A stretch of DNA of 64,000 bases from an uncultured Deferribacteraceae bacterium (GTDB lineage Bacteria; Chrysiogenota; Deferribacteres; Deferribacterales; Mucispirillaceae). The position numbers and the translations under genes are program-made. The stretch is taken from assembly GCA_947041165.1 (NCBI GenBank), contig CAMRCY010000003.1, positions 24,257 through 88,256 of the forward strand, given 5' to 3'. The notes under the pieces are model-generated. The model did not search any database, was not told the DNA's origin, and worked only from the letters and a program-made list of their open reading frames with translations. Shown in pieces: positions 1 through 64,000 of this stretch (within the stretch, counting starts at the first letter, position 1; each line of letters begins with the position of its first letter).

Positions 1-431
1 TCAACATTAGCTTTACGAGCTATTAAAAATGCACCTTTTTTAAATGGAAGCAATACACGTCCAACACTTCTTGTGCCTTCTGGAAAAATAGCTACATCAA
101 TTCCAGAGTGTAGAACTTCAACCGTTCTATTAATACTCTTTATAGCTTTTCTTGCATTACCTCTTTCAACAGGAATACAACTTAATCCTTTCATAGCTGA
201 ACCCATAAAAGGCATATAGAAAACCTCTTTCTTTGACATAAAACTTACTCTACGTTTAAACGCTGTGAAAGACATTAATATCATTAATATATCTGTATAA
301 CTTTGGTGATTAGGCATAACTAAATATGTTTTATTCGGATCAAGATGTTCCCCTCCAGACCATTTAAGAGTTGAGCTATGTATCCACAACATAATCTTTC
401 CTCTTGGAACTAATGGTGTTCGGTAACACAT
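1..431 (-). CDS. plsC: 1-acyl-sn-glycerol-3-phosphate acyltransferase (PlsC), 5' part; 3' end runs off window start
   Basis: Reverse-strand translation starts MCYRTPLVPRGK..., contains NHQSYTDI (HX4D acyltransferase motif) and FPEGTRS...LPFKKGAF motifs; ATG at 431..429. Confidence 0.8.
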   Translation of the reverse strand, partial: MCYRTPLVPRGKIMLWIHSSTLKWSGGEHLDPNKTYLVMPNHQSYTDILMILMSFTAFKRRVSFMSKKEVFYMPFMGSAMKGLSCIPVERGNARKAIKSINRTVEVLHSGIDVAIFPEGTRSVGRVLLPFKKGAFLIARKANV

Positions 432-692
432 ATCTTTGCTAGCTTTATCTTTTTTGAAAAAAGCTAATATCGTTCTCTCAAGAGAGTATTCTAAAACACC
501 TATCACGGTTATAACAAATATTATAAAACCTTTAATCTTCTTCATTAAATCAACCTACTTTACTTTTTATTACTTTCTAGTTGTTGTAGTATTTTTGATA
601 TCTTTTACTCTTATTTCTACTATTACAATTAATGCTACTATATTATATCTATTCTATAACCGTAGCTATCTTTATTTATAGGTATCTAAAAA

Positions 693-2060
693 TCAATCTG
701 GTAGTTTCTTAACCTTGCTTGCAATTTCAGAAAATATATCGTTATAAACAGGTCTAATACCTGTGAATTGAGAGATACTATCAACTCTAACTTTGTTCTG
801 AAAAAACATATTAAATGCAGACAAAATCTCTCTCACACCTGTTCCTAGAACATATACTCCAAGAAAAGAGTTGTCTGCTTTATTATATACAACTTTTATA
901 GTCGTATATGTGTCCTCTGTAAGAAGATGGTTGTAAAAAGATGTATGATTAACCTTAATAACATCATAATCATATCCAGTTTTATGAGCCTGCTCTTCAG
1001 ATAAACCGATGAAACCTAACTCGGGATCAGTTGATAGATATGTAGTATATCCGAATTCATCTGCTAAAATATCTTTACCTAACATATTATGTGCAGCCGT
1101 TTCTCCAGAATTAACAGCCCAACCAAGTCGCATACCAACAGCTGTAACATCTCCTGCTACATAAATATCTTTATTATCTGTTGTAAAATTAGTATCAAAA
1201 ATCACGTTGCCGTCATCATTAATATTAACGCCTGCTGCTGAAAGATTTAATGGTGATATAAAAGGTTTTCTACCTATTGATAGAAAGACTTGCTCTGACT
1301 CTATCTGCATATCGTTAAATAAAATTAGATATTTTTGTCCAACTTTATCGATACTTACCACCTCTCTATTATGAACTATATTAATGCCTTTCTTCTTTAA
1401 TATATCTTCATATTTTTTTGCAGCTTTTGAGTCTACAAATGAAAGTATGGTATCACTTTTTTCAACAATATTAACTTTAGTTCCAAGACGACTAAAAACA
1501 CATGCAAGCTCAACACCAATAAGTCCACCACCTATAATTGATATTGAAGAAGGTATAGTTTCTAATTTTGATACAGAATTGATGCCAGTTAATTTTAGAT
1601 TTGACAGTAGTTTTTGTTGATCTGAACCAACAGCGATTAATGCTTTTTCAAAAACAATTATATCAACTTCACCGTCTTCTTTAGTTAACTCTGCTTTATG
1701 AGGTTCTAAAAACTTTATCGTGCCTGAGATATATTTGATTTCATATTTCTCGAACTTCTCAAGAATTAAACGTTTTGATTTATTAACATTATTATCAATA
1801 TATTTTTTTAATCTTTTGAAATCTAGCTTCGCTGGAGATGTTTTACCGTTATCGATAAAATTATTATGGACTTGAAGATATCTAGTATACATTTGTGAAA
1901 AATAGAGTAGTGAATTGGATACAACTACGCCATCATTACAATATGCCCCACCTAACTGCTTTGAGACTACTAAAATGTCATTACTTTCTTTTGCTAAAGT
2001 TGTGGATGCAGCAATCCCTGCTGGACCCGCACCCACAACTAAATATTTTACCTTAATCAT
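693..2060 (-). CDS. FAD-dependent pyridine nucleotide-disulfide oxidoreductase (Lpd/transhydrogenase-like), only one Cys of the usual CxxxxC pair
   Basis: 455 aa; N-terminal GAGPAG FAD-binding Rossmann motif, second GGGLIGVE NAD motif, C-terminal dimerisation-type region; GGAYCNDG instead of GGTCxxxGC. Confidence 0.7.
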   Translation of the reverse strand: MIKVKYLVVGAGPAGIAASTTLAKESNDILVVSKQLGGAYCNDGVVVSNSLLYFSQMYTRYLQVHNNFIDNGKTSPAKLDFKRLKKYIDNNVNKSKRLILEKFEKYEIKYISGTIKFLEPHKAELTKEDGEVDIIVFEKALIAVGSDQQKLLSNLKLTGINSVSKLETIPSSISIIGGGLIGVELACVFSRLGTKVNIVEKSDTILSFVDSKAAKKYEDILKKKGINIVHNREVVSIDKVGQKYLILFNDMQIESEQVFLSIGRKPFISPLNLSAAGVNINDDGNVIFDTNFTTDNKDIYVAGDVTAVGMRLGWAVNSGETAAHNMLGKDILADEFGYTTYLSTDPELGFIGLSEEQAHKTGYDYDVIKVNHTSFYNHLLTEDTYTTIKVVYNKADNSFLGVYVLGTGVREILSAFNMFFQNKVRVDSISQFTGIRPVYNDIFSEIASKVKKLPD

Positions 2061-2093
2061 TGATGATCTAGTGTTAACTTCCTAATCTTATTA

Positions 2094-3362
2094 TTAAGTT
2101 CCTACTTCCCATGATGCTAAATATGTTTCTTGCTCAGGAGTTAGTTTATCAATGTTTACACCCATTGTTTTAAGCTTCGTAAGAGCTATATCTTGCTCAA
2201 CACTTGCTGGTAGAACGTAAACTTTTTTCTCTAACTTACCTTTGTTTTCAACTACAAATTCTGATGATAATGCTTGTGTAGCAAATGACATATCCATAAC
2301 TGATGCAGGGTGCCCTTCAGCACATGCAAGGTTGACTAATCTTCCTTGTCCTAACACATAAATAGATTTACCATCAACTATATACTCATCAACATTATTA
2401 TTATTTCGAACATCTTTGATAACTTCACTAGAAAGTTTAGTTAATCCTACTAGGTCTATTTCTATATCAAAATGTCCTGAATTTGCAACAATACATCCAG
2501 TTTTCATAACTTTGAAATGCTCTGATCTAACAATGTGCATGTTACCTGTTACTGTACAAATGATATCTGCAAATTTTGCAGCTTCACTCATCGGCATAAC
2601 TCTATAACCATCCATTGATGCCGCTAACGCTTTAACTGAATCAACTTCAGTAACAATAACATTAGCTCCTAAACCTCTTGCTCTTTCAGCAAGACCTTTA
2701 CCACACCAACCGTAACCTGCAACTACAAATGTTTTACCTGCAATTAATGTATCAGTAGCACGAATGATGCCATCTATTGATGATTGACCTGTTCCATATC
2801 TATTATCAAACATGTTTTTAGTTTGAATATCGTTAACTGCAACAACTGGGAATTTTAACATTCCTGCCTCTTGCATAGCTCTAAGCCTGATAACACCTGT
2901 AGTTGTTTCTTCCATTGATCCGATTATATGATCATGAAGTTCTGGGTGATTTTTTAAGATTTCAGATACTAAATCAGCACCGTCATCCATAGTAACATGA
3001 GGTTTGTGTGCTATTGCACTACTTATATGTTTGTAATAAGTATCGTTATCTTCGCCTCTTATAGCGTGAACAGATATACCGAAATCTCTAACTAAAGAAG
3101 CTGCTACATCATCTTGTGTTGATAATGGATTTGAAGCAACTAAAAGAATATCTGCACCACCTGTAGCACATGTACGCATTAAGTTTGCAGTCTCTGCTGT
3201 AACGTGAAGACAACAAGACATACGCATGCCTTTAAATGGTTTACTCTTCTCAAACTTAGCTCTAATTTCTGCTAAAACTGGCATACTTTTGTCTGCCCAT
3301 AAAATACGTTTTTTTCCTACATCTGCAAGATTGATATCTTTTATATCGTGATTGTTTGACAT
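2094..3362 (-). CDS. ahcY: adenosylhomocysteinase (SAH hydrolase)
   Basis: 422 aa; N-terminal KDINLADVGKKRILWADKSMPVL, central NAD-binding GYGWCGKG motif, typical length. Confidence 0.9.
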   Translation of the reverse strand: MSNNHDIKDINLADVGKKRILWADKSMPVLAEIRAKFEKSKPFKGMRMSCCLHVTAETANLMRTCATGGADILLVASNPLSTQDDVAASLVRDFGISVHAIRGEDNDTYYKHISSAIAHKPHVTMDDGADLVSEILKNHPELHDHIIGSMEETTTGVIRLRAMQEAGMLKFPVVAVNDIQTKNMFDNRYGTGQSSIDGIIRATDTLIAGKTFVVAGYGWCGKGLAERARGLGANVIVTEVDSVKALAASMDGYRVMPMSEAAKFADIICTVTGNMHIVRSEHFKVMKTGCIVANSGHFDIEIDLVGLTKLSSEVIKDVRNNNNVDEYIVDGKSIYVLGQGRLVNLACAEGHPASVMDMSFATQALSSEFVVENKGKLEKKVYVLPASVEQDIALTKLKTMGVNIDKLTPEQETYLASWEVGT

Positions 3363-3489
3363 TTACATTCCCTCTATGAAATTATTATATGAAATCTATC
3401 ACTACTAAATAAAAATAGATAATATAAATGTTGCTTAACAAATCTATTATCTATTTCTTATAGTTAGCTTTTATAACTTAACTTACTTA

Positions 3490-4635
3490 TTAATTCGTTT
3501 TTATCAATGATTTAATATCATCAACTTTATTTCTTTTTTCCCAATTAAAAATCTCTCTACCAAAATGCCCGTATGCAGCAGTTTGTCTAAAAATTGGTTT
3601 TCTTAAATCAAGCGACTCAATCAATCCTTTAGGTGTTAGATCAAACACTTTGCTGATTATTTTTGATATCTCATCATCAGATATAATACCTGTGTTAAAT
3701 GTATCAACACTAATTGATACAGGTTGAGCAACACCGATCGCATAAGCTAATTGGATTTCACAACGCTTTGCAAGCCCTGCGGCTACTATATTCTTAGCAA
3801 CCCATCTTGCACCATACGCAGCTGATCTATCAACTTTAGTCGCATCTTTACCAGAGAACGCTCCGCCACCATGACGTCCCATTCCACCGTAAGTATCAAC
3901 TATAATTTTTCTACCAGTTAATCCACAATCACCCATAGGGCCTCCAACAACAAATCTACCAGTTGGATTGATATGAAGTGTGATTGCATCTTTATCGTAT
4001 AGATCGCTCGGTAAAGTCGGCTCTATAACATATTTTTTTATATCTGCATGAATTTTTTCAAGTGTAATATCTGGTGCGTGTTGAGTTGAAACAACAACTG
4101 TATCAATACGAACAGGTTTATATCCATCATACTCTATAGTTACTTGAGATTTTCCATCAGGTCTAAGATAATCTAGTACACCTGTTTTTCTCACTTCGCT
4201 TAATTTCATAGAAAGTTTATGTGCAAGCATAATCGGTAACGGCATTAATTCTTCAGTTTCATCACATGCAAAACCAAACATTAAACCTTGATCGCCTGCA
4301 CCACCAGTATCAACTCCCATCGCTATATCTGGAGATTGTTGATTGATCGTTGAGATCACTCCACAAGTTAAATAATCAAATCCGTATTTAGCTCTAGTGT
4401 ATCCTATATCTTCAATTGTTTTTCTAACAACTCCTGGGATATCTACATATGTTTTTGTAGTTATTTCACCCGATACTACAACTAATCCAGTAGTAAGAAG
4501 TGTTTCACAAGCAACCCTGCTTGTTGGGTCATCAGTTAGCATTGCATCAAGAATACTATCTGATATTTGGTCAGCTATTTTATCAGGGTGTCCTTCTGTT
4601 ACAGACTCTGATGTAAAAAGGTATTTCTTATTCAT
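3490..4635 (-). CDS. metK: S-adenosylmethionine synthetase (methionine adenosyltransferase)
   Basis: Contains [20 protein letters not shown] and GGGAFSGKD motifs; start moved to internal [12 protein letters not shown] (ATG 4635) because the ORF-track N-terminal 31 aa ([10 protein letters not shown]...) are not MetK-like. Confidence 0.9.
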
Positions 4636-4687
4636 AATGTTAAAACTGTCTCCTATATTCGTAACGTTAATGTTGTTATTGATATTT

Positions 4688-4893
4688 AGACATAATATAT
4701 CTAATATTACTATCAATAATTTCAGCAATTTTTATATTTATGTATTACTATCAATATGTACTACATAGATATCTCATACCTAAATATTTATATTAACAGT
4801 TTGGTTAATTTTGTACTTATATATTACTATCAATATATACTACTTAGACATAATACATCTAATATTACTATCAATAATTTCAGCAATTTTTAT
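4688..4893. repeat. two ~45-50 bp direct repeats (cataata[t/c]atctaatattactatcaataatttcagcaatttttata) ~155 bp apart, upstream of metK
   Basis: Copies at 4688-4737 and 4843-4893, read directly; shorter sub-repeat 'tattactatcaatat[g/a]tactac' also duplicated. Confidence 0.8.
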
Positions 4894-4895
4894 AC

Positions 4896-5135
4896 TTACG
4901 AATTACTATTAGTTGTTAGCGTTTTTTTATATTTTATTATTATCTGATCCATTAGATCTTTATTTTTCAATTTCGTTATCTTAATCTGTTTAATGTTAGC
5001 TTCTACTTCTGGAGGAACAATTTTAAGGCTATACAATGCCTCTAAATCCTGCTCAAGTTTAATGTGTTCATTAAAATACTTATTAAACTCTGCATCACTT
5101 TCTCGTAACTCTGAGATAATCATATCTTCGCTCAT
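4896..5135 (-). CDS. DUF465 (YdcH-like) family small protein
   Basis: 79 aa; pattern ISELRESDAEFNKYFNEHIKLEQDL...IKQIKITKLKNKDLMDQI parallels E. coli YdcH (ISRLKNENPRF..FDKHNKLDHEI...KKQKLQLKDEML). Confidence 0.55.
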   Translation of the reverse strand: MSEDMIISELRESDAEFNKYFNEHIKLEQDLEALYSLKIVPPEVEANIKQIKITKLKNKDLMDQIIIKYKKTLTTNSNS

Positions 5136-5233
5136 GTTTATAATTCCCCCTTTAACGTATAATAAATCAGTACAATAAATTTATTACAAAACTGCATAAA
5201 TAAATTATACAATATTTTTATATTATAGGTTAG

Positions 5234-5668
5234 TTAAATTATTGCGTCCCTTGTCATCCTTACCGCATTAAGATTACTACCATAATAATTTTTTATTATT
5301 CCACACTCTTTAAAATCAAAACTTTTATATAAATTTAATGCAACATGATTGCTTACACTAACTTCTAAAAACCAAGTATAGCCTTTATATTCTTTAATAA
5401 TGGTTGTAAAAAATTTCTTACCTAACCCTTTATTTTGATACTCTTTCTCTATGGCAAAGGTTACGAGCTCAACTGTTAAACTAAGTTTCCATATAACCAT
5501 ATAACCGACAGCTTTTCCTTCAAACTCATAGATATAAACAATTGAGTGATCTTTACTAAACTCTTGTAAAAATGAAGAATTGCTCCACCTATTTAACTCA
5601 AATGAGGCATCACAGATCCGTCTTATTATATCTATATCATCTAATGTTGCAACTCTTATCAAAATCAA
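5234..5668 (-). CDS. rimI: GNAT N-acetyltransferase, probably ribosomal-protein-alanine acetyltransferase RimI
   Basis: 144 aa GNAT fold (IEKEYQNKGLGKKFF acetyl-CoA motif); immediately downstream of and overlapping tsaB, the common tsaB-rimI arrangement. Confidence 0.65.
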   Translation of the reverse strand: MILIRVATLDDIDIIRRICDASFELNRWSNSSFLQEFSKDHSIVYIYEFEGKAVGYMVIWKLSLTVELVTFAIEKEYQNKGLGKKFFTTIIKEYKGYTWFLEVSVSNHVALNLYKSFDFKECGIIKNYYGSNLNAVRMTRDAII

Positions 5669-6269
5669 TCTCCGCTTCAGCTTTACGCAAATATAACGGT
5701 AAGCATTCGCCTAGAAAGTGAGAGATGTTTTCACTATAAGCCACCGTTTCGAGATTAATCACATCGCTTTTAAACGAATTAACTGTAATATAATCTCCTA
5801 TTAATTCATCAGATATAGTAATTTCTTCTATATCGGAAAAAATAGTATCTTTAAAATTATAGCTACGAATAGCAAATAATTCCCCTTTCAATCTTGAAAC
5901 AATAGAGAACTCTTCCTCTTTTTGTATAGATATCGCTTTCGCATCAAGAGCGTTTATACCATAAACAGCTTTATTTCCTGCAATAGCTAACCCATATATA
6001 AATGATATCCCAACCCTAATGCCTGTAAAAGACCCTGGACCAGTGATAACATAATATTCGTCAATAGAGGCTACATCAACAGATGTTTGAGTTAACATAA
6101 AATCTAATATCGGCAATATCTTCTCAGATGTCCCTCTCTCAATTCTGATTTTTGTGGAAAAAATAACTGAGCCACAATCAGTAAGGACAATAGATAGATA
6201 GCTCGATGATGTATCTAAAAAAAATCTTTTCATTTGTTCAATTATAATATTTATAATTTCATCTGTCAA
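5637..6269 (-). CDS. tsaB: tRNA threonylcarbamoyladenosine biosynthesis protein TsaB (YeaZ)
   Basis: 210 aa; GPGSFTGIRVGISFIYGLA motif, inactive Kae1/TsaD homologue length. Confidence 0.8.
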   Translation of the reverse strand: MTDEIINIIIEQMKRFFLDTSSSYLSIVLTDCGSVIFSTKIRIERGTSEKILPILDFMLTQTSVDVASIDEYYVITGPGSFTGIRVGISFIYGLAIAGNKAVYGINALDAKAISIQKEEEFSIVSRLKGELFAIRSYNFKDTIFSDIEEITISDELIGDYITVNSFKSDVINLETVAYSENISHFLGECLPLYLRKAEAEIDFDKSCNIR

Positions 6270-6408
6270 TTATATTAACAAATTAAATTATGTCTATTTT
6301 AATATACACAATCCTAAAACTTAATCTCTTAGTTGCAAAATAAACCGAGCAAGTCATTAGATTATATAAATCAAATCACAGCAACTAAAGAACTAACTGA
6401 AACCACAA

Positions 6409-6590
6409 ACATATTACAACTGTGAACTAGTCACCATATTAAACGAGCTAATCGTAATAATAAACATATTACAACTGTGAACTAGTCACTATATTAAACG
6501 AGCTAATCGTAATAATAAACATATTACAACTGTGAACTAGTCACTATATTAAACGAGCTAATCGTAATAATAAACATATTACAACCAATT
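6409..6590. repeat. 55-bp tandem repeat x ~3.3 (acatattacaactgtgaactagtcac[c/t]atattaaacgagctaatcgtaataataa)
   Basis: Unit starts at 6409, 6464, 6519, 6574 (period 55), near-identical copies; intergenic between MBL-hydrolase stop and tsaB start. Confidence 0.9.
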
Positions 6591-6595
6591 AACAT

Positions 6596-7228
6596 CTATC
6601 CATTTACAAAAGGATTATTAATTTTTTCATGTTTTATAGATGTTTTTTGTCCATGTCCTGGATAAACTGTTACGTTCTCATCTAATGTATATAACTTTTC
6701 TTTGATAGATTTGATAATTGACGGATGGTCTGATTGCTCTAAATCTGTTCTACCTATCGATTCATGAAATAATGTATCACCCGATATAAGGATTTTATCG
6801 TCATTCTCACCTATTAGAAACGATACACAACCCATCGTATGACCTGGTGTATGGATTACAGTTATATCTTTACCGTTAAAATCAAACTTATCGCCATCAT
6901 TCAAATATCCATCAACCGTAGGTTCAATATCATATTTCCAACCATACATTTTTGAAATTGCTTTAGCATCTCCTATTAACGGTTCGTCATTCTTATGAAT
7001 GTAAAATTTGCAACCATACTTCTTTTGTACTTCGCCTACGGCTCCGATATGATCGAAATGTCCATGTGTGTTTAAAATTGAATGAACTGTTAAATTGTTC
7101 TTCTCTAAAAATGCATCTATCTTATGAAAGTCGCCACCTGGATCAAATAAAACCGCTTCTTTACCATCATGATAAATATATGTGTTCTCCTTTAATGGAG
7201 TTACTGGAACAAAATCTAATTTAAACAT
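6596..7228 (-). CDS. MBL-fold metallo-hydrolase (hydroxyacylglutathione hydrolase/GloB-like)
   Basis: 210 aa; THGHFDH zinc-binding motif, further His/Asp ligands (HTPGHT, DTLF). Confidence 0.8.
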   Translation of the reverse strand: MFKLDFVPVTPLKENTYIYHDGKEAVLFDPGGDFHKIDAFLEKNNLTVHSILNTHGHFDHIGAVGEVQKKYGCKFYIHKNDEPLIGDAKAISKMYGWKYDIEPTVDGYLNDGDKFDFNGKDITVIHTPGHTMGCVSFLIGENDDKILISGDTLFHESIGRTDLEQSDHPSIIKSIKEKLYTLDENVTVYPGHGQKTSIKHEKINNPFVNG

Positions 7229-7276
7229 AAAATCTCCTTAATTACCTTAATTACCTAATTACTTTATTTCCTTAAT

Positions 7277-8758
7277 TTATCTCAATATTTTTAAAATATT
7301 TACTTTTAACGAATACAGATATCCAAAATAGAATATTATAGAAAATAATATAATAAGTAAAACATTTAATTCAATATATTTTAATATCATTATCAATCCT
7401 ATTAGAAGAATATTTGATGAAATAACCTTTATTAACAACACTTTATACTTACTTATATCAAGTGAATAATCTTTTATAAACACATATAAAAACATTGCAT
7501 TGAAGAACGCTGAAATTGAAGAAGCTAACGCTATTCCTGCATGAGCGAAATAATTCATCAATATAAGGTTTAATATAATATTTAATATAAAACCTATAAA
7601 TGCTGCTTTAACTGGTGTTTTTGTATCCTTTTTAGAGTGAAACACTTTTGTGAATAAATTTATAAATGAGAAAAATATCAATCCAACACTATACATCCGT
7701 AATGCTGATGCTGTATTTATTAAATCTATATCCGTAAAATTGTTACGATAAAATATCAATCTTATTATATCGGTTGATAACATAAAAAGTCCGATCGTTG
7801 CAGGAATAATCGCTATAAACAACGTCAACACTGATTTATCAATTAACGATACCCTCTTCTCAACATCATTATTAATATATGCCTTAGATAATTCAGTTAA
7901 CGATACCGTGCCAACAGCGACGGCTAGCACACCTAACGGAAATTGAAAAATTCTGTTAGAGTAGAATAACCAAGATATAGAACCGACTGCTAAATATGAT
8001 GCAAGCACTCTGCCTATTAAAAAGTTAAGTTGAGATATTGACACACCTGCAATAGATGGCACAATTAATAGATATGTTTGCTTAATCGCTTTATCAATTT
8101 TTGTAAAAAATATCGGTCTATATCCATATATTAATGATATTGAAAATATTAATAACGCTTGTAAAAATCCACCCAGTAAAGTTCCGTATGCTAGGTAATA
8201 AATATTTCCACTATCTTTATATCCTACCCATGCACCTAAAATCATCGCTATGTTGAATAGTGCTGATGAAACATATGGTACAAAATATGAGTTATTAAAA
8301 TTTAAAAAACCAGATAGTAAGCCTGAGAAACTAATTAATAGTAGAAATGGCATAACTATTCTTAATAAGTTTGCACCCTCTACTAAAACATCTTTATTCT
8401 CTAGAAAACCTGGCACAAATATAACTATCACATAGTCTGCAAAAAATATAATTATCAATGTTATTACAGATATTATAAATGTTTGAACAACTATCAGCTG
8501 TGTTAGATAAGCGTTCTGCATTTTTTGTCCACCAATTTTAAACTTCTCAGTTAAAAACGGCATGAACGCAGATGAGATCGCACCTTCAACAAAAAATTGT
8601 CTAAACAAATTTGGGATTGCAAAAGCTACGAAAAATATATCCGTTAATGCTGTCGCTCCAAAATACGCAGCGATACTTACATCTCGTATTAATCCGAATA
8701 TTCTACTTATTAATATACCTATACTTGAAAGTAAAACCTTACCAATATAACTACTCAA
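7277..8758 (-). CDS. murJ: lipid II flippase MurJ (MviN)
   Basis: 493 aa polytopic protein; N-terminal GLIRDVSIAAYFGATALTDIFFVAFAIPNLFRQFF typical of MurJ. Confidence 0.85.
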   Translation of the reverse strand: MSSYIGKVLLSSIGILISRIFGLIRDVSIAAYFGATALTDIFFVAFAIPNLFRQFFVEGAISSAFMPFLTEKFKIGGQKMQNAYLTQLIVVQTFIISVITLIIIFFADYVIVIFVPGFLENKDVLVEGANLLRIVMPFLLLISFSGLLSGFLNFNNSYFVPYVSSALFNIAMILGAWVGYKDSGNIYYLAYGTLLGGFLQALLIFSISLIYGYRPIFFTKIDKAIKQTYLLIVPSIAGVSISQLNFLIGRVLASYLAVGSISWLFYSNRIFQFPLGVLAVAVGTVSLTELSKAYINNDVEKRVSLIDKSVLTLFIAIIPATIGLFMLSTDIIRLIFYRNNFTDIDLINTASALRMYSVGLIFFSFINLFTKVFHSKKDTKTPVKAAFIGFILNIILNLILMNYFAHAGIALASSISAFFNAMFLYVFIKDYSLDISKYKVLLIKVISSNILLIGLIMILKYIELNVLLIILFSIIFYFGYLYSLKVNILKILR

Positions 8759-8914
8759 TTACGAAAACCCCCTAAAGTTCACTACGTGTTTATACATCGT
8801 AAAAATAGCTTTGACAACATATGTTTATTAGGTTAAGGTATAAAAAATCATATAGCAAGACAATAGTTTATTTCTTGAGAATTAGTTGATAGCAACTACA
8901 ATGGAGACATTATA

Positions 8915-9214
8915 ATGATTACTAAATCTGAGCTTATTGAAACAATAGCAGAACGATATCCTGATATGACAAAAAAACAGATAGAATATATAATTAACGC
9001 AGTATTTTTAACGATTAGAGATTCTCTAAAAGAAGGAAATACTGTTGAAATTCGTGGCTTCGGTTCTTTTAAAGTTAGAGAGAAAGAGGCTAAATCTGGA
9101 AGAAATCCTAAAACTGGTACTCGTGTACTTGTTCCTGAGAAAAAAGTACCCGCTTTTAAACCTGGTAAAGAGATTAAAGAAGCGTTACTCGCAATTGAAG
9201 TTAAAGATAAATAA
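8915..9214 (+). CDS. ihfB: HU/IHF family DNA-binding protein, IHF-beta-like
   Basis: 99 aa; MITKSELIE..., EIRGFGSF, GRNPKTG, VPAFKPGKEIKE closely parallel E. coli IhfB motifs. Confidence 0.7.
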   Translation: MITKSELIETIAERYPDMTKKQIEYIINAVFLTIRDSLKEGNTVEIRGFGSFKVREKEAKSGRNPKTGTRVLVPEKKVPAFKPGKEIKEALLAIEVKDK

Positions 9215-9388
9215 GATAGTTTGATTAAATGCTGATATTTAACATAAATTAGATAAATGGTTGAGCTTAAATCGTTATCTATCAATTTTATCAATAAAAG
9301 GTTGTTGAGATATTAACCTTACTTATTGTTGCGTAGTAAAATATTAATAACTCTGAACACATTAAACAAATCATAAACTATTAACATC

Positions 9389-11470
9389 TTAACCGATACC
9401 TATATAACTATCCTCACCATTTAAAATAACTCTAAGTCTTTCTTCGATCACACTATCATCAACACCTGCTTCAATATACTTCTTAGCATCTATATTTGCA
9501 TCTCGCAACATCATCACATCTTCAACTATATTTGCATATTTAAGCTCAACACCACCTGATTGTTTTGTGCCAAATAGATCGCCTTGTCCTCTAAGTTTTA
9601 AATCTATCTCTGCTAACTTAAACCCATCATTATATTGCACCATCGCTTTAATCCTTTCTCTGCCCACAGGCGTGATATCTTTCGATGTTATAAGGTAACA
9701 GTAAGATTGTAGATCGGATCTACCCACTCGTCCCCTTAACTGGTGCAGTTGTGATAACCCAAACCTTTCTGCTTGCTCTATAACCATAGCTGTTGCATGA
9801 GGGATATCAACACCAACTTCAACAACTGTTGTTGAAACAAGAACATCTATAACTCCATTCCTAAAATCATCTAGCAACGAACGTTTCTCATCTGACTTTA
9901 ATCTACCATGCAGAAGTCCTACTTTTTTATCTTTATAATATTTAGAAATATATTCATAACTTTGTGTGGCTGCTTTTAGATCAATTTTATCACTCTCATC
10001 TATCAATGGATATACAAAAAATGCACCCTCTTTCTTATCTAGCAACAGCTTAACTTTATCTAAAACTTTATTCAGATCGCTCTCTCTATAATGCTCGGTA
10101 ATCGGTTGAATTCTACCAGGTGGCATCTCATCAATAATAGATATATCAAGATCACTATATAAAGTCATAGCTAAAGTTCTTGGAATTGGTGTTGCAGTCA
10201 TTAGCACAATATCTGGCACTGGACTACCCTTTTCAATTAACTTCTTACGTTGATCAACTCCAAATCTATGTTGCTCATCAACCACAACTAAACCTAACTT
10301 ATTAAATACGATATCGCTTTCAAGTAGTGCGTGCGTACCGATCAGAATATCAATCTCATTATTCAGAAGCCTATGCTTTATACCCTCTTTAACTTTTTTA
10401 GTTTTCGATCCTGTTATAAGCTCGACCTTAATCATATCATTGCCAAAAACTTTAACAAAATTGTTATAATGCTGTTCAGCTAAAACTTCAGTTGGTGCAA
10501 TAATTGTTGATTGATAACCGTTCATAACCGATATCGCTGCCGATATAAAAGCGACTATCGTTTTACCTGATCCAACATCACCTTGTATTAATCTATTCGT
10601 CTGTCTTATATTATGCATATCATTAAAAATTTCCACAAGCACCCTTCGTTGTGCAGATGTTAATTTAAAAGGCATGATCTCTTTAATTCTATTTAGAAAC
10701 TCTTTAGATATATCAAACGATATACCCTCTAGCTCTTTATAATTTTTTCTCTTTCTTGCTAATAATAAATTTAGATAGAACAACTCCTCATATATCAACC
10801 TTTGATATGAAGGATGCTTTCTACTCATTATAAGTTTACTGTTTTCAGAGGTTTTTGGAGTATGAATTGATTGTAGTGAGTTTTGAATTGATGGAAAATT
10901 ATATCTATCTAATAAATAGTTAGGTAATGTTTCTTTAACTTCATTCAATCCAACAGTTAACGCTTCTTTAACTGCTTTACGAATTGTAGATTGATATAAT
11001 CCTGCTGGTAAGTGATAGATCGGTCTAACAGTATTTATATCATAATCTGGTATAATTTCTGGATGAAAAATAGATAAAACACCATTATTTGATGATATGT
11101 TTCCGTATAAATTATACTTTTTGCCTTCTTTAAAAATAGGTAATGGATAGCTATATGTATAGCTTAGATATAACGCTGCGATAAAACCATCATCACTTCT
11201 AAAAAGAAGCCTTAGAACTTTTTTACCATTTTTAGCGTTGATATATGTATGGCTTTCATAGGTACCTGATATAATACCATTATCTGATTCAGAGTTATGA
11301 GATAACACTTCATATCTAAAGGGCAGAAAATATATCATATCATAGATATTGATTAAGTTATATTTACTTAAAGAGGTTGCAGCTTTTTCACCGATACCTT
11401 TAAGAGTTTCAATAGATCTTTTTAATATCTCTTTATTATTCGATGAGGGCTTCAATTTCAGAAATCTCAC
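9389..11470 (-). CDS. recG: ATP-dependent DNA helicase RecG
   Basis: 693 aa; Walker A GDVGSGKT, DExH VVDEQHRFGV, RecG wedge/helicase architecture. Confidence 0.9.
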   Translation of the reverse strand: MRFLKLKPSSNNKEILKRSIETLKGIGEKAATSLSKYNLINIYDMIYFLPFRYEVLSHNSESDNGIISGTYESHTYINAKNGKKVLRLLFRSDDGFIAALYLSYTYSYPLPIFKEGKKYNLYGNISSNNGVLSIFHPEIIPDYDINTVRPIYHLPAGLYQSTIRKAVKEALTVGLNEVKETLPNYLLDRYNFPSIQNSLQSIHTPKTSENSKLIMSRKHPSYQRLIYEELFYLNLLLARKRKNYKELEGISFDISKEFLNRIKEIMPFKLTSAQRRVLVEIFNDMHNIRQTNRLIQGDVGSGKTIVAFISAAISVMNGYQSTIIAPTEVLAEQHYNNFVKVFGNDMIKVELITGSKTKKVKEGIKHRLLNNEIDILIGTHALLESDIVFNKLGLVVVDEQHRFGVDQRKKLIEKGSPVPDIVLMTATPIPRTLAMTLYSDLDISIIDEMPPGRIQPITEHYRESDLNKVLDKVKLLLDKKEGAFFVYPLIDESDKIDLKAATQSYEYISKYYKDKKVGLLHGRLKSDEKRSLLDDFRNGVIDVLVSTTVVEVGVDIPHATAMVIEQAERFGLSQLHQLRGRVGRSDLQSYCYLITSKDITPVGRERIKAMVQYNDGFKLAEIDLKLRGQGDLFGTKQSGGVELKYANIVEDVMMLRDANIDAKKYIEAGVDDSVIEERLRVILNGEDSYIGIG

Positions 11471-11945
11471 TTTGCGTAAACAGATTAGTTACATTGATAA
11501 TAACTACCATAGCCGTACCTATACGAGCGATACCTTCCATATGATTTTCGGACTGGTTTTTAACACAAGGAGTTGCATCAATATCACTACCGTTAATACT
11601 TAACACCTCAGAAACAGAATCAACAACAAACCCTATTCTGCGATCACCTATAGATGCAATAATAACTCTCGTATCATCATCATCAACAAGTAGAGGCATA
11701 TTGAGTTTTTTACGGAGTGATACAATCGGAATAACTTTTTCACGAAGATTAACAATCCCTAAAACATAATCAGGAGATCTTGGTATAGGAGTGATATTTA
11801 TCGTTCTGATAATCTCTTCAATCACCATAATATCAACGGCGAAATCTTCACCTGCTAACTTAAATCCAACATATTTCTTTAAATCTGACATATATACTCC
11901 AAAATATTTAATAGCCTTAATAAAAGACACCATAAATTCAGACAC
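11436..11945 (-). CDS. cheW: chemotaxis coupling protein CheW
   Basis: 169 aa; FKLAGEDFAVDIMVIEEIIR...IVNLREKVIPIVSLRKKL typical CheW-domain pattern. Confidence 0.8.
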   Translation of the reverse strand: MSEFMVSFIKAIKYFGVYMSDLKKYVGFKLAGEDFAVDIMVIEEIIRTINITPIPRSPDYVLGIVNLREKVIPIVSLRKKLNMPLLVDDDDTRVIIASIGDRRIGFVVDSVSEVLSINGSDIDATPCVKNQSENHMEGIARIGTAMVVIINVTNLFTQSEISEIEALIE

Positions 11946-12061
11946 AATGATAACTTATCTACTACTAAAAATATAGTATAAAAATATATAATTGACAATA
12001 GAAATGATATTATTATAGAATTACAACATCATAAACATCAATTTAAAGGAGTTTAATTATA

Positions 12062-12586
12062 ATGACTATAATAGAAAGATTAAATAGAGGCGTTAAAAAA
12101 GGTAAAGATGTATATATAGCACCGTCTGCTAGCGTGTTCGGATATTGTGATCTTGGTGATGACTCATCAATTTGGCATAGCGCTGTACTGCGTGGAGATG
12201 TTGAACAAATTTCAGTTGGTGATAGATCTAATGTTCAAGATGGATCTGTTCTTCATGTTACAACTGATAAGTGGAAATGTATTGTTGGCAACGACACATC
12301 AATCGGACATGCTGTAGTTCTGCACGGTTGTACTATTGGAAACAATGTGCTTGTTGGGATCGGATCAATTATACTTGACGGTGCAATAGTTGGTGATAAC
12401 TGTATAATCGCTGCTGGATCTCTTATCCCTCCTGGGAAAGTTATACCACCTAGAAGTATGGTAATGGGATCGCCAGGGAAAATTGTTAGAGAATTAAACG
12501 ATGAGGATGTAGCAAACATTAGATCGTTCTCTGAAAGATATGTTGAGTATAAGAAAATCTATCTAAACTATCCTGAAAAATTGTAA
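12062..12586 (+). CDS. gamma-class carbonic anhydrase family / hexapeptide-repeat protein (YrdA/PaaY-like)
   Basis: 174 aa; left-handed beta-helix hexapeptide repeats with His ligands (VLHV, IGHAVVLHGCTIG). Confidence 0.8.
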   Translation: MTIIERLNRGVKKGKDVYIAPSASVFGYCDLGDDSSIWHSAVLRGDVEQISVGDRSNVQDGSVLHVTTDKWKCIVGNDTSIGHAVVLHGCTIGNNVLVGIGSIILDGAIVGDNCIIAAGSLIPPGKVIPPRSMVMGSPGKIVRELNDEDVANIRSFSERYVEYKKIYLNYPEKL

Positions 12587-12895
12587 TAGATAAATAGTTT
12601 GAAAATTTTAAATATAATTATACCTGCCTCACGGTGGGTATTTTTTTATATCATAAATTGTAAATTATACATATCATTTTGGTGGGTATTTTTTGATTTT
12701 AAATTTTAAAACAATAAGTTTTGAGTTAAATAATCTATATATTTAAAGATAATTTTATCTAGATATATAGATAAATATTTCATTGAAATAACACTTGCAT
12801 AATAATTATTTGCAATATATACATAATGTTAATCAACAAAATACTGTTGATAATAATATTATAGATGATACTTTAATGTATCATAAAGAGGTTTT

Positions 12896-13108
12896 ATGCA
12901 AAGAGTTCCAGTTGTGTCAAGCAATCTAGTAAGTGTAGGTTATGATGTTAATACGAGTACTTTAGAAGTTGAGTTTTTAGATAGTGTGTATGAGTATTAT
13001 GATGTTCCTCAAAATCTCCATGAAGGTTTAATGAATGCAGATTCTCATGGTGAATACCTTGACCAATATATAAAAAAGGGTGGATTTAAGTACAAAAAGA
13101 TTTCTTAA
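12896..13108 (+). CDS. KTSC domain protein
   Basis: 70 aa; VSSNLVSVGYDVNTSTLEVEFLDSVYEYYDVPQNLHEGLMNADSHGEY matches KTSC consensus (SSNI.AVGYD...TLEVEF..G.VY.Y.DVP). Confidence 0.7.
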   Translation: MQRVPVVSSNLVSVGYDVNTSTLEVEFLDSVYEYYDVPQNLHEGLMNADSHGEYLDQYIKKGGFKYKKIS

Positions 13109-13130
13109 CTTATTAAGAATAAAAATCTTT

Positions 13131-13172
13131 CTAACATCAAGAAGTTAATACTACTTGGTGTTAGTTTTTCTT
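13131..13172 (+). terminator. rho-independent terminator candidate (possibly bidirectional) between convergent KTSC gene and mutS2
   Basis: 11-bp stem ctaacatcaag/cttggtgttag (10/11 paired), 12-nt loop, then TTTTT. Confidence 0.5.
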
Positions 13173-13277
13173 ATAAGGATTAATTTCTAAGATTTTAATT
13201 AGACATTAAGTTAAAGCTCATATATAGGCGTGTACGAAGAAATTAAGCCTTAAAAAAAAATTATTATATAAAACCCT

Positions 13278-15566
13278 CTACAACTCTACAATCGTTATCG
13301 CTTGTCCACCCTCTTGGTTCTCTGCTAGTCGATAAGATTTAATCGTAGACGATTTGCGTAGGTACTCATGGACTGCTTTACGGAGCTGTCCTGTGCCTCG
13401 ACCATGCACAACATTTACCGTATCCACATTGTTATCAATTGATTTATCAAGATACGCTTCAAGAAGATCTAACGCCTCTTCAACTCGTTTGCCTACTAAA
13501 ACTATCTCACCCTTAACATGATTAGTAACTGCGTTATCTTTTATCTTTATAGGTTTTTTTGTAGGTTGTTTCTTATCAATCTTTTTACCGATCAAATCAT
13601 CCATTTTAAGATTTATCTTAAACCCGTTTATATCAACTTGAACCATATCTTTACGAATTGATAAAACCGTTGCTTTCGCATTATATGTATCTAAATAAAT
13701 TAGATCACCTACTTCAATATCCTTAACTTTATCAAACGATTCTTTAACTTTAGAAAGTCTACTCTCAACATATTTAATATCGTTTTCAACGCTCTCTTGA
13801 TCGACTTTCTCTTTTTTATCTTTTATCATTCGTCTGCTTTGTTGAAGAAGTTGATATGTTTCAGATAATAATTCAAACTCTTTTTTACCTAACTTTTTAT
13901 TTATTATCTCATCTGTTTCTGTAAGCTTTTTCTCTCTCTCATTAAGTTCACGATCCCACTCATCTAATGTGATTTTCAAATGTGTGTTCTCTGCTTTCAT
14001 TCTATTAATCTCATCAACCGAAACTTCAAGCGATGATTTATATTGTTGAACCTCTTCTAAGGCTAAGTCTATAACCTCTTCATTAAAGCCTAATCTCTTA
14101 GCGATTAATATAGGATCAGATCTGCCGATGATATCTTTTAATAATCTATACCTTGGCTCAAAAGTTTCATAATCAAAATCAACCGAGTAGAACATCGAGA
14201 TTGTATTATTTAATGCAAAATTTTTGATCTCTGTAAAGTGAGTTGTAACGATAATATCTGAATTTCTGCTCAGTAGATATTTTAGTATAGCAATCGCTAA
14301 GGCTGCGCCCTCTCTTGCATCTGTACCTGTTCCTAACTCATCAAAAAGCAGTAAAGATCTATCACCACTTTTCTCCATTATAGATTTTATGTTAAGCATG
14401 TGAGATGAAAAAGTTGAAAGGTCCATAACGATAGATTGCTTATCTCCGATATCTGCTAAAATATTACTGTAAATAACATATTTTGCTTTTTCTGCAAAAA
14501 TAGGTAACCCACAATAAGTTAAAATTAAATTAAGTCCAACAGATTTTAATGCAGCTGTTTTACCACCAGTATTAGGACCTGTTATAACTGCTAACCGTTT
14601 ATCTTGATCAAATGTAAAATCTATACCTACTGATGTGTTATCAGGTTTTAATAAAATTAATGGGTGATGAAGATTTTGAAAATATAACCCATCTGAATGT
14701 TCTGCAAATGCGATTATTTTATCTCTATAAAATCTTCCTATATCTAAATATAAAGCTAACTTAGAATATTTTTCTATTAAAACATTTATATCATTTATCG
14801 ACGCTTTAAATAAAGAAATTATATTATAAATAATCTTTGCAATCTCTTCAGATTCTTTTATTGCAAGCTCTTGAAGTGCATTATTAAACGGAATAGCTGT
14901 AGATGGTTCTATATATAATGTCTGTCCAGATGTAGATTTATCTTGAATTATACCGACTATATATTGATGATAATTTGATTTACAACTTAATGTATATCGA
15001 CCATTATGAACAGTTATTGTATCTTCATTTATAAACTTTGATGCATTACTTGAATTGATAATTTGTTTAAGTTTTTTCTGTAACGAATCACGATAAATTT
15101 TAATATCGCATCTAATTGTATAAAGCTCGGCAGTTGCATTATCTTTGATCTGCCCCATATCATCTATAGCTGTTCTGATAGTTGAAGAGATGTCATCTAA
15201 AGTGTTGATAGATGATACTAAATCTTTTAAATGTACAATTCTTTTTATAGCTAATAATTTAGATTTTAGAGTTGCAATATCAGTTAAGAAATTTGCAAAA
15301 ACTATTAAATCTTTAGGATCGTATGAGATCTCTTTGTTAATTAATCTATCTATCGCATAATAGCTATCTTCATCTTTATTAAGCACTATCTCATCTGAAA
15401 CAAGGCTGATGATTTCATTATACTTATTCTGTTCTAAAAGTATGTCATCTACATTTCCATAAGGAGAAAGTTTATCTATATCTAACTTAGCGTAATATGA
15501 TATAAAAGACTCTTTAAGAATATCTAAAAAATTGTAAAACTCTAAAGTTTGATAATCGTAACTCAT
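13278..15566 (-). CDS. mutS2: endonuclease MutS2 (MutS domain plus C-terminal Smr domain)
   Basis: 762 aa; Walker A GPNTGGKT, C-terminal Smr domain VHGRGTGQLRKAVHEYL. Confidence 0.9.
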   Translation of the reverse strand: MSYDYQTLEFYNFLDILKESFISYYAKLDIDKLSPYGNVDDILLEQNKYNEIISLVSDEIVLNKDEDSYYAIDRLINKEISYDPKDLIVFANFLTDIATLKSKLLAIKRIVHLKDLVSSINTLDDISSTIRTAIDDMGQIKDNATAELYTIRCDIKIYRDSLQKKLKQIINSSNASKFINEDTITVHNGRYTLSCKSNYHQYIVGIIQDKSTSGQTLYIEPSTAIPFNNALQELAIKESEEIAKIIYNIISLFKASINDINVLIEKYSKLALYLDIGRFYRDKIIAFAEHSDGLYFQNLHHPLILLKPDNTSVGIDFTFDQDKRLAVITGPNTGGKTAALKSVGLNLILTYCGLPIFAEKAKYVIYSNILADIGDKQSIVMDLSTFSSHMLNIKSIMEKSGDRSLLLFDELGTGTDAREGAALAIAILKYLLSRNSDIIVTTHFTEIKNFALNNTISMFYSVDFDYETFEPRYRLLKDIIGRSDPILIAKRLGFNEEVIDLALEEVQQYKSSLEVSVDEINRMKAENTHLKITLDEWDRELNEREKKLTETDEIINKKLGKKEFELLSETYQLLQQSRRMIKDKKEKVDQESVENDIKYVESRLSKVKESFDKVKDIEVGDLIYLDTYNAKATVLSIRKDMVQVDINGFKINLKMDDLIGKKIDKKQPTKKPIKIKDNAVTNHVKGEIVLVGKRVEEALDLLEAYLDKSIDNNVDTVNVVHGRGTGQLRKAVHEYLRKSSTIKSYRLAENQEGGQAITIVEL

Positions 15567-15751
15567 AATAATTTATTACATAATAGATGTGATTAATCAA
15601 GTAAAAAAAATCAACTATCAATCATATTAAATTTTTATAGAAATTATCCAACTTTAATAGTAGATCAGATATCGTATTTGATGATATAACTATTGACTTT
15701 TATGCAATATAATATAAATTATGAGAGTTATTATAAAATATATATTAAGTT

Positions 15752-16501
15752 TTGGAGAATATTATTATGTCTAGTCCTGTGTTTAGTGAAAAAACTTTTT
15801 CAGCAACTTATCAAAGAGAAAATGCTGGTGTTATGACTGTCAACGGTACAATTTCAAGAGCGTTAATTTTAACATCAATATTAGTCGGATTTGCACTATA
15901 CGGAGCGCACCTTTTCGCAAATGCAACAGATATGGGATTAATGATGAACATCGTTAAAGGTACTGCTATCGCTGCACTTGTTATTGCAATCGTAATGATG
16001 TTTAAAAAAGAGTATGCAATGCCATTATCAATTGTATACGCAATACTTGAAGGTGTATGCTTAGGTATCATATCTATGATATTTGAATCTACGTACAACG
16101 GAATTGTTTTCCAAGCACTAGGTTTAACTATTATGGTTTTATTCTTAATGTTGTTTCTATACAGATTTAAAATTATAAGAGTAACTGAGAAATTTAGAAG
16201 CGTTATAATAGTTGCAACATCAGCTATATTTGGAATGTATCTACTATCATTTGTGCTTGGTTTTTTCGGTATCAACTTACCTTTTTTAACTGGAGCAACT
16301 CCACTTGCAATCGGTATTAATGTTGTTGTGGTTATAATCGCATCACTAAATTTACTGCTTGATTTTGATTTTATCGAGAAAGGTGCACAGAATAATTTAC
16401 CTAAATATTTTGAATGGTATTCTGCATTTGGATTATTAGTTACACTGATCTGGTTATACCTTGAGTTATTAAAATTGTTATCAAAATTGAATAAAAGATA
16501 G
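15752..16501 (+). CDS. Bax inhibitor-1/YccA family membrane protein
   Basis: 249 aa, about 7 TM helices; C-terminal LLLDFDFI...YFEWYSAFGLLVTLIWLYLELLKLL typical of BI-1 family. Confidence 0.7.
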   Translation: MENIIMSSPVFSEKTFSATYQRENAGVMTVNGTISRALILTSILVGFALYGAHLFANATDMGLMMNIVKGTAIAALVIAIVMMFKKEYAMPLSIVYAILEGVCLGIISMIFESTYNGIVFQALGLTIMVLFLMLFLYRFKIIRVTEKFRSVIIVATSAIFGMYLLSFVLGFFGINLPFLTGATPLAIGINVVVVIIASLNLLLDFDFIEKGAQNNLPKYFEWYSAFGLLVTLIWLYLELLKLLSKLNKR

Positions 16502-16504
16502 TTA

Positions 16505-16675
16505 TAAGTATAACTAATTGTAAGTAGTATTTAGTTCTAGATATTGCTAAATTGTAATTAGTGCTTAATTGTAAGTATTATTAAATTGTAAGTAGTGTTT
16601 AGTTGTAAGTATGGCTTAATTGTAAGTAGTGTTTAGTTGTAAGTATGTTAAATTGTAAATAGTGTTTAGAGGAAT
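16505..16675. repeat. ~33-bp tandem repeat x ~4.5 (ttaaattgtaagtagtgtttagttgtaagtatg)
   Basis: Repeated 'ttgtaagtagtgtttag' units read directly; intergenic upstream of TPR lipoprotein gene. Confidence 0.85.
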
Positions 16676-17570
16676 TTATATGTTAAAATTAGCTTCACGA
16701 TACATAATCGTAGTTTTAGTAGTTTCATCAATACTCGCATCAACGTATGGTTGTTTCAGTGCAGAGAGTTATTATAATAAAGGATTAGTTGCCTATCAAA
16801 ACGGCGATCTTGATAAAGCTATTAAAAGTTTCTCTAAAGCGATAGATAAAGATCCGACATATGTTTTAGCTTATCTAGAACGAGGAACTGCATTCGCTGA
16901 TAAAGGTGAGATAGAGAAAGCCTTTCTAGATATTGATAAAGCGATTGAAATATCTAAAACCTACCCTGATGCTTATTACGATAAAGCTGTTTTATATCAT
17001 CGTGAAGGCGATCTTGCTAAAGCGAAAGAAGTGTATGAACAAGCTATTAAAATCGATCCAGAATTTGCGATCGCTTACTATGGAATTGGTAATGTATACG
17101 AAGAAGAAGGCGATACAAAAACAGCGTTAGATTACTATAATAAATCAATCGCTAAAGATCCATCAATTGCAAACACTTATAATCATAGAGGTTTGATATT
17201 TTTTGAACAACTAAAATATACTCAAGCAATCGAAGATTTTACAAAAGCTGTAGAGCTTGAACCACATTACTTAGTTGCATATTACAATAGAGGCTTAGCA
17301 TATTTAGAGCTTAAAGATTACGATATGGCGAATACTGACTTCACAACTATAATCGGTTTTGATCCTCAATATGTGCGTGCTTATTATAGCAGAGCAACAG
17401 TTTATGAATTACAAGGCGAACTTGATAAAGCAACGAACGACTATATGAGCTGTTTAGATTTCGTACAAGGCGATCAACATATAATAGATAAGTTGATATC
17501 TATGGCAGATAACGGAAGTATAATCGCTGAAAAATATCTGATAGATACAGGGCTTGTTAAAAAGAATTAA
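16662..17570 (+). CDS. TPR-repeat lipoprotein
   Basis: 302 aa; signal peptide with lipobox (LASTYGC), then 6-7 TPR repeats (AY..G.A); real start may be the MLKLASRY Met at 16680. Confidence 0.7.
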   Translation: MFRGIYMLKLASRYIIVVLVVSSILASTYGCFSAESYYNKGLVAYQNGDLDKAIKSFSKAIDKDPTYVLAYLERGTAFADKGEIEKAFLDIDKAIEISKTYPDAYYDKAVLYHREGDLAKAKEVYEQAIKIDPEFAIAYYGIGNVYEEEGDTKTALDYYNKSIAKDPSIANTYNHRGLIFFEQLKYTQAIEDFTKAVELEPHYLVAYYNRGLAYLELKDYDMANTDFTTIIGFDPQYVRAYYSRATVYELQGELDKATNDYMSCLDFVQGDQHIIDKLISMADNGSIIAEKYLIDTGLVKKN

Positions 17571-17641
17571 TAAGATAATGATATAATTATTTTGAAATAA
17601 TTTGAAGTATTAAATGTTAAAGCATTTTAATATATTTAGAG

Positions 17642-17675
17642 AGTAGACTGTTAATAGTAGTCTACTTTTTTTTTA
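17642..17675 (+). terminator. rho-independent terminator after TPR lipoprotein gene
   Basis: 7-bp stem agtagac/gtctact, 11-nt loop, followed by T9 run. Confidence 0.7.
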
Positions 17676-17814
17676 CAATTATTGTATATCTATTATTTAA
17701 TAGAGTAAACACAGATACATATATTAATGTTTGCTATCAGCTAGATAGACAATATTATTTAATCCATATTAAATAGGTTTTACGTTTACAAACAATAGGC
17801 TAGAATTATAAAAT

Positions 17815-18342
17815 CTATAACCCTATATCGGAACTATCAAATGGTAAAAATCTATCTATCCCAGACATTTCATTTAATTTCTTATATATCAAACTAGGAA
17901 TTGGTAGAATATAAGGTACTAATTTAGACTCTGCAATACTGTTATTTATTGCTGATTCTTTAGGGATAAACAACATCATTACCCATAAAAAAATTGATGC
18001 AATAACAGCTCCTTTTATACCGCCAAAAATTAATCCACCTAACCTATTTAACCCACCTAAATGTATCATCGTAATAAATCGATGAAGTATTTTACCCATT
18101 AAAAATACTATAATATAAATAAGCAGAAACCCTAGCACATAGGTAATCACTGAAGATATTTTATCATCAGTCACACCCATACTAACAACAACGCTATGTA
18201 TCGGAGTGTATACCATATACGAAAATATTAACGCTAAAGCGATACCTAACATACCGACAACACCTATTATTAATCCAGCGAATAACCCTCTAATTGCAAA
18301 GAAGGCTATAATTGCTAAGATTACGATATCAGTTATGTCCAC
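17815..18342 (-). CDS. cvpA: CvpA family membrane protein (colicin V production protein-like)
   Basis: 4 TM helices, DIVILAIIAFFAIRGLFAGLI start typical of CvpA; start placed at GTG 18342 with AAGGAG 7 nt upstream (ORF-track ATG 18360 lacks RBS). Confidence 0.65.
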   Translation of the reverse strand: MDITDIVILAIIAFFAIRGLFAGLIIGVVGMLGIALALIFSYMVYTPIHSVVVSMGVTDDKISSVITYVLGFLLIYIIVFLMGKILHRFITMIHLGGLNRLGGLIFGGIKGAVIASIFLWVMMLFIPKESAINNSIAESKLVPYILPIPSLIYKKLNEMSGIDRFLPFDSSDIGL

Positions 18343-18781
18343 CAGTGATCTCCTTAACAACCTCTGATACTAATTTGCCATCTGCTTTCCCAGCAACCTT
18401 ACTTACAACATTTTTCATAACTATACCAAAATTTGATTTCTCACTATCTGATAGACCGTTAAAGACCTCTTTAACAATCGCCACTACTTCATCTTTTGAT
18501 AGTTGTGCTGGTAGATATTTGATAATTGAATCGATCTCTTTCTGCTCTTTCTCTACAAGATCGTTTCTGCCTGCTTTTCCAAATTGCTCTATAGAGTCTT
18601 TACGTTTCTTTATTGATGATGCGATAATCTTTAAAACTTGTTCATCATCCAACTCTTTCATAATAGCTATTTCTTGATTTTTTATATCTGCTTTTAACAT
18701 TCTAATAGCGTCAAGAGTAACACTATCTTTCTCTCTCATCGCTGTTTTCATATCATCGTTCATTAAATTCTTTAAACTCAT
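18329..18781 (-). CDS. yqeY: GatB/YqeY domain protein
   Basis: 150 aa; MSLKNLMNDDMKTAMREKD...LDAIRMLKADI characteristic of YqeY family. Confidence 0.8.
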   Translation of the reverse strand: MSLKNLMNDDMKTAMREKDSVTLDAIRMLKADIKNQEIAIMKELDDEQVLKIIASSIKKRKDSIEQFGKAGRNDLVEKEQKEIDSIIKYLPAQLSKDEVVAIVKEVFNGLSDSEKSNFGIVMKNVVSKVAGKADGKLVSEVVKEITGGHN

Positions 18782-18952
18782 TATAAAATCTCCCTGCTTT
18801 CTACTTTATCTTACTCTATTATAATCGACATAAATAGAGAAAAGCTTACTTATAAAAAATAAACCAACTCTATCTATATAAAAAAAATGCCAATACTAAA
18901 AAGTATTGACACTTTATATTATAAATTTATTATCAATAACTACTTTTAAACT

Positions 18953-19954
18953 TTATTTACCGAACTGATTTTCAAGTTCATACATACGTCTGATATTAGA
19001 TTCTGCACGTCTTATAGTATTGTTCAAAAGATCATCAGGCTCAACAGATATACTATCAGTATACTTTAATTGATCTAATGCTTTTTGAAACTCGCCTTCT
19101 ATCTCATAACATATTCCAACATTATAATTTAATGTTAAAGAAGATCTATTTCTAACTAACAATTCTCTAAAAAACTCACAAGCTCTATCTTCTCTACCAC
19201 TTTCTGCAAATTTAAGTGCATTTTTAAATATCGCTTTATCGCTTTTTGACATACCATCCGTATTATCTTTTAACTCTATAGATATCTCAGTTATCATCGG
19301 TGATAGATCTTTTTCAATACTTTTAAATATTTTTTTCTTAGCTCTATTTGCAAGAGCTGCTTTATCTTCAATATATCCAGTGCAACTATAATCATCCATG
19401 TTTTCAACAAACGCTTTAGAGTATATTAATCTACCTGTTGTAACTGATGTTAGTTTTGGTGTAAAAGAAACTACAGCTGATGTAGTCAAACATTTAACCT
19501 GATATGTTTCATAATATTGACAGTTACTATTGCTATCATACAATTTACATCTTGATCTTCTATCGTACGAGATGATTTCATCAGTTTTTTCTTGAACATT
19601 TCCAGTCCATATAGCATCAACACCAACCATTTTACCGATTTTAACAGCTGTTTCTTCATCAACTATACCACTTAATTGGAACGCTTGTTCATTTAAGATA
19701 GTTTCAATATTTGCACGATCAATTATCTCGTATATTGGAGCACCTTTAAATTTTAAGTTCTGTAAAAGAGCCTCAAATTGAGAACGATAACTATCTCCAT
19801 GTCGTCCTGTAAAATCCATAACTGCAACTTTATTATATTTGATAACTTCAGATTCCTTAGCAGGAATAATATACTCTGTCGTAACATATGTCGTACAACC
19901 AATCGCTGTTGACAATACAAACGATAACAATACAAGCCTTAATAATATAAACAT
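18953..19954 (-). CDS. lipoprotein with CsgG/LpoB-like N-terminal domain and TPR-like C-terminus
   Basis: 333 aa; lipobox LSTAIGC; KVAVMDFTG...ILNEQAFQLSGIVDEETAVKIGKMVGVDAIWTGNV resembles CsgG/LpoB fold signature. Confidence 0.4.
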   Translation of the reverse strand: MFILLRLVLLSFVLSTAIGCTTYVTTEYIIPAKESEVIKYNKVAVMDFTGRHGDSYRSQFEALLQNLKFKGAPIYEIIDRANIETILNEQAFQLSGIVDEETAVKIGKMVGVDAIWTGNVQEKTDEIISYDRRSRCKLYDSNSNCQYYETYQVKCLTTSAVVSFTPKLTSVTTGRLIYSKAFVENMDDYSCTGYIEDKAALANRAKKKIFKSIEKDLSPMITEISIELKDNTDGMSKSDKAIFKNALKFAESGREDRACEFFRELLVRNRSSLTLNYNVGICYEIEGEFQKALDQLKYTDSISVEPDDLLNNTIRRAESNIRRMYELENQFGK

Positions 19955-20030
19955 TTCACACTCCCCTAAATCCCCATTTATTGTAAAACTTCCTAACTAT
20001 TATATAACTCAATCTAGTTAAATTTTTAAT

Positions 20031-20528
20031 TTAATTATAATCTATACTGTAATTCATCATAACTATTTTATTACTAAAATTTTCTACTTTATCTAACTTC
20101 ATATCAATATTCACAGAAATATTCTCAAACAACTTTATCCCACTATTTAAAACTTCTGGAATAATAAATAAATCAACTCTATTAATTAATTTCATATTTA
20201 TGAACTCTTGACAAACCTTAGCTCCACCCATAACCCAAATGTTTTTATATGACCTTAATTTAATCTCATCTAAAAGTTCTGATATGTTACTATAAAATCC
20301 TTCAATATTTTCATCATCATTTTTTGTAGATGATAAAACATAACTCTTTTTACCTTTATAAACCCAATCACCAAAACCTAACACTTGTTTATAAGTTGTG
20401 TTACCTATCACAAGGCAATCAATTTCTTTAATAAAAGTATCGTAATCACAATCAATAGAGTTATACTTTGAAAGCCAATCAACACTACCATTTTTATCAG
20501 CAAGAAACCCATCAAGGCTTACTGCCAT
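20031..20528 (-). CDS. dihydrofolate reductase-like (RibD C-terminal domain family) protein
   Basis: 165 aa; MAVSLDGFLADKNGSVDWL start and GGAKV..F motif of the RibD_C/DHFR-like family. Confidence 0.7.
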   Translation of the reverse strand: MAVSLDGFLADKNGSVDWLSKYNSIDCDYDTFIKEIDCLVIGNTTYKQVLGFGDWVYKGKKSYVLSSTKNDDENIEGFYSNISELLDEIKLRSYKNIWVMGGAKVCQEFINMKLINRVDLFIIPEVLNSGIKLFENISVNIDMKLDKVENFSNKIVMMNYSIDYN

Positions 20529-20579
20529 ATATATAATAAAGTTTATAATCTTCTCTCCACGGCAGACTAAATATGTAAA

Positions 20580-21482
20580 TTATTTGAATTGCAATCTCGT
20601 AGTTATTCCACAAGGCATAAACATTTTGCCCTCTCTAAAAGGAAGAACAGTCTCTTTTATTGTAAGAACCGAGTTGTTGTTAATCTGTTGAGAAAACACA
20701 TCAGACATAATATTGTGTAACGCTGTTGCAGATATTGAGGCTGTGTATGTATTTAAAATAACATACGATTTATTATCTGAAAGCAGTTTACGAACATTTA
20801 CAAGTATATCCCAAAGATCATCTTGTAGTTTCCATACTTCACTATTAATCCCTCTACCAAAAGCTGGTGGATCTAATATAATAGCATCATATCTTTTCTC
20901 TCTTCTAATTTCTCTTTCAACAAACTTCATACAATCGTCAACTATGAAACGCACCTTATCTTCACGCACTTTAGATAGATGGCTATTCTCTTTACACCAG
21001 TTAACAGCACCTTTAGATGCATCAACGTGAACAACACTTGATCCACCAACTGCAGCTGCAATCGATGATCCACCAGTATAACCAAAAAGATTTAAAGTTG
21101 TTTTAACTTGATCTTTTCTATTTTTATCAACAATAAAATCCCAGTTCACAGCCTGCTCAGGAAATAATCCTGTGTGCTTAAAACCAGTAGGTTTAACTTT
21201 AAATTTTAATTGTTTGTAGTTTATAAACCAGTTGTCAGGAATACCGTCAGCATCTAAATATTTCCACTCGCCACCACCTGAAGAACTGCGAAAATATATC
21301 GCATCAGCTTTATCCCATAATTCATGCTCTGATCGTTTCCATATAGCTTGTGGATCAGGTCTGATAAGTATTATATCTTTCCATCTTTCTAGTCGCTCTC
21401 CTGATCCTGCATCAATTAACTCGTAATCTTCCCAACTGTCTGAAATTAATATATCTTCTCTTATGACACCACTCCTAACCAA
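20580..21482 (-). CDS. class I SAM-dependent rRNA methyltransferase (RlmI/RlmK-like, no PUA domain)
   Basis: 300 aa; LFGYTGGSSIAAA SAM-binding motif and ILDPPAFGRG motif IV. Confidence 0.7.
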   Translation of the reverse strand: MVRSGVIREDILISDSWEDYELIDAGSGERLERWKDIILIRPDPQAIWKRSEHELWDKADAIYFRSSSGGGEWKYLDADGIPDNWFINYKQLKFKVKPTGFKHTGLFPEQAVNWDFIVDKNRKDQVKTTLNLFGYTGGSSIAAAVGGSSVVHVDASKGAVNWCKENSHLSKVREDKVRFIVDDCMKFVEREIRREKRYDAIILDPPAFGRGINSEVWKLQDDLWDILVNVRKLLSDNKSYVILNTYTASISATALHNIMSDVFSQQINNNSVLTIKETVLPFREGKMFMPCGITTRLQFK

Positions 21483-21555
21483 AATTCACAATAGATATAT
21501 ATTATACTATATTATAAATAAATGGTATTAATATTTATATCAAAAATAATAGCAG

Positions 21556-22533
21556 TTAAATTACCGCCTTTCCTCTAAAATCATCTATAGACTTAAACGA
21601 CTTACTATTCATATAATCTCTTAACTCATTTGATATATTGATAGCAGCCGATGGATCAGTAAAGTTGGCTGTTCCAACTTGTACAATATCTGCTCCTGCT
21701 AGGATAAACTCTGCGGCATCATTACCTGTCATAATTCCACCCATACCGATGATAGGTATTTTAACAGTACTAAACGCTTCATAAACCATTCGTAGTGCAA
21801 CAGGCTTTATTGCAGGGCCTGACAATCCACCTGTTTTATTTGCAAGCACTGGTTTGAACTTATGAATATCAATCGCCATACCTATCAAGGTGTTAATCAA
21901 TGATACAGAATCAGCACCCTCAACTTCTACAACTTTTAGATACTCTTTTATATCAGTAACATTTGGTGACAATTTAACTATCAACGGTTTGTTGCGAACA
22001 ACTTTACGAACCTTGCTTACAATTTCACTTGTGGCAATAGGTGTTGATGAAAATGATATTCCACCATCTTTAATATTTGGACAAGATATATTCATCTCCA
22101 ACATATCAACGCCATCTGTATCATCTAATATCTCAGCTACTTTAAGATATTCATCAATACTTTTTCCCCAAAAATTAACTATAATATTTGTATCAAAACT
22201 TTTTAATATCGGCAATTTTTCAGCAATAAAAGATTTGACACCAACATTTTGTAAACCGATCGCATTTAATAATCCTGACGCTGTTTCAACTATTCTAGGC
22301 ATAGGATTACCTTCAACTGGTTCAAGCGAGATCCCCTTAATAGATATCCCACCTAATAAATTTAGATCCATAAAACGGATAAACTCTAATCCATATCCAA
22401 AAGTTCCAGATGCTGTAATTATTGGAGTTTTGAATTTTATACCACAAATTATTTTCTCTAATATGTTTATTCCATGGTTATCACTATTATTATTTTTGTT
22501 GTGATCGTTATTATTATTTTGATTATTATTCAT
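21556..22533 (-). CDS. pyrD: dihydroorotate dehydrogenase, class 1B catalytic subunit, with Asn-rich N-terminal extension
   Basis: 325 aa; KTPIITASGTFGYG, NAIGLQNVG motifs; preceded by MNNNQNNNNDHNKNNNSDNHG low-complexity extension. Confidence 0.85.
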   Translation of the reverse strand: MNNNQNNNNDHNKNNNSDNHGINILEKIICGIKFKTPIITASGTFGYGLEFIRFMDLNLLGGISIKGISLEPVEGNPMPRIVETASGLLNAIGLQNVGVKSFIAEKLPILKSFDTNIIVNFWGKSIDEYLKVAEILDDTDGVDMLEMNISCPNIKDGGISFSSTPIATSEIVSKVRKVVRNKPLIVKLSPNVTDIKEYLKVVEVEGADSVSLINTLIGMAIDIHKFKPVLANKTGGLSGPAIKPVALRMVYEAFSTVKIPIIGMGGIMTGNDAAEFILAGADIVQVGTANFTDPSAAINISNELRDYMNSKSFKSIDDFRGKAVI

Positions 22534-23328
22534 CTATACCAACCTTTCAAACGCAATCTTTTTACCATCAAAAATAGGGCCTTCAACACAGCAACGTCTA
22601 TTAACAATCGTTCCATCATTATCTATAGTTGGAATAAGACAACCTAAACAAGCACCTATGCCACAACCCATTTTCGCCTCCATTGAGATTTCAATATCAA
22701 TCTTATCATCAATAGATGAAACAGCTTTAACAACAGCCGACAACATGCCAGTAGGTCCACAAGTATATACATTGTCAAACTTCTCACCACTTGCTAATAA
22801 AGGTTTCGTTACTAAACCTTTAAGTCCTAGCGATCCATCAAATGTTACTATCTCAAGATTATCATAACACGTTGATAAAAGATCTGTTGGTATGATATCG
22901 TTCTTAGTTGCACCACCATAAAATAATGTAACTTTGTTGCCGTTTGCTCTCAATGTTTTTCCTAAAATAATCATCGGAGCTATGCCTGCTCCACCTGCAA
23001 CTAGTGCTACATTTTTATTCTCGCATATTGTAAATTTTGTACCTAATGCACCTACAACATTAAGATCGTCACCCTCTTTCACAGCACCTAATGTTTTAGT
23101 AACTCTGCCTACAACTTGGTATATAAATAAAATTGTGTCGTTATCAAAAATATCTGCAATTGCGAACGCTCTATTGATTAATGGATCAGAATTTGTTTCA
23201 TCATTTATACGAGGCGATACCATAAAAAAATTACCAGCTTCACTGCTTTTTGATAACTCTTTTGACTCTATCACCATATAACCATATTTGTCGTTAATTT
23301 TGATATTTTTAATAACTTTTGCTTTCAT
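22534..23328 (-). CDS. pyrK: dihydroorotate dehydrogenase electron-transfer subunit PyrK
   Basis: 264 aa; FAD/NAD-binding domain plus C-terminal 2Fe-2S Cys cluster CGIGACLGC...RRCCVEGP; directly upstream of pyrD. Confidence 0.85.
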   Translation of the reverse strand: MKAKVIKNIKINDKYGYMVIESKELSKSSEAGNFFMVSPRINDETNSDPLINRAFAIADIFDNDTILFIYQVVGRVTKTLGAVKEGDDLNVVGALGTKFTICENKNVALVAGGAGIAPMIILGKTLRANGNKVTLFYGGATKNDIIPTDLLSTCYDNLEIVTFDGSLGLKGLVTKPLLASGEKFDNVYTCGPTGMLSAVVKAVSSIDDKIDIEISMEAKMGCGIGACLGCLIPTIDNDGTIVNRRCCVEGPIFDGKKIAFERLV

Positions 23329-23385
23329 AATCTCTCTACTAATTATTTATTTAATTTATACATTGAAAATAGTTTAACATAAAAA

Positions 23386-23499
23386 TTTGAAATATATTTA
23401 ATTGATTTATATTCTCTTCATAAGTAGCTTAATATCTAAAATATTTGAAATATATTTAATTGATTTTCATTCTCTTAACCAGTAGCTTAATATCTAAAA
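23386..23499. repeat. ~56-bp tandem duplicate (tttgaaatatatttaattgattt[a/t][t/c]attctctt..agtagcttaatatctaaaa)
   Basis: Two adjacent near-identical copies read directly; upstream of pyrK, downstream of ccoI. Confidence 0.85.
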
Positions 23500-23521
23500 A
23501 ATTTAAACCAATTTAACGAGG

Positions 23522-25954
23522 CTACTTTCTTAATCTTGATGAGTTTAGTATAACCATTAACGATGAAAAACTCATAAACGCAGCACTCATAACAGGATGA
23601 ATATAGCCTGCAACTGCAAGTGGGATCGCAACAAGATTATAAGAGAACGACCATAAAAGATTTTCCTTCATTATAGTTAAACTTTTTTTACATATTTTTT
23701 GAGCTTTATTAATTATAGTAAGATCATTTCTAAGCAATATTGCTGATGCTGACTCCATAGATATATCTGTAGAGTTTCTCATAGATATTCCAACCGATGC
23801 CTTAGTCAATGCAACAGCATCATTTACTCCGTCCCCGATCATACACGTCTTATTGATATCCTTTGATCTATCAATTATGTCAGCTTTATCAAACGGAGAT
23901 ATATCAGATATAATATCAATACTGATATCATTGCTCATTAACATATATTTAGCAGATGAATGATTATCCCCTGTTAATAAAGTAACCTTATTGCCATCAT
24001 CAACCAACCGATCAATAAAAGCTTTAGCTTCACTTCTAATCGTATCAGTTATTGCAAACACAGCAAAAAGTTTATTATCAATCGCCATCAATACAACAGT
24101 TTTACCCGTTGCAATATATGATTCCATTTTGCTTTTAATAACAGAGCTTTCTTCAACTTTGAAATCTTTCATCAACTTATGATTGCCGATTAAATATTTA
24201 ACATTGTCAACGTCAGCCTCAATCCCTTTTCCTGGATATTCGGTAGACTGAATACTGTTATCAACATCAACATACTCATCATCTTTAAATATAAAATTAG
24301 ATATAGATTTTGACGCAGGATGCATAGAGTTATATGTTATTTTTCCGATCGTATCAAACGAGTTCTTATACTCATCCAACATTAGATAATCTATAACTTT
24401 CATCTTGCTTTCAGTAATCGTTCCTGTCTTATCAAGATAGATATCATTCACCATCGCCATGCGTTCAATTGATTGTCCATTCTTAAATATAATACCTAAG
24501 TTCATAAGTTTTGATGTTGAGTTAATAATTGCAAGAGGTGTCGCAAGCCCCATCGCACAAGGACAAGCCACAACTATCACAGATACTGCACGCATTATAT
24601 TAGATGATAATTCACTATCTGAAAAAACCGTCCAACCGATAAATGTTAATATAGAAGTTAGAAGCATGATTGGAACAAAATAAGATATAAATTTGTCAGC
24701 AAAATTTTGAATATCAGCCTTGCTACTTTCTGCATCATCAACAGCTGCTGCAATCTTTGATAAAAAAGTGTCTTCACCTATTCTAATAGCTGTTGCAACT
24801 AATTTTCCAGATAAATTTATACTACCAGAATAGACTTCATCACCTTTACTTTTTGATACTGGTAACGGCTCGCCTGTCAACATTGACTCATTAATATCTG
24901 ATTCACCGTATACAATTTTTCCGTCAAGTGCAACAGATGACCCTTCTTCAACTAGGAACAGATCACCTACTTTCATCTCTTCAATGTTGATTGAAACAAC
25001 ATTCTCTAAGTCTTTAATATCTAAAACTTTTTTAACAGTGAGTGGACGCATATTTAATAGCTTGCTTACAGCATCTCCACCACGTTGTTTAGCTCCAGCT
25101 TCAATAAATCTTCCTAGCAGTATTAATGTTATAATCGTTGCTGCCGTATCAAAATAACTTTCATGACCTGTGAAAATAGCAACCACACTATATAGATATG
25201 CAGTCCCTGCTCCGATTGCAACAAGAGTATCCATCGTCCAGTGCCTATGCCTGGCTGCTTTTATTGAGTTTTTAAAAAATGGATACGCACAGTAGAAAAT
25301 AACTGGAGTAGCTAAAAGAAATGAAACATACTCAAAAAATGATCGTAACTTATCCTCTATTCCTTGAAAATATCCTGTATATAACGCACCAGAATATAAC
25401 ATCAATTGCATAGTTAAAAATACAGCTGTGATAAATCGATAGAAATAATCTTTACGTTCTTTATCAGCTGTCGATAAAATATCTGTTATAGGAAGTGGAC
25501 AGTATCCGAGTGATGTGATAATTGATAACATCTCATCAATAGAAATATCTAAAGGCGAAAAACGGATCTTAGCTTTATGGTTTGAATAATTTATTCTGAT
25601 AGATTTTATACGTCCATCATCAAGTAGCGATCTTTCAATTAACCAGATGCAACTTGCACAACGTATATTGTCGATGACGATAGATAACTCTATATCACCT
25701 TCTGGAAGTTTGGTTATTGATTTGTTGAAAAAATCTGAATTGATTTTGATCTGTTCAAAAGGTTTATAATCAGTCGCTGTACGTTTTACATAAAACGATG
25801 ACAATCCTTTAGATTCTATTAAGTCATATACAGCATTGCAACCGTCACAACAAAAATAAATGCCTCTCTCTTCATCAAAGACCGAGCCACTCACGTTTAT
25901 TAAACTGTTGCAATGTGCACAATATTTATCATTTTGTATCTTCGTCATCATCAT
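23522..25954 (-). CDS. ccoI: copper-translocating P1B-type ATPase, CcoI/FixI type
   Basis: 810 aa; N-terminal CAHCNS...FCCDGCNAVYDL FixI-type motif, CPC transmembrane metal site, DKTGT phosphorylation site, GDGVND; sits in the cco accessory cluster. Confidence 0.8.
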   Translation of the reverse strand: MMMTKIQNDKYCAHCNSLINVSGSVFDEERGIYFCCDGCNAVYDLIESKGLSSFYVKRTATDYKPFEQIKINSDFFNKSITKLPEGDIELSIVIDNIRCASCIWLIERSLLDDGRIKSIRINYSNHKAKIRFSPLDISIDEMLSIITSLGYCPLPITDILSTADKERKDYFYRFITAVFLTMQLMLYSGALYTGYFQGIEDKLRSFFEYVSFLLATPVIFYCAYPFFKNSIKAARHRHWTMDTLVAIGAGTAYLYSVVAIFTGHESYFDTAATIITLILLGRFIEAGAKQRGGDAVSKLLNMRPLTVKKVLDIKDLENVVSINIEEMKVGDLFLVEEGSSVALDGKIVYGESDINESMLTGEPLPVSKSKGDEVYSGSINLSGKLVATAIRIGEDTFLSKIAAAVDDAESSKADIQNFADKFISYFVPIMLLTSILTFIGWTVFSDSELSSNIMRAVSVIVVACPCAMGLATPLAIINSTSKLMNLGIIFKNGQSIERMAMVNDIYLDKTGTITESKMKVIDYLMLDEYKNSFDTIGKITYNSMHPASKSISNFIFKDDEYVDVDNSIQSTEYPGKGIEADVDNVKYLIGNHKLMKDFKVEESSVIKSKMESYIATGKTVVLMAIDNKLFAVFAITDTIRSEAKAFIDRLVDDGNKVTLLTGDNHSSAKYMLMSNDISIDIISDISPFDKADIIDRSKDINKTCMIGDGVNDAVALTKASVGISMRNSTDISMESASAILLRNDLTIINKAQKICKKSLTIMKENLLWSFSYNLVAIPLAVAGYIHPVMSAAFMSFSSLMVILNSSRLRK

Positions 25955-26081
25955 CTAACATTCGATATTTTGGAGCCTCTATATCATCAAACTGCTCTTT
26001 CTTGCTAGAGTAGATAAATATAACATAACCTGTTACACCTACAGCTAATGATAGTAATATAAGAATATATAAGCTAAACAT
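25929..26081 (-). CDS. ccoS: cbb3 oxidase maturation protein CcoS/FixS (50-aa micro-ORF, absent from ORF track)
   Basis: MFSLYILILLSLAVGVTGYVIFIYSSKKEQFDDIEAPKYRMLDDDDEDTK: single TM plus QFDD...R(M/I)L.DD acidic tail typical of CcoS; ATG 7 nt after ccoH stop, 3' end overlaps ccoI start by 26 nt. Confidence 0.6.
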   Translation of the reverse strand: MFSLYILILLSLAVGVTGYVIFIYSSKKEQFDDIEAPKYRMLDDDDEDTK

Positions 26082-26088
26082 AAACCTA

Positions 26089-26505
26089 CTACTTCTCGTG
26101 ATAATATGAAAAAACTACTGGAACACTACGCTCATCATTTAGATATACAACCTCTAAGTTATACCACCCTTTATTTATTGATGATAGCGAATCGTATATA
26201 AATGTGCCATTATCATTCTTAAAAGTGTAAGAATATTTCTTGATAGGTGCTTTTAAAATCACTGCAACTGGGATTTTGTTTTCTGCAAACGACGCTTTCA
26301 GTATCATAGAGTTGTTATCTCTTTCAAACCCATTAAACACAATATCTTTTCTATACTCTTTTTTAAATGCTTGATCGTTATCGTAATTTATACCATCAAC
26401 ATACTTGCTATTTGTTACCACTCCATCATGATGTTTTAAGGCTATCATAAGAGTTATCGCAGTTGTTATCACTCCAAAAGATACTAATAATATCATCGGT
26501 TTCAT
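26089..26505 (-). CDS. FixH/CcoH-like membrane-anchored protein
   Basis: 138 aa, N-terminal TM helix plus periplasmic domain; assigned mainly from position between ccoG and ccoS. Confidence 0.45.
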   Translation of the reverse strand: MKPMILLVSFGVITTAITLMIALKHHDGVVTNSKYVDGINYDNDQAFKKEYRKDIVFNGFERDNNSMILKASFAENKIPVAVILKAPIKKYSYTFKNDNGTFIYDSLSSINKGWYNLEVVYLNDERSVPVVFSYYHEK

Positions 26506-26573
26506 TTATTTAGTTACCCCTGTTTACTTTTTTAATTCTAATACTAATTTAAATCTATTTTCTATACTGTCTA

Positions 26574-27758
26574 TTAATTCAGATCTATCTCTTTTCTATA
26601 TCCAGACTCTGTTTCAATAAATACCTTTATATCTTCATTGTTGTTACTATTAACTGTGATTTTATATTCTTTTTTTATCTTTTCGCCAGCTCTTAAAATA
26701 GTGTTATCGGGAGAGATCTCCACATTAGCATTATCTGTGCTTAAACTTATCATAAGTGCTGAATCTCTTCTATTTTGATAATTTACATCTAAAATATAAG
26801 AACCGTTATCTTTCTCTAATCTTTTAAAATCTGACGTAAAAGACACAGGGATATTAAACCATACTAAATATATCAGATAAATAAAGAATGCAAGAGCTAT
26901 AATACCTGTGATAATTATATTTGGTCTAAATATGTTAAACTTAAAACCTGTTCCCCAATTATATTTCAATATAGATCGTTTACCTTTTTTAGATAACGCT
27001 TTATCGCACGCAATAATACATTTTTCACAGTAGAAACATGCAGCGTTCGGAGTTTCACGAGGATCAATATCCACAGGACAAACTTTAACACAAGCATTAC
27101 AATGAATACAATCTTCATCTCCATCTTTCATCATTCCAATAAACAGAGTGTCATTATCACTCATTACAGATTGGATTTTTGAATATGGACAAATATATTT
27201 ACACCACTTATATCTAAAAAATGCAAAATCAATAAATAAAAAGAACATAACCCCTATAAACATAGGAATTAAAATATGTGAATTTGATCCAGTAAATATC
27301 TTTAAGAAATCATATGGTGATGTAAAGAAGAAAAATAGAATTAAGGTTAATAAAAACGCACCCATAAATGATAGGTAAAATCTAGAAATTTTTTCACCTA
27401 AGAATGAGAGTTTCTTCTCTAACTTCATTATTATATTCAAAAAGATAGATTGTGGACATAAGATAGCACACCATATCTTTCCAAAAATTTGAGTAAACAT
27501 AATTAGAAGAAATATTAGTAAAAACATAAATATCGATGTTATAAAGAAATCGTCCATCTTTATAACTTGATTGAAAAAATAAAACTCAGCTGTAGATATA
27601 TTAAATCTTAACGCTGTATTACCGTTTGAAGTGATAATAAAAAGAGGTAGAACTGCAACCGCAATCAATATAACTGAAATAAGTTGAGTACGAAAAAGTA
27701 TCGGCAATTGCTTAACCTTTACTTTTACCCCATCATTGTTACTGCTATTTTTGTTCAT
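26574..27758 (-). CDS. ccoG: cbb3 oxidase accessory ferredoxin-like protein CcoG/FixG
   Basis: 394 aa; GKIWCAILCPQS and WCKYICPY motifs, two 4Fe-4S ferredoxin CxxCxxCxxxCP motifs (CIHCNACVKVCP; CFYCEKCIIAC), C-terminal periplasmic domain. Confidence 0.8.
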   Translation of the reverse strand: MNKNSSNNDGVKVKVKQLPILFRTQLISVILIAVAVLPLFIITSNGNTALRFNISTAEFYFFNQVIKMDDFFITSIFMFLLIFLLIMFTQIFGKIWCAILCPQSIFLNIIMKLEKKLSFLGEKISRFYLSFMGAFLLTLILFFFFTSPYDFLKIFTGSNSHILIPMFIGVMFFLFIDFAFFRYKWCKYICPYSKIQSVMSDNDTLFIGMMKDGDEDCIHCNACVKVCPVDIDPRETPNAACFYCEKCIIACDKALSKKGKRSILKYNWGTGFKFNIFRPNIIITGIIALAFFIYLIYLVWFNIPVSFTSDFKRLEKDNGSYILDVNYQNRRDSALMISLSTDNANVEISPDNTILRAGEKIKKEYKITVNSNNNEDIKVFIETESGYRKEIDLN

Positions 27759-27900
27759 CGTCTTTCAACATTTCATACTTAGGAGACTCAACAGTCTCTT
27801 TTCTTTTTGAAGAAAAATAGTAATATATAACTATTATCATTGCGATAATTAAAACACTACCTGTTACTAATAAAAATATTTCACTGCCACCAAATGTCAT
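27745..27900 (-). CDS. CcoS/CcoQ-like 51-aa membrane micro-ORF (absent from ORF track)
   Basis: MTFGGSEIFLLVTGSVLIIAMIIVIYYYFSSKRKETVESPKYEMLKDDEQK: single TM plus SKRK..PKYEML.DD tail paralogous to ccoS (PKYRML); AGGTG 8 nt upstream; overlaps ccoG start by 14 nt. Confidence 0.45.
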   Translation of the reverse strand: MTFGGSEIFLLVTGSVLIIAMIIVIYYYFSSKRKETVESPKYEMLKDDEQK

Positions 27901-27992
27901 AATACTGCACCTCATTATATAATATAATATTAAATATTATTGTTCGAATTCAACTAACTTTAAGCAAATTAAGCTAATTTAATTACGCTCAA

Positions 27993-28163
27993 TCAAACTA
28001 ACTTCAATCAAACTAACTTCAATTAAACTAACTTCAATTAAACTAACTTCAACGAAACTAACTTCAATAAACATAACTTCAACTAAACTAAGTTCAACTA
28101 AACTAACTTCAACGAAACTAAGCTCAACAAAACTAGCTAAATCAAAACTAGTTAAATCAAAAC
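27993..28163. repeat. 15-bp tandem repeat x ~11 (caaactaacttcaat and variants)
   Basis: Read directly; period 15, variants aaactaagttcaact / gaaactaagctcaac; intergenic inside the cco cluster. Confidence 0.9.
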
Positions 28164-28223
28164 CTTTTTAAACACCAATTAAATGAATAAAAAGTCTTTT
28201 TTCAATAATATACTAAATAATAA

Positions 28224-28265
28224 GATAAAGACTCTCTTTCTTATACTAATATAAGAAAGAGAGTT
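28224..28265 (-). terminator. hairpin (ctctctttcttata / tataagaaagagag) just downstream of the 65-aa cco ORF
   Basis: 14-bp perfect inverted repeat with 7-nt loop; only a weak T-run follows on the minus strand, so may be an attenuator or processing hairpin rather than a full terminator. Confidence 0.35.
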
Positions 28266-28290
28266 TAATAACAACTAATTAAGTTACTTC

Positions 28291-28488
28291 TTAATTAAGA
28301 TTTAATTTATCTAACGATTCTGTAAGCTCTTTATCTTGAGTCCACCCTGTAAATGCAGGAGTATACGAATAATAATAATACACACCCCAAACAATCAATG
28401 AAAGATAGAAAACAACCCATAATAACGGAAGTTTATGCGCAGTATCCTCTCTCGATAGACTTTCGACATCATCCTCTTCTATAGACAT
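28291..28488 (-). CDS. standalone CcoP N-terminal domain-like protein (FixP_N) / CcoQ-position small subunit
   Basis: 65 aa; HKLPLLWVVFYLSLIVWGVYYYYSYTPAFTGWTQDKEL parallels CcoP N-terminus (NPLPRWW...YLVLYPG...GWTQEK). Confidence 0.5.
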   Translation of the reverse strand: MSIEEDDVESLSREDTAHKLPLLWVVFYLSLIVWGVYYYYSYTPAFTGWTQDKELTESLDKLNLN

Positions 28489-28508
28489 AAATATTACCTC
28501 CAGTAAAG

Positions 28509-29459
28509 TTATTTATTCACACCACTATCAACAGCAGACATCTTTCTGTTAGTCGTAGTAGTTTTTGTTGCTGTTCTGTTCTTATTAGCAAGCTCTTTAG
28601 CGTATAACGCTAACTCCCACATTCTTCTCTTAGTCATAATACCGATGTGACTAGGCATTGTGTAAGGGATACCATTTGCTATACTCACAAATAAGTTACC
28701 ATCGATTATATCAGCAGGAATTACATCAGATAACGGTGCAGCAATATCTGTACCCTCTCCTGCAGTTCCGTGACATCCAGCACAATTATCAACAAATGCT
28801 ACTTTCGTTTCTGGTGAAACTGTAGACATTGGAGCCATTGTGTTTTCATAATCCAAATAATCAACTTTCACATATTGATTATCAGGAATATCTGATCCTA
28901 ATGACTGTAAATAAGCAGTAAGTGCTTCAAGTTCAGTTGAATTAGCAACTTGATCGATATCCTCTTGTGTATACGGATAGCTTAAAGCTTTCATAGATTT
29001 TTCAGCATCTACTGCATCAGCAGGTCTGTCAAGAAATGCGTATGAAGGCATATTTGATTTAGGAAAAAACGTTTGTGGTTTTTTAAGGTGCATAATTTGC
29101 CACTCATCAGAATATCTACCACCAGTTCTAGCTAAATCAGGACCAGTACGTTTAGAACCCCATAGAAATGGACGCTCATAGAACTCTTCGCCTGCTTTTG
29201 TATAATCACCATATCTAACAACATCTGCCGTTAAAGGACGAACCATCTGTGAATGACAGTTAACGCAACCTTCACGTTGATATATATTTCTACCTTCAAG
29301 CTCAATAGCTGTATACTCTTTTGTACTTGCAAGTTTTGGATGCATATCATCTCTTAGCAGAGGCATCGCCATAGTGATTACTGTCCCTACTAGAACAACT
29401 ACCGTCATGGCAATTACTAGAGGAATAATTTTACTATATATACTATTATCTTTACTCAT
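28509..29459 (-). CDS. ccoO: cbb3 oxidase mono-haem subunit CcoO fused to an extra C-terminal c-type cytochrome domain
   Basis: 316 aa; EGRNIYQREGCVNCHSQMVRPL...PFLWGSKRTGPDLARTGGRYSDEWQIMHL (CcoO signature) plus second CxxCH (CAGCHG) near C-terminus. Confidence 0.85.
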   Translation of the reverse strand: MSKDNSIYSKIIPLVIAMTVVVLVGTVITMAMPLLRDDMHPKLASTKEYTAIELEGRNIYQREGCVNCHSQMVRPLTADVVRYGDYTKAGEEFYERPFLWGSKRTGPDLARTGGRYSDEWQIMHLKKPQTFFPKSNMPSYAFLDRPADAVDAEKSMKALSYPYTQEDIDQVANSTELEALTAYLQSLGSDIPDNQYVKVDYLDYENTMAPMSTVSPETKVAFVDNCAGCHGTAGEGTDIAAPLSDVIPADIIDGNLFVSIANGIPYTMPSHIGIMTKRRMWELALYAKELANKNRTATKTTTTNRKMSAVDSGVNK

Positions 29460-29472
29460 TTTATCCCCCTCT

Positions 29473-30867
29473 CTATTTCGATGATTGCTCTCTTTTACCT
29501 TTTACAACCGTCATAATCAGAGTAAATAGGAAAAAGAGCATTCCAACAATAAATACTGCACCAGCTACAGTTCTCATCTGCCAGTACGGATAGTTACCAA
29601 CTAAAGTTTCCATGAAAGTGTACATCAATGTTCCATCATCATTATATGATTTCCACATTGCACCTTGACGAATACCTGTTATCCACATAGTGATAGAGAA
29701 AACAACTTGACCAACTAACACTAACCAAAAATGTGTATTAGCAAGCTTTTCGCTGTAAATTGTTGTGTTGTATATTTTAGTTACGATGTAATACATTGAT
29801 GCAGTAGTAACTAGTACCACCCATCCCATCGTTCCCATATGAACATGTCCTGGAACCCAATCTGTAAAGTGTATAAGCGAACTGATCGCTCTTATACCCT
29901 GAGATGGACCTTGTAATGTTTGAAGACCGTAGAATGTTATACCTAATATAAAAAACTTAGTTAAGTATTGTGAATTCATTTTTGACCAATCAGGTTGAAC
30001 AGTCATATAACCGTTGACAACTGATCCCCATGATGGAGCAATTAACGCTATAGTGAAAACTATACTTAATGTTTGCAACCAATCTGGAACTGGACTGTAA
30101 ACTAAGTGGTGAGCTCCTGTCCATAAATACATGAACACTAATGACCAAAATGAAATTATTGATAATCTATGACTATAAATAGGCATATTTGTAGATTTTG
30201 GAAGAAAATAGTAGAACATAGCTAATATCGGTGTTGTAAATAAGAAACCAACAGCGTTATGTCCATACCACCACTGAACATTTGCAGAGTTTAATCCGCT
30301 AAATATGTGGTAAGATTTCGTTAAAGATACAACTACAGGTAAGTTGTTAACTATATACAAGATAGCAACGGCAACTACAGTAACTAATATATACCATAAT
30401 GATACATACATATGCTTCTCTTTACGAGTTGCAATTGTTCCTATAACATTTACTGCGAATAAAACCCAGATGATAACAACACCGATATCTATAGGCCACT
30501 CAAACTCAGCATATTCTAATGATTGAGTATAACCCATGAAAAGTGTTATAGTTCCTGCAAGTATTCCAATGTTAAAAATAATAAGATTTGCTATAGCAAG
30601 TTTAGGAAATATTAGCGATCTTTTAGTTAATTTAGTGATGATATAGTAAAATACACCCATCTCAGCACCAATACCTAATCCATAAGCTAGAACATTTGTA
30701 TGAACCGTTCTTAATCTTCCGAAAGTAAAAAACTCTCCAAAGTTAAAAGCTGGTGCCCACATCTGTACAGATATTAGAAGACCTAATAATAAACCTATTA
30801 CTCCCCAAAACAATGACGAATAAATGTAACCCATCACAATTTTTGAATCAATTGATATCTCTTTCAT
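29473..30867 (-). CDS. ccoN: cbb3-type cytochrome c oxidase catalytic subunit I CcoN
   Basis: 464 aa, 12 TM; haem-copper oxidase His ligands (HNAVGF, HHLVYSPV..., HFTDWVPGHVHMGT). Confidence 0.9.
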   Translation of the reverse strand: MKEISIDSKIVMGYIYSSLFWGVIGLLLGLLISVQMWAPAFNFGEFFTFGRLRTVHTNVLAYGLGIGAEMGVFYYIITKLTKRSLIFPKLAIANLIIFNIGILAGTITLFMGYTQSLEYAEFEWPIDIGVVIIWVLFAVNVIGTIATRKEKHMYVSLWYILVTVVAVAILYIVNNLPVVVSLTKSYHIFSGLNSANVQWWYGHNAVGFLFTTPILAMFYYFLPKSTNMPIYSHRLSIISFWSLVFMYLWTGAHHLVYSPVPDWLQTLSIVFTIALIAPSWGSVVNGYMTVQPDWSKMNSQYLTKFFILGITFYGLQTLQGPSQGIRAISSLIHFTDWVPGHVHMGTMGWVVLVTTASMYYIVTKIYNTTIYSEKLANTHFWLVLVGQVVFSITMWITGIRQGAMWKSYNDDGTLMYTFMETLVGNYPYWQMRTVAGAVFIVGMLFFLFTLIMTVVKGKREQSSK

Positions 30868-31351
30868 AGTAACATACCCCTCCCTCCTAACGTAAACATA
30901 TATATAAGTGTTCTAAAAAAAACCTTAACAAAATCACGACTACTGAGAATATGACATAAAACAAATACTAAAATAGTCTTATTCCTTTGTATTGTACACA
31001 TATTTATATAGACAAGTCAATGATATATTTAGATATAAATAATGTTCATATATCTACTAACCTATTTATTTCATTATTTACAATTAACGAATTATTAATT
31101 AATAGAACTAGGTTAATAATTATGTTTTTTGACTTATAATTTATAGCCAATTTGTTTTGTGTATAGATCCTAAAAGAGTACAGGTTTGTAGTTTAAAATT
31201 TATAATCAGGAATTTTAAACTCTATTTAATTAATCTTAAACATTAAACTCTAAATATCACACATTATGTCTAAACGAACTACTCTTTAATAATTTTCTAA
31301 CACAAATAAATTTCATATAATTTACTTAATAAAACTTATTACCAAACTTTA

Positions 31352-32116
31352 TTAACCCTCATTGATATACTCTAAAAACTTTTTATGTAGAGTACTATTT
31401 GCAACGATGATCGAGTTAGTTTTAAGGTGTTGATCGCTACCATTTATATCACTTATTAATCCACCTGCTTCTGTTGCGATAATCGCACCTGCTGATATAT
31501 CCCACGGCTTAACTGCTCCCTCATAATATAGATCTAATGATCCTTTTGCAACGTAACAGGTATCTAACGCTGACGATCCTGATCTACGAGCATCTTGAGA
31601 TTTGTTAAGCAACTTTTCAAACTTTTTAACAACGCCTGGGAGTGTGCTTTTATCGTATGGAAAACCTGTTGCAAATAATGAGTGCGATAGATCATCTTCT
31701 TTCGATACAGATATCGCCGTACCGTTACAAAATGCACCACAACCTTTTTGAGCGTAGAACATCTCTTTTAATATAGGATTATACACAACACCGATATCAC
31801 CTAATGAGTCGGTATATACTCCAATTGATACCGCTACAAACGGATATGAATGAACAAAATTTGTCGTGCCATCAATCGGATCTATATAGATAATATTAGG
31901 TGCTTGATTAGATGTATCGGTTGTAGACTCTTCACCCATTATTTGATAGCTTGGATATAGTTTGCGAATTCTATCCACAACAAAATCTTCAACCATAACA
32001 TCGTACTGTGTCACAAGATCTGACGCTCCTTTATACCTTACTTCCTTATTTTTATAAAACCCTTCAAGTATAATTTGTCCTGCTTCTTCTGCGATCTCCA
32101 TAACTTTTTTTAACAT
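31352..32116 (-). CDS. inositol monophosphatase family protein (SuhB/CysQ-like)
   Basis: 254 aa; IDPIDGTTNFVH and WDISAGAIIATEAGG motifs. Confidence 0.8.
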   Translation of the reverse strand: MLKKVMEIAEEAGQIILEGFYKNKEVRYKGASDLVTQYDVMVEDFVVDRIRKLYPSYQIMGEESTTDTSNQAPNIIYIDPIDGTTNFVHSYPFVAVSIGVYTDSLGDIGVVYNPILKEMFYAQKGCGAFCNGTAISVSKEDDLSHSLFATGFPYDKSTLPGVVKKFEKLLNKSQDARRSGSSALDTCYVAKGSLDLYYEGAVKPWDISAGAIIATEAGGLISDINGSDQHLKTNSIIVANSTLHKKFLEYINEG

Positions 32117-32384
32117 CTATAACCCCTTGTGTAAGTTTAATTTTATTCCTAATTTAGTTAGATTAACACATTAACAAATATCAATCAACTTACTTGACTT
32201 TAGAACAACAAATAGATAATAAATAACCACGAAATACAATTATATAATTACGATAAAAAACCACTCATTTATATTCACACAAAATACGTATTAATAACTA
32301 GTTATTTATCTTGCTATAGTATATAATAATGTAGGTTAAATGGTTTAACTTAGAATAAATAATCTCAAGGATATTTATAGTAAT

Positions 32385-33566
32385 ATGAATGATAATAACA
32401 ATATAGATTTAACAAAATTAGATTATGATATACCGATAGAAGAATGTTTCAATGCACTTATACCACATCCAAAATTTACAGGTTGTACATTTGATAACTA
32501 TAAAGAAGATATGAATTACCCGTCACAATTATATCTTAAAAACAAGTTAAAAGAGATACCTGTAAACAATAGTAAGAAGAAACCTTTTTCACTCAAAACA
32601 ATATTTGGTGGGAAAAAAGATATCACAGAAAACATCTATATCGATGGAACTTACGGTATCGGTAAAACTCATTTGCTCTCTGCCCTATTCCACTTTTTTG
32701 ATGATAGTAAAGCGTTCTTATCTTTTCTTGAACTAACTTATTTTATAAACTATTACGGACTAGAAAAAACTATTGAAGAGTTTAAAAAAGTTAAACTACT
32801 TCTGTTAGATGAGTTTGATTTAGACGATCCTGCAACAACACGAATGATGGCGAGATTTATATCTGAAGTTAATCCATACACAACAATTGTGACAACATCA
32901 AACAGACTTCCAAAAGAGCTTGGAGGAACAAATTTTGATACAGGAGCGTTCGCAAGAGAGCTTGGCATAATTGCAGATTCATTCACAACAATCGTTGTTG
33001 ATGGAGAATCATTTAGAATAAAATTAGGCAAATGGCAAGCAAGCTACTCTGATAACAATTTTCATGATGTGTATAAAAATTTTATGGCTGGTATTGGTTT
33101 AGATAAGGCTGATGCAAGTATGAACAATGTTAATGCTAGTAATAAAATTGATGCAAGTATGAACCATGTTAATGCGAGTAATAAAGTTGATGTAAGTGCG
33201 AACAATATTAATGCGAGTAATAAAGTTGATGCGAGTAGCAAAACAAATAACAGTATAAGTAAAATCAAATATGAAGAGTTAAATAAGATATTGCAAGCTA
33301 ACCATCCGTTTAAGTTTTTTGTAATACCTAACAATGTATCGGTGTTATTTATAGAAGAGTTTGAAGGGTTTACAAAGTTAACAGATGCGTTAAGGTTTTC
33401 AGTTTTTGTAGATCACTGTTACTACTATGATACAAAATTATTTTTCGATAAAGAGATGGATAGAAGCACCTTATTCCCTAAAGAAATTCTTGAAACAACG
33501 TTTGAAAGACAGTTCTTAAGATGCTTATCACGACTTGATGAAATGGCGATATTTTTTAAAGGATAA
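32385..33566 (+). CDS. AFG1/ZapE-like ATPase carrying an in-frame 12-aa tandem-repeat insertion
   Basis: 393 aa; Walker A DGTYGIGKTHLL, Walker B-like KLLLLDEFDLDD; (DASMNNVNASNK)x~4 insertion. Confidence 0.5.
   Translation: MNDNNNIDLTKLDYDIPIEECFNALIPHPKFTGCTFDNYKEDMNYPSQLYLKNKLKEIPVNNSKKKPFSLKTIFGGKKDITENIYIDGTYGIGKTHLLSALFHFFDDSKAFLSFLELTYFINYYGLEKTIEEFKKVKLLLLDEFDLDDPATTRMMARFISEVNPYTTIVTTSNRLPKELGGTNFDTGAFARELGIIADSFTTIVVDGESFRIKLGKWQASYSDNNFHDVYKNFMAGIGLDKADASMNNVNASNKIDASMNHVNASNKVDVSANNINASNKVDASSKTNNSISKIKYEELNKILQANHPFKFFVIPNNVSVLFIEEFEGFTKLTDALRFSVFVDHCYYYDTKLFFDKEMDRSTLFPKEILETTFERQFLRCLSRLDEMAIFFKG
33111..33245 (+). repeat. 36-bp in-frame coding tandem repeat x ~3.7 encoding (I/V)DASMN(N/H)VNASNK
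   Basis: gatgcaagtatgaacaatgttaatgctagtaataaaatt repeated with few substitutions, read directly. Confidence 0.9.
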
Positions 33567-33569
33567 TGT

Positions 33570-33790
33570 TAACTTAAGTTATCTTATATTAATTGATATT
33601 TAGTTAAGTTATCTTATATTGACTAATGTTTAAATAAGTTTAATTAAGTTATCTTAGTTTGATTAATGTTTAGTTTAGTTTAGTTTAGTTTAGTTTAGTT
33701 ACCTTATAATATTTATATTTAGTTAAGATAAGTTATCTCAGATTGATTATATTTAGACAAGTTATTTTAGAATTATTTATTGAGTAGAAT
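33570..33790. repeat. intergenic repeat cluster: reiterated 'taagttatcttat(a/g)tt' motifs and (tttag)x6 pentanucleotide run
   Basis: gtttagtttagtttagtttagtttagtt at ~33676-33705 plus 4-5 copies of taagttatct motif. Confidence 0.8.
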
Positions 33791-33925
33791 TAAACTTTTG
33801 TAGATAGATTTTTTGCAAACTTTTTCACTCATTGCAAAACTATATTTTATAAATTTTCAACAAGTTGTTTATAATAATTACACAGTAAAACCTAAAACTT
33901 TTAGATAGATTATTTTAAACTATTA

Positions 33926-34606
33926 TCAACCAAACCGAAAACCCTCTAAGGCTGTTTTTAGAAAGTTATTGAACGGGATCATCAACGTATATTTATCCAC
34001 AATTTCATCTACAAACAATTTAATATTATTAAGTTTCGCAACATCAATACCTGTTTCTATATACCAACATTTATACTTTAAATATTCACTAAAATCTTCA
34101 TCTTTAATATAACCCTTAGGGACATTTACAAGCTTTGCACCCTTTAGATTAAATAATGATAAAAAATTAGGATCATTAATTATATCTAAAAACTCTTCAT
34201 TATTAACAGTGATATAATCTCTAATTCTTTTAGTAGCTTCTTTATAGTAGTGATTGTAATATCCGCCTTCAATATAAATTCTATTAGCAGACAAGAAAAA
34301 ATAATATCCAACTGTTACATCTCTGCTATCATCGTGTGATATATACGATCTAAAGTTTGTATTGTACGGTGTTTTATCTTTGCTAAATCGTTGATTTCTA
34401 TTAATTCTAAATAACGTATCTTTTGCATTTACATCAATTATTGACGGATCAACAACTATCAATTTATCGATCATTAATTGAACTATATTTTGAAATTCAG
34501 CTTTAACTTCTAAATACCATTTCTTGTTCTGATGCATCCATGGAACATTATTATTGCGACTTAACTCATCTAAAAATTTTGTTATATTATTTTTCATTTT
34601 GCTCAT
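33926..34606 (-). CDS. DUF2461 (TIGR02453) family protein
   Basis: 226 aa; N-terminal FLDELSRNNNVPWMHQNKKWY and central FRINRNQRFSKDKTPYNT match the family pattern (F..L..NN...W....K..Y; R..RD.RFSKDK.PYK). Confidence 0.6.
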   Translation of the reverse strand: MSKMKNNITKFLDELSRNNNVPWMHQNKKWYLEVKAEFQNIVQLMIDKLIVVDPSIIDVNAKDTLFRINRNQRFSKDKTPYNTNFRSYISHDDSRDVTVGYYFFLSANRIYIEGGYYNHYYKEATKRIRDYITVNNEEFLDIINDPNFLSLFNLKGAKLVNVPKGYIKDEDFSEYLKYKCWYIETGIDVAKLNNIKLFVDEIVDKYTLMIPFNNFLKTALEGFRFG

Positions 34607-34617
34607 ATATAAATATT

Positions 34618-34945
34618 TTTATCAATCAAAATTGAGTAGCAATTATACTCCCTCCATCAATCAAAATTGAGTAGCAATTATTCTCCCACTATCAATCAAA
34701 ATTGAGTAGCAATTATACTCTACACATCAATCAAAATGGAGTAGCAATTATACTCCCTCCATCAATCAAAACGGAGTAGCAATTATTCTCCCACCATCAA
34801 TCAAAACGGAGTAACAATTATTCTCCCACTATCAATCAAAATTGAGTAACAATTATTCTCCCACTATCAATCAAAATTGAGTAACAATTACTCTCTACCC
34901 ATCAATCAAAATGGAGTAGCAATACGCCACTCCATTTATCAAATA
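34618..34945. repeat. 35-bp tandem repeat x ~9.5 (atcaatcaaaattgagtagcaattattctcccact and variants)
   Basis: Read directly; period 35 with variants (aaaacggag / aaaatggag; ctccctcc / ctcccact); intergenic. Confidence 0.9.
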
Positions 34946-34982
34946 TAAATTACAAATTTATTCTATTAATTATAATTATTTC

Positions 34983-36542
34983 TTACTTCTTCCAAAATCT
35001 CATAGTGCCATTCTCTTCTAACGAAGTATGCATAGCAAATGATTCTTTCAATATTTGAGGCTCATGAGCAGATTTAGTTTTAACAGTAGCTCTTTCTAAA
35101 TAGTCAAATAGATAATCTTTATACTCAGGGTGAGCACATTTAGTAATTATCTCTTTTGCTCTATCTTTAGGAGCCATGCCACGAACATCAGCTAAACCTT
35201 GCTCAGTAACTAAAACATCAAGATCGTGCTCAGTATGATCAACGTGAGGAACTTGCGTTACAACAGAAGATATACCGAACTCATCAGTTTTAGATGCTCT
35301 AAATGATGGTGCATGCATGATTGATAGATAAGCGTTTCTACAGAAATCACCCGATCCACCGATACCATTAATCATCTTAACTCCACCTGCAAGAGATGAA
35401 TTAACATGAGCATACATATCAAACTCAACAGGAGTGTTCATAGATATAACACCTAATCTTCTAACAACCTCAGGGTGATTAGAAACACTCATCTGTCTTA
35501 ATATAACTTTTTGTTTGTACTCATCATATTTGCTCCACCACTGCTCAAACGCTTCGTTTGATAATGATAGAGATGTAGCACTTATATATTCGCATTTTCC
35601 AGAATCCATAAATGGTAAAAATGCATCTTGTAAAACTTCTGTATAAACAGTTAATTTATCAAACGGAGATGATGTTAACCCCATTACGACAGCGTTAGCA
35701 ATAGATCCAACTCCTGATTGTAGTGGTAAAAGATTTTTAGGTAATCTACCAGCTTTAACTTCATGCTCTAAGAAATCAATAATATTTTGAGCAATAGCGT
35801 CTGACGCTGCATCAGATCCTCTAACAGCTCTACCGTTATCAGGTTTAGTTGATTCAATAATAGCGATGATCTTGCTCTTATCTGTTGGAACGTAAGTTGT
35901 TCCTATTCTATCTCTTGGAGTGATGATAGGTATCGGTTGTTTATGTGGTGGAATACCAGACATCCAAATATCATGCATACCTTCAAATGATGGTAGATGA
36001 GTATTAATCTCAACGATAATTTTTTCTGCTTTTTGTATAATTTCAGGTGATGCTCCAACTGATCCTGCAAGAATAATATTACCGTTCTCGTCAATAGCAG
36101 ATGCTTCAATTATAGCGTAATCGAGTTTCTCACCCTCACCTTTAGTGTAAAATCCATATTCTAAATCTTGGCTAAACATAGATAGGTGTTTATCACCCAT
36201 TTTAACTTGTCCAGAGTTGATCGCATTTTTCATCGATTTAGATGTTTGATACGGCCATCTTTTATCAATCATGCCTAGATCAGTCCATCTGTCCTCAACT
36301 TCAGCACCGATTGATGCTCCAGTGTAAAAATTAAATACCCATTTTCCTTGCAAGTTGTTTTTTTCAACATGATCTGCAAGATCAGCGGTTAACGTTTTAG
36401 GATACCCAACAGGAGTAAATCCTGATAGCCCCAAATTTAACCTTCTTTTTTCAGTTTCCGCAAACAAAGGAATTACTTTATCGGTCGTTGTTACTTTTGA
36501 TAAAAGACTCTTATCTCGTATCCTTTTCTCTAATTCTGACAT
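34983..36542 (-). CDS. acetyl-CoA hydrolase/transferase family protein (succinyl-CoA:acetate / 4-hydroxybutyrate CoA-transferase-like)
   Basis: 519 aa; two-domain CoA-transferase architecture, GGxGDF-type and C-terminal motifs typical of Ach1/Cat1/ScpC family. Confidence 0.8.
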   Translation of the reverse strand: MSELEKRIRDKSLLSKVTTTDKVIPLFAETEKRRLNLGLSGFTPVGYPKTLTADLADHVEKNNLQGKWVFNFYTGASIGAEVEDRWTDLGMIDKRWPYQTSKSMKNAINSGQVKMGDKHLSMFSQDLEYGFYTKGEGEKLDYAIIEASAIDENGNIILAGSVGASPEIIQKAEKIIVEINTHLPSFEGMHDIWMSGIPPHKQPIPIITPRDRIGTTYVPTDKSKIIAIIESTKPDNGRAVRGSDAASDAIAQNIIDFLEHEVKAGRLPKNLLPLQSGVGSIANAVVMGLTSSPFDKLTVYTEVLQDAFLPFMDSGKCEYISATSLSLSNEAFEQWWSKYDEYKQKVILRQMSVSNHPEVVRRLGVISMNTPVEFDMYAHVNSSLAGGVKMINGIGGSGDFCRNAYLSIMHAPSFRASKTDEFGISSVVTQVPHVDHTEHDLDVLVTEQGLADVRGMAPKDRAKEIITKCAHPEYKDYLFDYLERATVKTKSAHEPQILKESFAMHTSLEENGTMRFWKK

Positions 36543-36640
36543 ATATACTCCTCCCGTAAAACATAGATATATATTATTTTATAAACCATAAGACTATTTT
36601 TACCTTATTTTAGAAGTTTTGACAAGTCTTATCGTATAAA

Positions 36641-37687
36641 TTAATAATTTTCAGGTACGTAATCACAAAATGGTTCTTCTGCCAAATAATCTCCAGTAAT
36701 AGAATATGCTCTTGCTCTACAGCCTCCACACACGTTTAAATGCTTACAAACTCCGCATTTTCCACCGTATGATGAGAAGTTTCGCATATCATCAAATAGT
36801 TCTGATTTATCCCAAATATTTTTTAAAGTATCTTCAAAAACATTTCCAGCAGGAAGTGCAAAATATGAACATGGGAATATATCACCTTTAGATGAAACGA
36901 AGCAAATACTCTGTCCAGCGATACATCCTTTACCGCCACCAGTTGAGAAACTTAACGATCTACGTTTAACATCTAATCCATCTTCCTTACTTCTCTCTTT
37001 CCATATTCTATAGTAGTGAGGAGCACAAGTTGGACGAACTAAAAGTTCTTCTTCAGATCTTTCCATATCGTAATGCCAATTTAGGATAGTTTCGTAATCT
37101 TCTTTCGATACAAGTTCAGCCATTATATCCTCACCCCTACCAGTTGGTACGATTAAGAACATATACCAAGCATGAGCACCGATTGATTTCGCAAGTTTAT
37201 AACAATCTTTAATATAATCTTGATTACGTTTGGTGAACGATGAATTAACTATGAATTTTATATTATGTTTTTTGAAAAATTCTACTGCTCTTAATACTGC
37301 TTGAAATGAACCTTCAACGCCTCTAAAATTATCATGAACTTCGTCGTTAGGTCCGTCTATACTTATTGATACTATTTTAATTCCTGAATCTATCATCTTT
37401 TTACATACATCATCATCAACTAATAGCCCGTTTGTAGCCAGAGCCATACGAAGACCAAGTTTTGTGCCGTAAGATGCGATATCAAATATATCTCCTCTTA
37501 CAAGTGGTTCTCCGCCTGATAAAACTATTGTAGGATCTGCCATCTCTTTTATTTGATCTAAAAAGCTGTAGCATTTTTCTAACGTCCATACGCCAGTTTC
37601 AGAAAATTTATCAGATGATGACCTGCAATGAACACATGTAAGGTTACACGCTTGTGTTACTTCCCAAGCCAGCCATTTTAATTCCAT
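36641..37687 (-). CDS. radical SAM protein with C-terminal SPASM domain (PqqE/NirJ/AhbD-like)
   Basis: 348 aa; LAWEVTQACNLTCVHC (CxxxCxxC), GGEP SAM motif, C-terminal Cys cluster CFVSSKGDIFPCSYF...CGVCKHLNVCGGCRARAY. Confidence 0.8.
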   Translation of the reverse strand: MELKWLAWEVTQACNLTCVHCRSSSDKFSETGVWTLEKCYSFLDQIKEMADPTIVLSGGEPLVRGDIFDIASYGTKLGLRMALATNGLLVDDDVCKKMIDSGIKIVSISIDGPNDEVHDNFRGVEGSFQAVLRAVEFFKKHNIKFIVNSSFTKRNQDYIKDCYKLAKSIGAHAWYMFLIVPTGRGEDIMAELVSKEDYETILNWHYDMERSEEELLVRPTCAPHYYRIWKERSKEDGLDVKRRSLSFSTGGGKGCIAGQSICFVSSKGDIFPCSYFALPAGNVFEDTLKNIWDKSELFDDMRNFSSYGGKCGVCKHLNVCGGCRARAYSITGDYLAEEPFCDYVPENY

Positions 37688-37805
37688 ATCTTATTTACCT
37701 CTAAGATTAAATATTGCATAATTATAAATCATCTATTAAAGAGATTTACAACATCTACCCAATATTAATACAATTTTAGAAGTATGACAATAGAATTATA
37801 TAATA

Positions 37806-37880
37806 GGAGTTAAGAATATATCAATTCTATCTAATCAATTATATAAATAGAAGTTAAGAATATATAAATTCTATCTAATC
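37806..37880. repeat. two ~30-bp direct repeats (agttaagaatatat[c/a]aattctatctaatc) in rSAM promoter region
   Basis: Read directly; separated by aattatataaataga. Confidence 0.75.
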
Positions 37881-38647
37881 CATCTATTAATATCTTCATT
37901 GCTATCGTAGAAGAAAAATGCTTCGTCCACATTAAGTTGGTTTAATTTATAACTCTTAGGTAGAGGCAATTTGCCGAAAGATTTAAGTACACGCATAACC
38001 TCTCTATCTAGATTATGATAGCCACTACTTCTAATCATTTTTATATTAACTATCGACCCATCAGTTAAGATTGAAAACTGTACACCAACGACACCCTTCT
38101 CTCCTCTCATTACAGACTCTCTAGGGTATTTCCATATCTGGTAAATGCGTGTACGAAATTTGCCGAAATATGATGCATACTTATCTTCAAACTTATTATA
38201 AGAGGCTGTGTCTTCACCATCTCTATCAACACTTTTCTGCCTAGCCACTCTATTGGTGATCTCTTTAGTGTTAAGTATGTCTGGCTTATAAACAGTTGCA
38301 AGATCAGATTTTGGATTTACAATTTCATCGTTTTCACTTTCAACAGATTCAGGCAATAAACTGCCATCAGGCTCATCTATATTACTCTCTTTAGAAGATG
38401 TTATTTTATCGTGTTCAAATGTTGTATCTCTATCGTCATCAATAGGCGGAGGGATAACAGGAGGAGGTATATCTTGGGGCGTAGGTGATGGCGTAGGCTC
38501 AACCTTCTTCTCACTTATATACTCTATTTCAGTATACTCCTTCTCCTCTTCCACAACAGGCTTCTTAATTTTAATTAAAATAACCGCTAAGTGGATTAAT
38601 AATGAGAGTATAATTGATATTATTATAAACTTATTTCTTCTAAACAT
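37871..38647 (-). CDS. TonB family energy transducer
   Basis: 258 aa; N-terminal TM anchor, Pro-rich spacer (PTPSPTPQDIPPPVIPPPI), C-terminal TonB_C-like GEKGVVGVQFSILTDGSIVNIKMIRSSG. Confidence 0.7.
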   Translation of the reverse strand: MFRRNKFIIISIILSLLIHLAVILIKIKKPVVEEEKEYTEIEYISEKKVEPTPSPTPQDIPPPVIPPPIDDDRDTTFEHDKITSSKESNIDEPDGSLLPESVESENDEIVNPKSDLATVYKPDILNTKEITNRVARQKSVDRDGEDTASYNKFEDKYASYFGKFRTRIYQIWKYPRESVMRGEKGVVGVQFSILTDGSIVNIKMIRSSGYHNLDREVMRVLKSFGKLPLPKSYKLNQLNVDEAFFFYDSNEDINRWIR

Positions 38648-38723
38648 ATTGTTTGAATAGTAATACAGTATTGAAAGAATAACAATATCAAAGTTACTGC
38701 TTTATAATAATGATAAACGAAAC

Positions 38724-38753
38724 CTTGACACGAGTTGGCTCAAGTATTATAAT
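38724..38753 (+). promoter_or_regulatory. sigma-70 promoter of hsp20 (-35 TTGACA, 17-bp spacer, -10 TATAAT) overlapping an HspR-type HAIR-like inverted repeat CTTGACA-N7-GCTCAAG
   Basis: Sequence ccttgacacgagttggctcaagtattataat ~20-45 nt upstream of hsp20 ATG; HAIR consensus CTTGAGT-N7-ACTCAAG; hspR encoded 1.8 kb downstream. Confidence 0.5.
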
Positions 38754-38772
38754 ATAAGGGAAAGCATATTAA

Positions 38773-39216
38773 ATGCAGTGGAGAGGCTTAATGTCATTAA
38801 TCAGATGGAACCCAGTCAACGATATTTTAACTATTCAAGAGAAGGTTAATAAGTTATTTGAAGAAGATAATCAGACAACCTCAAACGCATTTACTCCTTT
38901 AGTAGATATTATTGAAACTCATAACGATATAAAGTTAATTATAGAAGTTCCTGGTATAAAGGAGAAGGATATTGACATTCAGATTACCGATGGATCAGTT
39001 GTTGTTAAAGGTGAGAGAGTTTTTGATGAGGATGCAAATAAAGAAAATTACTGTAAATTAGAGAGACAGTACGGTTCTTTCAATCTATCATTTGCTGTTC
39101 CACCAAACATAAGTTCGCCTGCAGTGTCTGCTACTCTTAAAGATGGTTTGTTAAGAATTACCTTAAGAAAAAAAGTTGAACCAAGCTCTAAATCTATAAT
39201 AATAAATAGAGAGTAA
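38773..39216 (+). CDS. Hsp20/alpha-crystallin family small heat-shock protein
   Basis: 147 aa; alpha-crystallin domain (PLVDIIETHNDIKLIIEVPGIKEKDIDIQI...FAVPPNI). Confidence 0.85.
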   Translation: MQWRGLMSLIRWNPVNDILTIQEKVNKLFEEDNQTTSNAFTPLVDIIETHNDIKLIIEVPGIKEKDIDIQITDGSVVVKGERVFDEDANKENYCKLERQYGSFNLSFAVPPNISSPAVSATLKDGLLRITLRKKVEPSSKSIIINRE

Positions 39217-39364
39217 CAATATACTACCTAGAGCAATGTGATATAATATTAAGTAATGTAATACAATGTTACGTAATGTTATTAATATAAATTTGAGATA
39301 GTACGACTTATTAAGTCACAAAAATTATCTCATCTATTTTAAAAGAAAATAATATGGACGGTTT

Positions 39365-40495
39365 ATGAGTAAAAGTAAAGATTTCTATCAAATTTTAGAA
39401 GTATCAAAATCAGCAACAGCTGAAGAGATAAAAAAGAACTATAAAAAATTAGCAAAAAAATATCATCCAGATATTCATCCAGATGATAAAGAAGCAGAGA
39501 TAAAGTTTAAAGAGTTATCAGAGGCGTATGCTGTACTGTCTGATGTTGAAAAACGTAAAGATTATAACTCTATTGGACATGAAGCTTTCACATCATCAGG
39601 ACAAGGAAATAATTTTAGAAATATGAACTCAGAAGATATGAGATCATTTAGGTTTGGTGGCAACACATCGTTTGAAGATATTTTCGGCGACTCATTTGGT
39701 GGTGGTGGAAGAAGACGAACAAGAAAGAAAAGAACTCCTGCAAACCAACAAGGTGAAGATAAATTATATGCAGTTACTGTTGATCTTGATGACGCTATAA
39801 CTGGATCTATAATTGAACTATCTATTACACGCCGTGAGAAGTGTAAACAGTGTAGCGGTGCGACTGGTACAAAAGGTAAATGTCCTGAATGTAATGGCAC
39901 AGGAGAGGATCAATCACATCAATCACATTATCAAGAGCCGTGTTATAACTGTGACGGAACTGGAGAAGCGATTGTTGAGCCGTGTAAAGTTTGTGGAGCA
40001 ACTGGACTTACACCGATATTTGAAAAGATAAAAATCACTATACCTAAAGGTATTAGAGATGGTGGTAAAATCCGTTTATCTGGTAAAGGTGATGATGGAC
40101 GTGGAACTGGTAAAAGTGGAGATCTATACATTGAGATAAATATCAACGAACATCCTGTCTATACTCGTGACGGCGATAATCTATATCTCAATTTAGATGT
40201 AGATATTTTTGAAGCATTATTAGGTGCAAAAATCACAGTACCGACTCCTTATGGAGAGGTTGCATTAAACATACCTAAAGGAAGCGACAACGATCAGAAA
40301 TTTAGATTAAAATCTAGAGGAATGCCTAAAATGAAGTCAGATGAGTTTGGAGATCTATATGTTGTGATCCATGTTAAAACTCCTAAAATAGAGGACGAAA
40401 CTATTTTAAACGATATTAAAAGTGTTATGGATAGAACAAGTCGACTAGATAGATCATCTATTTTAGATGAAGGTATGATTAAAAGAGAGATATAA
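39365..40495 (+). CDS. dnaJ: DnaJ-class chaperone (type I: J domain, G/F region, four CxxCxG zinc motifs, C-terminal domains)
   Basis: 376 aa; DFYQILEV...KKLAKKYHPD (HPD motif), CKQCSG / CPECNG / CYNCDG / CKVCGATG. Confidence 0.8.
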   Translation: MSKSKDFYQILEVSKSATAEEIKKNYKKLAKKYHPDIHPDDKEAEIKFKELSEAYAVLSDVEKRKDYNSIGHEAFTSSGQGNNFRNMNSEDMRSFRFGGNTSFEDIFGDSFGGGGRRRTRKKRTPANQQGEDKLYAVTVDLDDAITGSIIELSITRREKCKQCSGATGTKGKCPECNGTGEDQSHQSHYQEPCYNCDGTGEAIVEPCKVCGATGLTPIFEKIKITIPKGIRDGGKIRLSGKGDDGRGTGKSGDLYIEININEHPVYTRDGDNLYLNLDVDIFEALLGAKITVPTPYGEVALNIPKGSDNDQKFRLKSRGMPKMKSDEFGDLYVVIHVKTPKIEDETILNDIKSVMDRTSRLDRSSILDEGMIKREI

Positions 40496-40565
40496 ATTTT
40501 AAAAATATTAATAAATTTTAAAATAATTGTAACACAGTTAAACCAGTAATTATAAGGATAGTGAT

Positions 40566-40931
40566 ATGGAAGAGAAGCCATTATACGTTATAAGCATTGT
40601 ATCTGATCTATTAGGTCTACATCCTCAAACTTTAAGACAGTATGAAAGATTAGGTTTTATAGATCCTTCACGAACAGTTGGAAACACTCGTTTATACTCT
40701 GAAAATGATATTGAAAAACTTAGAAAAGTTGTTTTATTAACAAGAGATAACGGTGTAAACTTGGCTGGTGTTGAAATAATCTTACAGATGCAAAAAGAGA
40801 TAGATAACTTAAACGGTCAAATCAATGTTATGATAAACACAGCTAAAAACAATTTTGATAATAATAAAAGCGCAACAGATAGATTGCCTATCAATAAAGT
40901 ATATACTAAAATAACTATTGTTAAGGAATAA
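40566..40931 (+). CDS. hspR: MerR-family heat-shock repressor HspR
   Basis: 121 aa; MerR HTH YVISIVSDLLGLHPQTLRQYERLGFIDPSRTVGNTRLYSENDIEKL; located dnaJ-hspR-clpB as in HspR regulons. Confidence 0.75.
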   Translation: MEEKPLYVISIVSDLLGLHPQTLRQYERLGFIDPSRTVGNTRLYSENDIEKLRKVVLLTRDNGVNLAGVEIILQMQKEIDNLNGQINVMINTAKNNFDNNKSATDRLPINKVYTKITIVKE

Positions 40932-40948
40932 ATCGAGGATAACTATAT

Positions 40949-43558
40949 ATGATAAATTTTAATAAATTAACTATAAAAGCACAAGAGTCGTTACAAAGTG
41001 CGATATCGCTAGCTAGTGAAAAAAATAATGGACAAGTACAGCTTGCTCATCAATTAGTTGCACTCATAAATCAAGAAGATGGATTAACTATTCCTATACT
41101 TCAAAAGATAGGGATAGATTACGATAAACTTAAAAAAGAAGTTATGGAAATTATATCTAACCTGCCTAAAGTTTCTGGAGACGTTGACACCGTTATATCT
41201 AAAGAGCTTATTAAAGTTTATGAGTTTGCTCAACAATCTGCTAAAAAAATATCTGATGAATATGTGTCTGTTGAACATATCCTTCTTGGTATTGTAGAGA
41301 ACGCTGAGTACTCATTGAAAAAAATCTTCACAGCTTTTAATATTAACGAAAAAGTGATAGAGCAAGCTTTATTAACTATTCGTAAAGGTGCAAAAGTTAC
41401 AGATCAAAACCCTGAAGATAAACTTAACGTACTAGAGAAATATACGATAGATTTAACTCAGCGTGCAAGAGATGGAAAGCTTGATCCTGTAATCGGTAGA
41501 GATGAAGAGATAAGAAGAGTTATACATGTGTTATCAAGAAGAACTAAAAACAATCCTATACTAATAGGCGAACCAGGTGTTGGTAAAACTGCAATAGCTG
41601 AAGGACTAGCTTTAAGGATTATTGATGGTGATACACCCGACTCATTAAAAGATAAAACCGTTGCAGTGCTAGACATGGGAATGCTGATCGCTGGAACAAA
41701 ATATCGTGGTGAGTTTGAAGATAGGTTAAAAGGAATTATAAAAGAGATTATCGATAGCAATGGTGGTATAATCTTATTTATAGATGAGATACATACCTTA
41801 GTCGGAGCTGGTGCAACGGAAGGTGCAATGGATGCTGCAAACATCTTAAAACCATCGCTCGCAAGAGGAGAACTCCACTGTATCGGTGCTACAACTTTAG
41901 ATGAATATAAAAAATATATAGAGAAAGATGCTGCACTTGAAAGAAGATTTCAGCCTGTTACTGTAAATGAACCATCTGTTGAAGATACTATCTCAATACT
42001 TAGAGGACTTAAAGAAAGATATGAAATTCATCATGGTGTAAGGATCAAAGATTCTGCATTAGTTGCAGCAGCACACCTTGCAAATAAGTATATAACTGAT
42101 AGGTTTATGCCTGATAAAGCGATAGATCTTATCGATGAGGCTACTGCAAAACTTAGAATGGAAATAGATTCTATGCCTCAAGAATTAGACGAATTAGAGA
42201 GGAAATTTAGACAATTAGAGGTTGAAAGACAAGCACTTAAAAAAGAAAAAGATAATGCATCTAAGATAAGGTACGATAAAATAGAGAATGAGATAGCTAA
42301 CCTTAATGATAAAATATCTGTTATCAGAGTTAAATGGAATAACGAAAAAGAAATTATATATAAAGTTAGAGATCTTAAAGAGAAAATTGAAGACACTAAA
42401 CATCAAGCTGAAAGTGCTGAACGTACAGGTGATTTTGAAGTAGCGTCAGTTCTTAAGTACGGTAAACTTGTTGATCTTCAAAAAGAACTTAAAACTTATG
42501 ATGCAAAAATGGTATCTATCCAAACTGGCACCCCGCTTCTGAAAGAAGAAGTTGATGAAGAAGATATCGCTGAAGTTGTATCTAACTGGACAAAAATTCC
42601 TGTTAAAAAACTGTTAGAAGAAGAAGTCGATAAACTTCTCAATATGGAGAGTTATCTGCATAAAAGAGTTGTTGGACAGAATATAGCTATTACAACTGTG
42701 TCTGATGCGATCAGACGTAATAGAGCTGGCTTAAACGATATAGATAAACCGATCGGGTCATTCATATTCTTAGGCCCAACAGGTGTTGGTAAAACAGAAC
42801 TTGCAAAAGCGTTAGCTGAGTTTATGTTTGATTCTGAAAGTGCGTTAATTAGAATTGATATGAGCGAATATATGGAGAAACATTCTGTTGCAAAATTGAT
42901 AGGATCGCCTCCTGGATATATCGGTTATGAAGCAGGTGGACAACTCACTGAGAAAGTTAGACGTCGTCCCTACTCTGTTATTTTATTTGATGAGATTGAA
43001 AAAGCTCATCCAGATGTTTTCAATGTACTGTTACAACTACTAGATGATGGAAGATTGACTGATGGTAAAGGTAGAGTTGTATCATTTAAAAATGCACTTA
43101 TAATAATGACTTCAAACATCGCTTCATTAAAAATACAAGAAGAATTTTCTGAAGATAAAACTATGGAAGAGAAATATAGACGAATGAGTAAAGTTGCTAT
43201 GGACGAACTCTCTGTATATTTTAAACCTGAATTTATCAACCGTATAGATGATATTATTGTGTTTCATCCTTTACAAGATGATGATATAAAAATGATTGTA
43301 AGATTAACTCTTAACAGTATTGAGAAGAGATTGGAAAGCAACTCTCTTAAAGTAACTTTTGATGAGTCAGTTGTTGATGAAATATCGAAAACTGGTTTTG
43401 ATAGATCGTACGGTGCAAGACCTATGAAAAGAATTATACAAAAGAAAATAGAAAACTTTATTGCTGATAAAATAATTAGAGGCGAAATAAAACAAAATTC
43501 TATTATTAATTTATACTATAAAGATGCACAGTTAGAGTTTACAAGCGTTGAGAATTAA
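40949..43558 (+). CDS. clpB: ATP-dependent chaperone ClpB
   Basis: 869 aa; two AAA+ modules (GEPGVGKT, GPTGVGKT), long coiled-coil middle domain. Confidence 0.9.
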   Translation: MINFNKLTIKAQESLQSAISLASEKNNGQVQLAHQLVALINQEDGLTIPILQKIGIDYDKLKKEVMEIISNLPKVSGDVDTVISKELIKVYEFAQQSAKKISDEYVSVEHILLGIVENAEYSLKKIFTAFNINEKVIEQALLTIRKGAKVTDQNPEDKLNVLEKYTIDLTQRARDGKLDPVIGRDEEIRRVIHVLSRRTKNNPILIGEPGVGKTAIAEGLALRIIDGDTPDSLKDKTVAVLDMGMLIAGTKYRGEFEDRLKGIIKEIIDSNGGIILFIDEIHTLVGAGATEGAMDAANILKPSLARGELHCIGATTLDEYKKYIEKDAALERRFQPVTVNEPSVEDTISILRGLKERYEIHHGVRIKDSALVAAAHLANKYITDRFMPDKAIDLIDEATAKLRMEIDSMPQELDELERKFRQLEVERQALKKEKDNASKIRYDKIENEIANLNDKISVIRVKWNNEKEIIYKVRDLKEKIEDTKHQAESAERTGDFEVASVLKYGKLVDLQKELKTYDAKMVSIQTGTPLLKEEVDEEDIAEVVSNWTKIPVKKLLEEEVDKLLNMESYLHKRVVGQNIAITTVSDAIRRNRAGLNDIDKPIGSFIFLGPTGVGKTELAKALAEFMFDSESALIRIDMSEYMEKHSVAKLIGSPPGYIGYEAGGQLTEKVRRRPYSVILFDEIEKAHPDVFNVLLQLLDDGRLTDGKGRVVSFKNALIIMTSNIASLKIQEEFSEDKTMEEKYRRMSKVAMDELSVYFKPEFINRIDDIIVFHPLQDDDIKMIVRLTLNSIEKRLESNSLKVTFDESVVDEISKTGFDRSYGARPMKRIIQKKIENFIADKIIRGEIKQNSIINLYYKDAQLEFTSVEN

Positions 43559-43612
43559 TCAACTTTAAAAACTCCTAAGTGATTTTTAGTTATGGAGCTT
43601 ATTGGATAAAAA

Positions 43613-44884
43613 ATGACGAAAAAAACGCCTAAAAAAATCGGTAATGATGATCGTCTTGATACTGATCTTGAAAGTAAAGATCACGATATTATAAAAGATG
43701 ATATTAACGAGCTTAATAACCTAACCGAGCTTGATGATATAGCTGAGCTTGATAGTATAGTTGAGCTTGATGATATAGCTGAGCTTGACGATATAGTCGA
43801 GCTTGATAATATAGCTGAGCTTGACGAGATTAACGAGATTAATAACCTAGATGAAATTCAAAATCTAGCTGAACTTGATAACCTAGATGAACTTGATGAT
43901 AGTGATGACATTGACGAAACTGAGAGTATAAACGAACTTGATGTTCTAGATGAGCTTGAAAGTCTAGAATTAATTCCAACTGACATACAATCAGTTGAAC
44001 CGATTGATATTCTTGATAATATTGAAAAACAAGATAAAATTGATGATAAAAAATCATATGTAAATAATGATATCACTGCACAATACTATAAAAATATCGC
44101 TCAATATAAACCTTTAACTTTAGAGCAAGAATTGGTACTAGGCAGAAAGATTAAAAAAGGTGATAAAAATGCCTTAATGGAACTTCTGCTTGCGAACCTT
44201 AAATTTGTTGTATCGATTGCCTTGAAATATAAGAATACATCTGTACCTATTCCTGATCTAATTAATCAAGGTAATATCGGTTTATTAGAAGCTGCAAAAA
44301 GATATAAGCCAGAGAAAAAAGTTAAGTTTATAACTTACGCTGTGTGGTGGATAAGACAATCTATAATCAGTTGTTTGTCGGACAATATCGGGTCAGTAAA
44401 GTTATCGCTAAAGCACAGCAGTTTACTTTATAAAATCAATGCTACATCTGAGCGTTTAACAAAAGAGCTTAAACGTGCTCCTCATAATGACGAGATCGCT
44501 GCACAACTTAATGTATCTGAAGAGCAAGTTGATGCGATCTATCGTGTTTCTAAAGGAACTCTATCGCTTGATTCTCCAATATCTGGCGATAACGACACAT
44601 CGTTTATTGACAGTCTTGAAGATAAAGGAATGAGTACGGAAGATCTTCTTATTCAAAATATGTTAAAAGTATCTTTACATGATATTGTGTCAGAGCTTGA
44701 TGAAAGAGAAGGAAAAATCATCGCATTAAGATTTGGTTTAGATGGAGAAGATTCATTAACTCTTGAAGAAGTTGGTCAAAAATTATCAATATCAAGAGAG
44801 CGAGTAAGACAGTTAGAAACAAGAGCATTAGATAAACTTAAAAAGAAAGCTATGAAGAAAAAATTGAACGATTATTTATATTAA
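43613..44884 (+). CDS. sigma-70 family RNA polymerase sigma factor (group 1/2-like) with repetitive acidic N-terminus
   Basis: 423 aa; regions 1.2-4.2 present (YYKNIAQYKPLTLEQE, ITYAVWWIRQSI, TLEEVGQKLSISRERVRQLETRALDKLKK); N-terminal ~90 aa of ELD(D/N)I(A/V) repeats. Confidence 0.8.
   Translation: MTKKTPKKIGNDDRLDTDLESKDHDIIKDDINELNNLTELDDIAELDSIVELDDIAELDDIVELDNIAELDEINEINNLDEIQNLAELDNLDELDDSDDIDETESINELDVLDELESLELIPTDIQSVEPIDILDNIEKQDKIDDKKSYVNNDITAQYYKNIAQYKPLTLEQELVLGRKIKKGDKNALMELLLANLKFVVSIALKYKNTSVPIPDLINQGNIGLLEAAKRYKPEKKVKFITYAVWWIRQSIISCLSDNIGSVKLSLKHSSLLYKINATSERLTKELKRAPHNDEIAAQLNVSEEQVDAIYRVSKGTLSLDSPISGDNDTSFIDSLEDKGMSTEDLLIQNMLKVSLHDIVSELDEREGKIIALRFGLDGEDSLTLEEVGQKLSISRERVRQLETRALDKLKKKAMKKKLNDYLY
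43715..43975 (+). repeat. in-frame 18/21-bp imperfect coding repeats (gagcttgatgatatagct...) encoding acidic (A/V)ELDDI units
   Basis: Read directly in sigma factor 5' region. Confidence 0.8.
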
Positions 44885-45049
44885 CAAATCATTTAGCACG
44901 ACTATCTTTATGTGCAACTATGTAGCCACGATTAACTTTATAGATAGTTATTAAGGCACGTATATTTTTACTCATAATTAAGCTAATTATATTCCCTCAA
45001 GCACGTTAACATTATCAACCATTACTCAAACAAATTAAGCTAATTATAT

Positions 45050-45598
45050 TCACTCAAGCACACCAACTTTCCTTGCCTTAGTCCAATCAAGATTACTGAA
45101 ATTATCCGACTCTTTAATTTCATAAAGATCTAAACCAATTGTTGAAAGACCCATATATTTAAAGTTTCCATTTGTTTCATTTTCATATATAGCCTTAGTT
45201 TCAGATAACGCTTGCTTAAATTCAAACGCATTTTTTGTAGGTTGATATAAAGTAAGATACTTTCTACCTGTTTCTGGATCAAAATATTTCTGACACGCAT
45301 CTATTGTTTTTCCTTTCACAAAGCCAAGAAATAACGGACTATAATCAACTGTAATTTCACCAACTTTCTTAGCACCAACCCAGCTTATATTTTCTATATT
45401 ATCGACATCTTCAGTTGTAACATATAACACACCTTCTCTAATTTCATGACCGTAATAAAATTCTCGATGTTGTAATTTATACACAGCTTTAGTCAATGAC
45501 ACCTCTTTCACATAAACATATGTTCTTCGTGTGTAATCAATATAATGTTTGCCACCATCATTATGATATGAGAGGTAACTTCCATCAACATCAATCAA
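45050..45598 (-). CDS. hypothetical protein, probably a lipoprotein with start further upstream (non-ATG)
   Basis: 182-aa ORF from ATG; in-frame upstream extension encodes KKLLILLCIQLFILSCG (signal peptide plus lipobox) after AAGGA-N7-ATT, with no ATG/GTG/TTG available. Confidence 0.45.
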   Translation of the reverse strand: MIDVDGSYLSYHNDGGKHYIDYTRRTYVYVKEVSLTKAVYKLQHREFYYGHEIREGVLYVTTEDVDNIENISWVGAKKVGEITVDYSPLFLGFVKGKTIDACQKYFDPETGRKYLTLYQPTKNAFEFKQALSETKAIYENETNGNFKYMGLSTIGLDLYEIKESDNFSNLDWTKARKVGVLE

Positions 45599-46005
45599 TA
45601 ATTTATTCGCAACCTGTACGAGAAAGTTTGATGGTTTATTTACATCATCTTTATTATCATCAGTATTAGTTGAAATATCTCCACATGATAAAATAAATAA
45701 CTGAATACACAGTAAAATTAATAATTTTTTAATAAAAATATCCTTAAATAGTTTTCAATTTGTCGTATAATTAAATATTATGTTATTATAAAGTAATGTC
45801 AATATAAAGATATGTTTAAGTCAATAATGTTCAATAAATCATGTTTGATTATAAATATATTTAAACTACTTTATAACGATAAAATTTATAATCATAAACA
45901 ATTTATCTAAACTTTAACAGATAATATTAACTTGTTTTTATATTTAAAAAACTGTAAAGTAGTTTTAATATATAGTATATTTATAACTCAATAGATAAAG
46001 GTATT

Positions 46006-46482
46006 TTGATGAAAAATTATGAATTTGTATTTTCAATAAAAGGTTTTGCAGTTTTTTTTGCAGTGATGTTGCCAAATATACTTTGGATAGCCTATCCTCC
46101 TGCAAACGATCTACTGATAACGAACTTAAGTGACTTCCCTGCTCTAAACAATACTATGTTTATATCTCAATGGATCATGCTCGCACTACTTATGATATTA
46201 AGCAGAAAAACAGAGATAGAAACAGGTACAGAAACAGAGATAAATAATGGCACAAACAAATTTTATATAATATGTTGTACAGTATCACTTATAGGATACT
46301 ATATATTTTGGGTATTATATTACATGGCGATTATTTCACCTATCGTATTTATGGGAATGGCTATTTGTCCTTCAATATTTTTTATCATGTTTTCATTACT
46401 ACAAAAAAATAATTTAGCTCTCATTCCAGCGATAATTTATGCTGTTCTACATATCGGAATTACATACTCTAACTTACCATAA
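46006..46482 (+). CDS. hypothetical integral membrane protein
   Basis: 158 aa, 4 predicted TM helices, no recognisable family. Confidence 0.4.
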   Translation: MMKNYEFVFSIKGFAVFFAVMLPNILWIAYPPANDLLITNLSDFPALNNTMFISQWIMLALLMILSRKTEIETGTETEINNGTNKFYIICCTVSLIGYYIFWVLYYMAIISPIVFMGMAICPSIFFIMFSLLQKNNLALIPAIIYAVLHIGITYSNLP

Positions 46483-46599
46483 TTTTTTACCCTACTGTAA
46501 AAGATGAGAAAGTATGATAGCTTATATGAAAAATTAATAAGTTGAATATTGTAATCTTAGCTGAGCTATCATATAATACGTGCTCACCCCCAACAACCA

Positions 46600-46645
46600 T
46601 TATAACAAATAAAAAGAGAGTGCTACATTACGCAACACTCTCTTA
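46600..46645 (-). terminator. rho-independent terminator downstream of potD (pot operon end)
   Basis: 9-bp stem aagagagtg/cactctctt with 13-nt loop; on minus strand followed by tttttatttgtt. Confidence 0.65.
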
Positions 46646-46762
46646 TCTAACTTATATCTAACTCATACTTAATTCATCTTGATTAATTATCAATTTCTAT
46701 TTAGTTTAGATCAACTCAATACAATCAATACTCAATCTGCTGAACAAATGCACAACAATAAT

Positions 46763-47812
46763 CTAGTTTACTGTTTTAAGTTGTTCCCAATATTTTTCAT
46801 AAACTATAATTGATTCAAACACATCATTTTGAAATTCTATCTTATTCATCTCTTCTTGTGAAGGATATAGAATATCACTTTCTGCTATATCTTTTGGTAA
46901 AAATTCTCTAGATTTTGGAGATGGTGATGCGTATCCATACTCCTCAGATATTCTAGCTGAAATATCAGGGCGTAGAAGAAAGTTAATTAACTTATAAGCA
47001 TTATCTTTATTATCTGCACCAACTGGTATAGCGTAACAATCACCCCAACCTATAGCGCCCTCTTTTGGATAAATAAATTTGATATCAGGATTTTCTTTTG
47101 CTGCCATGAAAACTTCTCCACCCCATACAAGTCCGATATAAACTTCTTCATTCAATAAAGGAACTTTAGGTGAATCTGAATTAAATAATCGAATAGACGG
47201 ATAAAGTTTTACAAGCTCATTATACGCTGCTTCAATCTCTTTAGGATCAGTACTGTTTCCTGAGTAACCAAGCGATGTTAAACCGATATGGAAAACTTCT
47301 CTTATATCATTTTGTACGATAACTTTACCTTTATATTCTGCGTCCCATAGATCTTTCCAAGATGTTACATTATCTGGATTGATAAATTTTGAGTTAACAG
47401 CAATACCAGTTATACCCCACATGAACGGTATAGAATATTTATTGCCTTTATCATATGATTGGTTAAGAAGTGCTTTATCAAGCTCTTTAACATTAGGCAG
47501 TTTACTTAAATCCATAGGTGCTAATAAACCATCTTTTATCATCTTAGCTATATAATAAGTTGAAGGAAAAATAAGATCATATCCTGAACCTTTCAACAGC
47601 TTAACTTTAGAGTACATAGACTCATTGCTATCATATGTTGAGTAGACAACTTCGATACCAGTTTCTTTCTCAAAATCTTCTAATATATCTTCCGATATAT
47701 ACTCTGCCCAATTAAAAACGTTAACTACTTCTTTATTCTTTTTCTTGCAACCTGAAATAGTTAGAACTGAAAATGCTACTAAAAGCAAAACTAATAAATA
47801 CTGTTTTCTCAT
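46763..47812 (-). CDS. potD: spermidine/putrescine ABC transporter periplasmic binding protein PotD
   Basis: 349 aa; signal/lipoprotein start (LLVAFSVLTISGC), PotD/PotF family motifs, last gene of potABCD order. Confidence 0.85.
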   Translation of the reverse strand: MRKQYLLVLLLVAFSVLTISGCKKKNKEVVNVFNWAEYISEDILEDFEKETGIEVVYSTYDSNESMYSKVKLLKGSGYDLIFPSTYYIAKMIKDGLLAPMDLSKLPNVKELDKALLNQSYDKGNKYSIPFMWGITGIAVNSKFINPDNVTSWKDLWDAEYKGKVIVQNDIREVFHIGLTSLGYSGNSTDPKEIEAAYNELVKLYPSIRLFNSDSPKVPLLNEEVYIGLVWGGEVFMAAKENPDIKFIYPKEGAIGWGDCYAIPVGADNKDNAYKLINFLLRPDISARISEEYGYASPSPKSREFLPKDIAESDILYPSQEEMNKIEFQNDVFESIIVYEKYWEQLKTVN

Positions 47813-47890
47813 AATTATTTATCTCCCCTATTCTATAATTTTAATACTCATCAATTTACTCAATTGTATTAAAATATTTTTTTATAAATT

Positions 47891-48676
47891 TTATTTAATT
47901 TTGGTTTTAGTTTTATCTCTTAATAATATCTGTGAGATAACTATTAAGACAAATGACAATCCAAATATAATCGTACTCAATGCATTAACCTCAGGAGTTA
48001 CACCTAATCGTACCATCGAATATATTTTTAACGGTAAAACTTCATACCCTGGACCTGTTGTAAAAAATGATCCTATCGAGTCATCCATTGATATCGTAAA
48101 TGATAATAACCAACCAGCAACGACAGCTGGTAAAATTGACGGCAATATAATATACCAAAATGTTTTTAAACTATCAGCCCCTAAATCTTTCGCAGCTTCA
48201 ATAATATTTTTATCAAAACCTGCAAGTCTTGAGAACAACGCTATCACTACAAACGGTAGACTAAAAGTTACATGCGTTATTAATAGTGTTGTAAAACCAA
48301 GTGGCATATCTATCACTAAAAACAGTATCAACAACGATATCCCCATAACAATATCTGGCGACATCAACACAACATATATCAACGTTAATAAAAAGTTTTT
48401 ACCAAAAAAATTAAACCTAAATATAGATACCGATGCTAAAGTGCCTATCACAGTTGCAAGCGTTGCAACAGAAATAGCTAACACAAATGAATTAAGTGCA
48501 GCTTCAACTAATCCTTTATTATCAAATAGTTTGACATACCATTCTAAAGTAAACTCACCAATCGAAGTACCATACCTTGATGAATTAAATGATAGGAAAA
48601 TAAGTATGATTAATGGTATATACAAAAACAGATACACCATCCATAAGTAGATATTTTTAAAATATTTTTTACTCAT
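47891..48676 (-). CDS. potC: spermidine/putrescine ABC transporter permease PotC
   Basis: 261 aa; 6 TM, ABC permease EAA-like motif (EAAKDLGADSLKTFWYIILP). Confidence 0.85.
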   Translation of the reverse strand: MSKKYFKNIYLWMVYLFLYIPLIILIFLSFNSSRYGTSIGEFTLEWYVKLFDNKGLVEAALNSFVLAISVATLATVIGTLASVSIFRFNFFGKNFLLTLIYVVLMSPDIVMGISLLILFLVIDMPLGFTTLLITHVTFSLPFVVIALFSRLAGFDKNIIEAAKDLGADSLKTFWYIILPSILPAVVAGWLLSFTISMDDSIGSFFTTGPGYEVLPLKIYSMVRLGVTPEVNALSTIIFGLSFVLIVISQILLRDKTKTKIK

Positions 48677-48678
48677 AT

Positions 48679-49530
48679 CTACAACACCTTACTATTAATT
48701 TTCTTAGCAGATTTATAATAAGCAAATAACATAAATGCCATAATTATCATCAACAAGTTTGACACAGCTGCTCCAAACGGCCAGTTTCTTGCAAGTAAAA
48801 ATTGATCCTTAACCAAGTTACCTATAAGTAGATTTTTTGCTCCACCTAAAATATCTGGGATATAAAATAAACCTAATGATGGTAAAAATACTAACAGACA
48901 ACCAGCTATTATTCCTGGCACAGTTAAAGGTATAATTATATACATGAAAACTTTCAATCTGCTTGCACCAAGATCACCTGCTGCCTCAATATATCTCACA
49001 TCAAGTTTATCTATAGTTGCATAAAGTGGCAAAATCATAAATGGTAGAAGTGTATAAACTAACCCCAATATCACAGCACCTTCTGTGTATAAAAGATTTA
49101 AAGGTGCATCAATTATCCCTATATTTTCAAGCACAGTATTTATTATTCCGTTCGTTGTTAATAAAACTTTTATCGCATATGTACGAATTAATGCCGATGT
49201 CCAATATGGAATAATTACGAGTATTGCAAGTAATGATTTATATTTAAAATTTGATCTAGCAAGTATATATGCAAACGGATAACCGATTACAAGAACTAAA
49301 ACTGTGGTGATCGTTGCCATTTTAAATGAGTTAAATAGAACTTGAAAATATAGCGAACTAAAAAATGATTTATAGTTATTAAGTGTAAAAGCTACATCGA
49401 AAAAACCTGTTTCACTTCTTTCAAAAAAACTTATTATAAACATCATTATGTTAGGTATGAACGCAAAAATTAAAAGCCATAAAGCTATAATTGCGACAGT
49501 AACAACATTGAAAAAATTACGTTCTTTCAT
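48679..49530 (-). CDS. potB: spermidine/putrescine ABC transporter permease PotB
   Basis: 283 aa; 6 TM, EAA motif (EAAGDLGASRLKVFMYIIIP). Confidence 0.85.
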   Translation of the reverse strand: MKERNFFNVVTVAIIALWLLIFAFIPNIMMFIISFFERSETGFFDVAFTLNNYKSFFSSLYFQVLFNSFKMATITTVLVLVIGYPFAYILARSNFKYKSLLAILVIIPYWTSALIRTYAIKVLLTTNGIINTVLENIGIIDAPLNLLYTEGAVILGLVYTLLPFMILPLYATIDKLDVRYIEAAGDLGASRLKVFMYIIIPLTVPGIIAGCLLVFLPSLGLFYIPDILGGAKNLLIGNLVKDQFLLARNWPFGAAVSNLLMIIMAFMLFAYYKSAKKINSKVL

Positions 49531-50770
49531 CAGTTATAACTACCTCCCATCCAGATACCCAACCGATAGAAACTTTCTCATTATAATTATAATCTAAATC
49601 TTCATACTCTTCATTGAAAAACTCAGATGCTTTAATCTGCTTACCGTTGTTTAATCTAATCAATGTATCAAGCGTTGCACCTTTATATGTTTTGAACTCT
49701 ATGTTGCCGAGCATCAACCCTTCTGTATCAGGCACTTCAGATATTTTTTCAATTACCATATCTTCAGGACGTAGAAGTAATTTAAATTTCTGTCCAACTT
49801 CTAATTTTTTATCGGTGTCAACAGTACAAATTCTACCTTCAACTTTAGCATTAATAAGATTATCTTCTGTGTATCCTAAAACCTCTGCATCAAATATATT
49901 TATATCACCTATGAACGATGCTACAAAAAGTGAGTTAGGATTTTCATAAACATCTTTAGGAGAACCAATCTGCTCCACCACACCGTTGTTCATCACAACA
50001 ACTCTATCAGACATCGATAACGCCTCTTCCTGATCGTGCGTTACAAATATAAAAGTTATGCCAAGTTTACGTTGTAATTGTTTTAATTCGTTCTGCATAT
50101 TTTTACGCAATGACGCATCAAGTGCTGATAACGGCTCATCAAGTAATAACACTAATGGATTGTTCACAACTGCTCTTGCGAGTGCTACACGTTGTTGTTG
50201 TCCACCTGATAATTGGTGAGGTTTGCGATCAACATAATCATCTAACTTAACGATGCGAAGTATATCCATTACACGAGTGTGAATTTCTTCTTTAGGTATT
50301 TTATTCATCTTAAGCCCGAACGCAACATTATTGAAAACAGTCATGTGTGGGAATAAAGCGTAACTTTGAAAAACAGTGTTTACGCCTCTTTTATTTGGTT
50401 GTTCATCTTTCATCAATTTTCCGTTGATGAATGTCTGTCCAGAGTCGGCTGTTTCAAATCCACCGATAATCCTAAGTGTGGTTGTTTTGCCACATCCTGA
50501 AGGACCTAGTAGAGTTAAAAACTCGCCGTTGTAGATAGATAGATCTAAATTATCTAAAACTTTTTTCGAGTCGAAAGATTTATTGATACCTTTAAGTTCA
50601 ACGATCACCTTGCGTCTAACATCAGCTTTGCTTGATGTTGCGATTTCATTATCTAAAATATTTTCAGATTGATTATCGATCACATAATCTTTTTTTGATA
50701 TTATGTCTGCAAAAAAATTACTGCTGATCCTAAAAATATTAGGAAAAGATGTAAAAGCTGTTTTTTTCAA
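49517..50770 (-). CDS. potA: spermidine/putrescine ABC transporter ATPase PotA (with ~45-aa N-terminal extension)
   Basis: 417 aa; Walker A GPSGCGKTT, signature LSGGQQQRVALAR, Walker B LLLDEPLSALD, C-terminal TOBE-like domain. Confidence 0.85.
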   Translation of the reverse strand: MKKTAFTSFPNIFRISSNFFADIISKKDYVIDNQSENILDNEIATSSKADVRRKVIVELKGINKSFDSKKVLDNLDLSIYNGEFLTLLGPSGCGKTTTLRIIGGFETADSGQTFINGKLMKDEQPNKRGVNTVFQSYALFPHMTVFNNVAFGLKMNKIPKEEIHTRVMDILRIVKLDDYVDRKPHQLSGGQQQRVALARAVVNNPLVLLLDEPLSALDASLRKNMQNELKQLQRKLGITFIFVTHDQEEALSMSDRVVVMNNGVVEQIGSPKDVYENPNSLFVASFIGDINIFDAEVLGYTEDNLINAKVEGRICTVDTDKKLEVGQKFKLLLRPEDMVIEKISEVPDTEGLMLGNIEFKTYKGATLDTLIRLNNGKQIKASEFFNEEYEDLDYNYNEKVSIGWVSGWEVVITDERT

Positions 50771-51223
50771 AATAACACTCCAAATTTAACTCTTTAGAAG
50801 TGAAAAAGTATAGTTTTTTTAGATAAATGTCAAGCTTTTTTACAAAATAAATAAAATAATCCAATAGTTAGAAAAAAGAAATTAAATACAATCGTGTAAC
50901 ATACTATTAATATTAAACTTTTTAACTATTATTAAAAACGATAAATTACGTGTATTTTAGAAAAAATGTTGTAATAGTCGTATAAAAAGTATGAAAAAAT
51001 TATACATTTTTTAAAATATGTGAAATTATCTGATTTATGGGTATAAAAATACAATTTACGAGAATTATATATATAAATATTGAGCGTAAATATGTGATAT
51101 TTCATCAAAATTGATAAAAAAGTAGATAAAAGTTGTAAAACATATTGAAAAAATCAGATCAATTAGATGAGTGCAAGTTGAGTTCAAGTTGATAGAGATT
51201 ATAAAATATGATGAGTTTCAGAA

Positions 51224-52163
51224 CTTGTTTGCGATTTGGTTACGGTTTACAACTTGGTTATGGTTTGTGATTTGGTTACGGTTCGTAAATTGATTATGTT
51301 TTGCAAATTGGTTATGGTTTGCAAATTGGTTATGGGTTGCAACTTGGTTACGGTTCGTAAATTGGTTATGGTTTATGATTTGATTATGGTTTGCAAATTG
51401 GTTACGGTTCGTAGGTTGGTTATGGTTTGCAAATCGGTTATGGTTCGTAAATTAATTATGGTTCGAAACTTGGTTATGGTTCGCAAATTGGTTATGGTTC
51501 GTAAATTGATTATGGTTTGCAAATCGGTTACCATTCGTAGGTTGGTTATGGTTTGTGATTTGATTACGGTTTGCAACTTGGTTATGGTTTGCGATTGGGT
51601 TATGGTTCGTAAATTGATTATGGTTTGCTAATCGGTTATGGTTTGCAAATTGGTTACCGTTTGCAGGTTGGTTATGATTTGCGATTGGGTTACAGTTTGC
51701 AGGTTGGTTATGGTTTGCAAATTGGTTATGGTTCGAAACTTGGTTATGGTTCGCAAATTGGTTATGGTTTGCAACTTGGCTATGGTTCGTAAATTGATTA
51801 TGGTTTGCAAATCGGTTATGGTTTGCAAATTGGTTACCGTTTGCAGGTTGGTTATGATTTGTGATTTGGTTACGGTTCGCAGGTTGGTTATGGTTTGCAA
51901 ATTGGTTATGGTTCGCAAATTGGTTATGGGTTGCGATTGGGTTATGTTTGTAAATTGGTTACCGTTTGCAGGTTGGTTACGGTTTACAACTTGGTTATGG
52001 TTCGTAAATTGATTATGGTTCGAAACTTGGTTACGGTTTGCGATTGGGTTATGGTTCGCAAATTGGTTACCGTTTGCAACTTGGTTACGGTTCGCAACTT
52101 GGTTACGGTTCGCAAATTGGTTACCGTTCGCAACTTGGTTATGGTTCGTAGGTTGGCTATGTT
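51224..52163. repeat. 18-bp tandem repeat array x ~51 (consensus ggttatggtttgcaaatt)
   Basis: Read directly; ~940 bp of 18-bp units with point variants; at least one 17-bp unit near 51950 shifts the phase. Confidence 0.95.
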
Positions 52164-52176
52164 TTATAAAAACCAT
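51628..52176 (-). CDS. possible Asn/Gln-rich hexapeptide-repeat protein encoded by the 18-bp array (frame interrupted as sequenced)
   Basis: ATG at 52176, 50 nt after flagellar rod gene stop; MVFIKHSQPT then (N-Q-[FVI]-[ATS]-N-[HRG])n; uninterrupted NQ frame would end at ~51212 (~320 aa); other frames are also open, so coding status is uncertain. Confidence 0.3.
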   Translation of the reverse strand: MVFIKHSQPTNHNQVANGNQFANRNQVANRNQVANGNQFANHNPIANRNQVSNHNQFTNHNQVVNRNQPANGNQFTNITQSQPITNLRTITNLQTITNLRTVTKSQIITNLQTVTNLQTITDLQTIINLRTIAKLQTITNLRTITKFRTITNLQTITNLQTVTQSQIITNLQTVTNLQTITD

Positions 52177-52225
52177 ATATATTTATAAAGCATTATAGAC
52201 ATATAATACTTTATAGTTTTGATTT

Positions 52226-52804
52226 TTAACCGATTATATCTATAAGGCGTTTCATCATATCGTCAGACGATGTGATAACTAGAGCGTTAGCTTTAAAATA
52301 TGCGTTATTGACAAGAGTTCCGACGGTTTCATCTACGATGTTGACATTTGATGTTACTTGATAGCCAGACATCAGAGAGTCAGTAGGCGATATAGCACCG
52401 AGATTGCCTCCTAGTGAGTTTAATCTACCAATAGGCTCTCCGTTATTATATAGAAAGCCGTCATCGTCAACAGAGAGATCAGCCGTATCAAGCGAAGTGA
52501 AAGATATATCTTGATTACCGTCTAATCTGAACGATCTGTTTCCTGAAGATTGATATCCACCAACGCCACCGTGTCTATTAACTATAGACACATCTTGAGG
52601 ATTACCAGTGTATCGAAGAGATCCAGAATCAGTGTTGATACGCAGAGGTGCAAGCCCTACTCCGCCTTCAGTCATTTCAGATAGAGAGGCTAGACGAGAT
52701 TTAAATGAGGGCGTGTTTATATTAGCAATGTTGTTAGCTCTAACATTTGCAATTGATGATCCAACATTTAAAGCTTGTGCGGCTGCGGTTATTGCTCCTA
52801 TCAT
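52226..52804 (-). CDS. flagellar basal-body rod protein (FlgB/C/F/G family)
   Basis: 192 aa; N-terminal rod motif ALNVGSSIANVRANNIANINTPSFK and C-terminal flg_bbr_C-like SNVNIVDETVGTLVNNAYFKANALVITSSDDMMKRL. Confidence 0.7.
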   Translation of the reverse strand: MIGAITAAAQALNVGSSIANVRANNIANINTPSFKSRLASLSEMTEGGVGLAPLRINTDSGSLRYTGNPQDVSIVNRHGGVGGYQSSGNRSFRLDGNQDISFTSLDTADLSVDDDGFLYNNGEPIGRLNSLGGNLGAISPTDSLMSGYQVTSNVNIVDETVGTLVNNAYFKANALVITSSDDMMKRLIDIIG

Positions 52805-53060
52805 ATATAAATTATAAGTATATTATGGATAGTTTGCAATGATTTTAATCAAAGTCACAATTTAGATGTTTAATATCAAGCAGATTAAGAGTTGAAAATA
52901 TATATAATATCAAGTTTCTTAAAGTTTGTATCACGTGAAATATACTTTAGCAGATAGTGATTTTTTCCTAATATGTAGAAGCAGTAAATGGAGGATAATA
53001 GAAAGCAGTTTAAACTTGTTAACAATAGTAACTTATACTGAAATCTTAGGAGCGAACAAT

Positions 53061-53708
53061 ATGGAAATCAATGGAAATAGTGGTAGCATTAACCGATATA
53101 ATCAAAAACCACAGAACGCAGAAAACACACAGAATAAAGAAACAGAGGAAACAGCAGAAAGCCGTGCTGCGTCTGAAGCAAAAGAATTAGCAAAGAAAGA
53201 AAAGATGAAACTTTTCAAAAAAGATCTTCATAAAGAGATAAGTGCTATTTATGGCAAAAGCTCATCATCGTTACTATCAAATTCAGTACACATTACAGAT
53301 GAAGCTTTAGAAAAAATGCAATCAGATCCAAAATTTAAAGATGAAATGATGGAGGCGTTACGCAAAGAGGTTGAAAGCTCATACAATTTATCAAACAAAG
53401 TGAATGTGACAACAAAAATTAGTATAGATGGATACTCTTCATACTCAGCGAATGTTTTTAAAACTGACAGCAACAAAATGATTGCCGATAAAGAAGCAAT
53501 AGCGAATAAAAAAGCTAGAGGTGCGTTATTCTACAGTGCAGACGAGAAAAAGAAAGAAGTATCAGCAAAAAAAACAGATAACAGTGGAAAATCTTGGTTA
53601 GATATAAAACGTGAACAACAGATATATGAAATGGGTATCCGAGAAAAAAATGTAATCGAGAGATCACATAAACGAACATCATTTATAAGAACATTCACAA
53701 GTAGTTGA
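53061..53708 (+). CDS. hypothetical charged protein (K/E/S-rich)
   Basis: Start set to MEINGNSG (ATG 53061) with AGGAG 8 nt upstream; ORF-track upstream extension lacks RBS; no recognisable domain. Confidence 0.4.
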   Translation: MEINGNSGSINRYNQKPQNAENTQNKETEETAESRAASEAKELAKKEKMKLFKKDLHKEISAIYGKSSSSLLSNSVHITDEALEKMQSDPKFKDEMMEALRKEVESSYNLSNKVNVTTKISIDGYSSYSANVFKTDSNKMIADKEAIANKKARGALFYSADEKKKEVSAKKTDNSGKSWLDIKREQQIYEMGIREKNVIERSHKRTSFIRTFTSS

Positions 53709-53876
53709 TTTGACTGATATAGGTGATAATATCTGATAGAACGGATCTACTTATATAGTGTATAAAATTTAATATATATATAGTTTGCGATGCTCTTAAT
53801 CAAATTTATAATTTAGATATTTATTATAAGTTAGATTAAGAGCGTTTTAATTTTATTATTTATTTTTAGATATTTA

Positions 53877-55322
53877 TTATTTAATATTAAACTTTCTAAA
53901 AGCTTGTATCGTTTGAAAGATACCGTAACCGATAGCGATTTTACCTAAGATGTAGAAGAAGTAAAAGGAAAATAAGCGTAAACGATTTAATAAAGCCATA
54001 TCAAAATCAAACGTATTTATAGGTGTCATTTTAATTTCTTTACCAACTTCTTTCATTAAGTCAAAATTAATAGGGATTAAATAATTAAAAAAACCTTTCA
54101 TAAATGATGAATTCATGACAATTAAAAGACTCATCGCTATTATTGCAAAAAACATAAACGGATAGTTCATAACAATAGCTCGTTTCTTTTTAAAAATAAG
54201 TAGTAACACAAAAGGGTAAGCTACTTGTATGATACCAACTACTAGATAAATAGTAACATTTTTAACATATATCGAAGCATACGCAGTAAAGAAAAAAATG
54301 AACCCTGTTATAAAAGTAAACAGAACCGCTTGAATCCAGTTCTGTCCATGATCATTAGACAACCGACTAAGTATGAGAGAAAGACGTTCTGCAAATATCT
54401 CTAAAAACTTTTTATTACTTTTATTGTCCTTAAGTTCATCTTCATATAAATCTTTTTCTTTTGCTTTATATTCTAATGCTTTAATTGTATTTGATCTTGC
54501 AAGCTCTTCATGTTTTAAAAATCTTGCAGTATCGGAATTTTCAGGTTCTGCTTCAAAATTAACCCGACTTACAACGCCACCACCAATAACACTAGAACCT
54601 TTGAAATTTATTTTATTTACTTTTACATTATTAAAATCAATACGTCCATCTATTACTGTATTTGTAATTTGTATTTTAGAGTTTTCACCACATTCTTTAA
54701 ATTTTTCATTTACTTCATCATAATTAATATAAGCAAAAAGTATGTAACCTTGCCCCTTTTCAAAAACTATATTATTAAATTCTAGTTTATAACTAAATTT
54801 TATATCAGAAAAAATTGTTTTACCTGAATGGATTGAACTTGAAAAATCAGACAACTCTTCAAAAACAGAGTACATAAAGTTAACTCCAATATTAAAAGTA
54901 GTGAATTGGAAATTAGTGTTCCCTTTAAATGTAGAGCTTATAAAGCTAGCACTGTTATTAAATATAGAAGCCATAAAATCAACAGAAGTGTTAAAGATAA
55001 GTTTTAAAAAATCAGCTTTCATGCGAAATAAGATATTCCTACAGTTCACTATAAGTGGACAGATGAGAATATCTTCTCCCTTTACTCTATTGAAATCTAA
55101 GCTAAACACATTATTAATGATACTCTTAAAGTCAAATAGAAAAATAACTTCCCTTCTTAACAATAGATTGTCCTTGCTACCTATATTAAGGATTAAATTT
55201 TCATATTTTATATTTTCTCTTTTTACACCTTTTGATATCAGTTTAACTCTCTGATCTTCTAAATCATAGTTAAGCCAATCAATTAATTCTTGTTCGGTAT
55301 TATATACTAAAGGTTGTACCAT
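53877..55322 (-). CDS. pentapeptide-repeat-like protein with C-terminal multi-TM domain
   Basis: 481 aa; central stretch with F/L/I every 5th residue (ADFLKLIFNTSVDFMASIFNNSASFISSTFKGNTNFQFTTFNIGVNF...), then 3-4 hydrophobic helices. Confidence 0.45.
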   Translation of the reverse strand: MVQPLVYNTEQELIDWLNYDLEDQRVKLISKGVKRENIKYENLILNIGSKDNLLLRREVIFLFDFKSIINNVFSLDFNRVKGEDILICPLIVNCRNILFRMKADFLKLIFNTSVDFMASIFNNSASFISSTFKGNTNFQFTTFNIGVNFMYSVFEELSDFSSSIHSGKTIFSDIKFSYKLEFNNIVFEKGQGYILFAYINYDEVNEKFKECGENSKIQITNTVIDGRIDFNNVKVNKINFKGSSVIGGGVVSRVNFEAEPENSDTARFLKHEELARSNTIKALEYKAKEKDLYEDELKDNKSNKKFLEIFAERLSLILSRLSNDHGQNWIQAVLFTFITGFIFFFTAYASIYVKNVTIYLVVGIIQVAYPFVLLLIFKKKRAIVMNYPFMFFAIIAMSLLIVMNSSFMKGFFNYLIPINFDLMKEVGKEIKMTPINTFDFDMALLNRLRLFSFYFFYILGKIAIGYGIFQTIQAFRKFNIK

Positions 55323-55864
55323 AATTATCTACCCTCTTTGATGAATTCAATTTCTACATCTCTGAAATTGTAAAGTGAGTAAATCATATTATTAGTCACT
55401 TGCTCAGCTTCTGTCATCTCATTATATGTATCAAGTTGTTCTATCTTTGCCATCTCCACATCCCCATGTATAATTTTAACTTCATCATCATCTATTTAAT
55501 AATCAAAATCTATTTAAGCAACATCAATCTATATAACTATCATATCTCATATATATTTATATCTCAATACCATACAACTTATAAAACGTCTTCCTTAACA
55601 CAACCACATACTATACTATATGTTTATATCCATATCCACTATATCATCTATATTAAAATAACTCTATTAATTAATAATCATTAATTATCGTCATAAATCG
55701 ATAACAAACAACAATTATATAACATGTAATTTGTTTTTTAACTTGATATTTATAGTAGTATATTATAATCTGATACATTAGCGTTCTATTCTCTAATAAA
55801 TTATGATCATATTACTATAAACTGATTGTTAATGAGGTGTAAGATTACTAAAAAAACTATATAT

Positions 55865-57007
55865 ATGGATAATGCTTCATCAACCCATACGAAACCTGAA
55901 GAAGTGTATAACGCCGTAAATGATTTTATGAAAACAGTGGCTGTGAGATCGTCTAGATATTCGCACTCGCTTTCACTCAAATCGATGGAAATGATTACGC
56001 AAACTCGTAACACCATCGCAAAAATGTTCAACGTGAAAGATCCCTCGAGAGTTATCTTTACGAACAACTGTACAACAGCTATTAACACCGTTTTATACGG
56101 AGTGATTAATGATGATGATAAAGTCGTTATCTCGTCGCTTGAACATAACTCTATTATGCGTCCGCTTGGAAGATTGTTTATTGATAAAAATATTAAAATC
56201 GTTGAAACTGAACACACAAATAACTATACCGTAGATCTTTTCGATCTATATAAAAAATCGCTAGGCGCTGAAATGGTTATCGTTAGCCACGGCGATAACG
56301 TGACTGGGGCTGTAAATAATATTGCCGATATGGTAGATATAACTCATAAAAATGGTGCTTATATTTTAGTTGATGCATCGCAAACTGCTGGACTTATTAA
56401 TATTGACGTGGACGGATCAGGTGTTGATTTTCTTGTGCTAAGTGGAAACAAAAACCTATTCGCACCACATGGCGTTGGAATTATGATACTCGGTAAAGAT
56501 ATTCAATCTAAAGATATCAGAACCATGATGCAGGGACGGACTGACGCACTTGCTGAATTTGAAATCGAACCTGATATGATTCCTGATAAATTCGAAATCG
56601 GTACACTTAACTATCTACCAATAGCAGGACTTCAAGGGGCTTTAAGCTGGATTGAACAGAAAGGTATCGACTCAATATATTATCGTACAGAAACTATCAC
56701 AAATAGATTGTTAGAGGGTTTAAAAGTTTTAAATAACGTGACGTTCTATCATACATTAGGCGATCTTTCAACAAACATAATATCGTTAAATATGAGAGGG
56801 ATTGATGCGATTGATCTTGCAACTTTACTTGATAAAAAATATAATATTATTGTGGACGGAACTTTACAATCAAACCCTAGAGCTCATAAATATCTAAACA
56901 CTTATCCAATGGGTGCAGTAAGATTCTCTCCAAACGCTTATTCAACTTTTAACGAAATCGACGCCGTGATAGACGCCATGAAAGAAATTAGTAATAGAGT
57001 GAAGTAA
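55865..57007 (+). CDS. class V aminotransferase-fold PLP-dependent enzyme (cysteine desulfurase/SufS-like)
   Basis: ~380 aa from MDNASST (ATG 55865); SGNKNLFAPHGVGIMIL corresponds to the SGHK..GP.G.G PLP-lysine motif. Confidence 0.75.
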   Translation: MDNASSTHTKPEEVYNAVNDFMKTVAVRSSRYSHSLSLKSMEMITQTRNTIAKMFNVKDPSRVIFTNNCTTAINTVLYGVINDDDKVVISSLEHNSIMRPLGRLFIDKNIKIVETEHTNNYTVDLFDLYKKSLGAEMVIVSHGDNVTGAVNNIADMVDITHKNGAYILVDASQTAGLINIDVDGSGVDFLVLSGNKNLFAPHGVGIMILGKDIQSKDIRTMMQGRTDALAEFEIEPDMIPDKFEIGTLNYLPIAGLQGALSWIEQKGIDSIYYRTETITNRLLEGLKVLNNVTFYHTLGDLSTNIISLNMRGIDAIDLATLLDKKYNIIVDGTLQSNPRAHKYLNTYPMGAVRFSPNAYSTFNEIDAVIDAMKEISNRVK

Positions 57008-57077
57008 GGAAGATAGACTGATATAGAAACTTACTTTTAGCTCACAGACATTAAACTAATAACTAAAAGGAAAAATT

Positions 57078-57533
57078 ATGAGTGAAGAACTTGAAAGTAA
57101 GATAACGACTGAAGAAATCCATAAAGAAATTGATTTAATACAGTCTTGTATTAGCCGAATGGCACAAAACTCATTTATGGTTAAAGGTTGGTATATTAGC
57201 ATTATTGTTGTTATACTTGCATTACTAACTGAAAAAATCAACTTCGCAATGATTTCAATAACATTAGCGGTTGTCACAATATTATTTTGGTATCTTGATA
57301 GTTTCTTCTTAACAACTGAAAAAAAATATAGAGAAATATATAGTTGGGCTCTGCAAGAACGTCCTAAGAATAACAAAGAATTTCTTTACGAATTAAACCC
57401 ACATTTATTTAAAGATAAAATTAAAAAAACAGACAATATCTTAAGAACAATGTTTACTCTAACTTTGTTTCCATTCTATGGTATCCCGCTAACTATCATT
57501 GCAACAATTAACATATATTCATATATTTGTTAA
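57078..57533 (+). CDS. small membrane protein (2-3 TM), candidate effector partner of adjacent TIR-like protein
   Basis: 151 aa; N-terminal amphipathic helix, TM1 WYISIIVVILALL, TM2 MISITLAVVTILFWYL, C-terminal hydrophobic segment; no recognisable enzymatic domain. Confidence 0.45.
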   Translation: MSEELESKITTEEIHKEIDLIQSCISRMAQNSFMVKGWYISIIVVILALLTEKINFAMISITLAVVTILFWYLDSFFLTTEKKYREIYSWALQERPKNNKEFLYELNPHLFKDKIKKTDNILRTMFTLTLFPFYGIPLTIIATINIYSYIC

Positions 57534-57614
57534 TTAATATCTATTGTTTTTAAAGTTGACATATTGTTTACTTGCATGATATAAACAATTATAAATTGCT
57601 CTGGAGGAAAAGAT

Positions 57615-58229
57615 ATGAGTAAAAGACATAAGGTGTTTATTAGTTATTACCATAATGACGACCAAAAATATAAAAATGAATTATTGAGTCTAAATAAACG
57701 TTACAATTTTTTTGATGATTATTCTGTTGATGAAAATAATATAGATGACACAAATAAATCATCTGAGCAAATAAGACACATTATTCGTGACGAGTATATA
57801 AAAGATGCAACTGTTCTTATTCTTCTTTGTGGAGAAAACACTAGGAAAAGAAAACATATCGATTGGGAAATACATGCAGCAATGTATGATACAGACAAAA
57901 ATCCCAAGCTAGGCATATTAATAATCAATCTACCAACAATTACACAAGCTCAACGTGTAGGGTCTGGAGAGGACAAAGCTTTACTATCAAATAATTTTGA
58001 GAGCTTGCCAAGTGTTGGTACTCGAGAAGAACTTAAGCAGAAATTCCAATATATGCCAGACAGAATAATTACTAACTTTAATAAAAATGATGTTAAAATT
58101 TCCGTTGTTAATTGGGCAATAATATCTCAGTCCCCTGCAATAGCAAGTGATTTAATACATAATGCATTTTCAAGACGAACTACCAATAAATATGACCATT
58201 CTTGTGAAATGCGAAAAAACAATACTTAG
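57615..58229 (+). CDS. TIR-like domain protein (DUF1863 / ThsB-like)
   Basis: 204 aa; N-terminus MSKRHKVFISYYHNDDQKYKNELLSL... matches the K.(V/F)F(I/F)S(Y/F).H.D start of MTH538-type TIR-like/ThsB proteins; DATVLILLCGENT...WEI second block. Confidence 0.55.
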   Translation: MSKRHKVFISYYHNDDQKYKNELLSLNKRYNFFDDYSVDENNIDDTNKSSEQIRHIIRDEYIKDATVLILLCGENTRKRKHIDWEIHAAMYDTDKNPKLGILIINLPTITQAQRVGSGEDKALLSNNFESLPSVGTREELKQKFQYMPDRIITNFNKNDVKISVVNWAIISQSPAIASDLIHNAFSRRTTNKYDHSCEMRKNNT

Positions 58230-58245
58230 TTACTTGACCCTTTAT

Positions 58246-58959
58246 TTACAGCTGACGCCATAGTCCGACAACCTTGCCGATGATGGTTACTTTCTTCTGA
58301 TCGATTATATATGTTTTGAAATTGGAATTATCTGACTTTAATAGATATAGATTCTTGTCGGAATAAAACTCTACACGCTTAATCAATATACCATCAATGC
58401 CGATCTGTGCATCGTTGATCCTTACTGCGTACAATGAATCGTTTATAACCGTATCAATCTCGCTTCTTGATACAGTTATATAATCGCCCTTTAAAAAATA
58501 TGGCAACATATAATCTGTCTTGATACGTACAGAAAATGGTCGCTCGCTCTCATCACCATACTCAAACGATGATTTCGATATGCTATGCCATGCAATGATC
58601 TCGCCATCATTTATAACATCTCCGATATCTGCCTCGCCCTCAGATGTGTCATACATCGGGATCCATGACGACCCACTAACACTGTCTGGCTCATTCACCG
58701 AATTAACCAATGATGGAGATAGTAACAGAAACTTATTATCCGTGTAACTAAACTCCTCACCCATTAAATAATTATACGAAATATTGTATCGCTTAGAAAT
58801 ACGCTGAATAACCGCAGCCTGTGGCAAACACTTATTATGTATCCATTTACTCACAGCAGATTTCGTCACAGCAACCTCTTCCGCTAGTTGCGTATAACTT
58901 ATCTTACGTAGCTTTAATACCTGTGCAAGCCTATCGCCAAACTTCAATTCATTTGTCAA
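58246..58959 (-). CDS. XRE-family HTH + S24 peptidase (LexA/cI-like autocleaving repressor)
   Basis: 237 aa; N-terminal HTH (LRKISYTQLAEEVAVTKSAVSKWIHNK), C-terminal S24 LexA-like domain (..GDYITVSR...GILIKRV). Confidence 0.8.
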   Translation of the reverse strand: MTNELKFGDRLAQVLKLRKISYTQLAEEVAVTKSAVSKWIHNKCLPQAAVIQRISKRYNISYNYLMGEEFSYTDNKFLLLSPSLVNSVNEPDSVSGSSWIPMYDTSEGEADIGDVINDGEIIAWHSISKSSFEYGDESERPFSVRIKTDYMLPYFLKGDYITVSRSEIDTVINDSLYAVRINDAQIGIDGILIKRVEFYSDKNLYLLKSDNSNFKTYIIDQKKVTIIGKVVGLWRQL

Positions 58960-58987
58960 TTTCTATCTCTCTTTTGAAAAATTATAT

Positions 58988-59002
58988 TTGTACATATGAC
59001 AA
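58988..59002. promoter_or_regulatory. near-palindromic candidate operator TTGTACATATGACAA upstream of the XRE/S24 repressor gene
   Basis: 29-43 nt upstream of repressor ATG; 13/15 palindromic around ATAT core; second palindrome tacatgta at ~59052. Confidence 0.35.
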
Positions 59003-59254
59003 TAATATAGCTAATATTTAAATATTGCAAGTAAATTATTTACATGTAGTCAACTTTTTGACCAAAAATAGCTTTTGTAAACTCTAAGTTTATTACATCT
59101 AAATATATAAATATTTGAAGATACACACCCCATCTAACATTTAAATTGATCCATACATATAATTTCTTAGCATATCAAATCTATCTAAGACATTCGCTCA
59201 CCTTAAATATTAATAATTTTTTACATATAATTTCTTCGCATATCAAGTCTAAAA

Positions 59255-60130
59255 CTATATAAGGTTTTGTATCTGTTCTTTGATTTTATCGATCTGTGAT
59301 TTTGCATCAATAACAAATGTGATAATAGATGATTTTGTAGATTTTGAAGCGATCGTATTAAACTCTCGATTTAGTTCGATAGTTAGAAAGTCTAATTTTT
59401 TACCAATCTCTTCTTCTGTATCTATAATTGTTTTGAATTGTGTGATATGAGAATGAATTCGTACAATCTCTTCTGTGATATCTGCTTTCTCACTATGAAT
59501 AACTGCTTCTTGAATAATTCTATCTTCTGATATATTTTCTAATTTAAACATATCCATTTTAGCTTTCAACCTATCCATCCATAATTGATACACATCTTCT
59601 TTACTATTTTCAATACTTACAATTAATTCTGCAATATTATTTAATCTATTAATAATATCAGCGATCAAAATATTACCCTCTGATATACGCATAACATTGA
59701 TATCATCAATCGCTTTAAGTAGAGATTCTTCAATGATAGGCTCGATAAGTTCCGTAGATGTTTCATCATATTTAAATGATATTAAATCAGGTAATTTAAG
59801 GTAATCTTGTAACCCTGCTTCAGCAGATATATTAGCCTCTGATTTTAAGGTATACATTAAGGTTTTATATTTTTTTAACAGTTCAATATTCAGTTCTGGT
59901 AAACGCTCTGTTTTTTTAACTTCTAGTTCGATGCGTACATCAACCTTTCCACGTTTAAGTTTATCTTGAATAATCTTTCTGTATTTAAGATCGTTATCCA
60001 ACAACGTCCTAGGCGTTTTAAGAGAGATATCACAATATTTACTATTAATAGATCTAATCGTAATCGTGACATCCATATCATCAGACAATAAACTATACTT
60101 ACCAAAACCAGTCATACTTTTAATATTCAT
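59255..60130 (-). CDS. yicC: YicC family stress-induced protein
   Basis: Start moved to MNIKSMTGFG (ATG 60130, GGAG 9 nt upstream); N-terminal MTGFG hallmark, ~290 aa. Confidence 0.8.
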   Translation of the reverse strand: MNIKSMTGFGKYSLLSDDMDVTITIRSINSKYCDISLKTPRTLLDNDLKYRKIIQDKLKRGKVDVRIELEVKKTERLPELNIELLKKYKTLMYTLKSEANISAEAGLQDYLKLPDLISFKYDETSTELIEPIIEESLLKAIDDINVMRISEGNILIADIINRLNNIAELIVSIENSKEDVYQLWMDRLKAKMDMFKLENISEDRIIQEAVIHSEKADITEEIVRIHSHITQFKTIIDTEEEIGKKLDFLTIELNREFNTIASKSTKSSIITFVIDAKSQIDKIKEQIQNLI

Positions 60131-60297
60131 AAACTCTACTCCAACTATTATATAAGCGAATAGTATTATGGTGAATATATTCAATAAAATCAACATCTAA
60201 TATAATTTTAGATACTAGAAACCCTTGATAACTCTCTTGCATTTTAAAGGTGTCTATGTTAATGTAGGGATCAATATAATTTATATGGGAGAAAATC

Positions 60298-61074
60298 ATG
60301 AATACACTTCAAATTATCAACCCTTCAATGATAACTACAGTTTTTATAGTTATCGGTATCGGGATTGTATTTCTTAAAATGGTTAGAATTTTAAACGAAT
60401 TCGAAAGAGCTGTTGTTTTTAGACTTGGTAGATATGTCGGAATTAGAGGACCTGGACTAATTATCCTTATTCCTTTTATCGAGAAAATGGTTCGTGTTAA
60501 CATGAGAACAATCGTTATGGACGTGCCTCCACAAGATATTATCACTAAAGACAACGTATCGCTTAAAGTGAATGCTGTTGTATACTTTAGAATAATCTCT
60601 CCTGAGAAATCTATTCTTGAAGTTGAAAATGTTGAGTACGCTACAAGTCAGATATCTCAAACTACATTACGTAGTATTATCGGTCAATTTGAGTTAGATG
60701 ATATCTTATCTCAAAGGGATAAAATTAATATGGAAATGCAAACAGTAATAGATAAACAAACTGATCCATGGGGTGTTAAAATCTCAGCTGTTGAGATCAA
60801 ACATATAGATCTACCTGTTGAAATGCAGAAAGCTATGAGCCGTCAAGCTGAAGCTGAAAGAGAAAGAAGAGCTAGAGTAATCGCTGCTGAAGGTGAGTTT
60901 GAAGCATCTACTAAATTGGCTGAAGCATCTAAAATTATGGATAAAAATCCTGCAACATTGCAGTTACGTTATCTGCAAACTTTATCTGAAATAGGTTCAA
61001 AAAGTGGTTCTTCAACGATTATACCATTCCCTATTGATTTAATTAAAGCAATTCTTGGCAAAGACAGTAAGTAA
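60298..61074 (+). CDS. SPFH/band-7 (stomatin/prohibitin-like) membrane protein
   Basis: 258 aa; N-terminal TM plus SPFH domain ([28 protein letters not shown]...), coiled-coil C-terminus. Confidence 0.85.
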
Positions 61075-61159
61075 TTAGAATTTCATATACATATAGCAGA
61101 AGGTATCTTTTATTGATATTTTCTGCTATTTTTTATTACTCAAAATAAAGGTAGTAACA

Positions 61160-63304
61160 ATGACAAACATTAACGAGATATTAGTAAAAGAATTTAATAG
61201 AAAAAATCAAGACATGGATAACTTGATAAAACTCCATCAAGAAGGCAACACAGTACCGTTCATCGCAAGATATAGAAAAGAGATGACTGGAGCTATGGAC
61301 GAAACCGTCATACGTGATGTTATTGAACGATATGAATATCTTATTAGTCTTGAAAAAAGAAAAGATGATATTATAAAAAATATAGATGAAAAAGGTAAAT
61401 TAACAGATCTATTAATGAAAACGATAGTTAATGCTAAAACTTTAACCGAACTTGAAGATATCTATGCACCTTATAAATCTAAACGTAAAACTAAAGCAGA
61501 TATAGCAAAAGAAGCAGGGGTTGAACCTCTTGCGATATATATAAAATCAACAGCTGATCTATCGTTTATTGACGATGAAGCTATAAAATATATTAATGAA
61601 GTTGTGGTGGATATTAAAACAGCTATAGATATGGCTAGGGATATTTTAACTGAAGATATCTCTCACACTATTACAGTTAAAAACAGATTGAGAGAGTTAT
61701 ATTTTGAAACAGCTATAATCTCATCTAAAAAACATTCAGATACAAAAGAAGAGAGAAGCAGTTATGAAAACTATTACGAGTTCGATCAAAAAGTAGCAAT
61801 AATTCCTCCTCATAGAATTTTAGCTATTTTTAGAGGAGAGAAAGAGAACGCTCTAAAAGTTAAAATCGAGATCGATGATGAACTCGCAACAAATGCGATA
61901 TCTGCCATACTTTATAACACAACATTTCAGCAGAATGAACACGTAGAAAGAGCGATATCAAGAGCTTATAAATCATTCCTATCTCCATCAATCGAGTTAG
62001 AGTTAAGGTCTGAATTAAAATCTAACGCTGAACTTAGAGCTATTAATGTGTTCTCTGAAAATCTTGCAGCACTACTGCTCACACCAACAATTAAAGGTAG
62101 AAGAATAATCGGTATTGATCCTGCATTTAGAACTGGTTGTAAATATGCTGCGATTGATGACACAGGAAAATTGTTAAGCTATGGAGTGATCTACCCTACT
62201 CAACCTGCTTGCAACTATGAAGGCAGTAAAGATATTGTTGTAAGTACTATTAAAAAATATAACTTAAACACGATAGCTATTGGAAACGGAACAGCATCGA
62301 GAGAAACTGAAGAATTTGTTGCAAAAGTGATAAGTGAAGAAGGACTCGCTATAGATTACACGATTGTTAATGAAGCTGGTGCATCTGTTTATTCTGCAAG
62401 TGAGATTGCGAAAGCTGAATTTCCTGATATAGATTTAACATTTCGTGGAGCTATTTCAATTGCTAGAAGAGTTATAGATCCGTTATCTGAACTTGTAAAA
62501 ATTGAACCTAAATCAATTGGTGTTGGAATGTATCAACACGATGTGTCTGCTAAGAAATTAGATAAATCATTAAAGACAGTTGTTGAAACAGTTGTAAACT
62601 CTGTTGGTGTTAATTTAAATACAGCGTCAACATCTCTACTAAAATATATAGCTGGACTGAACTCAACTATCGCTGAAAATATTATAAAATTTAGAGAGAA
62701 AAAAGGCAGGTTTACCAAACGATCAGAACTGCTTGATATCCCAGGACTTGGTGAATCTATCTATCGTCAATGTGCAGGATTTTTAAAAATATATGATGGT
62801 GAAGAGAAACTTGATAAGATATTTATCCACCCAGAAAGCTATGAAGCAACATATAAACTTTTAAATAAATTAGGTATAGATATCGATAACGCTAATATGA
62901 TTAGATTGAAATTAAAAACTATTAATAAAGAAGAGATATTAAAGGAACTTGGTATAGGTGCGTTTACATTCGATGATATTATAGCAAACTTAGAGAAACC
63001 TGATAGAGATATTAGAGATAATGTAGATCCGATAATTTTCAAGAATGGGATAGTATCACTTGAAGATATTGAGATCGGAAGTAGACTAAATGGTAAGATT
63101 ACAAACATAGTTGATTTTGGTGCATTTGTTGATGTAGGGCTTAAAAATGATGGTTTAATTCACTTATCTCAACTAGCTGATAAGTTTATTAAAAGTCCAT
63201 CAGAAGTTGTTAAAGTTGGCGACAATGTGAAGGTTAGAGTTTTAGAGATTGATAAGAATAGAAACCGTGTTTCACTCACAATGAAAAGTCAAACTACAGA
63301 CTAG
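61160..63304 (+). CDS. tex: transcription accessory protein Tex (S1 RNA-binding domain protein)
   Basis: 714 aa; LHQEGNTVPFIARYRKEMTG YqgF/HhH architecture, C-terminal S1 domain (GKITNIVDFGAFVDVG). Confidence 0.9.
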   Translation: MTNINEILVKEFNRKNQDMDNLIKLHQEGNTVPFIARYRKEMTGAMDETVIRDVIERYEYLISLEKRKDDIIKNIDEKGKLTDLLMKTIVNAKTLTELEDIYAPYKSKRKTKADIAKEAGVEPLAIYIKSTADLSFIDDEAIKYINEVVVDIKTAIDMARDILTEDISHTITVKNRLRELYFETAIISSKKHSDTKEERSSYENYYEFDQKVAIIPPHRILAIFRGEKENALKVKIEIDDELATNAISAILYNTTFQQNEHVERAISRAYKSFLSPSIELELRSELKSNAELRAINVFSENLAALLLTPTIKGRRIIGIDPAFRTGCKYAAIDDTGKLLSYGVIYPTQPACNYEGSKDIVVSTIKKYNLNTIAIGNGTASRETEEFVAKVISEEGLAIDYTIVNEAGASVYSASEIAKAEFPDIDLTFRGAISIARRVIDPLSELVKIEPKSIGVGMYQHDVSAKKLDKSLKTVVETVVNSVGVNLNTASTSLLKYIAGLNSTIAENIIKFREKKGRFTKRSELLDIPGLGESIYRQCAGFLKIYDGEEKLDKIFIHPESYEATYKLLNKLGIDIDNANMIRLKLKTINKEEILKELGIGAFTFDDIIANLEKPDRDIRDNVDPIIFKNGIVSLEDIEIGSRLNGKITNIVDFGAFVDVGLKNDGLIHLSQLADKFIKSPSEVVKVGDNVKVRVLEIDKNRNRVSLTMKSQTTD

Positions 63305-63329
63305 TTTACGATAGTAAATCAAATGTGAT

Positions 63330-64000
63330 TGCTTGTTAAGTGTGATTGGTTAGTAAGTATGGTTGTTTGACTTGGTGCGATGGGTTAGCTCGGTGCGATT
63401 GCTTATTAAGTGTAATTATTTATTAAGCGTGATTACTTGTTAAGTGTGATTGTTTAGTTAACTATAATTAATCCAGCTTGTTGTGATTTGCTTCACAGGT
63501 GTATTTGCTCGGCTTGTTCGATTGTGTAAAGAGTGTGATTGCTTGTTAAATAGATTACTTATTAATTGTAATTACTTATTAAGCATGACTACTTGTTAAG
63601 TGTGATTTTTAGTTAGCTATAATTAACCCAGCTTGTTGTGATTTGCTTCACAGGTGTATTTGCTCGGCTTGTTAGATTGTGCAAAGAGTGTGATTGTTTA
63701 TTAAGCGTGACTACTTGTTAAGTGTGATTGTTTAGTTAGCTATAATTAACCCAGCTTGTTGTGATTTGCTTCGCAAGTGTATTTACTCGGCTTGTTAGAT
63801 TGTGCAAAGAGTGTGATTGCTTATTAAGTGTAAGTATTTATTAAGCGTGACTACTTGTTAAGTATGATTGTTTAGTTAACTATAATTAATCCAGCTTGTT
63901 GTGATTTGCTTCGCAAATGTATTTACTTGGCTTGTTAGATTGTGCAAAGAGTGTGATTGCTTGTTAAATAGATTACTTATTAAGTGTAATTATTTATTAA
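63330..64000. repeat. complex ~133-148-bp tandem repeat x >=4 with nested 17-bp sub-repeats, runs to window end
   Basis: Conserved core tataattaa[c/t]ccagcttgttgtgatttgcttc.ca..tgtatttgctcggcttgtt.gattgtg.aaagagtgtgattg recurs at ~63459, 63607, 63740, 63888; variable part made of 'ttattaag[c/t]gtgattac' units. Confidence 0.85.

Follow-up and report, generated by a model that had tools for sequence, protein, structure and literature searches.

The window, a 64-kb (64,000-nucleotide) stretch of DNA, contains an intact gene cluster for a high-affinity oxygen reductase of the cbb3 type, in a layout typical for Deferribacterota, Nitrospirota and relatives. The cluster is real and conserved, yet ordinary within its lineage, and database families already cover it; an earlier note on this DNA had taken the layout for an oddity, a view that the related loci overturn. 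All open reading frames described in that note are present on the minus strand where it had placed them. Read from its sequence, the region probably holds two transcription units that between them specify a complete, functional cbb3 oxidase with the Deferribacterota/Nitrospirota layout and the proteins for its copper and cofactor maturation.

In coding order the cluster runs ccoN, fused ccoO, the 65-aa gene, a hairpin, a 15-bp repeat, the 51-aa gene, ccoG, the 138-aa gene, ccoS and ccoI, with these features:

30991..31020, minus strand: promoter-like site TTGACT-18-TACAAT, consensus match only (10/12), ~125 nt upstream of ccoN
29473..30867, minus strand: ccoN, catalytic subunit I of a C-family (cbb3) haem-copper oxidase, 464 aa
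28509..29459, minus strand: ccoO with a C-terminal monohaem cytochrome c domain, 316 aa
28291..28488, minus strand: ccoP', haem-less CcoP remnant, 65 aa, single helix, homologous to the FixP_N anchor of CcoP
28231..28264, minus strand: intrinsic-terminator-like hairpin, 15-bp stem and T-rich tail, which would close the ccoN-ccoO-ccoP' unit
27995..28163, no strand assigned: 15-bp tandem repeat, unit GTTGAAGTTAGTTTA on the minus strand, ~11 copies, between the two putative transcription units
27924..27953, minus strand: promoter-like site TTGAAT-18-TATTAT, consensus match only (9/12, not above chance), just upstream of the ccoQ-like gene
27745..27900, minus strand: ccoQ-like gene, 51 aa, one transmembrane helix and an acidic tail (..SSKRKETVESPKYEMLKDDEQK)
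26574..27758, minus strand: ccoG, membrane polyferredoxin, 394 aa
26089..26505, minus strand: ccoH (FixH family), 138 aa
25929..26081, minus strand: ccoS, 50 aa, overlapping the ccoI start
23522..25954, minus strand: ccoI, copper-translocating P1B-type ATPase with an N-terminal ATPase-cat_bd domain, 810 aa

Distribution of the layout

The layout is conserved in Deferribacterota and, with small changes, in Nitrospirota, some Desulfuromonadales and Geobacter. Synteny comparison found the same order (N, O~c, P', Q-like, G, H, S, I) in Deferribacter autotrophicus (L082), a Denitrovibrio MAG (L087) and five metagenome loci (L081, L083/84, L085/86, L089), and close variants in Nitrospirota and Geobacter MAG loci (L002, L003, L005, L088). 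Graded intermediates also occur: L006 and L009 have a fused CcoO with a 158-160-aa monohaem CcoP, and L008 an unfused CcoO with a haem-less CcoP'. Compared with the 89%-identical relative L001, dN/dS is 0.03-0.18 across the structural genes and the 65-aa and 51-aa micro-ORFs.

The small ORFs are conserved in related loci. They had been called unannotated, which holds relative to a 60-aa ORF cutoff only; public gene callers call all three (the 65-aa, 51-aa and ccoS genes), in assemblies of the same organism and of relatives. HMM searches were firm for FixS and FixO. For FixP_N, FixQ, NF011054 and TIGR02745 the window proteins are sub-threshold and the assignments lean on orthologues and synteny, FixQ and FixP_N being matched through the orthologues.

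CcoN and the fused CcoO

The ccoN product matches Pfam COX1 (2.1e-101) and TIGR00780 ccoN (5.1e-150), and its dN/dS against L001 is 0.06. Residues H56, H203, Y247, H253, H254, H341 and H343 are invariant in an alignment with Pseudomonas and other CcoN; no haem or CuB ligand has changed, nor has the C-family Tyr. As a consensus match, the upstream promoter-like site is only suggestive, and such sites are no more numerous in the region than in shuffles.

That CcoO carries an extra C-terminal CxxCH domain, as first reported from the bare sequence, is borne out by Pfam (FixO 2.4e-62, Cytochrome_CBB3 1.6e-08), an AF2 model (pLDDT 83) and a Foldseek search, in which the model matched CcoO chains 3mk7_B and 8smr_F over ~195 columns as well as small cytochromes c. 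The CcoO part comprises residues 1-195, with haem site C65-x-x-C68-H69. The extra domain, residues ~210-300 (nt 28560-28832), is a genuine class-I cytochrome c domain with C226-x-x-C229-H230 and axial M268; the two CxxCH motifs begin at residues 65 and 226, and both motifs and M268 are invariant in 89 homologues.

The fusion is not rare. PF02433 and PF13442 are both present in 120/120 best homologues, and NCBIfam has its own model, NF011054, with the same architecture end to end (a CcoO domain and one C-terminal CxxCH domain). The window protein matches this model at 2.2e-99, covering 2-291 of 294 positions, with 332.7 bits against an equivalog cutoff of 447 that the fused CcoO of D. autotrophicus and Denitrovibrio pass (447.9 and 451); NF011055 is above cutoff. 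The fused domain may correspond to either haem domain of CcoP, proximal or distal; the half of TIGR00782 that is matched differs between members of the family. The window CcoO shares ~50% identity with the named Deferribacter proteins; its C-terminal tail of 20 residues, rich in Thr and Lys, is absent from the others.

The 65-aa protein and the missing CcoP

The orthologues identify the 65-aa protein as the N-terminal module of CcoP standing on its own, in agreement with the earlier note. Alone it matches FixP_N weakly (E 0.16); six of seven orthologues match (best 9.1e-08). It aligns with the helix-2 region of Pseudomonas CcoP (..IEEYDNPLPxWW...GWTQ..), L20, P21 and W24 are invariant, and D15, opposite the second Glu of IEEYDNPLP, is always acidic. 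An exhaustive HMMER search for the family gave 34 clusters, mostly of 58-102 aa. The gene has a Shine-Dalgarno GGAGGT 8 nt upstream, and its dN/dS of 0.18 against L001 indicates purifying selection.

As had been claimed, the 64-kb window contains no conventional dihaem CcoP, nor was any ccoP relic found in it. A ccoP hidden by frameshift is excluded, since the window has no other CxxCH-bearing ORF of at least 50 aa and none of the frames of the 375-bp spacer that follows the 65-aa gene contains a CxxCH. Beyond the a priori case that the earlier note had raised, nothing favors an assembly or sequencing artefact, whether truncation of a normal ccoP by a frameshift or loss of a stop codon between ccoO and a separate cytochrome c gene. 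This explanation has a negligible probability and was ruled out by the identical protein and layout in 8 independent contigs; the fused architecture shared by all the top homologues and the isolate genome L082 also speaks against it, as does the terminator hairpin directly after the 65-aa gene. This hairpin is kept in L001, with stem-preserving changes, and may function as a terminator. The 15-bp minisatellite of the earlier note was recovered by Tandem Repeats Finder (period 15, 9.4 copies, 89% matches, 27995-28135), and the array runs on to 28163. It is a strain-variable VNTR: another assembly of this organism, L086, has 105 bp (7 units) more, and in the sister species L001 the array is absent.

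The third subunit might instead be a conventional CcoP with one or two haems, encoded beyond the window, with the 65-aa protein an accessory or alternative anchor and no replacement. The analysis covers a 64-kb part of the genome, related anaerobes commonly have orphan ccoP homologues (PMC8235581), and the Desulfuromonadales-type loci L006 and L009 do pair fused CcoO with a monohaem CcoP. We consider this unlikely, however: that monohaem CcoP itself bears the FixP_N segment and no separate mini-protein occurs there, which argues for one anchor site per complex, filled here by the 65-aa protein, and none of ~10 Deferribacterota/Nitrospirota loci has ccoP within the cluster.

The 51-aa protein

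The 51-aa protein is CcoQ/FixQ and not a second CcoS, from the FixQ matches of its orthologues and its location where ccoQ sits, after the structural genes. Of the earlier label "CcoS/CcoQ-like" the CcoQ half therefore stands, while the CcoS half, and with it the proposed duplication of a CcoS-like gene, falls. The longest ORF is 56 aa (27745-27915); the start is the ATG at 27900, with a GAGGTG Shine-Dalgarno 7 nt upstream, giving the 51 aa that public gene callers also report. The 3′ end shares 14 nt with the ccoG start, an overlap already noticed, and the dN/dS of 0.03 against L001 indicates purifying selection. In L082, L083 and L087 the gene lies immediately 3′ of ccoO/ccoP'.

Some observations do favor a second, diverged CcoS for cofactor insertion: a C-terminal (E/D)xPKYxML(x)DD(D/E) motif is common to the 51-aa protein and same-lineage CcoS, phmmer against a 200-sequence local database hit CcoS at ~1e-07 and Pseudomonas CcoQ only at ~1e-04, and its translation is coupled to that of ccoG, which belongs to the maturation genes. 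This reading is nonetheless improbable. FixQ is matched by 11/11 orthologues (best 1.1e-08) and FixS by 1/11 (0.038), although the window protein alone stays below the FixQ cutoff (E 5e-04); its YSSKRK matches Pseudomonas CcoQ (WAYSSKRK); its orthologous group is separate from bona fide CcoS, which co-occurs in every locus; and the gene is directly 3′ of the structural genes in Deferribacter and Denitrovibrio. A subunit role for the 51-aa protein is only tentative, as CcoQ is missing from solved Pseudomonas complexes (PMC10556555).

Maturation genes

CcoG is a cupric reductase in model organisms. The window ccoG matches TIGR02745 at 1e-42 (below the equivalog cutoff) and Fer4_18 and Fer4_5 above cutoff, and its position is kept in all related loci. 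Through its orthologues the 138-aa protein is assigned as CcoH, upholding the earlier FixH-like call: the window protein scores 23.4 bits against Pfam FixH (cutoff 23), 9/9 orthologues match (best 6.6e-24), and hhalign against Pseudomonas-type CcoH gives a probability of 97%. The 50-aa CcoS is likewise confirmed (FixS 1.3e-14, 54.1 bits, cutoff 23.1; TIGR00847 40.7 bits, cutoff 28.35), overlapping the longest ccoI ORF by 26 nt. CcoI matches TIGR01511 (3e-144), TIGR01525 (7e-153) and PF12156 (2.7e-09), all above cutoff. The order ccoS before ccoI, earlier thought unusual, is common to every Deferribacterota-like locus examined and is thus a lineage trait with no local rearrangement.

The proposed enzyme

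We propose that the first unit (ccoN, ccoO~c, ccoP') encodes the enzyme itself. CcoN would hold haem b and the haem b3-CuB site, and CcoO its own usual haem c plus the fused class-I domain, which would replace the CcoP haem domains of proteobacteria as the point of electron entry. In canonical CcoP, a transmembrane helix and its flanking motifs pack against CcoN; the 65-residue haem-less CcoP may retain these alone. Electrons from a donor in the periplasm would enter at the fused haem c and proceed through the CcoO haem c and haem b to haem b3-CuB, with two c haems against the canonical three. The second unit (ccoQ-like, ccoG, ccoH, ccoS, ccoI) would supply small-subunit or assembly and maturation functions: a CcoQ-type subunit or assembly factor, a cupric reductase, the CcoH assembly subunit, CcoS and a Cu-exporting ATPase.

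A 2026 comparative-genomics paper described orthologous Deferribacter cbb3 genes as "only partially encoded", with ccoP and ccoQ "not evidenced" (PMC13186404). Taken together with the sub-threshold Pfam scores of the small window proteins by themselves, this could suggest a degenerate cbb3, with ccoP and ccoQ lost, the 65-aa ORF a decaying ccoP stump, and the oxidase inactive or a bare CcoNO core. Such decay is very unlikely, and "partially encoded" is a misreading of this enzyme type. Both the 65-aa and the 51-aa gene show conserved length and sequence over Deferribacterota, Nitrospirota and Geobacter MAG loci, with strong Shine-Dalgarno sites and the low dN/dS given above, and their orthologues match FixP_N and FixQ; the extra CcoO haem domain would make up for the haems that CcoP lacks, no CcoN ligand is lost, and the full ccoGHSI maturation set is kept.

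Comparison with known systems

We found no solved structure for any member of this layout by Foldseek fold search, and no biochemical study of this oxidase type in the literature. The canonical reference is CcoNOQP with ccoGHIS (Pseudomonas stutzeri 3MK7, P. aeruginosa 8SMR, Rhodobacter capsulatus 6XKW). Shared with it are CcoN with all ligands, a CcoO core that is 44-49% identical and superimposable on the solved chains, and homologues of CcoQ, G, H, S and I. In contrast, the window CcoP has no haem domains, its anchor helix alone being left as the 65-aa protein, which also lacks the first N-terminal helix of Pseudomonas CcoP, and CcoO carries one haem c domain as a fusion, for two c haems in total and not three. 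Gene order is N-O-P'-Q against canonical N-O-Q-P, and G-H-S-I against G-H-I-S.

The Desulfuromonadales-type loci (L006, L009) share the fused CcoO (NF011054 8.8e-120), a CcoQ-like peptide and the G/H maturation genes, but place ccoQ before ccoP and ccoI before ccoS; their CcoP keeps one haem domain, so that three c haems are expected there, split 2+1. The Bacteroidota-type cluster (ccoS, fused ccoNO, ccoQ, ccoP, ccoG; Polaribacter L061, Tenacibaculum L067) is likewise a non-proteobacterial layout with ccoS outside its canonical position and cbb3 subunits fused differently; there the fusion is CcoN-CcoO (NF011053 type), and CcoP retains its CxxCH haem-binding motif.

Organization of the cco cluster

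The cco cluster lies on the minus strand of the window. All the ORFs that an earlier note had described from the sequence are present there, with two CxxCH motifs in CcoO, and its anatomical reading was largely right: a fused CcoO, a 65-aa module of the CcoP N-terminal type, and a true ccoS before ccoI.

Features of the cco cluster, in ORF order
23522-30867 (-), the whole cluster
(-), ccoN, 464 aa
28509-29459 (-), fused ccoO, 316 aa, CxxCH at residues 65 and 226, extra C-terminal cytochrome c domain
28291-28488 (-), 65-aa haem-less FixP_N-like protein (CcoP')
375-bp spacer between the 65-aa and 56-aa ORFs
27745-27900 (-), CcoQ-like protein, 51 aa (the 56-aa ORF after start correction)
(-), ccoG, 394 aa
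26089-26505 (-), ccoH, 138 aa
25929-26081 (-), ccoS, 50 aa
(-), ccoI, P-type ATPase, 810 aa

The 56-aa ORF has its true start at the ATG at 27900, with a GAGGTG ribosome-binding site 7 nt upstream, and so encodes a protein of 51 aa. A ccoP hidden by a frameshift was an explanation that the earlier note had allowed for. No CxxCH was found in any frame of the 375-bp spacer, nor in any ORF of at least 50 aa outside the fused CcoO across the 64-kb window, so a frameshifted ccoP is absent. The two CxxCH motifs that mark CcoP/FixP (TIGR00782) are absent from the 65-aa protein, and no window ORF of at least 50 aa outside CcoO has even one.

The window has 31% GC and several repeats near the cluster. 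Next to the ccoI end is the gene for a dihydroorotate dehydrogenase electron-transfer subunit (22534-23328), with a 58-bp tandem repeat (23380-23507; 2.2 copies, 87% matches) between the two; the dihydroorotate dehydrogenase itself (21556-22533) has an N-terminal extension rich in Asn. Upstream of ccoN is an inositol-monophosphatase-family gene (31352-32116). Beyond it, ORF 32385-33566 (+) encodes an AFG1-family ATPase homologue, whose low-complexity insert of the DASMNNVNASNK type is encoded by an in-frame 39-bp repeat (33103-33237; 3.5 copies); the spacer at 33564-33756 is filled with further AT-rich tandem repeats. An Rrf2-family regulator gene directly upstream of ccoN is a trait of the Deferribacter, Denitrovibrio and Nitrospirota clusters (L082, 6128-6565; L087, 5141-5590; also L002, L005, L008 and L088, L-numbers being related loci), and is missing in the window.

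The fused CcoO

The core of CcoO matches FixO (PF02433; 210.7 bits, cutoff 29.6, E 2e-62) and NF011055 (226.2 bits, cutoff 218), and its extra C-terminal domain matches Cytochrome_CBB3 (E 1.6e-08). The haem motif C65xxC68H69 is invariant, as are, across 89 homologues, the second motif C226-x-x-C229-H230 and the axial M268. The protein aligns to positions 2-291 of the 294 in NF011054, the model for bifunctional CcoO/cytochrome c, with 332.7 bits, under the curated equivalog cutoff of 447. Orthologues from Deferribacter autotrophicus (447.9 bits) and Denitrovibrio (451 bits) pass that cutoff, so the window CcoO is a divergent representative of a family for which NCBI has a model. Its best 120 relatives in a collection of 5.8 billion proteins all combine FixO with a cytochrome c domain, and include proteins of Deferribacter, Denitrovibrio, Deferribacterales and Thermodesulfovibrionales. 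The gene has dN/dS 0.15 against L001, the sister species.

For an AlphaFold2 model built on the 89-homologue alignment, pTM is 0.76 and pLDDT is 83, rising above 90 in the C-terminal domain. In Foldseek comparison, residues 1-195 match the solved CcoO chains 3mk7_B, 8smr_F, 9g6b_B and 6xkw_o at 44-49% identity (3mk7_B at E 7e-12), and the C-terminal part resembles the small class-I cytochromes c kustc0562/0563 (TM about 0.78). The fold search returned no single solved chain spanning both CcoO and the extra domain, and no solved structure with the subunit composition of the window. We tried to assign the fused domain to either cp1 (proximal) or cp2 (distal) of CcoP and dropped the attempt, because both halves of TIGR00782 find matches in the family: the window domain aligns to positions 207-284, and those of two relatives, protein P0111 and locus L003, to positions 93-194.

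The 65-aa CcoP-like protein

The 65-aa protein has no Cys. By itself it scores weakly against FixP_N (PF14715; 12.2 bits, cutoff 24.9, E 0.16), and against TIGR00782 it aligns in the anchor region only (E 0.017); FixP_N is matched by six of seven orthologues (best 9.1e-08). Searched against the PDB, the family profile matches the expected part of the CcoP chains 9g83_v, 8smr_G and 3mk7_C (E 0.04-0.16). The relevant CcoP chains, at E 0.04-0.6, ranked below designed pentatricopeptide-repeat proteins; these top matches were rejected as an artefact in which very small scores, one per repeat, had added up.

In an alignment with residues 1-110 of seven CcoP proteins from proteobacteria, the 65-aa protein covers ..G-IEEYDNPLPxWWxxLF...Y..YP....GWTQ.., that is, the second transmembrane helix and flanks of Pseudomonas CcoP, and the alignment with the latter is convincing by eye. 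L20, P21, W24, Y38 and P44 are invariant in both the mini-proteins and proteobacterial CcoP; within the mini-protein family, which spans three phyla, D15, T16, K19, L20, P21, W24, Y37, Y38, P44, G48, W49 and Q51 are invariant. In every mini-protein an acidic residue (D15; E in L008) aligns with the second Glu of IEEY. We take that Glu to be Glu49 of P. stutzeri CcoP, which in the structure of Buschmann et al. 2010 reportedly sits at the entrance of a proton pathway; D15, as a putative counterpart of Glu49 at the pathway mouth, offers a lead.

An exhaustive HMMER search with the family among 1.84 billion cluster representatives gave 34 clusters at E <= 0.001. The majority stand alone, at 58-102 aa, and four of the 34 are 160-171 aa long with one added CxxCH domain, i.e., monohaem CcoP. 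We give an even chance to the reading in which the 65-aa protein belongs to the enzyme as a true subunit, a CcoP that has lost all redox cofactors and been retained solely for its membrane helix.

CcoN, the CcoQ-like protein and maturation proteins

CcoN matches COX1 (PF00115; 340 bits, cutoff 34.8, E 2e-101), and scores 500.5 bits (E 5e-150) against TIGR00780, below the equivalog cutoff of 583.15, marking it as a divergent, non-proteobacterial CcoN. The hallmarks of a C-family subunit I are six His (two for haem b, one for haem b3, three for CuB) and the cross-linked Tyr of helix 7. H56, H203, Y247, H253, H254, H341 and H343 are invariant with eight other CcoN proteins (adding 4 presumably gives P. 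stutzeri numbering); judged by this alignment, CcoN retains all haem and CuB ligands and the C-family Tyr. Its dN/dS against L001 is 0.06.

The 51-aa protein had been taken in the earlier note for a duplicated CcoS-like protein. It is CcoQ-like instead: FixQ (PF05545) is matched by all 11 family members (best 1.1e-08), and FixS by one of the 11 (E 0.038), which is not the window protein. The window protein alone gives a weak FixQ score (20.3 bits, cutoff 29, E 7e-04), and in relatives the gene adjoins ccoO/ccoP'. Lack of conservation of the small ORFs would have told against that note; they proved conserved, with dN/dS against L001 of 0.18 for the 65-aa gene and 0.03 for the 51-aa gene (six synonymous changes, one replacement).

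The 50-aa protein is ccoS: it adjoins ccoI and matches FixS (PF03597; 54.1 bits, cutoff 23.1, E 1.3e-14) and TIGR00847 (40.7 bits, cutoff 28.35). The 138-aa protein matches FixH (PF05751) just above cutoff (23.4 bits vs 23), and its identity as CcoH/FixH is settled through orthologues, nine of nine of which match FixH (best about 6.6e-24); the family profile also aligns with Pseudomonas-type CcoH at 97% probability (hhalign). CcoG falls below the equivalog cutoff of TIGR02745 (146.6 bits vs 316.7), with Fer4_18 (63.7 bits, cutoff 27) and Fer4_5 both above theirs; it is shorter than canonical CcoG, in a conserved cluster position. CcoI matches TIGR01511 (481.9 bits, cutoff 397, E 3e-144) and has an N-terminal ATPase-cat_bd domain (PF12156; 38 bits, cutoff 27); by core and N-terminal domain the predicted product is a CopA2-type P1B ATPase.

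In these lineages, CcoQ-like and CcoS proteins (27745-27900, 25929-26081 and their orthologues) have a C-terminal (E/D)xPKYxMLxDD motif in common, which CcoQ and CcoS of Pseudomonas both lack in this form. It may be that FixQ and FixS are distantly related families, or that both tails bind the same partner. Nitrospirota loci have a conserved single-helix micro-ORF of 31-34 aa (MDISILATIAFTAIPT...RKRK) between the FixP_N and FixQ-like genes, absent from the window:

L002, 9220-9315, 31-34-aa micro-ORF
L005, 9221-9316, 31-34-aa micro-ORF
L088, 8206-8310, 31-34-aa micro-ORF

In GC-rich genomes, proteins of 93-102 aa (P0129, P0131, P0134, P0136-P0138) carry this peptide as a fusion with FixP_N.

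Hairpin and tandem repeat of the spacer

Directly 3' of the 65-aa gene, the spacer has a hairpin with a 15-bp stem and T-rich tail, and further on an array of about 9-11 tandem 15-bp units (27995-28163). The spacer is identical in L085 (4160-4575); in L086 (4160-4680), where the encoded CcoO is the same, there are seven 15-bp units more. The sister species L001 (9164-9400) keeps the hairpin with stem-preserving changes and has no array. Because copy number varies and the array is missing in L001, it is a dispensable, strain-variable VNTR between two predicted transcription units. Gene callers place VEVSL-repeat ORFs of 31 and 79 aa on the repeat in public assemblies; we rejected this coding reading because L001 lacks the array. 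A promoter scan counted no more sites than in shuffles, so the promoter-like sites are only suggestions.

Proposed electron entry

The canonical electron path runs from cp2 to cp1, co, b and b3-CuB (PMC7876108). In the window's enzyme, electrons most likely enter through the fused haem in place of the CcoP haems, leaving two c haems, and the 65-aa helix most likely occupies the site on CcoN where CcoP is anchored. The role of CcoQ, in stabilization or assembly, would fall to the 51-aa protein; in Pseudomonas, CcoQ is absent from the mature complex (PMC10556555). By analogy with model organisms, ccoG, ccoH, ccoS and ccoI would serve copper reduction, assembly, cofactor insertion and copper export (PMC8267372). 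We infer this whole mechanism, from entry haem and anchor helix to CcoQ role and maturation genes, from homology.

Distribution

Our scan of genome contigs with CcoO yielded at least nine useful loci among the matches listed, in which proteobacterial CcoO was dominant and the window's genome did not figure. The closest genome among these matches is an uncultured Deferribacteraceae MAG (L001; 89% CcoO identity), and the window's GC content of 31% would suit a Deferribacteraceae member that lives with a host. The recurrent order is ccoN, fused ccoO, the FixP_N mini-gene, the FixQ-like mini-gene overlapping ccoG, ccoG, ccoH, ccoS, ccoI. It is found in full in D. autotrophicus (L082), a Denitrovibrio MAG (L087), metagenome L081, L083/84 and L089, and in L085/86, which are other assemblies of the window's own organism. 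Four Nitrospirota and Geobacter MAG loci (L002, L003, L005, L088) share the structural part and have ccoI before ccoS. The small genes are all called by gene callers in related public assemblies.

This recurrence makes ccoS-before-ccoI a trait of Deferribacterota-like loci and not a local rearrangement: the order described as unusual in the earlier note is real, but is not peculiar to this genome. Nor is the layout as a whole an oddity of this genome, being lineage-typical and already covered by database families.

Consequences for annotation

A 2026 paper describes the Deferribacter cbb3 oxidase as "only partially encoded", in that ccoP and ccoQ "were not evidenced" (PMC13186404, section 'Respiratory chain'). 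The Deferribacter locus L082 does carry the fused CcoO, the FixP_N gene and the FixQ-like gene, and these sequence data argue against that reading. Genome papers on Mucispirillum, Deferribacter, termite-gut Deferribacterota and Manganitrophus merely list a cbb3 oxidase. Our literature search found nothing on fused CcoO, haem-less CcoP or the layout; the survey of Ducluzeau et al. 2008, said to be the main one of cbb3 cluster diversity, was outside its reach.

Pipelines and papers seeking "ccoNOQP" score this layout as incomplete, a recurring annotation error. Recognizing the fused CcoO, CcoP' and CcoQ-like peptide shifts the call from "partial" to "complete variant". For Deferribacterota (gut and termite-gut lineages among them), Nitrospirota and metal reducers, this affects what is predicted about microaerobic respiration or the scavenging of O2. 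The window adds only one more, fairly divergent, example, and is of modest interest, as a pointer to an uncharacterized two-c-haem cbb3 subclass.

Related layouts

In this layout the anchor and electron-transfer functions of CcoP can be regarded as naturally separated. Related clusters form a graded series: dihaem CcoP, fused CcoO with monohaem CcoP, fused CcoO with haem-less CcoP, and plain CcoO with haem-less CcoP. If CcoP' is a true subunit, the series would amount to a dissection of CcoP by nature. The anchor would then be essential, for proton entry or complex stability, apart from electron transfer, and a subclass of cbb3 oxidases with two c haems, possibly one, would be defined. Two loci of Desulfuromonadales type (L006, 7989-9492; L009, 7947-9460) encode a fused dihaem CcoO, a FixQ-like peptide and a monohaem CcoP of 158-160 aa, so that their c haems are split 2+1 and not 1+2. 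In a Nitrospirota MAG (L008, Fractures_MAG_07, 7989-8791) an unfused CcoO of 194 aa comes directly before a haem-less FixP_N protein of 65 aa; unless another locus supplies a cytochrome, the c haems of this cluster would number only one. These related layouts suggest modular reshuffling of the electron-entry module.

What the first reader, a model, noticed from the sequence alone, without database searches (positions are those of the whole stretch)
57078..59002. Candidate novel defence module: ThsB-like TIR-like protein plus small TM protein next to a cI/LexA-like repressor
A 204-aa protein opens with the MTH538/ThsB-type TIR-like start (KVFISYYHNDDQKY). It sits 81 bp downstream of a 151-aa protein that has only 2-3 TM helices and no enzymatic domain. 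The pair converges on an XRE-HTH/S24 autopeptidase repressor, which has a near-palindrome (TTGTACATATGACAA) in its own promoter. Known Thoeris systems pair ThsB with a large SIR2 or Macro-TM ThsA. Here the partner is too small for either, so this may be a minimal TIR-signal plus membrane-effector abortive-infection system, possibly SOS- or repressor-controlled. The neighbourhood (pentapeptide-TM protein, orphan class V PLP enzyme, hypotheticals, flanking direct repeats) looks accessory rather than core.
Basis: partly seen in the sequence, partly recalled or inferred. Interest (0 to 1): 0.8.

Follow-up and report, generated by a model that had tools for sequence, protein, structure and literature searches.

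The report
Type V Thoeris anti-phage gene pair
The two genes are a real anti-phage defence pair, a TIR sensor enzyme plus a small three-helix membrane protein that probably kills or arrests the infected cell, but this pairing was already catalogued in 2023-24 and described as "type V Thoeris" in 2025, and the neighbouring repressor does not appear to belong to it.

Summary
Window 57078-57533 encodes a 151-aa protein with three hydrophobic helices. Window 57615-58229 encodes a 204-aa ThsB-type TIR protein (Pfam ThsB_TIR, E=1.2e-19). A cI-like HTH/S24 gene converges on them.

The pair is not new. The small protein matches PADLOC's untested candidate PDC-M50A (E=6.7e-35). It is homologous to the small gene inside a locus that the Yirmiya et al. 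preprint (Dec 2025) lists as type V Thoeris (ThsB plus the three-helix effector ThsF).

The small-protein family is large, with about 4,600 clusters at 50% identity, and has no Pfam model. In 80 species genomes it has a TIR gene within about 3 kb in 75, and directly adjacent on the same strand in 60. It occurs across many phyla, on plasmids, next to BREX and inside type I restriction-modification operons.

The TIR protein keeps the catalytic glutamate (E85). It is 57% identical over its full length to the ThsB of a classic SIR2-SLOG type I Thoeris, so the effector was probably swapped while the signal, probably 3'cADPR, was kept.

The repressor accompanies the pair nowhere else, and its palindrome is weak.

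Verdict: a new member of a known kind, of modest interest.

The parts
57078..57533 (+). thsF-like effector gene (A, 151 aa). It belongs to the PADLOC PDC-M50A family. It is a small protein with three hydrophobic helices and nearly invariant motifs next to the membrane: HKEIDLIQSCIxRMAxNSFxxKGW and FWYLDxFFLxTEKxYR.
   Evidence: ORF. PADLOC PDC-M50A at E=6.7e-35. No Pfam domain in this protein or in 36 relatives. AlphaFold2 pLDDT 92.4, helical hairpin plus C-terminal helix. Conserved columns. BLASTP E=3e-12 to the 155-aa gene of a locus that the preprint lists as type V. phrog_19896 at E=2.8e-26.
57534..57614 (+). 81-bp spacer between A and B. It holds a promoter-like site: TTGACA at 57556-57561, an 18-nt spacer, TG-n-TATAAA at 57577-57585, and a GGAGGA ribosome-binding site at 57604-57609. 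B may therefore have its own promoter.
   Evidence: Read directly from the sequence. The scanner did not list this site because it requires T at position 6 of the -10 hexamer. Function is inferred and was not tested.
57615..58229 (+). thsB (B, 204 aa). It has a ThsB-type TIR domain (about residues 5-107) with the conserved catalytic-site Glu85 in the motif DWEI. A conserved C-terminal half (about 108-204) is presumed to be the phage-sensing part.
   Evidence: Pfam ThsB_TIR at E=1.2e-19. PADLOC ThsB1 at 1.4e-10 and PDC-M50B at 8.6e-10. E85 and W84 are invariant in 35 homologues. AlphaFold2 pLDDT 87.7. Foldseek hits to solved ThsB and plant TIR structures with probability 0.97-1.0. 57% identical over its full length to P0213, the ThsB of a SIR2_2+STALD type I Thoeris.
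58246..58959 (-). Neighbouring cI-like repressor gene (237 aa, HTH_3 plus an S24-like domain). It is listed because the finding includes it. On the evidence here it is not a component of the defence pair.
   Evidence: Pfam. phrog_4 at E=2.2e-27. No homologue next to A-family genes in 80+ other loci; only two weak matches to the HTH part, each more than 3 kb away. Contig breaks at window 58218 and 58272. No Ser at the LexA Ser119 position.
58988..59002 (.). Imperfect palindrome TTGTACATATGACAA, just upstream of the repressor start and next to a weak promoter-like site on the minus strand (59030-59002). It could be the repressor's own operator, but this is unproven.
   Evidence: Sequence. Promoter-like site TTGCAA-17-TATTAT. 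No related copy near A or B, and near-matches in the window are at chance level.

Best explanation
The two genes are a two-gene Thoeris-type anti-phage signalling system of the kind recently named type V: a ThsB TIR sensor enzyme plus the small three-helix membrane effector ThsF (PADLOC candidate PDC-M50).

Proposed mechanism:
1. The 204-aa ThsB detects infection through its conserved non-TIR C-terminal half.
2. Its TIR domain, with catalytic Glu85, converts NAD+ into a cyclic ADP-ribose signal. The signal is most likely 3'cADPR.
3. The signal binds oligomers of the 151-aa membrane protein at the highly conserved, positively charged cytosolic segments that flank the transmembrane hairpin.
4. 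The effector then disrupts the membrane, and the infected cell dies or stops growing before phage are released.

Shown here:
- the domain identities;
- conservation of the catalytic residue;
- the fold models;
- the strong genomic linkage of the two families;
- the defence-island and plasmid contexts;
- homology of A to genes in loci that the preprint lists as type V.

Taken from the preprint: phage defence by two Bacillus type V systems, 3'cADPR production, and the ring-shaped AlphaFold3 model with charged pockets.

Inferred, not tested: the signal identity in this system, the binding site, and activity in this host.

The adjacent cI-like repressor is a neighbour, not a component.
For: **Identity of the two proteins**
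- B is a ThsB TIR (E=1.2e-19). E85 is invariant and the model has a TIR fold.
- A matches PDC-M50A (E=6.7e-35).

**Linkage of the two families**
- In 80 species genomes encoding an A relative, 75 have a TIR-like ORF within about 3 kb. In 60 it is adjacent on the same strand within 200 bp.
- Of the 75 nearest neighbours, 41 match Pfam ThsB_TIR, 36 match TIR_2 and 8 match TIR. The Pfam-negative neighbours that were checked match the PADLOC ThsB model PDLC00430 at 1e-62 to 1e-75.
- Two of the five loci scored as lacking a TIR ORF (Methanocorpusculum, L089 and L091) show a TIR-like stretch about 2.7 kb away by tblastn.

**Defence and mobile contexts**
- After a BREX system.
- Inside type I restriction-modification operons.
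- On conjugative Klebsiella, E. coli and Campylobacter plasmids and on Priestia, Vibrio and haloarchaeal plasmids.

**Link to type V Thoeris**
- Table S1 of the preprint lists TIR genes 2620551307 and 2620551309 as 'DUF2270 - Type V'. Both are 100% identical to the two TIR genes of locus L103.
- The only gene between those two TIR genes is a 155-aa PDC-M50A member (E=2.9e-31), and it is homologous to A.
- A second type V TIR in the table (2620964761) is 79% identical to a Klebsiella plasmid TIR that sits next to a PDC-M50A gene.
- 36 of the 42 type V TIRs compared, including both validated ones, have homologues among TIR genes near A-family genes, most of them directly adjacent.

**Signal**
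- B's 57%-identical, full-length relative P0213 is paired with a SIR2_2+STALD ThsA, which is the type I architecture.
- Type I and the validated B. thuringiensis type V system both use 3'cADPR.
Against: - No A-family member reaches Pfam PF10028 (DUF2270), the label the preprint gives ThsF, even at E<=10. The equation of A with ThsF therefore rests on the catalogued loci, not on a shared Pfam hit.
- The sequence of the experimentally validated B. thuringiensis ThsF was not available for direct comparison.
- In the preprint, the second validated type V system (Bacillus sp. 1NLA3E) was not triggered by added 3'cADPR, so the signal may differ between members.
- Nothing here shows that the window's copy is expressed or active.
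Confidence: 0.8

Rival explanations
1. This is a three-part, previously unknown module in which the cI/LexA-like HTH-S24 protein controls the TIR plus membrane-protein pair, tying abortive infection to SOS or repressor cleavage.
For: - The repressor gene ends 16 bp from thsB.
- Its HTH weakly resembles the defence-associated regulators capH and RmrA in PADLOC.
- A 19-nt sequence over the promoter-like site upstream of thsB (57567-57585) recurs in the repressor's own promoter region (59017-59035, minus strand).
- Other defence operons are known to be under HTH regulators; this point rests on general knowledge.
Against: - No HTH/S24 homologue accompanies A-family genes in 80 species loci, the metagenome loci or the plasmids.
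- The gene is convergent, so it shares no regulatory region with the pair.
- Contigs break exactly at the junction between thsB and the repressor. This places the repressor on the side that stays with yicC.
- The position of the LexA serine nucleophile is not occupied by Ser.
- The palindrome is imperfect and at chance level.
- The statistic for the 19-nt match is circular, because the pattern was derived from the two sites themselves.
Confidence: 0.07
2. Same system, different chemistry. The pair works as a type V-like Thoeris, but ThsB makes a signal other than 3'cADPR, such as 2'cADPR, canonical cADPR, or a molecule not yet described.
For: - B's TIR domain also resembles TIRs of cluster 2741407742 in the preprint. 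That cluster includes type VI (2'cADPR) ThsBs: compare the ga0209396_100023224 sequence HKVFISYYHKDDQYY... and 38.5% identity to 2620551309.
- The Bacillus sp. 1NLA3E type V system did not respond to 3'cADPR.
Against: - B's closest full-length relatives (57% identity) pair with a SIR2+STALD type I ThsA, whose SLOG domain senses 3'cADPR.
Confidence: 0.2
3. Reversed roles. The TIR protein is an NAD+-depleting effector, and the small membrane protein is a sensor, anchor or antitoxin-like partner rather than the killer.
For: - Some bacterial TIR domains act as NADase effectors, for example in CBASS, Pycsar and TIR-Argonaute systems and in SpbK (abstract of PMC12847820).
- A has no recognisable enzymatic or known ligand-binding domain.
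Against: - B is of the ThsB clade. Its near relatives serve a separate SIR2 effector, so they act as signal makers.
- One A family pairs with many unrelated TIR clades and with multi-TIR operons. That is the pattern of a common effector served by interchangeable sensors.
- In the validated type V system, added 3'cADPR alone was toxic to cells carrying the system.
Confidence: 0.05
4. The pair is not a defence system. It is a lineage-specific housekeeping or membrane-biology gene pair that happens to contain a TIR fold.
For: The flanking genes are housekeeping types: class V aminotransferase, YicC, Band 7, Tex and flagellar genes.
Against: - The distribution is patchy across more than 12 phyla and archaea.
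- The pair occurs on conjugative plasmids and a phage-plasmid.
- It is embedded in restriction-modification and BREX loci.
- It is present in PHROGs.
- Homologous systems gave experimental phage defence.
Confidence: 0.03

Closest known systems
Type V Thoeris (ThsB + ThsF), Yirmiya et al., bioRxiv 10.64898/2025.12.03.692087
   Same: - A two-gene unit made of a ThsB TIR protein and a small effector with three membrane helices.
- A is homologous to the small gene inside loci that the preprint's Table S1 labels type V.
- The phylogenetic spread is the same, including many Bacteroidota.
- The TIR clades that partner A-family genes mirror those listed for type V.
   Different: - The preprint annotates ThsF as Pfam DUF2270 (PF10028). 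Neither A nor any relative tested reaches that model by hmmscan.
- B belongs to a ThsB clade whose nearest relatives serve type I effectors, not to the clades of the two validated type V systems.
- No experiment exists for this member.
PADLOC phage defence candidate PDC-M50 (Payne et al., bioRxiv 10.1101/2024.01.29.577857)
   Same: - A matches all four PDC-M50A models, the best at E=6.7e-35. B matches PDC-M50B at E=8.6e-10.
- Candidates of this class were found by being embedded in BREX, DISARM or type I restriction-modification systems. The related loci L007 and L103 show exactly that.
   Different: - PDC systems are untested predictions with no proposed mechanism.
- B scores slightly better on a generic ThsB model (1.4e-10) than on PDC-M50B.
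Type I Thoeris (ThsB + SIR2-SLOG ThsA)
   Same: - B is 57% identical over its full length to the ThsB of a SIR2_2+STALD system.
- The expected signal, 3'cADPR, is probably the same.
   Different: - The effector is a 151-aa membrane protein, not a 475-aa NADase.
- No SIR2 or SLOG gene is in the neighbourhood.
Type II Thoeris (Macro-TM effector) and type VII Thoeris (SLATT effector); CBASS 2TM effectors
   Same: A small-molecule signal opens or assembles a membrane-disrupting effector. A consists of an N-terminal cytosolic helix, a transmembrane hairpin and a following helix. I recall SLATT-type effectors as having a similar layout; this comparison rests on memory and was not tested here.
   Different: - A has no Macro domain and no Pfam SLATT hit in any of 37 members.
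- It gives only a marginal hit to a PADLOC CBASS '2TM' effector model (E=0.013).
- A has a third, C-terminal helix.

Membership tests
Thoeris (TIR-signalling defence systems in general) | A ThsB-type TIR protein that retains the catalytic glutamate | tested here: met
   Pfam ThsB_TIR at E=1.2e-19. E85, in the motif DWEI, is invariant in 35 homologues. The model matches solved ThsB and TIR structures.
Thoeris (TIR-signalling defence systems in general) | A conserved adjacent effector gene that forms an operon-like unit with thsB across unrelated genomes | tested here: met
   75 of 80 species loci have a TIR-like ORF within about 3 kb of the A homologue, and 60 of 80 have it adjacent on the same strand. 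Pfam and PADLOC confirm that these neighbours are TIR proteins.
Thoeris (TIR-signalling defence systems in general) | Infection-dependent production of an ADPR-derived signal that activates the effector | not testable with these tools
   This needs infected-cell lysates, LC-MS and a ThsA reporter assay.
Type V Thoeris (ThsB + ThsF) | The effector is a small protein with three membrane-spanning helices | tested here: met
   Hydrophobic segments at about 36-52, 56-77 and 128-150. The AlphaFold2 model shows helices at 11-51, 56-97 and 131-150.
Type V Thoeris (ThsB + ThsF) | The effector is homologous to genes that the defining study assigns to type V | tested here: met
   L103 is the IMG locus of the type V TIR genes 2620551307 and 2620551309, both 100% identical. 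The gene between them is a PDC-M50A member at E=2.9e-31 and matches A at BLASTP E=3e-12. The Klebsiella plasmid pair gives a second case.
Type V Thoeris (ThsB + ThsF) | The effector matches Pfam PF10028 (DUF2270), as the preprint annotates it | tested here: not met
   hmmscan at E<=10 found no PF10028 hit for A, for 36 relatives, or for the effectors of L096, L097, L100, L101, L103 and L105. The gene in L103, a locus the preprint itself lists as type V, fails the same test. The label therefore probably rests on a more sensitive method or on other members of the cluster.
Type V Thoeris (ThsB + ThsF) | Homology to the experimentally validated ThsF of B. thuringiensis DAR 81934 | not tested
   The effector sequence is not held by any tool available here. 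The only evidence is indirect: the validated ThsB is 47% identical to a TIR gene 30 bp from an A homologue (L085), and 45-53% identical to plasmid TIR genes, three of which (Priestia, Terribacillus and C. botulinum; 45-49% identical) sit next to PDC-M50A genes.
PADLOC PDC-M50 | Both component models are matched by adjacent genes | tested here: met
   A matches PDC-M50A at E=6.7e-35. B matches PDC-M50B at E=8.6e-10.
Type I / type II Thoeris | A SIR2-SLOG effector (type I) or a Macro-TM effector (type II) next to thsB | tested here: not met
   The neighbours are a class V aminotransferase, A, and the HTH/S24 repressor. No SIR2, SLOG or Macro domain was found.
SLATT effectors (type VII Thoeris / CBASS) | A match to a Pfam SLATT model | tested here: not met
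   None of 37 A-family members shows a SLATT family at E<=10.
LexA/cI-type self-cleaving repressor acting as regulator of the pair | An HTH plus an S24 domain with the Ser-Lys dyad | tested here: inconclusive
   The HTH_3 and Peptidase_S24 domains are present. The Lys is kept, in IKRV. The LexA Ser119 position aligns to KTDYM, which has no Ser. That alignment is weak, and the LexA sequence was taken from memory.
LexA/cI-type self-cleaving repressor acting as regulator of the pair | Conserved linkage of the regulator gene with the defence genes | tested here: not met
   Only two weak matches to the HTH part, each more than 3 kb away, in 80 loci. None in the metagenome or plasmid loci.

The most novel reading that the evidence does not exclude
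In this lineage the cI-like HTH/S24-like protein may have been recruited as a local regulator of thsB. The route would be the 19-nt sequence shared between the promoter-like site upstream of thsB (57567-57585) and the repressor's own promoter region (59017-59035). Expression of the Thoeris sensor would then be coupled to a prophage-type or stress switch.
Probability: 0.06. Interest if true: 0.5.

Novelty: new member of a known kind. Interest (0 to 1): 0.25.

Why it matters
This is one more natural example of a recently described anti-phage system, so it adds modestly to what is known. Three points could be useful.

1. It shows a ThsB that is 57% identical to type I ThsBs but is wired to the small membrane effector. 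That is a clean case of effector swapping on a probably unchanged signal. It makes the pair a convenient test of whether ThsF-type effectors read 3'cADPR.

2. The effector family is large, about 4,600 clusters at 50% identity. It spans bacteria, archaea, plasmids and phages, has no Pfam model and matches no solved fold specifically. Its nearly invariant motifs next to the membrane (H15-W38 and F70-R95) are obvious candidates for the signal-binding pocket and could guide mutagenesis.

3. The 'DUF2270' label used for ThsF is not reproducible with Pfam's own model on the catalogued members tested here. This matters to anyone annotating these systems automatically.

Tried and rejected
- **Pfam on A and 36 relatives, plus six further effectors.** No family was found, in particular no DUF2270 and no SLATT. 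The weak recurrent DUF3278 hits (best E=0.005) were judged to be membrane-helix noise.
- **AlphaFold database fold libraries.** They were not available.
- **Sequence and profile searches of the PDB with B and with the repressor.** No hits.
- **Literature search for 'PDC-M50'.** Nothing found.
- **Whether the preprint's separate '3TM' effector class is the A family.** Its TIRs matched only a distant TIR fragment in two Methanocorpusculum loci, so probably not.
- **Looking for strains that lack the pair, using the Tex and repressor proteins as anchors.** Only the same arrangement or truncated contigs turned up.
- **Organism identification.** It failed. There are no names in the cluster tables and no RNA family hits in the window. 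The source is a 31% GC metagenome scaffold from a flagellated bacterium.
- **Promoter scan.** The number of sites equals the chance expectation, 15 against 15.0, so promoter calls rest on reading the sequence.
Full report
**What is in the sequence**

- A lies at 57078-57533 (+) and encodes 151 aa.
- B lies at 57615-58229 (+), 81 bp downstream, encodes 204 aa and begins MSKRHKVFISYYHNDDQKY.
- A 237-aa ORF on the opposite strand (58246-58959) ends 16 bp from B's stop codon.

B matches Pfam ThsB_TIR at E=1.2e-19. The 237-aa protein matches HTH_3 and Peptidase_S24. A matches nothing in Pfam.

A has three hydrophobic stretches, at about 36-52, 56-77 and 128-150. Its AlphaFold2 model is confident (pLDDT 92.4). 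It shows a long helical hairpin (11-51 and 56-97) followed by a short linker region and a C-terminal helix (131-150).

The 'palindrome' TTGTACATATGACAA exists at 58988-59002. It is imperfect, and sequences this close to it occur in the window no more often than chance predicts.

**What the pair is**

PADLOC's library identifies A as PDC-M50A (E=6.7e-35, with all four models hit). It identifies B as ThsB and PDC-M50B. PDC entries are untested 'phage defence candidates'. They were found because they are embedded in BREX, DISARM or type I restriction-modification systems (bioRxiv 10.1101/2024.01.29.577857).

The A family is large.
- A word-indexed search found 289 relatives, all unnamed.
- A profile search of 1.84 billion cluster representatives found 4,618 clusters at E<=0.001 and 2,601 at E<=1e-10.
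- None of 37 members has a Pfam domain.

Their alignment shows strikingly invariant segments on the cytosolic side of the transmembrane hairpin: HKEIDLIQSCIxRMAxNSFxxKGW before the first helix enters the membrane, and FWYLDxFFLxTEKxYR as the second leaves it.

**Linkage of A with TIR genes**

Metagenome contigs carrying A relatives show three arrangements.
- A followed by three or four TIR genes.
- A followed by a 159-aa ThsB directly after a BREX system and before a RES gene.
- A 32%-identical A relative lying among three ThsB genes, one of which is 56% identical to B.

I fetched 80 species-representative genomes that encode an A relative. They span Bacillota, Bacteroidota, Omnitrophota, Planctomycetota, Akkermansia, Elusimicrobia, Cyanobacteria, Pasteurellaceae, Hyphomicrobiales and Methanocorpusculum.
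- An iterated TIR profile, seeded with published ThsB domains, found a TIR-like ORF within about 3 kb in 75 of the 80. In 60 it was adjacent on the same strand within 200 bp.
- Pfam confirmed ThsB_TIR in 41, TIR_2 in 36 and TIR in 8 of the 75 nearest neighbours.
- The Pfam-negative 250-300-aa neighbours that were checked match the PADLOC ThsB model PDLC00430 at 1e-62 to 1e-75.
- Of the five loci scored as lacking a TIR ORF, the two Methanocorpusculum loci have a TIR-like stretch 2.7 kb away. The other three have Roc-COR GTPase proteins directly upstream. These belong to a family that carries TIR domains in other loci.

On plasmids, A relatives sit beside TIR genes in Klebsiella, E. coli, Campylobacter, Priestia, Terribacillus, Vibrio and Halorhabdus, and on a Clostridium botulinum phage-plasmid. 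A also has a PHROG family. This is the signature of a mobile defence module, not of a housekeeping locus.

**It has already been described**

A preprint from December 2025 (Yirmiya et al., bioRxiv 10.64898/2025.12.03.692087) surveyed TIR-containing operons and named Thoeris types V to XI.

Type V pairs ThsB with ThsF. The preprint describes ThsF as a small protein with three membrane helices and annotates it as DUF2270. Its findings on type V are as follows.
- Systems from B. thuringiensis DAR 81934 and Bacillus sp. 1NLA3E defended B. subtilis against phage.
- Their ThsBs made 3'cADPR on infection.
- Added 3'cADPR was toxic to cells carrying the B. thuringiensis system.
- AlphaFold3 modelled ThsF as a membrane-spanning ring with positively charged pockets between protomers.
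- Type V is especially common in Bacteroidota.

To connect A to ThsF, I retrieved the locus of two TIR genes that the preprint's Table S1 lists as 'DUF2270 - Type V' (IMG 2620551307 and 2620551309).
- Both TIR domains are 100% identical to the two ThsB genes of locus L103.
- The single gene between them is a 155-aa PDC-M50A member (E=2.9e-31).
- That gene aligns with A at BLASTP E=3e-12.

Two further results point the same way.
- A second type V TIR in the table (2620964761) is 79% identical to a Klebsiella plasmid TIR that lies next to a PDC-M50A gene.
- Of 42 type V TIRs compared, 36 have homologues among TIR genes near A-family genes, most of them directly adjacent. Both validated systems are among the 36: B. 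thuringiensis at 47% over 251 aa and 1NLA3E at 45%.

I therefore file the window's pair as a type V Thoeris system.

One caveat applies. Neither A, nor its relatives, nor the L103 gene itself reaches Pfam PF10028 by hmmscan, even at E<=10. The preprint's DUF2270 label must rest on a more sensitive comparison or on other cluster members. I could not obtain the validated ThsF sequences for a direct test.

**The TIR protein**

B's homologues are full length (about 204-212 aa) and 51-62% identical, apart from a 94%-identical strain variant. Glu85 and Trp84 of the DWEI motif are invariant. The AlphaFold2 model (pLDDT 87.7) retrieves solved ThsB and plant TIR structures at probability 0.97-1.0, though with modest E-values.

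One 57%-identical relative is found on more than 1,000 contigs and is named as coming from Acholeplasmatales. It is followed at a 2-bp gap by a 475-aa SIR2_2+STALD protein, which is a classic type I Thoeris arrangement.

So the same ThsB lineage serves either a SIR2-SLOG NADase or the small membrane protein. Type I uses 3'cADPR, and so does the validated B. thuringiensis type V system. 3'cADPR is therefore the most likely signal here.

This is an inference. B's TIR also resembles a cluster that includes 2'cADPR-producing type VI ThsBs, and one validated type V system did not respond to 3'cADPR.

**Most likely mechanism**

1. ThsB senses infection through its conserved C-terminal half (about residues 108-204).
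2. Its TIR domain converts NAD+ to a cyclic ADPR isomer.
3. The signal binds oligomeric A at the conserved, basic and aromatic cytosolic surface next to the membrane (K16, R27, K36, W38, W71, Y84, R85, Y88 and R95).
4. The assembly breaches the membrane, and the infection aborts.

Domain identities, residue conservation, gene linkage and genomic context are shown here. Defence activity, signal production and the ring model come from the preprint, for homologues. The binding site and the activity of this particular copy are inferred.

The A-B spacer contains a good promoter-like site (TTGACA, 18 nt, TG-n-TATAAA) and a GGAGGA ribosome-binding site. B may therefore be transcribed on its own as well as with A.

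**The repressor**

The repressor is a phage cI-type protein (phrog_4 at E=2e-27). I found no evidence that it belongs to the system.
- No homologue accompanies A-family genes in any other locus.
- It is convergent with the pair.
- Two independent metagenome contigs break at the junction between B and the repressor, at window 58218 and 58272. This suggests that the strain-variable sequence lies on the A-B side and that the repressor stays with yicC.
- An alignment with E. coli LexA (sequence from memory) keeps the catalytic Lys but puts no Ser at the nucleophile position, so self-cleavage is doubtful.

One loose lead remains. A 19-nt sequence over the promoter-like site upstream of B recurs in the repressor's promoter region. 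The pattern was derived from those two sites, so the statistic is circular.

**Verdict**

The pair is a new member of a known kind: type V Thoeris, also catalogued as PADLOC PDC-M50. Its interest is modest. It lies mainly in the clean effector swap relative to type I, and in the sharply conserved motifs of an effector family that still lacks a Pfam model and a solved structure.

Noticed in passing
window 51227-52146: A tandem array of 51 copies of an 18-bp unit (GTTTGCAAATTGGTTATG, 75% matches). It reads as hexapeptide repeats in long ORFs on both strands, for example the 182-aa N/Q/T-rich ORF at 51628-52176 (-). The array differs between strains: contig L002 aligns at only about 80% and at many offsets.
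   Followed up: partly
window 63393-63967: A tandem array of about four copies of a 123-155-bp unit, just downstream of the Tex gene. It contains 17-bp sub-repeats (TGTGATTGCTTGTTAAG). It gives no Rfam match and its function is unknown.
   Followed up: partly
window 58218-58272: Two independent metagenome contigs end or start here, at the junction between thsB and the repressor. L110 starts at 58218 and L002 ends at 58272. This looks like an assembly-graph branch point and hints at strain-level variation on the thsF-thsB side.
   Followed up: partly
window 59131-59183 and 59199-59251: A 53-nt direct repeat (75% identity, 68 bp start to start) in the spacer between the repressor gene and yicC. 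Both copies contain ACATATAATTTCTTnGCATATCAA. It could be a duplicated promoter or operator region.
   Followed up: no
window 57567-57585 (+) and 59017-59035 (-): The 19-nt sequence TTTACTTGCAWKATWTWAA occurs once over the promoter-like site upstream of thsB and once in the repressor's promoter region. These are the only two matches in the window. The pattern was derived from these two sites, so its significance is unclear.
   Followed up: partly
window 52824-53013 versus 53775-53990: Two stretches of 68 and 52 nt are repeated at 77-79% identity about 950-980 bp apart. They flank the 260-aa ORF at 52926-53708. It does not bracket the defence pair.
   Followed up: no
window 53877-55322 (-): The 481-aa protein with pentapeptide repeats and transmembrane helices is 543 aa in the otherwise 99%-identical contig L002. 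This 1.3-kb stretch is the one part of L002 that does not align to the window, so the gene is strain-variable.
   Followed up: no
loci L067, L070, L074, L081, L086, L088, L090, L092-L095 (Bacteroidota and others): In these genomes the A-family gene sits immediately after a 370-1070-aa LRR / Roc-COR GTPase protein. That protein often carries a TIR domain, so this is a much larger sensor wired to the same small effector.
   Followed up: partly
loci L103 and L105: The A-family gene and its ThsB gene or genes are embedded, with an AbiEi/AbiEii pair or an AbiEi gene alone, between hsdM and hsdS/hsdR of a type I restriction-modification operon.
   Followed up: partly
loci L089 and L091 (Methanocorpusculum): The archaeal A-family genes lie next to an 823-aa SIR2_2/TPR protein on the opposite strand. 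A TIR-like stretch about 2.7 kb away escaped ORF-based detection and may be a pseudogene or a short ORF.
   Followed up: no
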